A stretch of 62,618 nt of DNA, filler included, from Ionaspis alba (lineage: Eukaryota): the NCBI GenBank assembly GCA_964255285.1. It is 3 parts of 3 records of this genome, joined end to end, with 100 filler letters (N's around TTAATTAATTAA, not from the genome) between each part and the next. Parts side by side here need not be neighbours in the genome. Positions count along the whole stretch, not along the records: positions 41,831 to 62,618 come from CAXUUL010000239.1; 2 more parts are not named here. One strand, written 5' to 3'. The position numbers and the translations under genes were made by a program. Position 1 is the first letter of the stretch; every line of letters begins with the position of its first letter. The notes beneath the pieces are model-generated. The model ran no database searches. It was not told where the DNA came from and saw only the letters and a list, made by a program, of their open reading frames with translations. Below, piece by piece: positions 1 to 62,618 of the stretch.

Positions 1-896
1 CGGGATTGTTGGTGGAGGCTGGAGATATTATTACTTGACTTGCATGGCGAGTAAGGCTTGAGCAATGATGGGTAGTGCTTTCCTCCGATGGTTCGGCGTG
101 AGTTTGCAGGTGAGTAGTGAGGGGGCCGTAGGAGGAATACAAGATTGGAAAGGGATGACTGATGTGGAAGGTAGTGGCTCGGAGGTGATTTAACGGCGAC
201 GGGTTCGTCGGTAGTGCCGCAGGAGGTTGCCCTTATGCTAGCTGCTGCTCTACTCCTAAGCCGCAGGCTGCTGCAAGAGGCATGTGGCTCGAGATCAATT
301 CGTCAATTTATGGAATGCTGGCTTCCACTCGGGACTACCTCTGTAACAGAAGGCGGAACAGAAGTGCAAAATAACACAATATGCCATGGGTGTAGCTCTA
401 CAAATGCTTATGTCAGTATAGTCCGTTCGATCAATATGTGGCTTTCCACCATTTTGTGGCGCTAGCTTGAGTGACGTAGACAGCCACACGGCTAGAACTT
501 GGAATTCCTCCACCTCTCCCAGCCTCCATACCGTTGTCTAGAAATCATTGAGCTCCATCAACCGTTCATAGCGGATCAATGCTGCTTGTCGCAGCTTCAC
601 AGTAGAAGAAGATCCTTTGCGAGTGAATTGAAAAGGTCAGCAAGTCCGATTCCCCCTCATCAAGTGAACACTCGAGCCAAGCAATTGCGGTGGCTTCGAG
701 CTTCTGGGCGCGTCAGAGCACAAGAGTTCTCTCAACCTTCTGTTCATTATCGTTGTATTGTACCAAGCTGTGAGGGTCAAGAGAGCTTTGCAACACCGAC
801 AGTCCAAGTGCGCGCGTTGTGCACTCTTCTCATCCTTACTATCCACCGCACCCATCAATGGTCGCACGTGCTCACTCTGGAACTACAGCTCTCAAC

Positions 897-3244
897 ATGG
901 CGTTTCCCTCCGCAACCACCTCCTCTCTTGCGGTCCACATCACACTTCCGCCTTCCAGTCTTTTCAAATTCCCACCAGCATCACAGCCCGAAGTCCTCAC
1001 TCCGCCCATCTCCGACCATACCCTTTCGCGACCATTCAACATCTCCACGGAAACCTACAATACCCTGCTCAATGTCAACTTTCCCATTACAATCGCCCTA
1101 ATCTACGCGACAACCGTCACGGTCATAAACAGGGTCAACAAGAATCGTGGGAACAAGCCATGGGGAATCAGCAAATCACCGATCTTCTTCGCCTTCATCA
1201 TCGCCCACAATGTCTTCCTTGCCGTCTACTCTGCATGGACGTTCATCGGTATGGTAAACACGATTAGAAACTCCTGGCCGAGCTGGAACGAGGAACACGG
1301 GCTTGTGGGCTTGGTGGATGCGATGTGCAAGATCAATGGACCCCGAGGACTGGGTAGTGCGGCGACCTTCAATTCGTCGAAAAACTCTTGGGGCATCACG
1401 GATCAGGCTTACAAACTTGCGGGTGGTCTGCCGGACAATAGTGATGTTGGACGTATCTGGAATGAAGGACTTGCTTTCTACGGCTGGTTGTTCTACTTGT
1501 CGAAATTCTACGAGGTCTTTGACACCTTTATCATCCTCGCCAAAGGGAAAAAGAGTTCTGTTCTGCAGACGTACCATCATGCCGGTGCAATGATGTGCAT
1601 GTGGGCTGGTATTAGGTATATGGCGCCTCCGATCTGGATGTTTGTGTGTATCAATTCGGGGTTGCATGCGTTGATGGTGAGTTACTGATGGGTTCATGTT
1701 AAGAAGCATTCGCTACAGGCTATAAAGAAGCTGATTATGATGTAGTATACCTATTACACGCTATCAGCTCTCTCCATCCGTGTGCCTCTTGCCTTCAAAA
1801 GGACACTGACCACCCTGCAAATCACACAGCTTCTTGTTGGCTCCGCCTACGCTCTAGGCCATCTATTCATCGCATACAATGTCCCTGTTAATACGCCTTA
1901 CCTATTCACGCACAATCTATCGTCGGCCTTACCAACTCTTACATCTTCGGTTTCCTCAGCATTTGCTTCTGCCACAGCCTCGGTTGGTGCGGCGAACTGG
2001 CTGAAGAAGATTGCTTTGCGTGCCGCTGGCGAAGAAGGGCTTGCCGAAAACGTCCGCAATAGCCGAGGCGAGACTTTCGGATTGGATGCAGTGAAAGCGG
2101 CAGAGGTAGAGAAAGCGAGGGAAGAGATTCGCTATAAGATGGAATACCCCAGAGTTAACTGTATTGACACATCTGGTCAAGCATTTGCCATCTATCTGAA
2201 TGTTTTGTATCTGGCTCCTCTCACGTAAGCTCAAGAGAACCCGATCTGCTCCTTTATCGCTTCCAGCGCAAGTTATCATAAAGATTCAGCTAGTTAACAA
2301 TACTTCCCCTTCGCAGATACCTCTTCATCAACTTCTTCATTCGCGCCTACATCAAGCGCACCAGCTCCTCAACCACGCACCCCACCCACGAGCACACCAT
2401 CGAGAAATCTACCCACGACGCCATCAAAGGTCTCGAACGCGAAATCCACGAAGCCATGACCGGCGCCCAAGGCGACGACGAAGTGGAAATCCCCCCTCGG
2501 GTAAGAGAAAAGCTCGAAAAGGTTAAACACGCCACCAGCGATGTCGTCGCCAATCTTGAAAAGGAGGCTGAGAAGCTGAGCCAAAAAGCAAGGAGCAAGG
2601 CTGTCGAGATGAAGGGGAAAGCTGGAGAGGTGGCTAAGGACGCGAGACAGAAAGGTTCGGAAGCGATGGAGAAGGGGAAGCAGAAAGGTTCCGACATGAT
2701 GCAGAAGGGGAAAGAAAATGGATCAGAGGCGATGAAGAACGGGAAAGCGCAAGCAGAGGAGCTAGGTGAGAAAGGGAAGGCGAAAGTGGAAGATGCGGCG
2801 CAGGCTGCGAAGGAGAAGGGCGATGAGGCGGCACAGAAGGGCAAAGAGAACGCGAAAGACGGGAAAGCTAAGGCTGAGGATGCGGCTTTCAGTGCGAAAG
2901 ATGAAGCTCAAAAGAAAGCCGAAGACACCAAAGCGAAAGGTGAAGATGCCGCCAAGCAGGGACAAGCCAAAACCGAAGACGCGGCAAAACAGGGCAAGGC
3001 CCAAGGCGAGGACGCGGCTAAACAGAGCAAGGATAAAGCGGAGAGTGCAGGCAAGGAAGCTAAGAACGGTGCCAAAGATCAAAAAGAAAACGCCGATCCA
3101 AAAGCCGGAGAGAAAGAGGCGAATGGCAAGGACGAGAAGCCGGCGGATGAGAGAGAAGAGTCTATGTATGAGGTCAGCATTGATGAGGCGACGACGAAGG
3201 AGGAGAAGGAGGCCGAGAAGAAGATGCAGCCGAATGGATCGTGA
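897..3244 (+). CDS. GNS1/SUR4 (ELO) family fatty acid elongase with C-terminal 11-mer repeat tail; exons 897-1676, 1746-2224, 2317-3244
   Basis: ELO motifs FYLSKFYEVFDT, LQTYHH, NSGLHALM|YTYY, TTLQITQ, YLAPLT|YLFINFFIRAY. GT-AG introns 1677-1745 and 2225-2316 join the frames. Confidence 0.92.
2618..3067 (+). repeat. Degenerate 33-bp (11-aa) coding tandem repeats, LEA3/perilipin-like
   Basis: KGSEAMEKGKQ/KGSDMMQKGKE/NGSEAMKNGKA ... KGEDAAKQGQA/KTEDAAKQGKA/QGEDAAKQSKD; DNA units such as gaagatgccgccaagcaggga.../gaagacgcggcaaaacagggc.../gaggacgcggctaaacagagc... Confidence 0.85.
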
Positions 3245-4083
3245 GCTTCTTTCTTTCTGCCCTGGCATCAAGAAAATAGCTGGGAAGACGGCGGTGTGGG
3301 GAGGATGAAGGAGGGATGTACTTGTTATGGACGTGTGGATGGGTTGCTCGACAGCGATCTAATGGAAGGTTTCGTTTCTTGCTGGTGTCAGAGGTCTGGA
3401 TGGCTTTCTATTCCCTCGACAGCGAATTATTTCGAATACTGAAAGCACGCGCGTATTTGCTGGCGCAGGAAATGTTCGGAGGATAAAAATGCCGAAGTAG
3501 TTAGTGCGCAATATGGCAATGACAAATATTATTGATATGCTAGTCTTTGGATTTGGAAACAACGATCTATATGCAATGCTTGTGGTATCGTTGCGCAGAA
3601 TCGACGTGTCTAAATGTCAGAAACGCATCACAAATTCACAATAGCCCACGCATGCAATGGGCCAATGCAGAACGCCAGTGCTGTGGAAGCAGATGCCGTA
3701 ACTCCTGATATGCAAATCCAGCCCTGTTCTTCCATAGTGTGCTGCTTACTCCCGGGGTATCTCCAAAGGACAAAACGCCTCCCATGCTCCCGAATGCCTC
3801 CCGTTGATCTATACATGACCANNNNNNNNNNNNNNNNNNNNNNNNNNNNNNNNNNNNNNNNNNNNNNNNNNNNNNNNNNNNNNNNNNNNNNNNNNNNNNN
3901 NNNNNNNNNNNNNNNNNNNNNCGTCCTTTTAGCATTCAAGCAGTGACGAAGAAATCAAGGCAAAATATGCAGCAGCTGTGCAAGTATTGATAAATCGTTC
4001 CATTCGAATCCGAACGCCGGAGAAATTGTATCGTAAACCGTCCTTTTAGCATTCTAGTCACGGAAACCAAAGTCCTGTTGAGA

Positions 4084-6069
4084 CTAGTCATGCTGTAACG
4101 ACCGCGGCGGCGTCGTCCCTGTCGTCGTTTGCGTCGTCATCTCCTCCAGCTCATCAGCAACTTCATCATGTTGGTTCCTCGACTCCGGCGGAGGCGGTGG
4201 TCCATCTCCTGGGCTGTGCAATCGCGTCGTAGTATTGCTTCCCTCGTCCGGGCCTTCAGTCAACGATACCGCTTCCGAGCTTGCTGCTTCCTCGCTGTGA
4301 TCGCTGGTACTCTCAGCCGTCGGTTGCTCATCGCTGGGTTCTGGCATATGCGAAAGACTGGTCACACGCCCATGTGTCAGCTCCTCAGTGTTCACGTGGC
4401 TAAGCCTCGCTAAGTCAACATCCGGTTGACCACCAGCGTGGTCGTCGACCGCAAAGTCTGTTGAGTCGGTCCTTTCGTTTTCGTGATCAGCCTCACGGTC
4501 CGGATCGCTGCTAGCATGTTGCGGATGATCAACTGTGTCATATTCCCGTACGGCTTGCATGGCGTTGGGCCTGTTTTGGGCGACAAAGTCATGGAGGCCT
4601 TCCTCGTGGAGAGTTCGAAAGAAGTCACCAATGCGGAGTGCCGGGAGGCTTTGAGCGCGCTGCGCAAGTTGTCGAGCGCTACGGGCACCAGACGAGGAGC
4701 TGCCGGTAAGGGTCGTGCCGGAGATGTCGCTAATCCGGCTGGCTCGGTGATTTGCAGGGTTGGGGGGTTCTAGTTGGGGAATTTCAAAGGACGGGTTGTC
4801 GGCAAAGGTTACTCGTGGAGCTTCCGGATGTGGAATTAGGGAATCGCGAGATGTGGATGAATGCGGGTTCGTGCTTGACGAGCTGGGCACGATTAGACGG
4901 CCGAGGGAGTGGTCGGGAATGTGAGACTCGACGTGAGAGTCAAGGGATCGGGGCGTATGAGCTCCTCCTCGGGCTGTATAGCAGTGGCAGCCATTGCTAC
5001 AGCGACAGGTCCCACTGCGCAGTGCATGTTTCCTTTTGGTGAGTTCGCGGCGTTTGACCTCGAGCCGTTCCGCTTTTTCGGCAGTTGGGTTCCACACATC
5101 CTCGGGCATCTCATCAGGTTGAGCGGTATGGTTTGATGGTGTAGCGCTGTGGTTGTCTCCGTTGTCACCTACCTCTGACCGGACTGGCAGTACCTGGTCG
5201 TTTGGCATGGACAGTTGAGTAGTATCACCGTTGGTATTGCTACTAGGCGATACCGTGCCAAGAGCTGTTTGGTCAGGATCCGTTTGTTCTTGTATGGCCT
5301 TGGATTGCATATCAGGCCTGGTACGCCTGATCCTGCTCCGTTGTGGTACAGAATTCTCAACCATAGTTGAAGTATTTGCGATATTCTCCGGGGTTTTGAC
5401 TGGTCGACGCAGAATGCGTCGGCTCAGAAAATTCAGCATTTTCGCGATCTTGATTTTGTGACTGGATTTAGCCTTTCTTGGTAGAACGACCTCATGCTGA
5501 CCTGCATGAGCTGGAAGGTCTTGAAGGGACCCCTGAGGTGGTTCCCGAGCGCCGGCCACCTCATTATGCACATCACGTAAAGCAGAACCACTGGTGCTGC
5601 TTCCTTCCTCGGCGGAGTTTTCGTTGGGCAGAGAAAGGAGATTTTCCGATGGTTGCTGACTTGGAGCTGCTGTGGTAATTCCAGCAGAACCACCACCGAG
5701 TACTACTGTAGGAGGACCCGTAGTTGAACGAGAGCGACCACCCGGGGATGAGTCCGCTCCAATAACGTTGGTACAAAGCGTAGTACTTGGCGTTGGACCT
5801 TCTTCCCAACTAGATGAGGTGAGGCAAGAGGCCAAAGAGCTCCGACGTGAGGTCCCTCCAATTCCACAAAGTGCGCCATTACACTTGTCGCAGTCAATCC
5901 TCAAGTGATCCCCATCACCTGGAATTTGTATTTGCTTATCAGCGTGGAGATGGTGACATCTCTTGCAGCTGATGTGCAAGATAAAGGTACGCCGATGGAT
6001 GTGGTCAGCGCGGACGCTAGAATTGCCGTGATCCGCTTCAAGGTTGAAGGATTGGTCAATCGCTGTCAT
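4084..6069 (-). CDS. Hypothetical, largely disordered protein with N-terminal CxxC...CxxC zinc-ribbon-like motif and internal CRCSNGCHC; possible extra upstream exon
   Basis: 661-aa uninterrupted ORF with CKRCHH...CDKC. A GTAAGT donor at 6192 and CAG acceptor at 6102 suggest an upstream exon. Confidence 0.7.
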   Translation of the reverse strand: MTAIDQSFNLEADHGNSSVRADHIHRRTFILHISCKRCHHLHADKQIQIPGDGDHLRIDCDKCNGALCGIGGTSRRSSLASCLTSSSWEEGPTPSTTLCTNVIGADSSPGGRSRSTTGPPTVVLGGGSAGITTAAPSQQPSENLLSLPNENSAEEGSSTSGSALRDVHNEVAGAREPPQGSLQDLPAHAGQHEVVLPRKAKSSHKIKIAKMLNFLSRRILRRPVKTPENIANTSTMVENSVPQRSRIRRTRPDMQSKAIQEQTDPDQTALGTVSPSSNTNGDTTQLSMPNDQVLPVRSEVGDNGDNHSATPSNHTAQPDEMPEDVWNPTAEKAERLEVKRRELTKRKHALRSGTCRCSNGCHCYTARGGAHTPRSLDSHVESHIPDHSLGRLIVPSSSSTNPHSSTSRDSLIPHPEAPRVTFADNPSFEIPQLEPPNPANHRASRISDISGTTLTGSSSSGARSARQLAQRAQSLPALRIGDFFRTLHEEGLHDFVAQNRPNAMQAVREYDTVDHPQHASSDPDREADHENERTDSTDFAVDDHAGGQPDVDLARLSHVNTEELTHGRVTSLSHMPEPSDEQPTAESTSDHSEEAASSEAVSLTEGPDEGSNTTTRLHSPGDGPPPPPESRNQHDEVADELEEMTTQTTTGTTPPRSLQHD

Positions 6070-8633
6070 CTCAAATACCAGTAGGTGGTTTGGATGCTTT
6101 CCTGCAGAACAGTCTGTAAGACGAAACTATGATTAAAACTATCTCTCCAAAATCGTGATAGGATCTACTGCTAGGAGTATGGGTTCACTTACCAAGGCTC
6201 TTGGATAAAGCAAAAAGATACCGCAAGTTCTCGGACTGACCGATCTGTGCTGGAAAGGCATATCTTGGAGGGCAGTGTGGGAGACTATATCTCGCTAACA
6301 TGGCCTCCCATTCGGTCTCTCAGTTTGGAGATCATCTCGCAGAGGATTGTCATGCCTGCTCATCTGCTGGGCAGTGAAGTCCCCTTTCGGTCATGGAAGG
6401 GTGTGGGAGGCCTCATTCTGCCCCGCAGAGCTAGGCTAGATTGTCGTCAGGCTTTCGTAGAGGCTTAATGCTCTCATGTTACGAGCGGAGAATTTAGGGT
6501 TGACGAGAGAAGATGTGGCACCAGGTGCACAAAAGCACCCTCCATCGTGCAGACGGCTTGCAACTATGGACTGAGAGTGCGAGGATTGGGGGCCGTTGGC
6601 GCAAAATACAGCACAAGTTGTGTGGGTGGATCCATTCAGCTTTCTCGAACGTTGCAACTCACGGGCCTCACGCGCAGCAACACAGCCACACAGCCACGAC
6701 TAGATACCAAAGTAGCTAGACGGCAGGTGTCAAGCCTCCACAAAATTAATGCCTCACCCGTTGTGTGGCGCTGAATTTCTGATCTGGTGGAACAAACTTC
6801 AGAGGAGTCAATAATCTGCTGGTAATACCTTCAGGGCGTAAGAGACAGTAGTCATACATTTGGTGCTGCTGCCTATTTGCATCGCCATTCGTTAATTCAA
6901 TGAGCCATGACGAGCTGACTAGACAGTGCACACTGAGCGATTTGATAAAGCATCTGACTGTCTGTGCCTCCCAGATAGTTTATTGAGCCTAACAACATCG
7001 AAAGAGCAATCAATCATTCATTGAGCACAGCGTTTAATGGTCCAAGCACGCGTCATCCTTCCAGACACCGATTCTTTTCTTCCAATTCATGATGGGTCTC
7101 TAATCTGTTTTGTCTGTTCTTCGTTCTTGCCTGGCTGTATTATGTCGAAGTGCGCGTCGTGGGTGTGTCATACCCTAACTCCCCTCGCTCTCGAATCCCC
7201 TATTCAGCAACGATGCTCAGTCTTCCCATACACTCGAGGGCAGCGCGTGCATGCTTGGAGAAGTGATGATGCAACAATTCGTCAACATTGATTGTGATCC
7301 GTGCCGGAATCTATAGCCCATCAGTGCGTCAGAATCAGAACTTTCGGAGAATATTCTTCTACCGTTTGCCAATTGGTTCGCATCGAGCACAGACGGAGAG
7401 GTACTGAGTGCTTGTGTTGCAGATCATAGGTAGTAGGGTATACCCAGCATTTGCTACCTCCAAGCGGTTCCGGCGCTCACATGCCGTGGAACCACGAACC
7501 GAAGCATTTCCAGCAGCTTAACCGATTTGGTTTGTATTGTTCCAGTACCCACGTATACCTTATGCTTTGGTTTCTCTACATAGTGACGTACACCCAATGA
7601 CTGGTCTAGAAGGTGTTCAAATCATAGAACCCTGACTGGATAGATTTGGGTGATCGTGGATGTATAGGTTACAGTACATGGATACCTTCGCCTTAGTACC
7701 CACAGAACTGGAGGATCATCTGTGGGGACTGCATGTCGACTTGCTCTGGTCTGCTGCGCTAATAAGCATTGCTACAAGCGCTGAAGATTTATTGAGTGTC
7801 CATAGCCGGAGCACATGGAAAGAAAGCGACTATTTAAGGCTGGCAGGGTATGATGAGCCGGCGTCCACCGTCNNNNNNNNNNNNNNNNNNNNNNNNNNNN
7901 NNNNNNNNNNNNNNNNNNNNNNNNNNNNNNNNNNNNNNNNNNNNNNNNNNNNNNNNNNNNNNNNNNNNNNNNCATTCCGTAGGAGCGCTTGCTGGGATCT
8001 CGTTTCAGCCGCTCGCAATCACCCCTCAGCGATCGCCCAGGCCGTAATGTCCAACACACCTCAACCATGCCATTCGCTTGCTGAGCCTCAGTAGCAGGAT
8101 GCACAACTACATTGAATCCTGTCCAGAAAGGAATTGACTGGCTCATTCTATTCTTCCACCCTTCCACCACAGTTACAAGCATGAGAAAATTGGGAAATGG
8201 CCGCCGTGCCAGCTCCTTCAGGTGCTGCTGTCATGTTGTTCACGGCACAGTCGAGGATCCTCTCCACTATCCTATATCTCCATGTCGTGACCGTGGCAAT
8301 GTCACAAGAGCCCTTTGGTCTCTTTCTTGCTTACAACAGCTTTACCCGACCAAGCTGTAGTACTACTACCGTGCTTTCTCCACACTTTTACTCTCGTCTA
8401 CGTCTTCCTTTCTCTAGCGAATCTCTCGCTCTCGACTTGCAATTTCGCGAGAAGCGAAAGACGCACTCATCTCCTATCCCCTCTACTCTTTCTACGCACG
8501 GAGCAACCTACCCCACGAAGTCCTTCGGGAAATGTTCATCCCACTCGTGTGGCCCTCGGCCCACTATAACGCGTTCAGCGGACGAGCCAACGAACCCACC
8601 CTCCTCTCATCAACAACGACTTCTCTGCACACA

Positions 8634-9392
8634 ATGAACTCCCGGCCATCCCAGTCCTCCTCCCACCCCTGGGGTTCCTCTTCCAGCCTTCCTCCTGCAT
8701 CGCGACCCTCAGGCTCATCATCTCACCTTACACAACCGCCTCGACCCTCCGGCAGCTCCTTTCGTCCCTCACCACTGATCAACCAACTTCGACCCAGCCA
8801 GCCCTCTCATGACTCCGACGGCAATGCCACCGTCCACGCATCGACAATCCGCAGGGTGCACCTCACCCAGTTGACTATCTCAATCCTTATCGGCGTGCTC
8901 TCTCTCCTTGTCCTCGCCCTTGCAGCCGACACTATCCGTTCCACCAAGCCGGACAGCATCACCCTCGACAGTCGTACGACGACGGTACTGCTTGCGACTA
9001 GCACTATCGCTGTCTTCCTCAGCTTCGCTCACCTCCTCTTCACGCTGATTCCTCAAGGCCTGCTGCCGCGGTTTCACCGAGTGAATATCTTTTTCACTAT
9101 CAGCACTGCTATCGGCCTTTTCCTAAGCGTTTTCGCGCTTGTGTTCAATGTTGTGGTGGAGGGCGGTAGTGATGCATCGACGCTTGTTGGGTGGAGCTGT
9201 TCGCAGGACAGTCGGCGACCAGGGCATAGTCAGGCAGCGGGGAGGGTTTGTGGTGAGGGCAAGGCGGTGGTTGGATTGATGGGATTTGTCGTTTTCATGG
9301 AGTGTGTGGCTGTCGGTGGTGTGGTCGCGGGGTGGTGGGTTGCCGGGAAGGTGGGGAGGGAGGTGAGGAAGGAGGAGGTTGGTAGTGCTTAA
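8634..9392 (+). CDS. Four-TM MARVEL-like membrane protein
   Basis: Ser/Pro-rich N-terminus, then four hydrophobic segments with a W-S-C...C loop before TM4, typical of fungal MARVEL-like proteins. Confidence 0.65.
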   Translation: MNSRPSQSSSHPWGSSSSLPPASRPSGSSSHLTQPPRPSGSSFRPSPLINQLRPSQPSHDSDGNATVHASTIRRVHLTQLTISILIGVLSLLVLALAADTIRSTKPDSITLDSRTTTVLLATSTIAVFLSFAHLLFTLIPQGLLPRFHRVNIFFTISTAIGLFLSVFALVFNVVVEGGSDASTLVGWSCSQDSRRPGHSQAAGRVCGEGKAVVGLMGFVVFMECVAVGGVVAGWWVAGKVGREVRKEEVGSA

Positions 9393-9742
9393 GGCGAGAG
9401 AGATGGATGTGACTAAAGAAAGGGACGGGAATGGTGGGTACGATTGATATGAACGACAATAGGAGTATGCAAATGGATATGGATCTTGCTTTGGGTATGA
9501 TAAGTCGATATCAATGAGGATGAAGAGGAACTGTATTAGTACCCGGTTTGCATATGGCGGAGGCCNNNNNNNNNNNNNNNNNNNNNNNNNNNNNNNNNNN
9601 NNNNNNNNNNNNNNNNNNNNNNNNNNNNNNNNNNNNNNNNNNNNNNNNNNNNNNNNNNNNNNNNNCCCTTTCTGATCCCCTCCTCCCTCTTTGATGTATA
9701 CATGATCTTGTGATTTGATCTTGTGAGCTTCCTGCCACTACG

Positions 9743-10691
9743 ATGCCCGTGACTGTAAGAGAACACGATGCAGGGCGTCCGGACCACACTCGCACCCCCT
9801 TCGCCCCATCTATCGCTAACGCGGGCCTCTTCGATGACGAAGAGACCTCTTATAGGCCTTACGAGGAAGACAGCGAAGATACAGTCTCTGCCGGTCCTTC
9901 TCACAGGAGAGCTTACCGCGACGATCAAAATTCTCCCCGGAAGAAGCAGAAGCCGCCTCTAAACAGTCAGACTGATTTGCTTGCATTGACGCCGCGTAGA
10001 ACAGAACGGTTTGATTGGTCGGCCAACAGAAATGCTAATCACCTAGCTGCTAACGGAGCTGCAGAAGCCAGCATAGTGCCGGCACCCGAGGCCGGTGAAC
10101 GTTTAACTCAGGACGATGCTCACGATACACCAGATGGTCCAGCCATCGAAGAACCCTCGGCCGCTCCGAGGCTAGGCTTCGGCGCCTTCTCCCCCTCTCC
10201 CGGTGAGTATATCATGGAAGGGCATGGGTTTGAGGTGGTCCTTGAGGACTGGTTCTCTACGCTAGATCAGGCGATAGCAGCAGACGGCCAGGCGTTAGAG
10301 GAAGGCTCTGTAGATGCTCATCTTTGATCGCTTTTTGAATTCCGCCGTGAAGCATACGCCTCTCATACAGGCTATGGAGGACGAGGTAAGCTATCTCGAG
10401 AGCCGTAAGGAACAGAGTCGTACCGGAGAGCTCGAAGACCAGCTCCAACAACTCGACGCCGAGTATGCGGCAGAGCAGGCTAAACTCAAGCGGCTCGAAG
10501 ACGCTATTGTCCAACTGGATATCGAACAAGCGGATCTCGAAGCCGAGCTGCCAGATATGATAACCATACAGCTTAAAGAGGCACGGGAATTAAATGCGGC
10601 CTTCCTACGTAACGAGAATCGATGGGTCGAGGTCGAGACGGATACGGATGAAGGGCTCAAGGGAAGGGCGGAGAATTCACCGTTTCGATGA
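9743..10691 (+). CDS. Hypothetical protein (acidic region plus coiled coil) in two overlapping frames; intron or frameshift unresolved
   Basis: ORFs 9743-10327 and 10314-10691; the second has heptad-like ELEDQLQQLDAEYAAEQAKLKRLEDAIVQLD. Confidence 0.4.
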
Positions 10692-11212
10692 TGGAATTGA
10701 TCAATCTGTATCCAAGTGTGTTACGCTAGATCATCATCTACATATCTATTCCAATGTCTACATGTCTCTTGCTGTTATCATTCCATCACTTCTCTCGCTA
10801 TTGATCATCGTCCTCTGCTAACCATTTTCACCGCAAACCCTAAGCAACTTCGAGGGTATGGATGATCTCATTTTGAAGACACATTGAATCTCTTGAAGGC
10901 CCCCGCCTAGTCAGACATGCGGGCTAAAATCGAGTACCTGGAAAACAGTACCTGCGGTATCTTGAGGGCATGCATTTACAAAAATACGCTGTCCCGCGAA
11001 TATACCGTATGACTTCCAGGAGGGAGCCCGCTAGTCTACCTGGCGAACATTCGATACAGGTCATATGACTTGACACAAATGCTTCGAAACCCTTGGCCCG
11101 GTTTTATTACTGCTATCTAAGGCACGGGATTCTATAGACATGGCACAAACTTCAGTCTACCACAATGCTCCTCAAGGCGGTAGCTCCAAAATCCATTGAT
11201 GCCCAGATCCTA

Positions 11213-13348
11213 TCAATAACCAGCTCTCTCATCATCTATAGGAATCAAAGGACCATCCAAATTAGACACGCAAGCCTGCTTCCAATTTTTCGGAGTGAAC
11301 TTGTCAGCAATGCTCTTGAAAGCCTCCTGTAATAAGTTTAGTAGGTGTAGATATTGAACCACAAGCGTCACATACCAATGTACAGAAGCTCTGATCTCCA
11401 TCTAAATGATTACCTGGGAGCTTGCATCCTGGAATTGTCATCGGACGGTCGTTGTACCGTATACGCACGTAGTAACCGTCAAACCTCTTCCTTTCGTCCG
11501 CACTAAGCTCACTCATCGTCTTCCTTGTCATACTTGCGGTCGTCGAAGGACCAGACTTCGCAGCGCCGAACCAGGATGACCAGAAGCCTGGAAATCTGCC
11601 CGTTGCCTCTTTGACCTGTATTCCTCCATTTGAGGCCGGAAGCTGCGAGCCCGGCTCTTTGCTTCCCAATGCAGTCTTCCTGAACAGTTCCAAAGCAATA
11701 GATGATGTGTATGGCGGCCATTTCTCGTTCTCGAAGGCGCCAAAGCTCGTCAAGATAGCTGCCAGAGTGGTATCATGACACCCGCTCAAAGCGAACTTGA
11801 TTCTCTTCTCGCCAGACCTGCCTTCCGCGACGCCTCCAACCTGATTACCTGTTTCAAAGATCCCGTTCTTACCATTTCCTTCCACATTACTCACCATACG
11901 GGAGACAATATCCCCAACAAGGCTACCAATCCCTACCGTACGATATTCTGCGCTCTCTCGATATCCGGAGAACCACTCCTCGACTCCAATTTGTTCAATA
12001 ATCGCTCGACCTCTGGTATCATAGAATTCTGAAGGAAGTCGAGTTTGGGGCCCATGTGCGAGTGTAGAATTGATCGTGTCCATGATTCCCGAGAGACGAG
12101 GGTGCGAATCAACTGCCACTCTTGGCGAGTCGAGGGGCATCCATTTGGATATAAGCTTGTTGAGATAGTCCATTTCGGACGTTTCGTTCCCTTACCAAGT
12201 TAGGAATGCAAGATCAATGGTTCTCGTGTTCGATCGAGCCGCCAGGTGCCAGACTCACATCGATCTGCTGTGCGTTGAGCGAAGGCTCTACTCAACTGGT
12301 TGAATCTTCTACAATTGCTGTCGTTCGGGAACAGTGTTTCATCTGCAGGTGCTCTAGTGATAATGGTCGGAGGAGGGAATGAGGACGTTCGTGCTGTACT
12401 AGGATAGAAGCCCCAGAAGCACTGCTGTAGTGATTCGAGAGCTCTGGAAAGAGGTGTCGCTCGAAGGTAGATCATATCCGCATCTCCAATCAATTCAGGC
12501 ATAAATCCTAGCTGTTTTACGTACAGATGACGAAGACGTTGTCCCAGGGCTAGAGTTGTCTGTCGTCCTTCATTTGTCAATTCCCCAAGCTGGCTATGGA
12601 CAATGTCAGAAGATATCCAACCGTAAAACGCAGCTCAGCTTTACCAGACTCCATCGATCTCTCCTTTTGGGCCAGCAGCAATGACTGGATCGCCGTCATC
12701 TCCGAAGGTCTCAAGCCGTCGCCGCCACTGCAGGTCACTCCATGAGGATGCATCTCGATCTGTCAGCGTAACACTTGATATCCTTTTGGCGGCGTTGCAA
12801 TATGGCCAGTCTCAGCACTTCGGTCAGCATTTGGTAGAAGTAGTGAGATACCGGGAATCATACAAGGAGCAAGGCCAGCCTTTCTCAAACGTCAGCCTCG
12901 TGTAATTTTGAGTTATAGATAGTAACAGATCCCGAGCAGAGGGCATAGACTCACATTCTGGAATCGAGGAGAAACTGGGGTCCTTTCGCCTAGGATAATA
13001 TTAAGATGCATTCAGGGTCGAGGGTGTCCTCTCGTCCATACGTACCATGCCGTAGCAGCTATTGTTTTTCAACTGTCAGTGACGGTTTGTTTCAGCAATC
13101 AATCGCACTTCGTGATTTTGAGCTTGAAAGCGTCGAAAACATCAAAGATATCAAATATATAGACATCTCTAGATGGTCTATTCCGGTTACGAAGGTATGT
13201 TCGGTCTCGATGCTACCGTTGCGATGAAATTAATCAAAATGAACGGCGTTTTACTGACAATCTGCACTAATTGAAGCTTTAGGCCATCAGGATACAGTCT
13301 CTTCAATTCTTCCGACGTGTATGGGTCCCGAGGCACGAGTGTAGTCAT
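11213..13348 (-). CDS. Histidine acid phosphatase (clade 2, ACP6-like), multi-exon
   Basis: MTTLVPRDPY...LQLVQI|LLRHG|ERTP reconstructed across introns; GQLTNEG, RATPLSRALESLQ, SGCHDTT, YVRIRYND. Confidence 0.9.
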
Positions 13349-13622
13349 TGGAAACGAATTCTTCCTCGGAAAACCACGTCCATGAAGTGATTGTCAAAAA
13401 TGAAGCAATACTGATGCAGGCTCGTTCAGGGACCACTACCACCATGCACACCATGCCCGCCTGTTGGACGACCGTTGCCAAGGCTGGGCCTCGAAGGCGG
13501 AAGGTTTCCGCAGCCGATTTAGCGAGTTTTAGCACTGGAGGAGCTTTGGTATCACCAGTTTGTTGCTCAAACGTTCAACTTGTGTCTTTGCAGAAGTCGA
13601 GCCAGTTGTCTTGGAGGCCCGG

Positions 13623-14821
13623 ATGAGTGCACCCTTCGTCTGCCGTTGCTGTCGACAGCGAATCCAGGCACAACGATCAAGAATTGGAGTTGATGGCCAC
13701 CGACAGCGGCGTGGGTTCATCTCTCTCTATGCACCCACAAACCCTGGAGCTACAGAAAACCTGGGAACGGGAACGGAGAGCGTTAACTCTGCCAAGAAGT
13801 CAAGAGGAGGAACCTACAATGGAAGCTCTGAGGCGAAAGTCGTAGACGGTCCACAGCAGGCACATTCCTCAAGTAGCCCCAACGATCTGCTGCAAACTTT
13901 GTTTAATTCTGAACGACGTGACAAGCCTAAGATACCAACCAAATCGCGGTACTCGAACACCATCAATGCTTCGACTGTCAAGGCCACAAGCTATCCTGAA
14001 ATGCCTCGCAGCGAACTAGAGGCAAATGGATGTTCTGTGTCTGGTGCTACTCTGATGGAGCATGGATGGGAAAAGCTCAGTCATGCCGGCGTCAATAATT
14101 TGTCAAACGAGATCCCTCGTTGGCCAAGATCTAAATCGAGCGTTTCTTCAAGTACCTTGCCAGTCAGCGCGGATACCCAGAATCTAAGGCAAGACCAGCC
14201 ACTCGACAACATTAGGTCAACAACGTTGGTAACGAAAATACGCCAGGCAATACGAGCCTCCGATCGTGATATGGTCAACCAGCTCTGGACTCGCCAGCTT
14301 CGAAGGATGTCAGAACCTTTAGTCCGGCAAGACTCCCATCTGCAGGTTCAGCTGTTTGCCGAATTTCTTAGAGCTTTCTTTGCTGTTGGTAGTCCCGATC
14401 GTGCCATCGAGGTTTGGAACACGATGATCAAAACCGGTGAAAAGCCAACCGTGCAACACTGGGTTGCGATGCTCGAAGGCTGTAGGAAATCTAGGGATCT
14501 ACCATCCTTACTATCGATATGGCAAAGAATGAAAGTGTCCAACGTGCAACTCAACAACTATGCTTTCACTGTATACCTTGGAGGTCTTCTCCACGCTAGA
14601 GAATGGCAAACAGCTCTCNNNNNNNNNNNNNNNNNNNNNNNNNNNNNNNNNNNNNNNNNNNNNNNNNNNNNNNNNNNNNNNNNNNNNNNNNNNNNNNNNN
14701 NNNNNNNNNNNNNNNNNNGGAAGTGTTGAGGTCCAGGGGAATTGATCTGCCTGGTCCTGAGAAGATAAAGGACGTGGTGGATGAACCTCGACCTATGCGT
14801 CAGATGGATGCGGAAGTCTGA
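13623..14821 (+). CDS. Pentatricopeptide-repeat (PPR) protein, probably mitochondrial; interrupted by gap 14619-14718
   Basis: Arg-rich N-terminus; PPR-like units DRAIEVWNTMIKTGEKPTVQHWVAMLEGC and SIWQRMKVSNVQLNNYAFTVYLGGL. The post-gap C-terminus is tentative. Confidence 0.78.
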
Positions 14822-14989
14822 TTTGCAATCTGATCTCTATATAGCCACTTTATGGCTACTTAGACAATCACTCGATTTTGTATTGGAGAGTTCGAGCATC
14901 ATCATATTGGTTCATTTGAGCTAGCGTTTAGAACACTCTTGTGCTCCTTGTTATCTACACAGAAGCAAGCTACTTCCTTCTTCATCTTT

Positions 14990-15682
14990 TCAATAGAAGA
15001 ACCCGATGATCTTGCCCGCAACGTGCTTCCGTCTCGCCTCCTCATGATCCATGATTCCGGCCGATGTGGTAAGAACAATGTAACCGAATTGACGCGAAGG
15101 AAGTAGCTTAACGACCCATTTCTCAAAATCGGCAATGCGGACGTTATAGCGAGGGGAAATGACACCAGTCTTGTTTAACCTTGTGAAGAATGAGCCAAGA
15201 ATTCTGGTGGGAGTTGAGGTAAGGTCCATGAGCTTACCGGCCGTTGAGCTGAATGACGATCTTGCCGGATCGGTGGTCGTCGACTTCTTCAAATTCACCG
15301 ATGTAGCCTAGAAAAGATCAGGTCAGCTTTGTCGCGATCGATTAAACGTTGATCGTCAGAAATGTGTCAGAAAACGTGTAAGATCTTCGCCAAAAGGGCT
15401 TGATATGCCGGGAACTTAAAGGGCAAAGGTCGTGGAGTGGAGATGATGATTGAGACCATTGCCTAGTTATCATCCCGAAAGTCGTGGATCGGTGCGGTAG
15501 TGTTGCCAAATGTGTGCCTTGACAAAGCCATCGAACCCTCCGAACATACCATGTCTTTGCATGACGCTCAAGAACTTGACGATGACCTTCGAACTCGGTC
15601 TGATGAGAACTTGGCGCTTTCCGGCTTTCTCGGCGTTGTTGATGGCGTTGAGCGCATCGTTTAGGACGCTGGTTTTGACCAT
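14990..15682 (-). CDS. RPS22: 40S ribosomal protein S22 (uS8/S15a); exons 15682-15550, 15307-15238, 15179-14990
   Basis: [34 protein letters not shown]...[37 protein letters not shown]...GKIIGFFY. Confidence 0.98.
15327..15478 (-). ncRNA. snR44: Intronic box H/ACA snoRNA, snR44-like (predicted guide for 18S Psi106 and 25S Psi1056, yeast numbering)
   Basis: Two hairpins in RPS22 intron 15308-15549. Pocket 1 is GAUAACU/UUUAA, with H box AUAUCA 14 nt from the start of the 3' guide strand. Pocket 2 is CUUACA/UUUAA, with ACA+3 nt at the same 14-nt spacing. Yeast snR44 is hosted in an RPS22B intron. Confidence 0.85.
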
Positions 15683-15729
15683 GTTGTTGTGGTATGAGAT
15701 TCTCAACTCGTGCGCGCGAGGTGAGGTAT

Positions 15730-15946
15730 CTGCATTGTAGGGAAGAGAGACTTGTCAGCCATCAGGAGTCTTGAGCGCAGAGAGTGCCCTTTGAAGAGGG
15801 TTCAATGGCCCATGTCGGAAGTGAAGAAGCGTATCGTGCTGGTCCTGTCAAACCTCATTCAAGCAAGGCCATGACAAGCGACAGCACGATTGCTCCTCCA
15901 AGACTCTCTGAAGTACGGCACATCGACTCGGAAATGGTCAACATAC
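15730..15946 (-). promoter_or_regulatory. 5'-UTR intron of RPS22 with extensive secondary structure
   Basis: GTATGT donor at 15946 (alternative GTAAGC at 15969), GCTGAC branch at 15754-15759, CAG acceptor at 15730; inverted repeats 15833-15841/15882-15890 and 15766-15773/15899-15906. Confidence 0.7.
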
Positions 15947-16202
15947 CTCGTTCTTGTTGTCGTGCTTACCGCAATAGAGATTCGTAATGAGACGATCTAA
16001 TTTTGCTTCAAGATGTTCATTTAGTTTCGTGGAGACGCTAGTGAGCTAGAGGCTTGGCGCTATCCCTGCAGGGATCTTATCCGACGATATGAATAGCGTC
16101 ATCGGTACTGCTCGTGTTATGTTCGAGTCCAATATCTGTTTCTAGGATCATAGAGGATATACGATCTTGGACCCCCACTTTTCTCGTTTACCTAAATCTA
16201 TC

Positions 16203-17262
16203 ATGATACAGGAGGCATGCTGCACTTGTGCAGCTCTCCTCTCTACCATCTCTCCTGAGTACGACTCGAAAACAGAGAAACCAGTGGCGCAAGACCGCCG
16301 ACTAGATTGTTGTGGAAGAGTAATATGCGGGAGCTGTATAGCCGTCAGTGAACGCTTTTCAAGCTTCGAACAATTCTAATGCCAAATTTAGAAGAATACT
16401 CGTTTTGCTACATACTGTAAAGTTCACCTATTGGAAGCTCAGTCGCGACGATGCAATAGGCTAAAATAATGGGTTCACAAGGTCCCTTCTGTCAGATATC
16501 CACAGCTCCTTCTCCTCTTCCACAAGGCCTGCGCGATCCACCGGCCTACTCTCCTCCGCCGTCTCCCCGCCCTGCTCACGCGACCCTTGCCCAACCTTCC
16601 GACACCGATTTGCCACCTTACTGCTCGCTACCTCCTCCCCTCTCAAGGCCAACGGACAACAAGACTTCAACTCTTACACATGCCTCTGAGCAGCCGGCGC
16701 CAGATGTTCTTCACTTCCTCACCTCTAGCGACACCCTTCAGTCATTGTCCTTAGCCTATACAACGCCCGTACCTGTTCTACGGAGAACGAACAATCTTTT
16801 CTCGGACCACTTGCTTGCTGCGAGACGGACCATATTGATACCCGGAGAATATTATAAAGGGGGCATGAGTTTGTCTCCACGGCCCGTGGAGGGGGAAGAG
16901 GAGGAAGCGAAGAGGAGCAAGGTGCGGAGATGGATGGTTGGATGCAAAGTCGCTGAGTATGTTGATTCCTGACATGCGTTTCCCGAGGCTATGTTTTTCC
17001 GTCGTCTCACGAGACGAATTCTATACGTGAAGTAAACAATGACGCTGATCATTGGAGTTTCTCGCCACATTGCAGATATGACATCGCGCTTTTGTACCTT
17101 CAGCAAGCAGATTATGATCTCGACGCTGCGATCGAAGCATACAAGGCGGACGAGAAGTGGGAGAAAGAGCATCCGATGAATAGCAACGTGAAAGGGAAGG
17201 CTCCTCAAAATACCGGCAGGCGAAGATTTGGCGGGATTGGAATTACGGGCCAATTGAATTGA
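16203..17262 (+). CDS. RING-like zinc finger + LysM + UBA-like protein; exons 16203-16343, 16392-16416, 16482-16956, 17076-17262
   Basis: CCTC...CCGRVICGSC...YCPFC; LysM-like HFLTSSDTLQSLSLAYTTPVPVLRRTNNL...RRTILIP; C-terminal YDIALLYLQQADYDLDAAIEAY. Confidence 0.85.
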
Positions 17263-17488
17263 CGGGTAAGACTAGACGATAAAACGTACGATGCATGTAT
17301 GTATAGGAGTTCTTCAGACATGTTGTAGAATAGCATCATCAAAGCAATATATAAAATCTAGAAACAGCCATACCATTACAACTGCTCGAAAGTACACTCG
17401 GAAGAAACGCAAGGCAAATCCTCTTATCAAATCACAGCTGGCGAGAAAGTCAAATGCGATCGGATCGCTTCACCATAAATCAAGGTGC

Positions 17489-20007
17489 TCAATAATAAAC
17501 GTTCTTGACTCTCCTCCTTACCTCCTCTGGCACCTCCACGCCCAAGACCCCTAATCTAAGCACATCTCCCCAGAAGAACAGCGCCCGATCCTGGGCATAC
17601 GCCAGGTAGTCAAACTCCTCCTCTTGATCCTCTTCTTGATCTAGGACTTGCCCTTGGGACAGCGCTTCTGCTGTCAAACCCTCAGGTCTCTTGTCGTGCG
17701 CACTATCCGCCGCAAGTTGCATTTCAGCAGACAGTGGATCCGATCCTGCCAGCACCGCCGGACGAGGTCCAGGAGTGTTGTCTTCGTCCTGCTTGGTCGG
17801 AGTCGTGGACTCGGAATTCATCTTGCCATCCTCCACACTATCGAGCTTTGCTTGCACAACGCCCCATGCGACCCATTGAGCAGAATTGACGACGCGCCAA
17901 AGACGGGTTTCGTGTGTCAGGCGTTGGACCTCCTTTTCGACTTGCTCTTCGCGCTTCTTTTCTTCCTCCGCGTAGCTGGATGGCGGAGCGCGGCTGTCAA
18001 GCATGAACGAGGAAACGGAGGATGAAGGACCAGGACTGGGCGCTGTGCCTGGGGTCGCGGACGCGCGGGGATGATATTGCGGCCGGTGCTGGACGTAAGC
18101 TTTTATGAAGCGGTATTGTTCGCTGGGCGTTGGGTATATGGAAGTATTGCAGGCCCAAGACTTGTCGGGGTCGTGGTAGTTGTAACACCATTCCGTCTGG
18201 AGATGTGACTAGTTAGGAGAGGTCTATAGCGAGGAAGTGGTCAAACTTACGAAGTGGTTGGCAAATTCAAGACCTGGTACATTGGCAGAAGCGTACTCGA
18301 AGTCAATGACTACCAGCTGCTTGTGCTCGTTTGCAGGGATGAGCAGAGGAGACTCTCCACTGGGCTCAAGGCGGAGCAAGTTTCCGTATTGTGTCTAGCA
18401 GATTCAGTAAGGTACCAGCTAGCAGTAGGGAAGGAAAGACTTACATCGTTATGGGCGAAGACGAGTTGCGATTTAACACCTTCTCCGCCGCCATACTGCT
18501 CATTCAGCCATCGACGATATTGATCGACAGTTTTTCTGAAAACAGACCATTCCACACCGCAGACAAGATCTCTCCTCTTGTACACTTCACTTCGAGGTCT
18601 TTTGGACTTCTCCTCGTTCGACTGGATCCGTTGATCGACGAGTTGAATGACTTCTTCGCATCGATCGACCCACTTGTCCCAATTTTTCCACACGAAGGGG
18701 CCGCCAATGCGTTCTTCTTCCAAGAGCTCTATACCGTCGTGCAACTCTCGCATACGTTTTGCGATGTTCTTCGACGTCTCGGGAACGCGCAAATCAGGTG
18801 CTGTGAGGGTGCGAGCGTGGAAAAACTCCTCGAATCTTCCATTTATGAAAGTGCCAAGAAGGCGAGGCCCGATCCTCTTACGAGCCAATCTGCGCAGGAT
18901 CGATAATTCATTCTTACGATCAATGAGATGCTCCACTTGTGGTCCGTAGATACGCAGGAGAAGCTTGCTGGTAGTGGTCAGCAGGAGGAACTTAGGAGAA
19001 TTTTATTTTACTTACGGTGGTGGCTTCCTCGGTCCCAGGGACACAGAACTGCTTGCAACATTCGGAGTTGGTGGAGGGAGATCTTTTGGTGGTGATACGA
19101 CGTAGACCGCATTGGTCAAAGCACCACTCAATCGCTCTACATCAATATCTCCCCCTCGATCGAGAGGCACCCTTCTCCATCCCTTTAGCCTAAGGGTATG
19201 CGCTATCCTGACGATCTCACTTTTGAAGATTCGCCAGTCTTCTTTTTCTTTGGCTGCGCGCTTAGTCGACGAAGGTAGATCCACATCCGAAGCTCCTGCT
19301 CCACCGCTATAGCTCATTGTCTTGGAGTTGTCGAGGACGACATCTGTGTGGGGCACAATTGCATCACCATCTTGATAGTCCGTGTCCGACGAGCCCGCAG
19401 TAGACCCCTTCCTGAGCTTTCGAATTATGGAGCTCCTCCTTGGGAAATTGATCCCTTTGTGTTCTTTAGTCGGCGTTTGATCCGAGCCCTGCGTGACTTT
19501 TATATTGTCTGCAAGAATCTGCTCTAGCTTTTCCAACGCTAGATCACCATCTGAAGTTCCCGAAGAACGGCGTGCAGCTGAATGAAAGCTCTCACGCGAG
19601 TCGTTCCCATGCACATTTCCGACGGCAGATAATGGCTCACTGTGCTTTGCCTTGGACTTCGCTTTCCGAGAACGCTTAGATTTCTCTTCGTGTAGCCAGT
19701 CTAGCACTTGAGACACAAGGCGAGAAGAGGCCTCTCGATGACCGTGGCTGTGGTGACCATGCTCTTTTGGTTCCGAAGCCTCGGGCTCTGAGGTAAAATC
19801 TGATTTGTAACTGCTCTGACTGTTGAGAGACGATGTAGAAGCATTGATGTTTGGGCGACCAGTCATACGTTTGGCGACGCCAGCAGAGTATTGCTTCAAA
19901 CTCTGAGGGACTGATTTGTCTTGCCCTCCTGGTGCAGGTCTTAGCATTGGGGATATGCTTTCAGGCTCAGCAATAGTGACCGCTACGTTGTAAACACAGT
20001 AAGCCAA
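17489..20007 (-). CDS. CKI1: Choline/ethanolamine kinase, multi-exon; first exon upstream of about 19983 unresolved
   Basis: ERLSGALTNAVYVV, LLLRIYGPQV, GPRLLGTFINGRFEEF, FAHND|TQYGNLL, VIDFEYASAN, EFDYLAYAQDR. Confidence 0.92.
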
Positions 20008-20816
20008 CGTATATTAAACCCAGCTGATCTAGCTACACAACCTGGCGTGATTAAACATGACCGATAGATGAGTACGCAAACATGGGTCTGAACTACTAAT
20101 ATGAAGTACAAGGTCTAGCACAGTCATGTAATATTACAATCAGGCAACGACAACAAGCACTGAGGTGCCCATCAATGAGAAGAAAAGAATTTTCTATAGA
20201 AGGCACGCTCTCCTCAGATAAGTTCAAATGACCCCCAACTGCCTCGACCTCATGCTCTCGTGATGAACAAAAATTGGTCACCTACATTTACTACCCACCG
20301 ACCTTGGAGAGTCAGTCTGTCGCAACAGCGGTGAATCCTCCTGGCGTGACATCTGGGCTACCTTCTTCGAGCAGCTTTTGTGGCCTCTCCTGTGGTCGAG
20401 CTGCTGTCGAGAAGATGAAACGATTGGATTTAGATATCGAGAACAAAGCGGAAAGTAAACGTGGAGTTAATGTTGGAAGGCCAGAAGTGCAGTGAGAAAG
20501 ATTGTGGGTCCAGACTAACAGGTTTTCTTATCGAATCAACAAACCAGCGAAAGCGGGAGCGGGAAACCAATTTTCGATATCTAAACGAGCGCGCCAATAT
20601 CCCAGCCCCAAAGCCCTCAACGCGCGCTTCGGCCGTCTAAGCACCGTCATACCTGCCCCGCCAGTCAGGGAAGAGAAGGCTCGGGAAGCCAATCAAAAAG
20701 TTATACATCTCTTTCTCTATCCGATCCCCAGCCAATTGACCTGTCCAATTCTCTACAACCACCCAACATCAACCTAATACCCATCAATTCCCATCCCCAC
20801 CGGTCCTTCCAATATG

Positions 20817-20916
20817 NNNNNNNNNNNNNNNNNNNNNNNNNNNNNNNNNNNNNNNNNNNNTTAATTAATTAANNNNNNNNNNNNNNNNNNNNNNNNNNNN
20901 NNNNNNNNNNNNNNNN
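20817..20916. other. Assembly gap with artificial six-frame-stop linker TTAATTAATTAA (20861-20872)
   Basis: Linker centred in a 100-nt N block; identical to the one at 41775-41786. Confidence 0.95.
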
Positions 20917-21097
20917 CTGTCTGCGGTGCTACCTCTCCCTGTTTGGTATTCTGTTTATCTGTGAAGTTCCGATCAGCCAAACAGTGCTTTCTGGACGAGT
21001 GAATTGAGCGAGATTTGTATCCAGTGTCAGTTGGCATGATGCGAAACGCTGGCTTTTACTATTACTGAGCGATTGAATATTTGCTGCGTCATGGAAG

Positions 21098-22492
21098 ATG
21101 GAAGACCTCCGGCAAACGAGCTCATCCACTGGGGAGCCTGTGGAAGTTACGCTACTGATGAAAGAGGAATCGTTTTCATGGTACACTTCAGGAAAGTTCT
21201 ATGCAGTCCATATCGGGGATGTTTTTAAATCCAGATATCAAGTTCTTGGCACACTTGAATACGGGTCGGTTTCGACCGCATGGCTTTGCCGAGATCTTGA
21301 GTATGCTCGTCGACCACTACTCCCAAGAGCGCTGACGATCAAGACGCGTCAACTAGGAAGCACAAGTATGTGACTTTGAAGGTTTGTATGTGCGAGCATC
21401 GCCAGTCGCGCAACGAGTTGGATGTCCTGAGCCACCTGGCAAGAGTTGGGACGCGTCGTTCTGGTTCACATCTTGTTCGAACTGTGCTTAATAGCTTTCA
21501 GGTAGCTACAGAACATCATGTACATCAATGTCTCATCCTCCATCCTCTTGACCTGACTCTGTCTGACCTCGGAAGACTGTATGACGGCAAAGTACCTGAA
21601 GAAATAATGAAGGCCATATCGAATTACCTTCTACTGGCACTCGACTTCCTGCACACCGAAGCACGAGTGGTCCACACTGGTATGGTACACATAACGCCAG
21701 ACCTTTCATTTGTATTCTTAGTTCTTGAATAATCTAGATACACAGAGGGCCAATCTCATAAGGACAATTGAAGACGATTCGATACTGAAAGATTTCGAAG
21801 AGGAAGAACGGAGTGAACCTAGCCTTCGCAAAATGAACGGAGACAACATTATTTACGGGTCAAGAGCACTCGACTTACCCGAAGAACCAGGCTGTCCCAT
21901 TTTGTGCGATTTTGGTGTTGCACATTTTCGCTAGGAGAATTATGTTGGGGAAGTCATGCCTGACCTTCATCGAGCACCAGAAATTGTGCTTGGAATCCCC
22001 TGGAACGAGAAGATAGATATTTGGGCAGTAGGGTTAATGGTCATTTACGGTCTGACTGGCTACTGGTGTTCCTAACCGATTTACCAATTCTGATCGATCT
22101 GGGACTTGTTCGAGAGGAAGCACGTGTTCAATGAAAGACTTCCGAGTAGAGAAGCATCAAGTGCGGCACATCTGGCTGGAATGATTGCTCTACTAGACCC
22201 GCCCCCAACGTAGATACTCGACCATGGCACAGTTTCGGGCGACTTCTTCGACGAACGCGGTAACCTCCCCTACGTTGTCTTAGGTGTGATGGAGAAATCT
22301 TCATGAATTTCGGCAGTTTTCATACCAGCTATTGAGATCCCACCCACTTCCCTAGAAGAGGAGGAAAAGAACCTCGAAGGAGAGGAAAAGGCTATATCCC
22401 TGCGATTTCTACGGAAGATGTTGCAATGGTCGCCGGAGGACAGAGAATCAGCCAAAGAGCTCATGAAAGATCCGTGGCTGCAAATGGAGTGA
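21098..22492 (+). pseudogene. SRPK/Sky1-like (CMGC) protein kinase pseudogene
   Basis: YAVHIGDVFKSRYQVLGTLEYGSVSTAWLCRDL, LDFLHTEARVVHT|DTQRAN, CDFG, HRAPEIVLGIPWNEKIDIW. In-frame TAG at 21932 and 22211; one intron lacks an AG acceptor near 22096. Confidence 0.82.
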
Positions 22493-23687
22493 ATGATCTG
22501 CCGGTCGATTTCAACATCTCAATATCGAAATGTGCATGTAGCTGGTCTCGAGATGATTCGAAGCTCACCAACCAGTGGTCGGTTGGCCTACTGTAGTCCG
22601 GAGAAAGGAGGGGGAAGAGGGTATCCCAAAAGGCAGTAATATATAGCAATTGTTCCTCAATTAAAGTCTCATTCTCGGGCAGCTGTACCCGAGGGGGCCA
22701 CGGCCATAATCTCAGACCGGGACCAAACAGGGTAACTCGGAATCGTTGTCGAAACGTGATGATCATCATAGTCGGCCAAAAGTAAGGTCACTGAGCAGCT
22801 CAATATATTCACCTTCTCAGAAACCCTCCCCGAAGCGTTCATGGTTCGACAACGATTCAAGGATCCCCACCTCGAGAAATAATAAGACGGCTGTGGCGAC
22901 TGGAAAGGTCTCGTTGCCACTACACAATTTGCATGATTCCTAGTAAACGAGAAATCTTTTGGGGGTCACTCCCTACCCAGCTTGCAACGCGTTTGGCTTC
23001 GAACAAAAATCTGCGAGATAAATTGCGAGCCGCGTGCTCCCCGAACGATACGAACAAAAGTTGAGACACCTCTCTTAGCGAACCCCACTGCTAAGTGTCC
23101 CAATCTTTTCCGCATCGCATGCCCCCTAGTCTTGGATCGCCTATGTCCTCTGGTTAGGGGCCATCGGAGGCTCCATTGCTACGGATTGTGCTAGGAGTAG
23201 TGTAGCAGCAACGAAGCCATTTCCATAAGCGTTGGCCCGAGAGACGAGAAGGGGGTTGGAAAGGCTTGGCATTGCTCCTCTCAGCTAAACACCGACAGCT
23301 CATCTCACGCCACGCCTTGAGCTAAGGGACCTTACCCACCTCCATGTTTGCGACAAGACGTGCACGGCATCAATAGCAATTGATTATCGAATTCGGTGCT
23401 GTGGAGGCTTTCCAGCACAGGCCCAAGGAGAAAGTCAGTACCTCACTCTTGAAGACACACTGAGCCCAGCGACACCTCCCATACCCCACGTTCTACGTGC
23501 TACCACTGCCTGCGGCTATCCAGGTCTCGACCCTCAGCGGTCCATGACGAATTGACGCGTCGCAGTTGTGTCGCTTTGATTATTGCTCCTTCATCTGACT
23601 CTACTGGGACTAATTATTCTTGAAGCAAGCCTGCCTGTCTGAGCGCCAGCGAACTCACCCAGCTTGGTGGATCGATAATTTGACAAG

Positions 23688-24627
23688 ATGTCTGTCAAGT
23701 TCGAGAAGGAGACCATCAGAGATGCTCCTATCCCAGGAGCTCGAGAGACGGATATTGCGCATAAGTTAGGAGAGAAACTGACGGGAGGCAAGAGCCAGAC
23801 CGGCTACCTAGCTGTGAGCATCCCCTGGTGCTTCGTGGAAATCGTTCACCATCCTGACGGCTATCCGTTCTATAGGCATATCTGAAGCAGCTACAATCAA
23901 ATCCACTCCGTACTAAGATGCTCACATCGGGCTCTCTCGCCGCTTTGCAGGAAGTTCTCGCCTCATGGATTGCAAAGGACATCAGCAAGAACGGACACTA
24001 CTTCACGGCGAGAGTGCCAAAGATGGCAGCCTATGGCGCGTTCATTAGCGCTCCTTTGGGCCACGTCTTGATTAGTATCTTGCAGAAGATGTTTGCTGGT
24101 AGAACTAGTCTCAAAGCAAAGATCTTACAGATCCTCGTCAGCAACCTCATCGTACGTATCTTCCCTCCAATCGGGTGGGGAAAATTGATGCAACCGGTTT
24201 GGGTGGTAAATTCTCGGGTGCTGATGCAAGTACCATCGTACAGGTGTCACCCATTCAGAACACGGTTTACCTAGCTTCCATGGCAATCATTGCGGGCGCT
24301 AGAACGTTCCATCAGATCCGCGCCACCATCAGAGCGGGCTTCATGCCCGTTATGAAGATCAGCTGGATCACGTCACCTCTGTCATTGGCCTTCGCGCAGA
24401 AGTTCCTGCCGGAGCAGACCTGGGTACCATTCTTCAACATCATCGCCTTCTTCATTGGCACTTATATCAATGCGCACACAAAGAAGAAGAGACTGACAGC
24501 ATTGAGGAAGAAGGTTAGTCCAGTAACCCAGGGCTCCGGTGCTCACAGCTGACTGAGCTCACTTCAACAGTATGACGATGGTAGAAGCTCTTCCGGGCGG
24601 ACCGACTATCCAAAACGCGATTATTAG
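23688..24627 (+). CDS. Mpv17/PMP22 family peroxisomal membrane protein; exons 23688-23813, 23876-24151, 24244-24513, 24571-24627
   Basis: YLKQLQSNPLRTKMLTSG, YGAFISAPLGH, SPIQNTVYL, FAQKFLPEQTWVPFFN. Confidence 0.92.
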
Positions 24628-25064
24628 GATATGGGAAGATTTCTTTTTTGCTGTTGTATACTGGGCGGGCCTCGAATATGGCGGGAGTCTTTGTCTCACT
24701 GCAAAGATTGGGTACCAATCTAATCACTGAGATGAACCTAATGTTGTAGCTACTCATGCGATATCGTGTCTATGGCTAACAGTCCAGAACCGAGAACGGG
24801 CTAGCTTTTCTCCCCAGATAACCACGTCTTCTTTCCTTCCGCCCGTTCTGTTGTGCGACTAATTATGATTCTGTACTTTCGTGGCAATGCAAACATATTG
24901 TTGTGGCTTTGCCGACGTGTACAATGGTCTGTTAAGCAGAGAACCCAGTCAATATCGCAGTACAAACATCTTGATCTACAATATAAAATTGTTTTGGCAT
25001 ATTGTTCCTGCATCTTTCACTCGAAAAACTGACCGTATAGATTAACTAATCCTTCCCATTAATC

Positions 25065-27209
25065 ATGATGCAGGTCAGAAATGACCACCATTCTCGCCAT
25101 CGAAGCGCCATTGCACGACGCGATGGTCCGCCGAGGCGCACTTTTCACTCGCCATGGGCAGCTTGGGTACATGGGCACACCAGGTCCTTATCTAGTCAGG
25201 ACGACCTTGCTATTCTTCGTGATGCTGGACTACGGCCTGTTCGAGAGCCTCATGGCTTCACTCAGGAGCAAGCTATCAAGTTGGCTCTTGAATCGGGGAA
25301 AGAATGCAAGAGTTCGGGTAAGGAGATAAGGTGGACGATGCAAGAGCAAGTTCAGAATTATTCAGAACTACCGTTTCTTCTTTTCAATGATATTGATGCC
25401 ACACTATTCTCCGGAGTCCTCAAAGGAAACGTGTATCTCACGTGGGCCAGACTGCCCCATGGACTTTCTGGAATGACAACTCGGCCTGGTCGTGGCTGTT
25501 GTCCTCGGACAACAATCGAGCTATCCCAGGACCTTCAACTTGTCATATCTCCTGAAGACCTGGTCTCAACACTCCTGCATCAAATGATTCACGCCTATCT
25601 TTTGCAATGTTGTGGACACAAGAACGTCGATGTGGCTGGAACGGGCCACGATCTTATGCACAAGCTTGATTTCAGTGCCATTGCTACTATAATGCAGAAA
25701 CGCTTGGTGCCATCGTCTAGTCTGGAATATCCGGCGACATGGGGCTGTGCTGCGTCTCGGCCACGCAGGCATGATTTAAGAGGTGGCCGCCATGCTCCCC
25801 ATAAAGCTCTTCGACCACCCTCGATCGAAGCAGGGAGCAGCAACTGCGACGCTCGACAACATGGATATCACTTTGCTGACTGCCGCACCCTGTGTATGCA
25901 CGTCAAAGCTGCAACGCCAAGTCCAAAGCTTGTCCTGCAACTCAACTGTCCATTGGACGATACCAAAATTCCTAGGTATGCCGGTACCCATGTCGACACA
26001 GGCACGAGGTGCTTCGGATGAACTTCATGTATATTGCTGCGAGGTAGCTTCTTATCGTTATTCGAGAGTCTTGTTTCACTGTTTAATAGTAGCGTACATG
26101 ATTCATTCCCCTGCTCACGTCACGATATCACGCGACTGGGGAGAATTCTTTGTTAATACTCTCTTAGGCCAATCTCACAATACCTTCACGTCATAGAAGA
26201 AGAAGGCGGAAAACCACTTCCCAAACTCCGATCAACTTACGACTCCTCAGCCACCTTCATCGAGCTACACTTCCAAGGTCGTGCATACCCCGTCCCTCGA
26301 TCCCAACTCACAAACGTTCCTTCCGTCAGTGACAAAACCTCCACCGATCAGGTCCTTCGGGTTACCGGAAATGATGAGATAGCTTTCCGCATTCTGTATT
26401 CCTTCCTCCGGAGCGGAACGTATGGACCGAGCCTCGACGACCGCATTGGAAATCCCGACCTGTCGAAGGTTTCGGATCCTGGAGCTTCCCTCGGCCCTCC
26501 TCGCATTGAAGATTATTTGCCCGATGTCAAACCCTTCCTTCTGCCTGATATTAAGGCCTACCGTCTCGCTACGACCATTGATATTCCCGAGCTTAAAAAA
26601 AACGCACTTGAGCGTTTGTATGCCCAGACCTTCACCACAGACGATGCCTGTGCTGCACTTGAGGAAGTCTACCATGGTGGATCAATTAAGTCTGCGGAAG
26701 AGGCGAAGAAAGCTGGAGACGCAGGAGCGGGTTGTCCAGATAATGAGCTTCGCAAGTGGGTACGAGACTGGCTCAAAGTGGCCGGCAGAGGGAACTACGA
26801 GAGCAATTTGCAACTATTGCAAAAGCATCCAGTCTGGAAAGATAAGTATTTGAAATTGAGAGAGCGAGGGTCGGAGCTCATCACGGACATTGATACCATC
26901 GAAGCGGAGTTAGCGAAGGAGAAGGAGAAGAAGAAAAAAGAAAAAGCGGAACAGGCGGAGAAGGAACGGCAAGAGGAGATGAGAAGAAGGTATTGGAACT
27001 ACGCGCCCGACTGGTACGACGATTATGGGCAGCTGTATGATGTGGAGGGTCCTCCCGGATTACCCTATCAGGCTGGTCAGTATGAGCGGAATGCGTTGAG
27101 AGCGGCATTGAAAGGGCAGCCGGACGTGGGGGCGGATGCGAACAAGGCGGAGACAGAGGACGGGAAACGGAGAGTGCGGAGGCGTGGATTCTGGCGTAGA
27201 GAGATCTAG
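25065..27209 (+). CDS. SprT-like domain (HQxxH) + BTB-like domain protein; exons 25065-25975, 26168-27209
   Basis: LFNDIDATLFSGVLKGNVYLTW...GMT...TIELS...STLLHQMIHAYL...H is the SprT pattern. AFRILYSFLRSGTY...IKAYRLATTIDIPELKKNALERL is BTB-like. Intron 25976-26167 joins the frames. Confidence 0.75.
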
Positions 27210-28215
27210 GGGGTTTTTGGGTGCGGAAAGTGGAGTTGTTTCCAACGGGTTTCTTGGTTCTGTTTGCGTTGCCTAGTAGATTACAACGTTTTCTCCGCAT
27301 GGCGTTAGATCACTGACCAATGCTAGTACATCCTTATCTGGTTGATTGGGTTTGCTCGTGAGCAGAGCATCTCCTAGGTCCGTCATCGGGACACGCTTTG
27401 TTTGTTCAATGAAGGCCAGTGACGTCGTCTACTAGCAGTCTCTGGTACTTTCGGAAGGGACGGTTGAGGCCCGTTTGCATCGTTCCCCAACAGTCAACAG
27501 ATAGAACAAGCACTTGGAGTCGAGTGTAATTGGGTGGCTTACTGGGGTGGGATGACTAGACCCTTGTCTCATCGTGCCCCTAGCGNNNNNNNNNNNNNNN
27601 NNNNNNNNNNNNNNNNNNNNNNNNNNNNNNNNNNNNNNNNNNNNNNNNNNNNNNNNNNNNNNNNNNNNNNNNNNNNNNNNNNNNNACGTTTTTTTTGATT
27701 GGCACTGTAGTGTGGTTGAAACCGCATCTCAGACTTCACATGAGCGCAGCGGCCAAGCCCAACGTGAAATCTTGGTCGCTTCAAACATCCCTTGGCAGTC
27801 CAGTTCACAACCCCACGTAGAAGCCAGATCTTTATTGCCTCTCACCCGCTCGCTTGGCTTCTTCTGACCCTTCCGTCTGTATTTAAGAAGCCATCCACTG
27901 TCCAACGGTCCTCAGTCCGTTAACGTCGAACTGACTAACGGCTCGAAAAAGTCAAAGACCTGGAACCATCCGAACTACACCACTCTCTTTTGAATCGTTG
28001 GGAGCGGCGACTGGGCGCATCCAGACGATATATGCTTCCGAGACCCTCACACGAAGTATTCGCTCGGGAGACGAACGATTGGGGGATAAGACCTTGAAAT
28101 ACAGGCATATACTTGGTAAAGATCCATAAGAGAGATACTTTAGGGACGTCTGGATTGCCAGGAGGGAAGAGTGCACGTCCTCAACTCCTAGACGGTTGGA
28201 GAGAAATCATACAAG

Positions 28216-31200
28216 ATGCCGGCTTGGGAACAACTAGCGATCGATAAGCCGCATCTGGCTTATCTGATCATCGGAGGCTTCACCAGCTTGTTCATGCTGT
28301 GCTCCCTGTTTGTGAAGGAACGTTTGTATATCGGTGAAGCTACCGTTGCCACCATATGCGGCGTTATCTTCGGTCCACACGCTGCGAACCTCTTCGATCC
28401 TGGGTCTTGGGGAAATGTGGATAAGATCACCGTCGAGTGCTCGCGAATCGTACTAGTGGTACAATGTTTCGCTGTGGGTGTCGAATTGCCGAAAGCATAC
28501 ATGGAGAGGCATTGGAAATCGGTCAGCTTCCTGCTGGTACCTGTCATGACCTTTGGATGGCTTGTAACGAGCTTGTTCATCTGGTGGATGATCAAACCCT
28601 TGACATGGCTTGAGAGTTTGGCTTGTGCCGCGTGTGTGACCGCTACCGACCCAGTCCTGGCTTCATCCGTTGTCGGAAAGGGCAAGTTCGCGAAACGAAT
28701 TCCCAAGCATTTGAGAGATCTGTTGTCTGCTGAATCTGGTTGTAATGATGGCATGGCTTTCCCGTTCATCTACCTTTCCTTGTATCTACTTCGATACGCT
28801 CCCGATTCGAAAGCAGTTGCATACCACTGGATCTGCTTTACGATCTTGTACGAATGCATCTTCGGTGCCGTCTATGGATTTCTGATTGGATATATTGGTC
28901 GCCATGCTATCAAGTGGGCGGATAGTAAGGAGCTGATCGATCGGGAAAGCTTTTTAGTGTTTTATTTCGTCCTTGCTTTGTTCTGTGCCGGATCTGGCAG
29001 TCTCCTTGGTCTCGACGATCTACTAGTGGGCTTCGCCGCTGGTGTCGGATTTAGTAACGACGGCTGGTTTACCCAAAAGACGGAGGAATCTCATGTGTCT
29101 AATGTCATCGATCTGCTGCTCAACTTGGCATACTTCGTCTTCCTTGGGTCCATTATCCCTTGGGGTGAATATAACTCGCCCGAGCTTGGAATGACCCCTT
29201 GGAGACTCGTCGTTATTGCACTCATGGTCATCTTCTTCCGACGTATCCCGATTATGTTGGCATTGAAGCCTATCATTCCGGATGTGAAGAACTGGAGAGA
29301 GGCTCTATTCGCTGGTCATTTCGGTCCCATTGGCGTAGGTGCAATATTTGCCGCCATTCTGACCAGAGCAGAGCTCGAGACGGACTCAACCCAACCCTTA
29401 GCAGAGTTGCCTGGGCCAGAAACAAAACATTATGCTCTGATTCAGGTCATCTGGCCTGTCACTACGTTCCTGGTCATCACATCAATCCTTGTTCACGGAT
29501 CATCGATAGCAGTCTTTACTCTTGGAAAGCGCATCAACACCCTTACCTTAACAATGTCATACACTCAAGCCAACGAAGAGGGCCCATCGTGGATGAACAG
29601 ACTACCAAGGATTACATCAACTTCAAAATCAATGTCAAAGAGCAAGGCTGATTATGAAAGCAATGACTCATCCAATGAAAAGCTTCCAGAATTTCCGCCT
29701 GGAACGCTACCACCCATTGGCTACCCTGGGAACTTCCTACGCCGCCAGAAGGAAGAAGACAACCCGAGCAATCCTAACAGCCGCCCTTCGAGCCTCAGAC
29801 CTCCAGCTAGACGCAGAAAATGGGATTCTGGTATGGGTCCTGGAGGACCGATCAGTCAATCAGCTATCGCCCCACAGCGACGACCCGAGCCCGTTAGCAC
29901 CAGTCCTTCTGAGACCCTCAATGAGAAGAATAGCGATTCTTCCGATAGTAGAGGCAAGGACGAAGCACCGGATGGCTTAGAGATGAGGGAAGCAGCAGAC
30001 AAGAGAAAGGAAGGCGCACGGCATCAGGCTCACAAGGTGGCCGAGGTCGAAGCTTTCCAGGAAGGTGATGAGATGGTCGTCGAAGATGAAGAGGGTAATG
30101 TCCTAAGCACAGAAGACACACGCGGAGAGACGGAAGCGGAGAAAGAGCAGCACATAATGGAGGATGCGGATCAGCTTGAAAGAGAGACATCCGGCGAGCA
30201 CGCCAAGGATAAGGAACATCCTCATGCAAAGAATGAGGGCGAGGATATCCAACATGCTGTTGTCGATGGCCTCGAACATCCCAGTCATCCTTATCGTCAA
30301 TTGAGAAAGAATCTTCACGATTGGAAGGGCTGGGGTAAGCACAAGGACAAAGAGTCTGCTGATGCGTCATCCAGCAAGCCCGCGCGGGAACCTCGTCGTG
30401 GTCCTGCTCACGCTTACCAGTACGGTAATACAATCATTGTGGAAGACGAGGATGGTGAAGTTGTGAAGAAATATGATATTCCAAGCCCAGACAAGAAGCG
30501 ACGTGGCATGGAGCGGACGACGAGCACTGCTGAACCAGCATCTGTTCGTGGACGACTGCATCGTATGGGTACTTGGGCACATATCCACCACGGCAATGAT
30601 GCTGGTACGGCCGAAGCTTCCACTTCTGCGGAAGGTGGAGAAGCGGCTAAAGACGCAGCTAAGAAGAAAAAGAAGTCGGCCATTGTCGATGATGATGACG
30701 ACGATCGCATTCGCTTCACGGTCACTACTGGTGGTCGTCGTATGAGCAAGCAAGACTTCATCAAGCAAATCCAGTCGCTCGATCCCAAGGCCCGTTGTGA
30801 AGTCATCGAAGAAAGTGATGCGCCAGAAACGGTCAAAGAAGATGCGCGCCAGTATGCAACAGCTCATGCCGAAGCCACCAAGCAAACCAGTAATCGTCCC
30901 GCGCCCAACAATAGAGCCGTTACGAGCCCTCGTCCAGCACAAACAGGCTCTACCTCAAAGCAAGCAGGCCGCCAACCCGAAATTCAACGAGCTGCATCTC
31001 ACGAGGACAGACCCCAAGGTGACAATGGCCTTACGCTTGTCGACTCCAATGGCGAAGATATTCCATTCCACCCGGTGTCGGAAACTGTGTCCAAGTATGC
31101 AACCGACGCGCCGGAATCTGCTGCCCAACGGCGCCGCCGTCTAGCATCCTCTCGCAAGGATTCGGAGGACGACGGCACAGAGCGAGTGCCTCCTGCACAG

Positions 31201-31526
31201 CGCCGCTCCTCACCTTCTCCTGGTTCGCTCCCGCCACCTAGCGCCTCTACTCGCACAACCGTCAGTCGACAGGAAAGTTCCATGGCTGCAGCTGGCGAGA
31301 CTAACGCGGAACGGAGGCGCCGCCTTGCCGCGCTAGGTGAGAGTGGTGCTGATGGAGCTGCGGAGAGTGATAGTGATGATGATGGCGGGGAAAGGAGGGT
31401 TGGTAGAAACCATCAGCCTGTTGCTGAGCCCAGTGTTCAAAGACGCACACCAGGTATCAGGTTTGCGGAAGGGCCGAGTGGTGGCGGGAGGGTGCAGTGG
31501 GGAGAGGATGTTGGGAGGCGAGGTCG
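28216..31526 (+). CDS. NHA1: Plasma-membrane Na+(K+)/H+ antiporter with long hydrophilic C-tail; 3' end in gap
   Basis: MPAWEQLAIDKPHLAY, TATDPVLASSVVGKGKFA, LSAESGCNDGMAFPF, GHFGPIGVGAIF. Confidence 0.96.
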
Positions 31527-32411
31527 NNNNNNNNNNNNNNNNNNNNNNNNNNNNNNNNNNNNNNNNNNNNNNNNNNNNNNNNNNNNNNNNNNNNNNNNNN
31601 NNNNNNNNNNNNNNNNNNNNNNNNNNGACTACTTCCGTAGATATCACATTGAGGCTCATCTCGCAAGTTCAAACAAGCTATTCGAGTCAACTGTGTCCCG
31701 ATACCGAAACAACGCTACATCGTAGGCGTCAAAGACGAGGAAGTAAATCAATCCTTCTGTTATATAGTATGCCGCAATATCTCTTCTCTCCCGTTTTGCC
31801 AGACCGCGCCTCGCTCTAGCTGAGCAGATCTGCGTAGATTCTTTGGAACGTTTGCCAGGGCAGCTGTTTTATGTCCGTAAGAATCGACTACCGTTGCCAA
31901 TTCTCGCGACACGGATGAACCAAGCCCCGGCCCAGCATCCTTCCTCTTTGCAGATTCTGCCAAGCCTCACTACTCCCACGCAATATATGATGTCAACATT
32001 CACGCGGCTGCGCATCCCACGATCCTTCCAACGTCCTACACATTCCCTATCTATTGGAGGATGGTCACCTCTTGGCTCACTCCACACATGAATAGAGCTC
32101 CGCCATAATACCAAGGCGAAGCCAAGCCGTCAAACACGGGCGAACAATGACCGACTACGGGCTTAAATCTGTTGCTGTTTTGTTTGTCTGGGCAATGGCC
32201 GTTTCTACATATCCTTCTTCCATGCCCTCTATTTTGCTTGGTTCTTGCCTTCATCTTGTTACTTTAGAATGATTCGAACTATTCTGTACTGATTCTCACC
32301 CCCAAGATCGCATTGTCATTTTCCTGGCTGCCGTACTGTAGCCATTTCCTTACAATTTTTGTACCACCACCCTTCGGCTAAATTAGGGCTATCAACTATC
32401 TTTCCGTCGAG

Positions 32412-33852
32412 ATGGTTCAGTCCGATAGGCCTGCTGCAAATGGCTTCGTGGCAACAGCACGAAAAGTGTATAATCCGATTGGGTTCCAACGAGGATACAA
32501 CTTCGTCTTGTGTACGAGTGGCCTTTCCCCCTTAGGGTTGGCGAATGGAAGACTGATCATCCAAAAGTCTTCATCTTTGCCGGAGCCCTCATGGGATTTA
32601 CCCTAGCCCGGCTTCAGTATCTCAACTTCAATGGCGTGTTCTGCAAATCGGGCTCATCTGGCGCAAAGGGTGCGGCCCCTGGGGAGTGCTATTGGTATCA
32701 ACAGTAAGGCTCATGTTCATCCGCACAGTCCAGTAGCTAACGGCGTAGCTTAGACCAGTTTACAAGGCTGGCATAATCATACATCTAGCAGCTGTTCTCC
32801 GTATGTTCATTCAATCCACATTCTTCCTTACATCACTCCTCTCGATGCTATCCTCCGCCTTTCTTTAGATCAACTCTTCTAATGTCTCTTTTTCCACAGC
32901 CGCGATGTTCCTAGTGTGCTTTCAATTCGTGCCAGCTATCCGCCACAGGCTGATGATATTTCACCGCATCAATGGCTACGTTATCATTCTGTTGACGCTT
33001 GTTGCCAATGCCGGTGCTCTCATGATTGCCAGACGAGCATTTGGCGGCCGGATCGAGACCCAGGTTGGAGTTGGTGTTCTTGTTATTCTGAGTACACTAG
33101 GTATTGCAGTATGTATTCCTCAAACCCCATCGAGTCCGCGAAGCGCTGATGACGGAGACAGAACGCCTACTATAACATTAAACGCTTACAGATCGAGCAA
33201 CATCGTGCTTGGATGCTCCGTACTTGTGAGCGCTTTCCCTTCTATCCGTATCTCTCAATCGTCTGGACACACAGGTATTGACAGGAAATGCTAAACGAAT
33301 CACAACAGTCTTCTATATGGGCTCGATCATTACCCTACGCCTCATCATGATCCTGTCCACTCTCATTATCTCCCCTTCCAAAGAATATTACAGTACGATC
33401 CAGTGAGTAACCGCGAACTACCATCCCTGCGTCAATTGATTCACTCAAATCTGACTCTCAATAGGTGTGAGCAATATGTCTTCATGGAGGGCCAAGACGA
33501 GACATGGGCCTCCTCTGGTTGCAATGCAACAGGCGCGGACACCAGCAACATCAGGATACCTATTGTAGCCAATTTCAATGGCACCGTCCCCGAAGTCGGA
33601 GCTGCCCTCGACATCAATTTCGGCATGGCTCTGTGGCTAGCACTGGCGATGCATACGATCGGAGTGGAAATATACCTCCATCTGACACCGAGGGAACACG
33701 AACGTCTCCGTCAAGTCAGCTATGAGAAGCAGCTCGAGGCTGGTTTCAAGAATCCGGGCAGTGCTGGACTTGTTCCGCAAAGGATTGGGGATGCCAATCC
33801 TTGGTTTCCGGCCGAGAAACAGTCCACGGAGGCCTATCTACCGGTCAAATGA
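32412..33852 (+). CDS. DUF2306-like membrane protein, multi-exon
   Basis: RKVYNPIGFQRGYNF, AAPGECYWY, QFVPAIRHRLMIFHRINGY, QIEQHRAWMLR, GVEIYLHLTPREHERLRQVSYEKQLEAG. Confidence 0.85.
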
Positions 33853-34278
33853 TCGAATGATGTCCATGAGTTGTGGGTCCCTCTTTCCAATTGCGGGATG
33901 GCTACGACTAGAGCGGATATTGTAGCGAGCAAGCTTCTGGTATCAACTACGATATATACACACGAGATACTTGGGTAATTATGTAGCACTGAGACGTGGT
34001 ACAAACGTTACATCGTGGTGATTGACCCGGGAGACGCTACCTACAATCTTCATGTGTANNNNNNNNNNNNNNNNNNNNNNNNNNNNNNNNNNNNNNNNNN
34101 NNNNNNNNNNNNNNNNNNNNNNNNNNNNNNNNNNNNNNNNNNNNNNNNNNNNNNNNNNTCAAAAGACATCCAGATGATCTTGACTCTGCGATCAGCGTGG
34201 GGGGATCCTCTCGAGGGCTGACGAGGAAGCTGTTCAGTCGAGATTGCTGTCGCGATCTCATCCCTCACGAGACAAGAC

Positions 34279-36639
34279 ATGCCTCAGCACAATGCTCTCC
34301 TACCGCGCCAGATCTGGGCACCTCCTACCTCGACCACGACCTCTTTCCAGCAACACTGTACACCCTTCAGCTTGCCATCGGCTGGGATGGTCATTGTCGA
34401 CGACCTTACCACCATCACTCTTACTCAGGATGCCGTCTTCCAACCGGAGTGCACGGGCTTGCCCATGGATGACCGCGCTGGGGACAGCTCCGTTCTCGAC
34501 ATGCAAGATCCCTTTTATGCCTCTACCTTGCCCCAGATCTATGCGATCGCAGCCGCAACCGTCATTGCCTACATGCTTGTCATTATGCTCTTCATTACGC
34601 CACGCACCTTCTTCATCGGAGGTGCCGGTGGAGGTTTTCTCGGTCGTCGTGGCATTCTTCGAGGGGCATCTGGCAGCACATCGATTGTGGGTGTGGGTGG
34701 AAGACCGTGGCTACAGAAGGTTGCGGCCTTGACGGTTGCCATCTCTCTGACCATCGCCACCGTCGATACGTTCAAAGTCGCAGAGGATCAATATGTCAAC
34801 GGCTACCAAGACTCCGCTGCTTTGACCCAAGAAGTCGTCGGCGGCCTTAGCCTTCGTGTGGTGCGAGTGGTCTCGGATACCTTTCTCTGGCTGGCACAAG
34901 TGCAAACTTTGATCCGACTCTTTCCGCGACACCGGGAGAAAGTCATTATTAAATGGGCTGGATTTGCCCTCATAGTCCTCGATACCATATTCAGCATCCT
35001 GAACAAGTTCGTTAATGAATCGGGTAAGACGTCACCGAGGCGATTTGTCGATGCTATCCCTGCTTTGAGCTACCTCTTCCAGCTGTCATTGAGCTTATTA
35101 TACGCTGCTTGGGTGATCTTTTATTCTCTTGAACGGCGGCGTTTTGCTTTCTTCCACTACAAGATGCGCAACATCATTCTAGTTGCTATCCTATCTCTCA
35201 CGGCCGTTCTTATCCCCGTTGTTTTCTTCGTCCTTGATATTTCGAAACCTACCGTAGCGGGTTGGGGAGATTACGTGCGATGGGTCGGTGCTGCCGCTGC
35301 GAGTGTGGTCGTTTGGGAATGGGTCGAGAGGATCGAAGCTTTGGAGAGAGAGGAAAGGAAAGACGGTATCTTGGGTAGAGAGATCTTCGACGGTGATGAG
35401 ATGCTGGAGATAACACCTTCGTCGGAGGTCAACTGGCCCGGATCTCGTCACGACCGTCCTAAAGGTGGAAGGGGAAATGGGTCCGCTAACGCCTCTGGCC
35501 GATCTCGAACAATGGACACGGAGGACGCAGTCCCACGATCACGTGCACCAAGCTACGCAGAACTGTCTCGTCAAGGTTTTGGGTATAGTGGTGGTACAAC
35601 TCAGCGGCCTGCTCCAAATAGTCTTGCCGTCACAGCTCGAGTGCCATGTCGAGATCCACCCACACCTCCCCCGGCCATTGCATCGCCTATCAGTCGGGGA
35701 GATACCACCAGCGCTACCAGTACCGAATATGCGGTTCATTACCATCCTGTTCGCGAGTCCACTTCACCCGGTCTCAGTACTCCTTCACCAAGACCACCTC
35801 TCAACGCTCAGGTCGCACAAGACATCAGCGGCGAGGCCGCAACTGCCCAGTCAGTACCACTAGGTCGTTCCACAGTGGTTGGAGCGGAGGAAAGGGCTGC
35901 TTCAACGGCAGCAGCAACTCCAGCAACAAATACTTTCGCTCACCGACTGAGAAATACGACCAATCCCTTCAAACGCCGTCGTACCTCTCCGCCACCCCCA
36001 GAAATATCGCAAGCTAGAACGGATCCTTCGAACCAATCTTTGGCAGGTGAAGCTCGCAACGATTCGAAACTCTCGGCTCGAAAATTCAACCCGCTCGAAA
36101 GACTAAGAACACGGAAAGATGCCGCTTCTTCGCATACCGACCTACCTGTCATGATTATACCTGCTCAGCCACGTGGAAGGATATGGTCGCCAACAACAGT
36201 CGAGGAGAACACTTCCAGTGCGCTTGGCGATGAGGAAACCGGTACAGTTGCAGGTTCAAGTACTGTGGTTGGCCGGTCGGTCCACAGTGCGACTAGCCCT
36301 GAAGAAAATGGTAGTAGCAATGATGCTCAACCTGTCACAGGTGCACGGCCGACAACGCTGCGTCAACAGTCCGGAAATTCTCCCCCTGAAGCGAGTGAAC
36401 CCAATCTCCCCATACGAGACAGTCTTAGTGTTGCCAATGACGGCGCCATATGTACACTTAATGATCGGCCAAATCTGTTAGCTCCACATCCGGTAATTCG
36501 AGCGTCTGCTGGGCCTTATTCTGCGCAATCTCCGCGTATCGCTGAAGCGAACCACGTTTCTGCACCAGCACCAGCAGATGCAGATGCATTGACTCCGTCC
36601 GATCAATCTTTCGAGCAAACACCTCATGGCCGAGCCTGA
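34279..36639 (+). CDS. palH: pH-sensing 7-TM receptor PalH/Rim21
   Basis: DPFYASTLPQIYA, GRPWLQKVAAL, FLWLAQVQTLIRLFPRHREK, GWGDYVRWVGAAAASVVVWEWVERIEALE. Confidence 0.95.
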   Translation: MPQHNALLPRQIWAPPTSTTTSFQQHCTPFSLPSAGMVIVDDLTTITLTQDAVFQPECTGLPMDDRAGDSSVLDMQDPFYASTLPQIYAIAAATVIAYMLVIMLFITPRTFFIGGAGGGFLGRRGILRGASGSTSIVGVGGRPWLQKVAALTVAISLTIATVDTFKVAEDQYVNGYQDSAALTQEVVGGLSLRVVRVVSDTFLWLAQVQTLIRLFPRHREKVIIKWAGFALIVLDTIFSILNKFVNESGKTSPRRFVDAIPALSYLFQLSLSLLYAAWVIFYSLERRRFAFFHYKMRNIILVAILSLTAVLIPVVFFVLDISKPTVAGWGDYVRWVGAAAASVVVWEWVERIEALEREERKDGILGREIFDGDEMLEITPSSEVNWPGSRHDRPKGGRGNGSANASGRSRTMDTEDAVPRSRAPSYAELSRQGFGYSGGTTQRPAPNSLAVTARVPCRDPPTPPPAIASPISRGDTTSATSTEYAVHYHPVRESTSPGLSTPSPRPPLNAQVAQDISGEAATAQSVPLGRSTVVGAEERAASTAAATPATNTFAHRLRNTTNPFKRRRTSPPPPEISQARTDPSNQSLAGEARNDSKLSARKFNPLERLRTRKDAASSHTDLPVMIIPAQPRGRIWSPTTVEENTSSALGDEETGTVAGSSTVVGRSVHSATSPEENGSSNDAQPVTGARPTTLRQQSGNSPPEASEPNLPIRDSLSVANDGAICTLNDRPNLLAPHPVIRASAGPYSAQSPRIAEANHVSAPAPADADALTPSDQSFEQTPHGRA

Positions 36640-37054
36640 TGATCCACAATACCCAGGATATGATGAATATGGAAACGATGGGAAGGAGATTTTAATCAAT
36701 TAGCGAGGCGTCACGGTTTCACAGTCATGTACTGATAGCATTCACTATCGATGGATGTATATTACCCAGCGAGGTATCGTTACTACGATCGACAGTCACA
36801 TCATGACATAAATGTTTTGCATCTGCTTCTCTTCCTATTCTCATGACTCTGATGCCTCACTGGTTGAAGTTCACGATTGTCAAACTAATGATCTTACCCG
36901 CCACGCTGACAACGACATGCATACCGAAAAAATATTCAACCGCTAATACTGGACCGGCTTCTACTCCAACGCTGCCATCTCGTCCTAAGTCATTTACCCC
37001 CACGGCGTAGCAGCCACTCTAGCGTATTCTGACCCCGCCCACGTCTCTCCCAGT

Positions 37055-38371
37055 TCAAGCAGCATGTGCTGTTCCTACAGCACCGTCATCTTCTCCAGCA
37101 ACCACTCCACCAGTCCCATTCGGAGCTGGCGCATCCGGCCCAATTGGGCCACCACCACCGCCACTCCCGGCATTTCCTGCCCCAATTCCTAATCCTCCAG
37201 CAGCTGTCGCTTCTTCCTCCGTGTCATTGCCTGCCTTCACACCCTCCCTACTCGAATACCTTGCGTGTCTCCTTTTCTTCGCCCCAAACAGCACCCAAGC
37301 GAACTCTCGCCAGAATCCTCTTCCCTCCCTTACTACTCCCCTCCTGGCATTCTCTTCTGCTATACGCGCTCTCTCACGCTTTCTCCACGCTGCGTAGTTG
37401 CCCACCGTGGGAGGTGGACCCCGTCCGCCGGCTAGAGACCACAGATTGGTTGGTAAGGGTTGTGAAGGGTCGAGGCATGGCCTGGAAGCTCCTCCGCGGA
37501 GAGTCAGACGGCGAGAGTCGATAGTCGGGGTGGCTGATGGGAGTGGGGAATGATCGGGCAAGGTTGGAGAGTAGTCTGGGGCGGCTGTTGGGTTGGCGGC
37601 AAGTGGAGAGGAGGGGGACGGAGTGCAGGCGAAAGGTAGGACAGGATTGTAGATTGGTGGTATTGGGAGTGGCCAGAAGGGAGGCGGGTGTGAAGATAGC
37701 GGGGATGGATGTCTGACTTGGTCTGCTTCCTGTTTTGCTGGGTCATCGTTGGAGTGAGCTTCCGGTGCAGGTTCTGTTGCTTTTGTATCGTTCTCCAGGT
37801 CACTATGAGAGGTTGAATGCTCGACAGAGAGGTAGCGCAGGTGAGAGCGTTTGGACTTGACGCTCTGGCTATCGTCTCGGCTTTCACGTCTCGGGAGAAT
37901 GCTCAGGCCGCCTCCTGAACTCATCCGCCTCGGACAGTTGGATCTTGGCATTTCCGGATGCGCTGATCGAGCAGATGCAGGCGTTGACTTGGAGTACACG
38001 CCGTGTTCATCATCGAATAGGTACTGGTCTTCTTCGAGCTCGGGATAGAGGCGTGTATCGAGAGCACGTGGCTGGCCTTTCTCGGTGAAGGTGGGCGGTG
38101 GGAAAGAGACTAAGCTGCTCCTTTGCTGTGAATGTCGTCTAGGACCTCTTCGTTTATGGAGGCGGGGTGATGTTGGGCGTGGCGTGGGCAGAGTCTGTCG
38201 ATACTTGGGCAGGTTCTTGCGGCGGAAGGGATAGCAAGTAATAGCGAAGAGCCTTTTGGGAACACTCACGGTAGCGGAGATGGGGGCAGTTTCGGAAGTG
38301 GGGACGCGCACAAGATAGGATCTGGCGTTGACGGTCGAAGTGTCCTTGACAGAAGGTGTAAAGCCGTTCAT
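37055..38371 (-). CDS. Hypothetical Pro/Ser-rich protein with internal LTLRGG and C-terminal LWxLAGG module
   Basis: About 440-aa ORF; start uncertain (possible acceptor just upstream). Confidence 0.55.
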   Translation of the reverse strand: MNGFTPSVKDTSTVNARSYLVRVPTSETAPISATVSVPKRLFAITCYPFRRKNLPKYRQTLPTPRPTSPRLHKRRGPRRHSQQRSSLVSFPPPTFTEKGQPRALDTRLYPELEEDQYLFDDEHGVYSKSTPASARSAHPEMPRSNCPRRMSSGGGLSILPRRESRDDSQSVKSKRSHLRYLSVEHSTSHSDLENDTKATEPAPEAHSNDDPAKQEADQVRHPSPLSSHPPPFWPLPIPPIYNPVLPFACTPSPSSPLAANPTAAPDYSPTLPDHSPLPSATPTIDSRRLTLRGGASRPCLDPSQPLPTNLWSLAGGRGPPPTVGNYAAWRKRERARIAEENARRGVVREGRGFWREFAWVLFGAKKRRHARYSSREGVKAGNDTEEEATAAGGLGIGAGNAGSGGGGGPIGPDAPAPNGTGGVVAGEDDGAVGTAHAA

Positions 38372-38617
38372 GGTCAAGATCTGCGAAGTAGGAGCCGTAA
38401 TGTCTTGAGATCAGTTTGTGGTCTTCCTAGAATCTTGGACAGTTTGAGATCAATAAACGCTTAAAAGCTTTAAGAGATGAACAAAAAGGAGAAGTAATAC
38501 GATGACTGTCTGGATAGATTCTTCACAAAAAACGTGTTGGTCACTTATGGACAAAACTTGACTCCTTTTTCAGTATTAGAGCCACAATACTAGCAATGCT
38601 CGACAGACAGCTGCTAT

Positions 38618-40193
38618 CTACACGCTGATAGTTTTGAAAATCCTAGATAAATTTCACCAATCAGCATTGCTCACAAGCACAGATCGTGAGCAAGATCGAC
38701 TCACCCAAAGCCTCCACCGCCGGTACCCATCACACAACCTGGTATCTGAGGATGCCAGTGGCATTCTTTGACCATTTCCATATAGTGTACAAATAAGAGT
38801 TGTGGTGGCACATCCTGCACACCAGCGGTGTCCCTACTTTCCTCGTCATCCAATTCCACAGCCAAATCCCACAACGTCAAAGTGTTATCTCCAGCCGCCA
38901 CTGCCACTATACTATCATCTGTGGGATGCCACTCAACACTTGTGATCTGTTCTTTGTGGAAGTTGAAAGACGCTACTGGTTTTGGCACGGGGTTCGAAGC
39001 GTCGTTGGAAACGGGTTTCCACTGCCGAAGGTCCCAGACCGCCCACTCCCCATCATCGGCTCCAGTGGCAAGGAGATGAGTGGTCTGATGTGACCATGAA
39101 ATGACGTTGACATCGGTCTTGCTTACAGCCACACTGACCGCTGGCTTCTTGGACTTCGATCTGACATCCCACACTTTGACGGTACCATCGCTGCTCGCAG
39201 AAGCAAAGACATTCTTTTCGTTTGGCGACCATTGGATATCTTCGACGCTGCTTTGATGCCCGACAAATGGCTTGTTATCTGTATTCCATTTACCGCCATC
39301 GCTGCAGGTTGTGGCAAAGATTTGTCCATCATTGTCTCCAGTAAGAAGTTTGCCTTGTGATACTAGGGGAGACCAATCCATGGCATAACCTTCGCTTCTA
39401 TGCATCTTCAGCGTCGCTAAGGGTCTTGACTGCTGAGGCGTTATTATAGTTCCAGGATTATCGAAACTTGACAGATGTGGAGTAACGTCGTGTATTAGTA
39501 CTTCGGCTGTTTCAGTCATAGATGCAGTCAAGGTAGTAGGAGATCGAGATGAGTCCGAAGGATATTGATGGACTCGTATGCGATTGGTAGTGGATGTCAT
39601 GGGGATAGTCTTGGTCTCGAGGATTGGCTCGGCATTCTCGTCCTCATCATCGCTGTCGTCGTCAGACTCTTCGTTCCGGTTCCGATCCATTCTGCTGAGC
39701 CCACTAAGTTTCATCACCATGAGCTCGTTTTCACGCGACCTCCTATCTTCCGCTTGCGTTCCAGCTACCGCATATAATGTTGCTGGGTATGTTTTGCGCG
39801 CATCGCCAAGGTTGTCTGGCACGATATCGAACGAGAGACAAGGCCAAGTTGTACTCAATGTGTGAAGCATCTCGTAGGTAGAAGGATCCGGTGCTAGTGA
39901 TTCGCCTGCTTGTAGCTTATTCCTTCCCGGAATGAATGTTTGTTGATCCACGTCCATGGAATCTGGAACCTGTCAGACAAAAGGCACAAGATCGATGAAC
40001 AACGGAGGTCGCACAATGCTACCGGTGTGAGCCACATACCCCTGCTCTCTTCAACCTCCTTCTCTGCATCTGGCCGTCCATCGATACCGGCTTCGAATAT
40101 CTCATCTTCGCTCTCATACTCGTCTTCGAACTCATCTTCGAAGTCCCCCGCCTCGTCAGCTTCCTCAGCTTTTACGGGCCGTTCACCCTGTTT
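38618..40193 (-). CDS. RRB1: Ribosome assembly WD40 protein Rrb1/GRWD1; 5' end in gap
   Basis: FEDEFEDEYESEDE, YEMLHTLSTTWPCLSFDI, EGYAMDWSP, SVEDIQWSPNE, VPPQLLFVHY; last exon IFKTISV*. Confidence 0.95.
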
Positions 40194-40634
40194 NNNNNNN
40201 NNNNNNNNNNNNNNNNNNNNNNNNNNNNNNNNNNNNNNNNNNNNNNNNNNNNNNNNNNNNNNNNNNNNNNNNNNNNNNNNNNNNNNNNNNNNNGCCAGCC
40301 AGCGATCGACTGCCCCTTCAAGCTTCTCAACGAGCAATACGGTAGAGCGTTCCGCAAAAGGCGGCTCATGCACCGTTCACAACGCGTGGAAATACACTTT
40401 CTACGCGCCGACAGGGGTTCCTCCTCTCATCCCACCTAGAGTGTGTATGCATACAACACTACCTACGACGTTTCGGCACCATTCATCCCAAACAAGCCCG
40501 CTTATCAAGCCATCATTCTTTTAATTGACTTGTCTATTGATCCTTCTCAGACAAACATATCAATCTCGACCTCATTCCTCTGCTTTCGCTCCTTCACTGA
40601 CACAACCACGCTCAAGCCTGCCCTGTCCACAATT

Positions 40635-41730
40635 ATGGACCCCATTTACCGGCCAGACTTGATAGGTTCTACACCCCAGGACCACTATACAACTGCCAAC
40701 ACAAGTAATGACCAATCAATGGGTGGTGTCGACGACAACCTGAGCACCACTCCTACGGGCAGTTACAGCAATGGTCAGCAGCCTCGACATCAAACAACAC
40801 AGTCTGCAGATTTTCCGAACTCTCAAGGAACCTTCTCCCAACAGCAAGAAACGGAGCGATATCCTTCCCCCAACATGGCGTATACGCAGCAACCCATGCA
40901 GTCAATTTCGAGACCATCGTCAGGGCTGTCAGGTTCGGGAGACAGGTATGGATCATACTCACAGACATACCAAGACCAGAATCAGAGACCATCGCAACAG
41001 TCTTCGGAAGCATCCAAAACTCAAAGTAGTGTGGTCATAAAAGTCGGCATGGTGGGCGATGCGCAAATTGGAAAGACAAGCTTGATGGTCAAGTATGTGG
41101 AGGGAAGCTGGGATGAGGACTACATACAGACACTTGGTAGATTCTTCCCTGGGGTGGAAATGAATGTATACTGATGCTAGCAATAGGCGTAAATTTTATG
41201 GAGAAGACGATCTCGATACGGAACACAGAAATCACATTCTCGATTTGGGACCTTGGAGGCCAGCGGGAATTCGTGAACATGCTCCCACTTGTTTGCAATG
41301 ATGCCGTCGCAATACTTTTCATGTTCGATCTTACTCGGAAGAGTACACTGAATTCGATCAAGGAATGGTACAGACAAGGACGAGGCTTCAACAAGACTGC
41401 TATACCCTTCCTCGTTGGTACGAAGTACGACCACTTTGTTAACTTTCCACGAGAAGATCAGGAAGAGATATCCAATCAGGTATGAGCAAAACTGTCCGAA
41501 GTGGACGAGAAGTTCAGAAGAGTTGACTCCACTTAGGCCAGACGGTTTGCCAAAGCGATGCGTGCAAGTCTCATTTTCAGCAGCACAAGCCATAGTATCA
41601 ACGTTCAGAAGGTAAGCTTCTTTTTGGCATCTCACCAGAACCCTATCTGTCTGCAGCACAGAAAAGGCTAATGGTGTGCGATACAGATCTTCAAGATCGT
41701 CCTTTCCAAAGCGTTCGACCTGAAGTGCAC
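40635..41730 (+). CDS. SPG1: Septation initiation/mitotic exit GTPase Spg1/Tem1; 3' end in gap
   Basis: [72 protein letters not shown]. Confidence 0.96.
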
Positions 41731-41830
41731 NNNNNNNNNNNNNNNNNNNNNNNNNNNNNNNNNNNNNNNNNNNNTTAATTAATTAANNNNNNNNNNNNNN
41801 NNNNNNNNNNNNNNNNNNNNNNNNNNNNNN
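41731..41830. other. Assembly gap with artificial linker TTAATTAATTAA (41775-41786)
   Basis: Same design as 20817-20916; SPG1 and SSL1 both run into it. Confidence 0.95.
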
Positions 41831-43350
41831 CTTGCATCCCCATCCCTCCTCTCTCCCTCCCTACTTAGACACCCCGGACAATTATGCACAACCTCATGAC
41901 AAAAAACATCGCAATCGATGCAAAAGAACCGTCCACAACTCCCACAAGCATACCTACCACTCTCACTCACTCCGCCCTCCCTCTTCCCCCTCTCCCCATA
42001 CACCATCGCCGCTCTCCTCTCCGCCAGAACCTCCTTACTCGGAATACCCGGAAACGGCGTCAAGCATCCAAAACAGGCAGGCTGCGCACTCTGCTCAGCA
42101 GCTGCCCTTTTCCAAGAAACCTCCCCCCAATTGCTCAGCGGAAAAAGGTGATGATACGACCTCGCCAGATGCGTCGACAGGATAAGCGTGAGTCCGCAGG
42201 CCGGACAGGTGCTAGGAAGCGCGCAGACTTTGCTGTTACACCGACTACACAAATACCCACCCCTCGTCGGCTTAGAATGGCAAGCGCAGAAACTCTCCGT
42301 CTCCTCCACAATCCGCGACGGAAACCCCATCATCAGCAAACTGCTCTTGCTGCTATCAGCCGCTTCAGACTCAGCGGGCTTGGCGGTGACGGGTGGCGTG
42401 GTCGCTTTCATGAAGAGGTCGCGGTAGTGCTGCTCGTTGAGAGCGACGCCGTAGGCCTCGTCGGGGGTGCTGGCGGGATTGGTGCGCGTGACGAGTGTGC
42501 GGCAGATGGCGACTTGGGCAGCGAGGCCGATGACGCTGCAGGTTATGTGCGAGGCTGTGAGGGCTGTTATGGTTGTGTGGATGTCCCCTGGGTCGGAGGA
42601 GAGGAGGGAGCCGAAAATTAAGAGGACTTCTCGTGTGCCGTGCGAGGGAGCGTGGCTATAGGATTGGTTAATTATGGGGAAAAGAGGGTTGAATGGGGTG
42701 GCAAGGGGCGCTGACTAGAGGGCTGCCCGAGCCATTTCCAAAGCGTTTTGCAGACTAGGATTCCCTTTTGGCTCTTGCTCTCGTAGGGCTTGGAGACTGC
42801 CGACATGGTCGTTGGGGTTGCCGCTCATGTCGCTGATGCGCACGGCGAGGCCATCTCGCATGCCGATGATGCCCAATTGGGAAATGGGGTTTTGCTCAAA
42901 GTACTCGTTCACAAATTCCTGTGCATAGCGTAGAGTAAGGAGATACCGCGTGGGCCGTAAATCTTTCTCCAGCATAGCCGTGGAGAGGTCAAGCACGAGA
43001 ACCAGATGGCGGATAATGCCGCGCTGTAGAGGTGTTGTATCTTTCAGCAACCTGGGCCTCATCAGCTGCTTCCTCAACTCCTCAGGATCCTCGCTGGGAA
43101 TCATCTTGCACGTCCCTACTCACCTCTTCCTCTTGCCGGCTTCTAATAGTCCTTCAACCGTAGAACTGATTGTCCCGTCTGCACCTTCCACCACGTTTTC
43201 CCACGTCCTTGTGACTTCCCATTCTCCAGCCGTGCCTCTAGCGCCATCACCTGTGGCTCTGCTTCCATGCTTTGCTCCTCGTGTCACCTGATGAGCACCA
43301 ATTTCCTCTTCTGAGTTTTCTTGGATGTAGTCATCGTCGGAGTCAGGCAT
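41831..43350 (-). CDS. SSL1: TFIIH subunit p44/Ssl1 (vWA + zinc fingers); 3' end at gap
   Basis: WEVTRTWE, LQRGIIRHLVLVLDLS, EYFEQNPISQLG, LLMMGFPSR, CPACGLTLILSTHLARSYHHLFPL, CIDCDVFCHEVVHNCPGC. Confidence 0.96.
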
Positions 43351-43664
43351 GATGCCGGTTATGGCAAAGTGGTGGTGAAGTGAGTGGAGGTGCTGAACTC
43401 ATTTTCTCATTTGTCACAGCCGAAGGTTCATGTGTTGTGAACGCTGAAAAACTTGTCAGCGCGTTTTAAAAGTGACTGTGAATCCGACTGGCCCATACTG
43501 GCATTGGTGACATTGGTGTCATCAGTGAATACTACCTATTTCCTCGGTACCAGACATGATGATCGAATGTCCCACCATCCTGTCTAACCGAGTTTGCCTT
43601 TGAATAGGCGATGACACGTTATCAACGCGTCTCGCCGTCAACATCGTCGCGTTGATTACAGAGA

Positions 43665-44246
43665 ATGGTAGGTATAATAATTTACTGGGGATAGTAATTA
43701 GTTTTTCTCCATAGTATCTTGTTCTCAATCTGAAGTTTTACTTGAGAAAGCAGAATCCAGTCACACAGTATCCTCGCTAATGAATGGTAGTCTACAGGAA
43801 CAGCTCATCCTGGGCTATGGACACTACGCTTTAAACGGGGCAAAACCACAGTACTCCTCTTCGTGGACAAGACGCAGTCATTTTCTTCCATCAAATCCGA
43901 CCTTCTTCAGGCTCTAGACAAGTGTCACCATCAGAATTTGCCCACAGATCCCGAAGACATCATATTCGGGCTCCCGGTGGACAAGCATGATCTGAGAAAA
44001 GGATGGGTAGCTTTGGACGAACCAGTAGTCAATGGTGAAGATGATTCGGGGACTAAACACGATGGAAAAGGGCAGAAAGGAGTCCTTGATTCCAATCCAT
44101 TAGGTGCTGGGTTGAAGGATCGAGGGGTGCTGGCGTTCAAGTTCCGCAACACGGATGAAGTTTCGGAGAATGGTACAAGCATCGACGACACCAAGTGGGA
44201 TGTTGCGATTCCTAGCTACGAAGATGAGAATGCAAGCCAGAAGTAA
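43665..44246 (+). CDS. Hypothetical protein, possible ubiquitin-like fold; tiny first exon inferred (43665-43671)
   Basis: WTLRFKRGKTTVLLFVDKTQSFSSIKSDLL...GAGLKDRGVLAFKF...WDVAIPSYEDE; ATGGTAG|gtataa...ctacag|GA joins the frame. Confidence 0.65.
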
Positions 44247-44649
44247 GCGATGTGATAACGCCTGGACAAGTTGTCAAGGCCCTATCGTTCGTAAGGCTTA
44301 AGCCTTATCAGGAGGGTTCATTCACCAAGATCCATATCTCAAAGGAATCATTTGAGAGATCTTAAAGTTCCTAAATCACTGCGTATACAAGCTATGGGTA
44401 TTCGTGTTTTTCAAGCTCCTTCCAACAAAGATGCCTCCAAGCCAGCTCCTATCTCGCCTGCTACATCGTTCTGTTGTATCGTCCCCATTGTGACCCTCTC
44501 AACTCGAACATCCATCTCTTTCCGTCAATTAGGTTGCCACCCGCGCAGTTCGCCACCTAGAACATACATGGTATATACATAGAACACTCCCGCTAAGCCC
44601 GACGTTAATCGTAATTGAAAAAAGGGAATTTATAGCTCTGGGGTTCATG

Positions 44650-45898
44650 TCACGTGTAGGTCCCTCCTGGTGTGGGCATCGGCCAGTCGTCTTCCGTTAT
44701 ACTCGACCAGAAGATCCACACCATGACCACAGATAGCAGAGTGAAGAGCGTCTCGAAGAGAGCACCGTTGATCTTGCCGTTTGTGGCATTGCAGAGGTGT
44801 GGGCTGACGATGTATTGGAAGATTTGACCGACTGCAAACAGTACCGCGGCACCGAGCAGATATACTAAGATTCTGGTAAGCAAATTTGAACTTGAAATCT
44901 TACGTGAGAGTACGAACACATGGGTTTCTTCTCGCCCAGAACGCGAAGGACGAGAATAGTTTCCAGGATGAAAAAAAGCGCTAGGAAGATCAATGGCACC
45001 AATTGGTAGAGAACGTATAGGCCAATATTTCGGTTCGGATCCTTTAAGCTATCATCGAAGTGGCCGGTCCAACGCAGAGCAGTATCAAGCGTAATATATC
45101 CGGTTCCAATGAAAAGCGCGATGGCAGATATCAATATAGCTCCCAGTGAAAGTGGGGTTCCGTCGTCCAGCAATTGATAGCCAACAATGCCGTTGAGTAG
45201 CAATACCCAGAGCGTAGCGACTATAGCTCCGAGATGCACAGCGGTGAAGCCCTGAAGTTGATACGTTAGGTTCGCAATGAGGTGGATTATGTCGGGATGT
45301 TCATACAATTCTGACATTGGATGCGAGCGGGAATCCTCCAACTGTGAAAATTTCGCAGATTTCGACGATTATGTATCCAATCAGGAAGAGTTGGAGCTCT
45401 CTGTGATGATGTGAGTCTTTGGTCTTGCGCAGCCTCTCCGGCAGACCAACCTTCTGCCTACGGCTGCCTTTTTCCTTTCCGACCTCAAGAGCAGTAATAT
45501 GGTGACCACGATAGCGATACCACAGAGCAGTATGCTCCCTATTTCGATCAGCATGGTTCAGCACATCTCCAGCTATGTCGCTTGCATACCCAGGTTTCTA
45601 AGATATCCATTGCTCAACGGTATCCCCTTGAGCTCACAGCCACCGAAGCCAGGTCCGTCTCTGTTGGGGGAATCACTGAAGATCTACCGGAACGTGTATC
45701 AGTAAATTGTGCAAATTATTGACAGCGCGAACCGTGGAGTCAAGCGATTGCTCAGACCCATGTGACGTACATTGCAGACGGGGAGAGTGGAATCCCGACA
45801 GAAGTTCTAGAAAGCAGCGATGATCAGTATCTCTTTCTTCCGGTCGTCTGGTAGCACACCGAGCATACGTGGAAATTCCCAAACTGTGTAGTCCCCAT
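44650..45898 (-). CDS. Chs7-family chitin synthase export chaperone-like 7-TM protein, multi-exon
   Basis: MGTTQFGNFH|..CRDSTLPVCN, KAAVGRR|ELQLFL, ICEIFTVGGFPL, GYQLLDDGT, FWSSITEDDWP. Confidence 0.88.
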
Positions 45899-47877
45899 CG
45901 CGACCAAATAGCAAATCGGGCAGATCCCCGCCCACGACGTCTTGCCTCCTTCTACGATGCGGCTGTGACTTCAAGAGTTGTGCCTCTTGCTTCTTGGGGA
46001 ATCGGAGACGCAATTCGAAAGGTCAATTGAATGCGCGCCGTCTTGCGCTTTGCGAAAAAAAGAAATGAAGGTCGAAGTGGTCAAGTTGGTCAAGTTGTTC
46101 GCCGCCGCCAGAAACGATGGATGGGGGCAAGCAAGGAAATGGATTAAAATAGGTGCTGAGGTGACGTGAAAGTTGCTAGTGAGACGTGGAACAAGCGAGG
46201 ATCGACAGAACTTGCGAGTCGGCTGTGCTACGGTAGCAATTGATGAGCCTTGTCGGATCGCCCTTCACTCCTCGAGGAATTGTGAGTGAATCTGGATGGA
46301 CAGAATGCTGTCGGTGAGAGGTGGTCGACGACGAAGAAGAAGAAGAAGAGTAGATGAAGGAGAGTAGTATAGAAGTAAGGCAGCAGATGGAAGGACGAGA
46401 CGGGCATTGGATTGGCGCCATCGAACGGCGGGAGATTGCATGATTATTTGCTTTGGACAGGGGAGTCCTGCCTTGGGTGTTCTAGTTGCCCTAGCTGCCC
46501 GTCCCCGGGGGTGCTTCCATGTTGCTAAGAATGAAATAGCGCCCAGTTCTGGAGGCTGCTACTAGCCACAAGTCTCCGCATCCACATCCACATCCACACC
46601 ACACACTCTTCTCCGTGTGGCTCTAAAGAAGGAACGACCAGGGGAAGGAACACTATTGTTTCTCTGAGAGCCGTCGTCCCGTCAAGGTCTAACATTTTGC
46701 TGCTTGTTAAGGTTTTCCAAAGGCACATCATGGAGTTACTGAAGGATCAATGGACGGACGTTTGACTCCAAATACGCCCCCATGTTTCATACTGCTTCAT
46801 TGCGTGGCATGGCATGCATAAACTGGGTCGACGAATCAGATGCTTCAACAGCTTCCCTTGCTTCCTGGATAGCTTCGAGTCATTTCCAACCACCAGAACC
46901 CACTTTGCTACTCTGTCACCGCAGAGGAGACCCAGGCCTTTTTCTTCCACTAGTAGTGTGGGACGGTGAAGGATGCTATATTTCTGCTTGATATCCACTC
47001 CTTCCATAGTACCATGTTCTTCAACCGACTCATACCAGTCAATGCCAACGACAATTCCACATGACAAGACCGAGATAGGAGAATCTCTACTCCTCAATCC
47101 TTCTTTTGTTGCCAAAAGACAATTCATGAACCACCTAAACTCTGATACTCCATGACTTTTACAGCGACTTCACTCATTGGATGCAGGATCAGGTAGGGTA
47201 GGACAGATTCAGGCACAGTTGTAGAGGACGGCAATGCCGAGACGGCGTATACTAAAAGATCTACTTCGCCCTGCAGCATTTTTGTGTCTATACACGTGGT
47301 GGTGACTGCAATAGTGAGGTTCCGCGCCATTTTCCTCTGCCATCGTGCGCTGCGTTGTATACTAAAAAAGGACAGCGTAGGCTTAATGGCACAGTTTTAC
47401 GGCAAATAAAGTTATGCATCTTATGCAAATTCTGTTGAGCCATTAATCCAAGTTCAGGGTCTTCGGCGACACGGCGCCGGATCGCCGGAGGCAGCCAGCG
47501 CAGCCGCTACTGCGCCAGGCAAAGCCAACTATTCGTCCGTTCCTTTGTAGAAAGTTAGTCAACTGGGTCTCGTGCATCCTGATCACCGTCTCCGATACAG
47601 CGACGAGAAAAAACAAATCAGCCTGTCCACTCACTTGCCTTACTACTCCTTCCTGGCACCTGCGTCTGTCTCGATGCGTGATCCATTAACTACCTGATCG
47701 CCCCACATTCAACCACCGTCTTTCCTCCCGCGCGTTCCCCTTTTGGTGCTGATTCCATTCCAGTCGGACGTTACACAGTCCTATCCTTTCAACGCACACA
47801 GATTTCTCTGCGAATTTTTCCTGAAGGGGCTGCGACGGGTCAGCCCAGTTACCACCGGCACTATTCCTTCCTCAAAG

Positions 47878-50226
47878 CTGTCACGGTCTGCCAATATCCC
47901 CCTCCGCAACCTCATTCCTGCCTCCCGGCTGTCCGAGGACCATTCGACAGCGCTGCTGGAGTCGACCACCGTAAACGAAAAGGACGGCTCCCGGCATTCC
48001 CTCGACTCGGCCGACTCGGACTTCTCCTTTTTCAGCGACACTGGTGATCTAGCGGAGCAGCTCGCCGCTGAGGAGGATCCCTTGCACATTCAGATCCGAG
48101 AGTCTTTCGACGAAGCATCGGGGTCCCATGCGAGGGGGGGACGGCAACACAAGAGGAGTGTTCGGTATATTCAACAGGATCACCTACAACGGAAGAATAC
48201 CAATCCGGGGATTGATAAAGAGGCAATCGAAATACCTGAGCCTCAGCCGAGATATATCAGCCGAGCCGAGAAGGTTGTTGCTGTCATCATGACGGGGAAT
48301 AGGGAGGCGAGCCAGATGCATGGCTTGACGGGCAAAGCTCTATTGTATGTATTCGGAAACGGCATGGCCTAGAAGGCAACAACTAATGTTTCACAGATAT
48401 TTCACGAGCGTTTTTGTTTCGCTTGGGGTTTTCCTTTTTGGGTATGATCAAGGAGTCATGTCAGGAATCATAACGTTAGTTGGTACAAGCTTGAAGCTGC
48501 CTCGACCATAAGCTGAATCGTGAAACTCAGAGGTCCATACTTCAAGGACTATTTCAACCAGCCCAGTAAAGCGGAGATCGGTACGATGGTTGCTATCTTA
48601 GAAATCGGTGCCTTTATATCATCCTTGTCAGTTGGAAGGATAGGAGACATGATCGGCCGGCGGCGAACCATCTTATACGGATCGATCATATTTTTTATCG
48701 GAGGAGCCCTCCAGACCTTTGCAACCGGCATGCCTATGATGCTTTTGGGACGAATTACTGCTGGTCTTGGTGTGGGTGCTCTATCAACCATCGTTCCGAT
48801 CTACCAGTCCGAGATATCGCCTCCACACAACCGGGGAAAGCTTGCGTGCATCGAGTTTACGGGAAATGTCAGCGGATATGCTGCCAGCGTGTGGGTCGAT
48901 TACTTCTGTAGCTACATTATGAATGACTATGCCTGGCGGGTGCCTTTAGCATTGCAATGCTTTATGGGAGCTCTGCTCGGTATCGGTAGTCTGATTATTT
49001 GCGAATCTCCGAGGTAGGCTGTTTGACCTCCGTCTCACAATATGCTGGCTAATGATCGAATTTGCAGATGGCTGCTGGACAATGACCACGACGAAGAGGG
49101 TATTGTAGTTATCGCCAACCTCTACGGCGGCGGTGACATCCACAACGACAAGGCCAGACAGGAGTACCGCGAGATCAAGATGAACGTCTTGCTGCAAAGG
49201 CAGGAAGGAGAAAGGTCTTATACTGACATGTTCAAAAAGTACTATAAGCGTGTATTCATCGCCATGTCGGCACAAGCACTTGCACAACTCAACGGCATCA
49301 ACGTTATCTCGTACTACGCGCCCCTGGTCTTCGAGTCTGCTGGCTGGATCGGTCGAAAGGCAATCCTTATGACAGGCATAAACGGTATCACATACCTGCT
49401 AGCAACGATTCCACCTTGGTACCTTGTCGACCGCTGGGGACGTCGGATCATCCTTCTTTCTGGAGCTGTGGCCATGATTATTTCTCTTTCGCTCATCTCA
49501 TATTTCTTGTTTATTGACATTCACAATACCCCAACACTCGTGGTCATCTTTGTCATGATATACAATGCATCCTTTGGAGCTTCATGGGGTCCGATCCCTT
49601 GGCTCTACCCTCCAGAAATCTTGCCTCTTAGTATACGAGCGAAGGGGGCAAGTCTCAGCACAGCAACGAATTGGGCTTTCAATTGGCTAGTCGGCGAAGT
49701 TACACCTGTACTTCAGGAATGGATAAAGTGGCGTTTATACCTTGTACATGCTTTCTTCTGCGCTGTCAGTTTCGTTCTTGGTACGGAACCAGTTGTCCCC
49801 TTCAGGCATGTTACCTTTTCGCTAATGTGTGCAGTATATTTCATTTATCCGGAGACCGCAAACCTCCGGCTAGAGGATATGGATCAACTTTTTGGTGACG
49901 CTACCACTGCCATGCCGACACCTGCTCAACATGCCGAAGTCGAATCTCTCATGAGCGCCAGCAGATCTCCTGTACCTTCGCTCGATATCCGGAGAGGAGC
50001 CCCAGGTAACTTTACTGCTGACAATGCCATTCCGGGACTAGACATCAACCCACCAAACGATGTCGAGAACGGAAAGCCTCGGCTACCCGATGGTAATGAG
50101 AACGTACCCCGCAACGAAGGCATAGGAGGCTGGATCTCGAGAATGGTGAAGCGGAGTAAGAGCAATGACAAGAGCGGAAGTGGTGAAGCTGGAGCATATA
50201 GACGGTTGGATCAGAACGACGAGTGA
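47878..50226 (+). CDS. MFS sugar porter (monosaccharide transporter); first AUG at 48289, proposed CUG start at 47878
   Basis: SLGVFLFGYDQGVMSG, GDMIGRRRT, VPIYQSEISPPHNRG, ESPRWL, AQLNGINVISYY, SWGPIPWLYPPEILP, YPET. Confidence 0.9.
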
Positions 50227-50908
50227 ACGACCAAGTGCATGGCTATGTACATTAATCCATGGTTTGGAAGACACCTTTGGAGTGCCGCTGAGCCCAATGC
50301 ACCTGGCTTCATGATATAGGGACCTAGATGGCGTTTGATGAGCGAGTGTTGATTCCCAGCTGCGAAGCATTTATGTAGCAGGCCTTGTATCTAACTTGTT
50401 CGAATGCACAAACCACACGTGTCACAGCATCATTGCTTAAGAGCATTGGCACAGTCACTATTCATTGGTTCTCGTGCAACACAATCTTGACCGTAATCAC
50501 GAAAGTAAAATTGAGCCGGAGGCTGACGCCGCACCAGCCCCTGAATCCAGAAGAGCATCCTTGCTCCTCGCTTATTTTTACGTCTTGGCGGTGGAGAGGA
50601 AACGTCGATCTCAGCTTCTGCGGCTCCCTATCAACTCCGACTCCGTCTTGACAGCGTAGTGAGGTTCTCGCTGTTATCTGATGTGGGAAGAGGAGTCTGA
50701 ATCAATTCCATGACTTGAGTATCGTCACGACTATTACTTTCTTGTAATTCATCATTTCTTGTCACTCTTTACTGCCTAGGAAGCTTAACAGCTCGCGTCA
50801 GTCCTGGTGTATTACCCCTTGATTGACTTCGACTTTACGGTTTGCTCGACTACTTTTCAGCGAATCCTACCTTATGATATAAGTTGTTCTTCCGATATTG
50901 ACGACAAT

Positions 50909-53397
50909 ATGGCGACAAACACGAGTAGCTTTGCTACCGGAGCAACATCAGGGGAACAGGATCTGCGGAGGAGAAACGTCCCCTCTCACCACGGCAGCAA
51001 TGGCAGCATCGCCCGCACACCCGATAGTGTTGATGAGGAGAAAACTCGAAGGGTACGTTCTCTGTGATTAGAAGTCTGCCTTTCTCGTCAGCTAATATTA
51101 TTTCCTCCTCCAGCAACCTCAACAATCTCCCCTCTCCACCCTCGACGAATGGGAATTTCTTATCGCGCCCTTAGTCTTCACCTTCCTCGCATTCTTCACC
51201 CGAACATGGAGGATAGGCCTCTCAAACATAGTGACATGGGATGAAGCTCAGTATGTCTCTCATCTCCCCTATCTCTAACAGGCGCGCATCTCCGTCCCCT
51301 AAACATCGGCTAACCTTACCACTCACTACTCTATCAGCTTCGGCAAATTCGGCTCCCACTACCTCAAACGCGAATTCTACTTCGACGTGCACCCACCCCT
51401 CGGAAAAATGCTTGTTGGTCTCTCCGGCTACCTCGCCGGCTACAATGGCTCCTTTGAATTCAAGTCCGGCGAAAAATACCCCGAGGATGTCAACTACACT
51501 TTCATGCGGCTCTTCAACGCGACGTTCGGCGCTCTCTGCGTACCGCTGGCATACTACACGGCGCGAGAGCTGAACTTTCGTCGGCCGACGGTCTGGCTTG
51601 TGACCATGATGGTGCTGTTTGAGAACTCCTATGCTACGATTTCGAGGTTTATTTTGCTGGATTCGATGTTGCTGTTTTTTACGTTCACGACGGTGCTTTG
51701 TTGGGCGAGGTTTCATCGGTTGCAGAAGGAGAGCTTTGAGCCGGAATGGTTCCTTTGGTTGTTTTTGAGTGGGATCAGTATTGGGTGTGTTTGTAGTGTC
51801 AAATGGGTGGGCATGTTTGGAACTGCTCTTGTCGGCCTCTATACGATTGAGGACCTGTGGAATAAGTTCGGGGATTTGGAGATGCCTGTGGTCAGTATCC
51901 TCTTTGGGAGCTGGAGCCTTTTGCTAAACGCCAACAGATCACATATGCTCAGCATCTTGCTGCCAGGGTTGTGGGTTTGATAATCGTTCCGATGATGGTC
52001 TACATGTTCTCCTTCTATATCCACTTCCTTGTCCTTGAGAATAGCGGCCCCGGAGATGCTCAGATGAGCTCCCTTTTCCAGGCAAACCTCAGAGGCACCA
52101 ATGTTGGGAAAGACAGCCCTCTTGAGATCGCCTATGGTTCTCGAGCGACTCTGAAGAACATGGGCTATGGAGGCGGTCTCCTCCATTCCCACGTTCAGAC
52201 GTATCCCGAAGGTTCTGGACAGCAACAAGTGACTTGCTACCACCACAAGGACGCCAACAACGACTGGTTCTTCTACCCCAACCGCAACGAACCGGACTTT
52301 GACCCAGAAGCGCCAATCAAGTATGTGGCCGATAAGGATGTTGTCCGCTTCATCCACTCCCAGACTGGCCGCAACCTACATTCCCATCAAGTGTCAGCAC
52401 CAGTCACTAAGGCAGACAACGAAGTTTCGAGTTATGGTAACACTACCGTTGGCGACGACAAAGATCACTGGACAGTAGAAGTGGTCAGAGATGCTGCTTC
52501 ATCTGACAGATCTAAGATCAGGACTCTGACGACCGCCTTTCGGCTGAAGCACACTGCTCTCGGCTGCTATTTACGTGCTGGAAACGTCAACCTCCCACAA
52601 TGGGGTTTTAAACAGATTGAAGTGACTTGCGCTAAGGAGAACAAGCCTCGAGATGTCTACACCCATTGGAACGTCGAGTCTCACTGGAATGAAAAACGTG
52701 AGTCATTTTCCTAAATATCTAATAAATATGCTTACATTCTATAGTTCCGGCCGGTGACCCCGGCTCCTACAAATCGCCTTTCCTCCGCGACTTCATCCAC
52801 CTCAACGTCGCCATGATGACCTCCAACAACGCACTCGTTCCCGACCCGGACAAACAAGACGACCTCGCCTCCCAGTTCTGGCAATGGCCCATTCTGAACG
52901 TCGGATTACGCATGTGTGGTTGGGACGACAGTATCGTCAAGTACTTCCTGCTCGGCAACCCAGCCGTCTACTGGGGCAGCACGGCCAGCTTAGGCATCTT
53001 CGGCATCGTCGTGTTCTGGTATCTCATTCGTTGGCAGCGCGGCTACGATGAGCTGAAGCAGTGGGAGATTGATCATATCCACTACTCGGGCTTGTATCCT
53101 GTGCTTGGATGGTTCTTGCATTATCTGCCTTTTGTGGCTATGGCGAGAGTCACTTACGTCCATCACTACTATCCGGCCCTGTATTTCGCTATCTTGACTA
53201 TGGGGTTCGTGGTTGATTGGTTTACGAGACCGCTGGCGAGAAAGGATAGGAGAATTGAGTGGGCGGTTTATTTCGCGTTGTATGCGTTGGTCACGGGAAT
53301 GTTTATCTTGTTCCGTGCGATTGTGTTTGGGATGGTGGGGGATAATAAGCAGTGGAGGTATTTGAAGTGGTTTGATCGATGGAGGATTACGGATTAG
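50909..53397 (+). CDS. PMT2: Dolichyl-phosphate-mannose-protein O-mannosyltransferase, PMT2 subfamily
   Basis: [43 protein letters not shown] domains ([25 protein letters not shown]), [12 protein letters not shown]. Confidence 0.95.
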
Positions 53398-53835
53398 ATG
53401 CGTACGGTGTTGGGTTCATAGGGTTTGGTGGAGGATCCTGTGTGAGCATGGTAGGAGAGGAAACGGATGCTGGAAGGTTCGTGTAGAATTAGGATTGAGA
53501 TGAAAAGTGGGGTTCGTGAAATATCTTGAGAATCGTCCTGGGGTATGCATGTTGACATTGAGATCAGTATTTTTGTCAAACTTGAGTCTGATAAGGACTT
53601 TATACATTTATAGTTCTCCTTTTGTGGTGGTACAACCTTGTGTTACTTCCTGCCCCTAGATACCGAACAGCCTGCGCGATTGACCATGGTCCTAGTCAAC
53701 TCCAACCGAATGCTTCCAAGAGGCTAAAACGCTGCACAGGAATGCATCTCGCGGCGCCTTCCCCGAACATATATTACACTTCAGAACACCAGACAACCCT
53801 CCTCAGCGCCACTCCTACCATCCTCATCCTCTCCA

Positions 53836-54805
53836 TCAACAACACCCACCGCCACTCCCCTTTCCCATCCCCCCAACTTCATTCATACCCAGTACCACGG
53901 CCCCTCTCCCTGGCCCTCCACCCCCTTCTCTTCTGGTACCAGCTCCAGGCCCCTTGACACCACTCCGCCGATCATTCAAATCATATCTCCCCGCCTCAAT
54001 ATTCTGATAAATCCTCTCCGCCACCTCCAAGAAGGCTCTCTCGACTCCCTCCCCGCTCTTCGCAGACGTCTCCACATACTGCATGACCCCATTCCGTTTA
54101 CACCACTCTGTCGCCTCCTCTTTCGTCACCGCGCGCCTGTTAGGTGTGTCGCGGCCACTGCCTATTGGTCCGCTGTTCACTTCCCCATTCTCTTCGTTGC
54201 CATCGGTTGAGGGAGCAGGGTTGGATACGAGGCTGTCGTGTGCCAGGTCGGATTTGTTGCCAACGAGTATGACCACGATCCCTTCTTCTGCTATCTGCCG
54301 CAAATCTTCGAGCCAAGATGTCACGGAATCAAAGGTTGGGCGACGAGAGATGTCGAAAACGAGAAGCGCACCCGAGGCGCCCCGGAAATAGGATCGCGTT
54401 ATGGATTTGTAGGTTTCCTGGCCGGCGGTATCCCAAAGGGAGAGCTTCATTCTTTTTTGGCGGTCTGGTTGTGGAGAATTTGCTAAGGCGTTTTTGGGAG
54501 ACTTGGATGGGGTAGTTTGGGTAGAGGAGGGCGTGCGTTTGGGAGACGAGTGCGGATTGTTGATATTGAGGGCGAGGGAGGCGGGAGGGCCGACAGGGAC
54601 AATGCGGGAGCCGAATTCGACGCCAATTGTTACATCGTGGTGCGGGGAGAAGCGGCCTTCGCAGAGGCGGATCGTGAGCTGCAGGCGGAGGTTTGTTAGT
54701 TGGCAATGAGAGGAGATGATGAACGAATGAGCTTACGCTAGATTTACCAGTGCCACTGTCGCCGATGCAGACAAGCTTTGCGATGTAGTCCCATGGTTGC
54801 GACAT
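53836..54805 (-). CDS. Rab GTPase, Rab2/Rab4-like, with loop insertions and C-terminal CC prenylation motif
   Basis: WDYIAKLVCIGDSGTGKSS|LTIRL, TIGVEFG, WDTAGQETYKSITRSYFRGA, GNKSDL, ETSAK, GGCC*. Confidence 0.93.
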
Positions 54806-55432
54806 TGGAGGGGAAGAAAGTAGTTGAGGCTGGATATTATGGGGAAGTGATCGAGAACATGGAGTGGACTGCTAGACCGACGTCACTCACTGGCTGCAGG
54901 GCTTATTGCACAGATCACGTTTGCTGCATTGTTTGAGAGGTCTCGGGGGCCGAAGTACAATGAGGACAACGGTCAAGGTCGAGTCTCGAGTGTGTGCAGT
55001 GATCTTAGCTGTAAAGGATTTCGTCTTTATTTCCTCCCAAATCCGTCAAAGACTTGGATGGTTTTGGCTGTTCACATGGAATATGTTTCGTGCATAACTT
55101 CCAACCGCCGCTTATTATGCAGCGGCGTTTCGGGCTGTGATTCACCGCTATCGTGTGCGACAACTTGGCCTAGAAGGCATCCGGGCATCATTCAGGTCAC
55201 ATCATCCGTTACCTTTCTATCTCTCGTGACACTTTCCACATTCCTACCCAACGTCTCTTCGATCAGTACTGTCTCTCCTCACAACCCTAAGTCTGAGTGC
55301 CATCTAGGTGCAAGATCCTACCATTTCTAAACACCGTTCTTGCGGTGTTCTTATCGGAGGCTGGGTGTCTAAAGAGAGTGGAGCTTCGTAAGCTCGACTG
55401 ACAAAGAAAGCTGTGACCGATGTTGTGATACG

Positions 55433-57764
55433 ATGTTCTCTGAATGTAAGCCTCTCCGATCAAGGCTACTGCACCTACAGTTCTCCCAAGAAATCGCCAT
55501 AGCATTGGTGTTCTAATGAATCGTTGCAGATGCGTCACGCTTCCTTGCGCAATCACAATCTCGAATATCCTTCCGCCAACCCGAGGAATCGACAAGGAAT
55601 CCTCTCGAACGACCTCGACGACAGGACCAAACCTCGTCACGAATACCTGGTGGACGATCGTACCTGCAGCGTCCGACCGTCGGGAGCCCCTACCGAGCCG
55701 CGATCCCAAGTCTCTCTCAGTTTCCTTTTGCTTCACGGTCAAACGCCCAGCAAGCACCTTTGTTCTACAGCGCGACGGATGCGTTCAGGGAGGAGGATGA
55801 CGAGGAGGAACATGAAAGGGAGGTGGCCGACTTCTACGCTCTGCAAAGATCGAGGAGACAGTTTGTGGATCCCCGCCTGGAAGAGTCATCCGAGGCCGAT
55901 GACGACGGCAGTAGAGCATCCGGGCTCGAAGAAAGTGGCGATGGCCGAAACTCAGATGAGCGGGGGATGACCAGAGGAGGAGGGATCAAAAGTTCGTGGA
56001 GAGGCGGAAGATCGAGTGGGAGGGCACGCAGGAAATCCAAGGATGATGTGGAAGAGAACAGCTTGACAAGAGTCACGAGCGAAGCGAGCAGTGCTGGAAA
56101 GGGTCGCATGTATGACGTCGGTTTGGAGAGCACAATGAGAGAGAGCATGGATGTGCTCGAGCACGATGAACCGCCGGGCGATCTCACCATCGAGATACCT
56201 GATGACAATCCGCCCTCGATCCAGCAATTCAGGAAACCACCCAAAGCGCAGGATCCGTATTCACCGTTTCTACCGCAGGAGACAGATGTGGAGACTCAGC
56301 GGGATCGACCTCCACCTCCGGACTCGGACTCCTCGTCTGTTCCACCCACAGTATCCATAACCACCACAGAACCGCCACGACATGACGCATTTTGGGGCAA
56401 TCTGTATCTTATATTACTGGCAGCTCTATTCGCAAGCTTCTTATTGATCTACCTCCATAATTCTGTTCCGAAACTGAATCGTGGTCTCGACACTGTATAC
56501 ACTACCTTGCATGCATCGTTCTACCTCCTCGCTGTCGATACTCTCGTCGCCATCATCGTCTCCCTATGCTGGCTCGCACTGCTACGCTCCTATGTCCGTC
56601 CTCTCGTATACACCATCCTCGTCGCCGTACCTGTCGTTCTCCTCGCATTCTCTCTATACCCGCTAATATCGAGCTTCAAAGGGCAGTGGCATGGAGCCAG
56701 TACTCAGGACAAGGCTATGAGGTGGTTCTCATCAATACCAGGGTTTATGGCTCTAGGATGGATCTACGCCGTGTACAAAGGCCGCCACTCATTTGAGAAG
56801 GCGATCGGCATCCTCGAATTCTCTTGTCGAATCCTGGCTGCCAATCCCGCACTCCTTCTGCTCGGCTTCGGCACACTATTCGGTGTTGTCGCGTGGACTT
56901 GGCTGTGGATGGGAATGTTTACCAGAGTGTTCCTTGGTGGTCATCTCTCGAAGAGCTTGTTCGTCATCGACATGAGTACCTGGTGGCTAGCCGTCTTCTT
57001 CATCCTTGTCTACCTCTGGACCCTCGCAGTCGGCGCTGGTATCCAACGAGCTACTACCGCTGCGACGGTGAGCCAATGGTACTTTCACCGCCTCGTTGTT
57101 CCTTCTCCCACATCAAAGCAAGTCGTGCGAGCAGCTCTCGGTCATTCCACCACGACCCATTTCGGCACTATCTGCTTCTCAACTCTCTTGACCCTCCTCA
57201 TCCGTCTGCCCCTACTCGTCGTCCCACGCCGCATCGTCGCTCTCCTTGGTCTATGCACATACACACTCCTCCCCAACTCAACCGCCATTCTCACGCACCC
57301 CGTCACACTCACCTACAGCGCCATCCACTCGCAACCTCTCGTCTCCTCATCCCGAGCAGTCTCGCAGCTTTCCTTCATGGGCGCTTCGAATCCAGCTACA
57401 GCAAACCGCTTACGCTCCCGCAATGCCGCCTACACAGTTACTTCTTCTATCCTCCCCTACAATCTCGCGCTCCTCTTGCTGCACTCGACCCGCCTTATCA
57501 CATCTTTCGGTTTCGGTTTCGGCGCCTGGGTCAGTACCGCTCGCTCGCTCACTTTCAACGACGCAGCTCTGTCCTCGACTGTGCGAGGGAGCCTGTACGC
57601 TTATATCGTTGGTCTCATCGCTGCAGCTATCGGATGGGGAATATTGGGTGCTATGGAGGGAGTGCTGACGGGTGTGGTGGATGCGGCCGTGGTGTGCTGG
57701 GCTAGTGAATTGAGAAATGGGGAAGTCAGGTATTGCCGGGAGGCGGGGTGGCTGTTTGGTGAGG
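55433..57764 (+). CDS. Choline transporter-like (CTL/Pns1, Ctl1-like) membrane protein; intron 55446-55528; 3' end at gap
   Basis: MFSE|YASRFLAQSQSR, acidic N-terminus, about 10 TM segments, GIQRATTAATVSQWYFH, TTHFGTICFS. Confidence 0.88.
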
Positions 57765-58367
57765 NNNNNNNNNNNNNNNNNNNNNNNNNNNNNNNNNNNN
57801 NNNNNNNNNNNNNNNNNNNNNNNNNNNNNNNNNNNNNNNNNNNNNNNNNNNNNNNNNNNNNNNNTGGTGAGGATTTAGGAATCGCGTTTGCGTTTGGCAT
57901 TGTTGCAACGGAGTGAAGAATGTTTTTGGTCATTTGGAATTAGCGTGCGTGGTGCGGAGGGGCATTGGGTATTATTACTGCATTAACAATTGAAATGTCT
58001 TCCATATGTGTTCCTCCTTGCATGTGATTACGATGTGGAGACTTACTCTCCTGGTAGTACGAGGGACTTAGAGTTCCGCCAAGTGGACCTGATCATTGGC
58101 CTATTAATTACTGGAATGATAAGTTATTCAGTAAATTCAATAACTGTGTCAACATGTGAAAACATTTGTGATACCTTCTCTGCAACCGGCGCGTATCTAA
58201 GCGAACGCTAAGGGTGAACAGACAGGGCTGAACTCGGATTGGCCGTAATATTAAGCAGAATCATTCTTTCGCAAATAGATCCACACTCTTCTTGACAGCA
58301 GAAAGGGCTGTTATCTAGTTCGCTCTGCTGGCATTACTCACATCTCTTTCATGATACGGTAGGAATC

Positions 58368-59880
58368 ATGTCGTCGGCTTCTGATTCACGTCCGGCCACT
58401 CCCCTTCCAGAAGCCGGGCACGATCCAAGGGATCCAAATCAGCCTCTTGAAGATGACCATGACCCGCCAGTTGCACCGCTTGCAGACCCTACCGCCGATA
58501 TGGACGGTTTCGATCTGGAAGCCGACTTATCTGACAACGACTCAGTTCTCTCCGACGTCGATGAAGCTCAATTCGAAGACTTCGACCCAGCGAATGTCGC
58601 AATTGAGGAACGCCCTGCTATAGCTGTCGATGAGGATAATGTGAAACTACTAGGACGCCATAAGAGGAAACGTGATGCTGTTGATGGACTAGTTGACGGT
58701 GAAGGAAGCAAGAAAAAGAAAAAGGAAGGGAAGCGTGAGAAACCGAAGAAGTCGAGGAAGGCACAGGATAGTGATGACAATTTCAGTGGAGGAGAGGAGA
58801 TCGAGGGCAAGAGAGCTAGGAAGAAGAAGCCCATCACTGAAGGAGGTGAGAAGAGGGAGAAGCCAAGACCTAGAAAAGCTACGCCAGAGAATGAAGAGCA
58901 GCTAGATCCAGAAGAACGTGAGTAGTAGCTGGACTGCCTTCTCTCCAGCATGTCTCGATGGCTAATGTGTGTCTCTTTTCAGGTCGTAGGAGAGCGCTGG
59001 ATAGAGCTATGGATGCCGCTTTGAAGAATCCGAATAAACGTCGGCGTCGAGCAGATGGCATCGTAAGCTACAATACACGTTTCGCATTCTACTCAAAACT
59101 CTAACCTGCATCCAGGATGTCAATTCAATGGCTGATGATGAAATCGCTTCTCTCCGTCACCGAATGGCCGAGGCAGCCGAGCGCGATGTCCAAGCCCGTT
59201 CTTCTGACCCTCCTCGACCAGCAATGCACAAATTACAACTCCTTCCAGAAGTCATCGCACTCCTAAACCGTAACGGCCGGGAGATAGAAAACGCTATCGT
59301 CGATCCGGAAAACAATCTCCTAGAATCCGTACGCTTCTTCCTCGAACCCCTTAACGACGGCTCCCTACCAGCCTACAACATCCAACGTGAGCTATTTGCC
59401 TGCTTAGCCAAACTACCTATCGGCAAGGATGCTCTTGTATCCAGCGGTATCGGAAAAGTTGTTCTCTTCTACACGAAGAGCAAGAAGCCCGAATTAGCTA
59501 TCAAGCGGCAAGCAGAGCGTCTCTTAGGCGAGTGGACACGACCCATCCTCAAACGCAGCGACGACTACCGCAAGCGAGTTCTCGAGACTATTGATTACGA
59601 TCCCACCAGACTTCCTCATCGACCCAATTCCCAAGCAACTGGTCTATCTACTGCGGACAGTGCGGCCCAGATCAGAGAGCGAGCGTTGGCGCCACCTGCT
59701 AGGAACTCAAATAGAGCAAGAGTGGACACGAGCGCACAGAGTTATAGTATTGTTCCTAAAAGCTCGGGTGCCAATCCTGCGAGTGCATATTCACGGCCTA
59801 TGGGCGCCAGTGGAGAGGATGCGTTTAGAAGGTTGAAGGCGAGGCAGATGGTAGCTATGGGGAAGGGGCCGAAGAGATGA
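58368..59880 (+). CDS. IWS1: Transcription elongation factor Iws1/Spn1, 3 exons
   Basis: PAMHKLQLLPEV, LLESVRFFLEPLNDGSLPAYNIQRELF, SGIGKVVLFYTK, EWTRPILKRSDDY. Confidence 0.95.
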
Positions 59881-60922
59881 GAACCCGGATTTTTTGGAGC
59901 GGTGTTGTGGGGCGTTGATATTGGTCTCGTAGACTTGCATCCCCGTCAAGTTTTAGTTGCAAGGATTTCAGGTACATCCTAAGGCGTTGTGCTGCGAAGG
60001 GAGGCATCGTACGGAGGATTTCTATCTACTCTGTTCGAGATGTATTTCTCACTCCCAGTGCAACGGCTACTGTATTTTCGATTCTGTTTACAGCCAGTGA
60101 CCAAACGAAAGTATGCCAGTGACGACTTTAATGCCAAGCCGTGACGGACCGGTCTTTCCCCGACATCTATCTGAATTTCCGTAAAGTCAAACAATCGCCA
60201 TCAAACCATTTCTATACCTTCACAGTGACAAACGATGTTCGGAGGTCGTAAGTTCTCTACAACCCACTATAGATGACTTGAGCTAACGAATCTTCTCAGC
60301 ACCCCCACCCCCTAGCAAAGCAGAGCTGAAGGTATACTCTTTCCACCAGCCTAGTCCACCAGCATAGAATCGAACAAGGTCTAGACCTGTGGACTCTTGA
60401 AGAGCTAGTTGTGGAGAAGAGATGCACAGCGTGCCGTTTTGGACAAAGGCTGATCATTTCTGTAGATGCAGGAAGAAGAAGCATACTCGACGGTCCAGAA
60501 GGTTGTGGTTGGAAGCTTGTTACTTTACCTTTGTGAGTTGAGCCTCCTCTAGCCGCGGGAATGAAAGAAGGGCATGAGAGCGCGTCAGCAAAAATAAACA
60601 GCAATCGGTTACTCTGAATATGGGCTAACATTGTTACGGAGCAGCACCTTTCGCGATCGACTACGTCAAAAGACTTGTCTAGACATGGCGGGACCACGGC
60701 GGTTGTGATCGAATCTTCCTAATAGAGACTTCGAGAAGAAGATAGACTGTATAACGAGGCACAAATAGCATGGCTGAGGCGTTCACGGGAGGCCTCTCGA
60801 GATAGATAATCCCAATCACCTAGACAACAATGCACATCCTGGGGTCTAGAGAAGAGAATGACCACTAAGACCACTTTTGTTTCGATCACGCTGGGGTATC
60901 CAAATCTCATATCCAGCTCATC

Positions 60923-62362
60923 TCATCGGCCATTACCACTTCCATTCCCTGGTTTGCCAGCCTCCCACTCAGCATAATCTCTTTGGATCTGCATCAACTC
61001 GTTTGCTAGATGCGCCAGCTGTGAATTATAGTCCTCCAAGATCTGGTCTCCATTAGCAATTACGTTCTTCCGGAACCACAATACAGCCAAGAACCATAGG
61101 TCAACATACCTTCTTCGCCCTCCTTAAGGTCTCCTCATCCATTCCCTGGCCCTGCTCATTTCCCATGTTGAGACCCGCCCTGTCGAACTCGGCCTGTAGC
61201 TGCCTTCCTCGTTCACGCACACTGACCATCCGCGCCCAGATCTCCTCGCTCCGCCCATTAAGTGCCGGATCGAAAACACTCTTTTCCAATACGGTCAATT
61301 TCCGCCGTAGCTCCTCTTCTGCACTATCCATCGCATAGCCCCTATTTCTCAGCACCTGTGTCTTCGTGGCCAGTGCCAGACAACGCTGACTCAATGCTAA
61401 ATGTTTCCGGCGACAGTCAGAGGCACGTGTTGATAAATTGAGGTCGTGTCTTCGCAGTAAATCAGTCAGACCGTTGTTTATCTCCGCCAACCTGCCGTGT
61501 AGGACGCGGAGATGCTCCTCCTGATTGAGGATCCTATGACCTAGTTGCTGGAATCCCCGGACAAGTACGGGGATGGCGCCCGGGTTGGGCCGCTTGCGTA
61601 GTGCTTCTTCCCACTTTTCTTCGTCTTCCCTGGGATCGGGGCGGTAGAAAGGGACAACGTCTTTGTCAACAGTGTTGTAAAGGTAGGTCTGGAAGGAATT
61701 GGACTGGGACTGGGGATCCCATTTTTTGTAGACAAGCTCGATCTGTTCGGGGATAGATTTCTGGCCTAGATGTCCAAATTGAATAAGCAATCTGCGTGGA
61801 GGAACTGGGGTAATTGCTATCAAAGCTCACGAGGTGCTACATCCTGCTCCGTCCATATTCTGTTCTGTTGAGATTGTGCAAGAAGGCTGCCGATCTGTTG
61901 CGGCGGCGGCGGCTGTTGCTGCTGCGAAGTACCAAACAATGAGCCTCCTGGATTTTGCTGAGGTTGTTGAGTCGCGTTCACGGGTGCGGGCTGAGCTGTT
62001 TGCTGTGCATTTCTATTACCACCCGCACCGAAAAGGCCGCCTCCTTGTTGTGACTGCCCGACGGTAGCAATACCAGCACCAAGATTATTACCGAATGAAG
62101 GTTGTTGAGTCAGCGATGAACCGAAATTGTTCGTCTGCTGAGGCTGCGAGGTTGACCCGAAGATTGAACCCGTTTGCTGAGGTTGAGAAGAAGACCCAAA
62201 AAGTCCCCCACCTTGTTGTTGCTGCGTACTGCTGCCGAATATACTGCTTCCCGACTGTTGCTGGTTCGCAGCTGGCCTTACACCAAATCCGCCAAAAGGG
62301 GTAGAAGTTGTCTGAGTGCTCGAAGAACCAAATGCAGGGGCGCTGCTGCCAAATATAGACAT
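60923..62362 (-). CDS. NUP57: FG nucleoporin Nup57/Nup54, 3 exons
   Basis: N-terminal GLFG/SIFG repeats; KSIPEQIELVYKKWDP...FQTYLYN; coiled coil; last exon ILEDYNSQLAHL. Confidence 0.92.
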
Positions 62363-62618
62363 CTTTTGTAGCGAATGGCGATGTGAAATAGGAATCTATA
62401 GAGAGGGCCCCAAGCGCGACTGTAGCTACAAGAAAAGGAAAGGTTGGGAAACTGGCGGGCAGCTGTCGTTATTGAGAAAGCATCTTTCCTAGGCAACGAT
62501 CGTGGTTCGGTAAGACTATGAATGTCCCTTTTTTTGACAGAGAATTGGTGTTATATTCGACGAGCTGCTGAGTCTTGGAATTCTCGCGTGTCGACTCGCG
62601 CCAACCAATCAGAACCCG

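Follow-up and report, generated by a model that had tools for sequence, protein, structure and literature searches.

N-terminal extensions translated from near-cognate codons are known from Neurospora cpc-1 and its homologues in Pezizomycotina (Ivanov et al. 2017, PMC5487733). In PTEN-beta, initiation at an AUU is helped by a downstream hairpin that starts 14-18 nt beyond the codon and stalls the scanning complex, according to the accessible part of a review (PMC5666671). On the 5' side of a start codon, refolding of a hairpin close to the exit channel can shift the 43S complex, as the accessible part of a preprint on reconstituted yeast scanning with start-proximal 5' hairpins describes; engineered hairpins 6 nt from the AUG led to backward motion and lower 60S joining, with a slight effect at 46 nt (Wang et al., bioRxiv 10.1101/2021.12.08.471614).

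Here, we describe a sugar porter gene of Ionaspis alba (assembly GCA_964255285.1) for which the reading we favor is one mRNA with two starts, an AUU for a long form and an AUG for a short form (probability roughly 0.85). The gene lies in a window of 62,618 nucleotides, the whole stretch of DNA analyzed, to which all positions refer. As far as the accessible parts of these sources go, the locus resembles cpc-1 in its long in-frame leader, free of AUG and shared across Pezizomycotina, in the conservation of near-cognate codons, in having upstream uORFs, and, on this reading, in a short form from the first AUG. In cpc-1, however, the near-cognate codons are several and two uORFs are conserved, whereas the sugar porter, a membrane transporter, has one invariant AUU, uORFs conserved only in sub-lineages, and a covarying hairpin on the 5' side of its start. 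The conserved AUU in strong context, the conserved hairpin, and the long and short isoforms recall PTEN-beta, but here the hairpin ends 11-16 nt upstream of the AUU. That spacing, together with the natural stem and the near-cognate start, also sets the locus apart from the engineered yeast cases. The features discussed below are as follows.

47863..50226, plus strand: sugar porter gene (PF00083), long form of 715 aa, an open spliced frame
47863-48344, 48397-48474, 48531-49013, 49068-49780, and 49835-50226, plus strand: sugar porter exons, with GT-AG introns of 52-56 nt
47674..47697, plus strand: uORF of 7 codons (MRDPLTT), whose stop is the in-frame TGA upstream of the open extension frame
47827..47846, plus strand: conserved, non-coding candidate RNA hairpin, 6-bp stem and 8-nt loop, with compensatory changes in homologues
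47847..47862, plus strand: C/A-rich spacer of 16 nt with the start context (-4 C, -3 A; 71/71)
47863..47865, plus strand: ATT, probable near-cognate start codon for the long isoform, invariant in homologues
47863..48288, plus strand: N-terminal extension of 142 codons, predicted cytosolic, Ser/acid-rich, from homologues and dN/dS
47878..47880, plus strand: CTG proposed earlier as the start, lacking conservation and no more than a minor start in I. alba
47941..47958, plus strand: dileucine-like motif [HQ]SxxLL, with LL in 33/46
48025..48084, plus strand: most conserved extension block, S-[WF]-[ST]-D-T-G-D-[LI]-[AG]-[ED]-Q ... DP, following a Ser/acidic tract
48128..48292, plus strand: frame of 54 codons from an out-of-frame ATG in poor context, not conserved, its TGA stop overlapping the main ATG
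48289..48291, plus strand: ATG, probable start of the short 573-aa isoform, with ATG in the aligned column in 67/71

By family, the gene is a sugar porter with putative sugar transport activity: Sugar_tr (PF00083) exceeds its cut-off in the transporter core (E values of 1e-35 and 8e-48), the nearest solved relatives of the core are plant STP10/STP6 and XylE, and orthologues include A. nidulans AN5104, AFUA_1G07700, and FGSG_06004. As a sequence check, a single contig from run X1, perhaps the source, covers the stretch unbroken, with 0 differences; a contig piece from run X2 of the same study matches 47778-48006, again with 0 differences. Neither contig, whether DNA or RNA, has joints. A search of the incomplete I. 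alba genome for a close paralogue returned a next match of only 39%.

The sequence-only reading had described a transporter frame with an AUG-less N-terminal extension, and recomputation agrees: an in-frame TGA (47695-47697) is followed by 197 open codons, the first in-frame ATG is at 48289, between the two lies a single ATG (48128, cccATGc), in a different frame and a poor context, and a 7-codon uORF begins at ATG 47674. CTG 47878, the start then proposed, indeed has the context tcctcaaag-CTG, with A at -3, 137 codons ahead of ATG 48289. At the local base composition, a 197-codon open frame has a chance probability of about 1e-3, and the 591 nt of the leader frame region contain 1 ATG where about 7 are expected. 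Because the absence of in-frame ATGs is by itself a weak signal (p about 0.09), the case rests on homologues.

These homologues, 65 of them at E<=1e-3, support a real, conserved, and coding extension. Its dN/dS of 0.18 (16 disjoint close pairs) indicates purifying selection, bears out the earlier proposal of a protein-like stretch conserved in Pezizomycotina, and places coding conservation upstream of 48289; the predicted codon-level conservation therefore stood, with its edge at ATT 47863 rather than at CTG 47878. The AUG-free frame ahead of the first AUG spans 124-180 codons in 69/71 sequences, and 2 contigs end early. The tail is Ser/acid-rich, as had been proposed, and its cytosolic location is a prediction; a search of the extension for a hydrophobic segment found none, as did a search for a Pfam family.

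Two short motifs within the tail were compared with known signals. Acidic dileucine sorting signals have the consensus [DE]xxxL[LI], a form ruled out here by the presence of D/E four residues before LL in only 1 of 46 sequences; H/Q occupies that position in 27, and D/E is found at -5 in 15. In an FFAT motif, position 2 is aromatic (F/Y), position 4 is D/E or phospho-Ser, position 5 is a small residue, and an acidic tract precedes these (accessible part of PMC7705450). Among 116 distinct database proteins, chosen independently of the DNA pattern (11 further proteins gave no match), the most conserved block has G and its following D in all 116, the FFAT-like D at position 4 in 115 and T at position 5 in 113, behind a Ser/acid tract; at position 2, W predominates (112, with F in 3). 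The block resembles an FFAT motif in part, with putative binding to the MSP domain of VAP/Scs2, and the tail may alter the sorting or regulation of the transporter.

The putative start codon of the extension is invariant. ATT is present in 105/105 anchored sequences (71 distinct, I. alba included) and in 46/46 representatives below 80% identity, compared with 69/295 for other Ile codons of the extensions, and its context is equally constrained (-4 C in 71/71, -3 A in 71/71, +5 C in 68/71). The anchor was picked as an Ile ahead of a small set of residues, and three loci were moved by hand 12 nt upstream (L009, from ATC to ATT, L068, and L078), so that the "Ile" is partly given by construction; this does not apply to the choice of codon or to the bases at -4 and -3. 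Before counting, 6/110 loci were excluded: 4 that begin too near the site, L067 as unrelated, and L098, which is without the anchor Ile and carries an in-frame ATG instead. Among 16 disjoint close pairs, third positions account for 35% of substitutions within the 60 nt preceding ATT and for 61% within the 60 nt that follow, and frame-breaking indels number 17/22 before and 0/6 after. Judged from these patterns, the coding signature switches on at ATT 47863, and selection acts on the extension from there on; in the 4 codons directly after ATT, dN/dS is 0.77, from few sites. An in-frame stop lies within 15 codons upstream of ATT in 26/64 sequences, the nearest at 3 codons, and an in-frame ATG upstream in 1/71 (L076). 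Non-AUG initiation of the extension is thus supported, and ribosomes very probably initiate at AUU 47863. AUU being a weak start, its invariance suggests that selection acts on the low or regulated output itself.

This codon lies 15 nt upstream of CTG 47878 and adds 142 rather than 137 residues. That the long form begins at the CUG would fit the A at -3 of this in-frame codon and the standing of CUG as generally the most efficient near-cognate codon (accessible part of PMC5666671), but constraint begins 5 codons earlier, at the invariant ATT, a CTG falls within codons +3 to +8 after ATT in just 3/71 sequences, with a purine at -3 in I. alba alone (1/71), and the column aligned with CTG 47878 is mostly Ser/Pro. 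The CUG is a highly improbable start for the long form, and may be a minor one in I. alba.

Sharing of initiation among several near-cognate codons, here the AUU, the Ile codon of an IPLR motif, and the CUG, would parallel cpc-1, which employs at least four such codons (accessible part of PMC5487733). The IPLR Ile has a purine at -3 in 56/57 and could be another near-cognate start, but its codons (ATC 29, ATA 18, ATT 10) are distributed like those of ordinary Ile, and a clade of five loci (L005, L012, L017, L020, and L022) lacks IPLR yet keeps ATT, making shared initiation improbable.

Many database proteins carry the extension behind an ATG, as would be expected if an unannotated upstream exon provided the start, and in I. 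alba a branch-like GCTGAT at 47748 precedes YAG at 47761 and 47776. However, while 59/120 database models start at the downstream Met, the remaining ones reach an ATG via unrelated N-termini of 5-450 residues. A conserved CAG considered as the splice acceptor was rejected, its spacing varying through all three frames and a branch site being absent before it, and the ATG-started frames listed for 47200-47700 contain none of the four upstream donor-like sites (46314, 46375, 47314, 47345). The cDNA-like locus L025 has none of the introns of its sister L018, and its colinear leader of 362 nt includes the hairpin and ATT; an in-frame TAA precedes ATT by 3 codons. The combination argues against an upstream ATG exon, although L025 may instead represent an intron-loss genome, since L007, L045, and L061 lack single introns. 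The extension region is also present in cDNA-like L032. Splicing would, moreover, leave an invariant ATT with start context unexplained, and a spliced upstream ATG exon is highly improbable.

The downstream ATG is in a strong context, with a purine at -3 in 67/69 sequences, and the Ile codon ahead of its Met is ATC in 60/63, against 155/295 for other Ile codons of the extension. Between the two starts, out-of-frame ATGs number 19 against 132 in codon-shuffled controls, and those with a purine at -3 number 1 against 65. Together, the strong context and the purge of out-of-frame ATGs suggest that leaky scanning probably yields 715- and 573-residue forms, the pair of isoforms proposed from the sequence, and it is likely that both are made. 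Alternatively, AUU could be the sole functional start, with only the long form mattering and Met 48289 an internal conserved residue. Strong purifying selection on the extension, the location of this Met in a conserved hydrophobic stretch ahead of the first helix, and the AUG that starts the extension in L098, and perhaps in two Colletotrichum proteins (P0278, P0291), fit that view, but the ATC preference before the Met, the purine at -3, and the purge extending up to this ATG count against it, and we consider it unlikely.

Upstream of the AUU, the stem of the hairpin is 6-7 bp across homologues (about -12 kcal/mol), and its arms covary. In the alignment, 89.4% of cells are paired with 27 double changes, a level that 0/500 shuffles equal (the shuffles take no account of relatedness) and that slid controls, at 31-54%, do not approach. 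Folding z is below 0 in 43/45 sequences (mean -1.58) and about 0 in three neighboring windows, and the predicted probability of the hairpin exceeds 0.5 in 29/45 (free) or 37/45 (5' part only); from the gapped alignment, RNAalifold retained only 4 pairs. Where the arm was found, the spacer to ATT is 11-16 nt in 42/46 representatives, varying mod 3. Within the window, a covariance-model search gave no other site under E 0.03, and it found no element in L098; the exact hairpin and ATT pattern matches only this place in the I. alba genome, and Rfam gave no match at gathering score in 47300-48400, where one chance match (E 5) fell elsewhere. CTG codons in the 5' arm were ruled out as starts, occurring as they do in all three frames. 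A downstream-hairpin-enhanced start was likewise ruled out, the 45 sequences having no folding signal 3' of the AUU (mean z of +0.23 at +7..+48 and +0.03 at +49..+90).

Formation of the hairpin in vivo is probable. The inverted repeat might instead act in DNA, as a transcription-factor or core-promoter site, or in RNA, as a protein-binding site irrelevant to AUU choice, given that sequence and pairing are both conserved in its stem core and that in I. alba a longer fold beats it in a 180-nt context (hairpin probability 0). Against this doubtful reading stand the tolerance of G-U pairs and full swaps (L064 has the arms swapped), the spacing to ATT held within 11-16 nt, and the position of the element about 330 nt inside the cDNA-like L025 leader.

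Under the two-start reading, 43S complexes would scan past the short uORFs and the small hairpin to AUU 47863 in its invariant strong context, where a fraction would initiate and produce the 715-aa sugar porter with its 142-aa cytosolic tail; the remainder would scan about 430 AUG-purged nt to ATG 48289 and produce the 573-aa form, which would retain the whole membrane domain. With AUU in the P site, the hairpin could refold beside the 40S exit channel and so tune AUU use. It may raise such use; some other role is nearly as probable, and lowering is the least probable of the three. More speculatively, the hairpin would be a dedicated 5'-side start-site element that sets AUU use, and thus the short:long ratio, with the tail as a sorting or ER-contact (FFAT-like) signal. 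If so, the downstream-hairpin enhancer would have a natural counterpart upstream, kept in at least four fungal classes. At about 40 nt, the upstream hairpin is a compact natural test case for how RNA structure behind the ribosome bears on start-codon choice.

Further upstream, the start of the MRDP uORF is shared by 5/6 hand-picked homologous loci, 133-189 nt ahead of ATT. A family-wide conserved uORF was rejected: an ATG occurs within 260 nt in 27/33, but the lengths and peptides differ.

The gene model of a transporter common in Pezizomycotina, annotated inconsistently as truncated at the downstream AUG or with an invented first exon, is corrected by this reading. Wei et al. reportedly described in 2013 (said to be JBC 288:9549) Neurospora genes with conserved near-cognate extensions, and NCU01813, a "high affinity glucose transporter" that may be the Neurospora orthologue, is said to be among the examples. 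It is rather likely that the extension is already in print, and the finding is already known if that work describes both the AUU and the hairpin. A search of literature that was largely open-access turned up no account of the extension or the hairpin of this gene; NCU01813 or the accession appeared in tables only, and NCU01813 was absent from the supplement of PMC7049704. The N. crassa orthologue XP_956491.3/Q7RXF1 is named "high affinity glucose transporter" and annotated from the downstream Met; the bare name fits both NCU01813 and NCU08152 (PMC4015282 Table S1), and XP_956491.3 may correspond to NCU01813. The N. crassa and A. nidulans orthologues are testable via existing extracts, reporters, and ribosome-profiling data, and an N. 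crassa data set exists (GSE97717; accessible part of PMC5487733). In this family, STL1, STP1, and high-affinity glucose transporter are database names assigned by transfer. N. crassa models other than XP_956491.3 have K-I-P-P at the corresponding place.

The sequence-only reading described a sugar transporter with an ATG-less N-terminal extension, and all the elements it listed were found in the window at their coordinates. The product is indeed a sugar porter (PF00083), encoded by a gene with four short GT-AG introns that ends at 50226; translation from ATG 48289 yields 573 aa, with the first membrane helix 18 residues after the start. The 197-codon open frame ahead of this ATG has a chance probability of ~1e-3 here and is depleted of ATG in all frames (1 observed vs ~7 expected). 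The key site is identical in sequence in two assemblies from the same study. The analysis covered positions 41831-62618, the one part of the window that maps to contig C239. The relevant features are as follows:

41779-42714, - strand: neighbouring housekeeping gene, Ssl1/TFIIH subunit
44650-45700, - strand: neighbouring housekeeping gene, Chs7 export chaperone, divergent
47827-47846, + strand: GC-rich inverted repeat upstream of ATT 47863, common to homologues
50900-53400, + strand: neighbouring housekeeping gene, PMT/MIR protein mannosyltransferase
53836-54732, - strand: neighbouring housekeeping gene, Ras-family GTPase

Homologous loci (n = 110) were collected from metagenomes with a degenerate pattern built on the conserved block (48025..48084, S-[WF]-[ST]-D-T-G-D...), which is fixed by construction in this set, so that its conservation was taken from the protein set. 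Anchoring on a conserved Ile gave 105 sequences including the window, 71 of them distinct, after six were left out (four truncated, one unrelated, and L098, which lacks this Ile) and the anchors of three were shifted 12 nt upstream by hand. The anchored codon is ATT in 105/105 sequences and in 46/46 representatives below 80% identity, compared to 69/295 for the remaining Ile codons in these extensions. It is preceded by C at -4 and A at -3 in all 71 distinct sequences and followed by C at +5 in 68. No codon periodicity is seen in the 60 nt 5' of ATT across 16 disjoint close pairs (35% of changes at third positions), and 17 of 22 indels there break the frame, whereas the 60 nt 3' of it are periodic (61%) and none of their 6 indels breaks it; in homologous loci, the nearest in-frame stops lie 3 codons 5' of ATT. 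Only in the window does the CTG previously proposed as the start (47878) lie in purine context. The extension stands as a real feature, with its probable start moved to AUU 47863, to which we assign a probability of roughly 0.85 from comparative sequence data. The ATT is kept in a clade that lost the IPLR motif (L005, L012, L017, L019, L020, L022, L037, L064, and L090). L098, without the conserved ATT and without the hairpin, has an in-frame ATG ~66 codons before the conserved block, so that it is possibly either a paralogue or a case in which AUG initiation has naturally replaced AUU. Two Colletotrichum proteins (P0278 and P0291; protein only) have annotated N-termini starting MPIRP near the Ile-Pro of their relatives, possibly an AUU-to-AUG change or a spurious exon.

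The alignments indicate that the extension is coding and old. Coding constraint was borne out by dN/dS of 0.18 (the same 16 pairs) along with the third-position periodicity after ATT. Among 985 candidates, 65 carry homologues of the 155 residues counted from CTG; from the listed genera, we take these to be Lecanoromycetes, Eurotiomycetes, Leotiomycetes, and Sordariomycetes. In a tree of exon-1 sequences, the window falls together with Xylographa and Lambiella (support 100/97). The downstream Met is the annotated start in 59 of 120 database proteins; long models reach an ATG via mutually unrelated N-termini, and their shared similarity starts at x-[K/T/I/N]-I-P, 5 residues ahead of the Leu at the suggested CUG. 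In some Penicillium and Aspergillus models, the gene is merged with a neighbouring mitochondrial carrier, and several orthologues are misnamed "Ribulose bisphosphate carboxylase large chain."

A spliced upstream exon supplying an ATG had been named as the alternative, and none was found in L025, which lacks the introns of its sister L018 (extensions 89% identical) and has a colinear, intronless leader of 362 nt with TAA 3 codons before ATT. Another homologue, L032, is intronless across 596 codons. Both look like cDNA, although intron loss is known in the family; judging from these two homologues, an upstream exon appears to be absent.

The inverted repeat occurs in all three frames and is therefore non-coding. 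In an alignment of 55 of the 71 sequences (near-duplicates removed by hand), pairing reaches 89.4% over its 7 pairs and 27 double changes occur, exceeding 500/500 shuffles and all slid controls, which leave relatedness in; RNAalifold retained 4 of the 7. Single-sequence folding gave z < 0 in 43/45 (mean -1.58; neighbouring windows ~0), with a median energy of about -12 kcal/mol. A covariance model found one strong site in the window and recovered 11 further family loci with the site, most of which are closely related to the training sequences. In the 42/46 representatives where the 3' arm was found, 11-16 nt separate its end from ATT. No match was obtained among the Rfam families compared with the region, and no earlier description of a covarying 5' hairpin at such narrow spacing turned up in the literature searched. 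Several members of the IPLR-less clade have remodelled hairpins, in which the arms are swapped or an internal mismatch occurs. Two observations speak against the hairpin. In the 180-nt context of the window, a longer fold beats it in silico, the predicted stem of that fold (~47743-47847) pairing the hairpin arms with upstream sequence; this longer stem may be artefactual or may represent an alternative structure. In addition, L003 lacks the hairpin stem.

When AUU occupies the P site, ~12 nt of upstream sequence sit inside the 40S channel, which would place refolding of the stem just outside the exit. Kept there, the stem could act as a backstop prolonging dwell on AUU, our best guess although a tentative one. 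In a yeast single-molecule study, a hairpin 6 nt before AUG drove the complex backwards, whereas one 46 nt away had little effect (10.1101/2021.12.08.471614). Alternatively, the stem could bind a factor or, less probably than acting as a backstop, damp initiation.

Two forms of the protein are probably made. The downstream Met is ATG in 67/71 sequences, preceded by ATC in 60 and with a purine at -3 in 67/69. Between both starts, out-of-frame ATGs number 19 vs 132 expected when 45 extensions are shuffled synonymously, and those in purine context 1 vs 65; in 31 loci, the 100 nt leading up to ATT likewise contain almost no ATG (1 vs 78 CAT). Such depletion, along with a strong downstream context, would be expected where scanning complexes have to arrive at each of the two starts. 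The use of alternative N-termini through leaky scanning, with AUU starts in strong context among the cases, has been documented in Cryptococcus and is predicted for Neurospora (PMC7049704). A uORF starting MRDP (47674-47697) is kept in L009, L010, L013, L021, and L035, which group near lichen fungi, 133-189 nt before AUU, and could modulate AUU vs AUG use through reinitiation.

The N. crassa orthologue (XP_956491.3/Q7RXF1, "high affinity glucose transporter") is annotated from the downstream Met. Wei et al. 2013 reportedly listed a gene of that name, NCU01813, as an example of a conserved near-cognate extension. NCU08152 fits the name as well (PMC4015282). The extension belongs to a recognised kind and may well be an already known case; among the systems compared, the closest is cpc-1 (PMC5487733).

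The tail has no membrane segment and retains the IPLR motif. Its [HQ]SxxLL motif is off the spacing of a canonical acidic dileucine, and a Ser/acidic tract together with the S-W-[ST]-D-T-G-D behind it is FFAT-like apart from W at position 2. The tail may plausibly act in sorting or in organelle contact.
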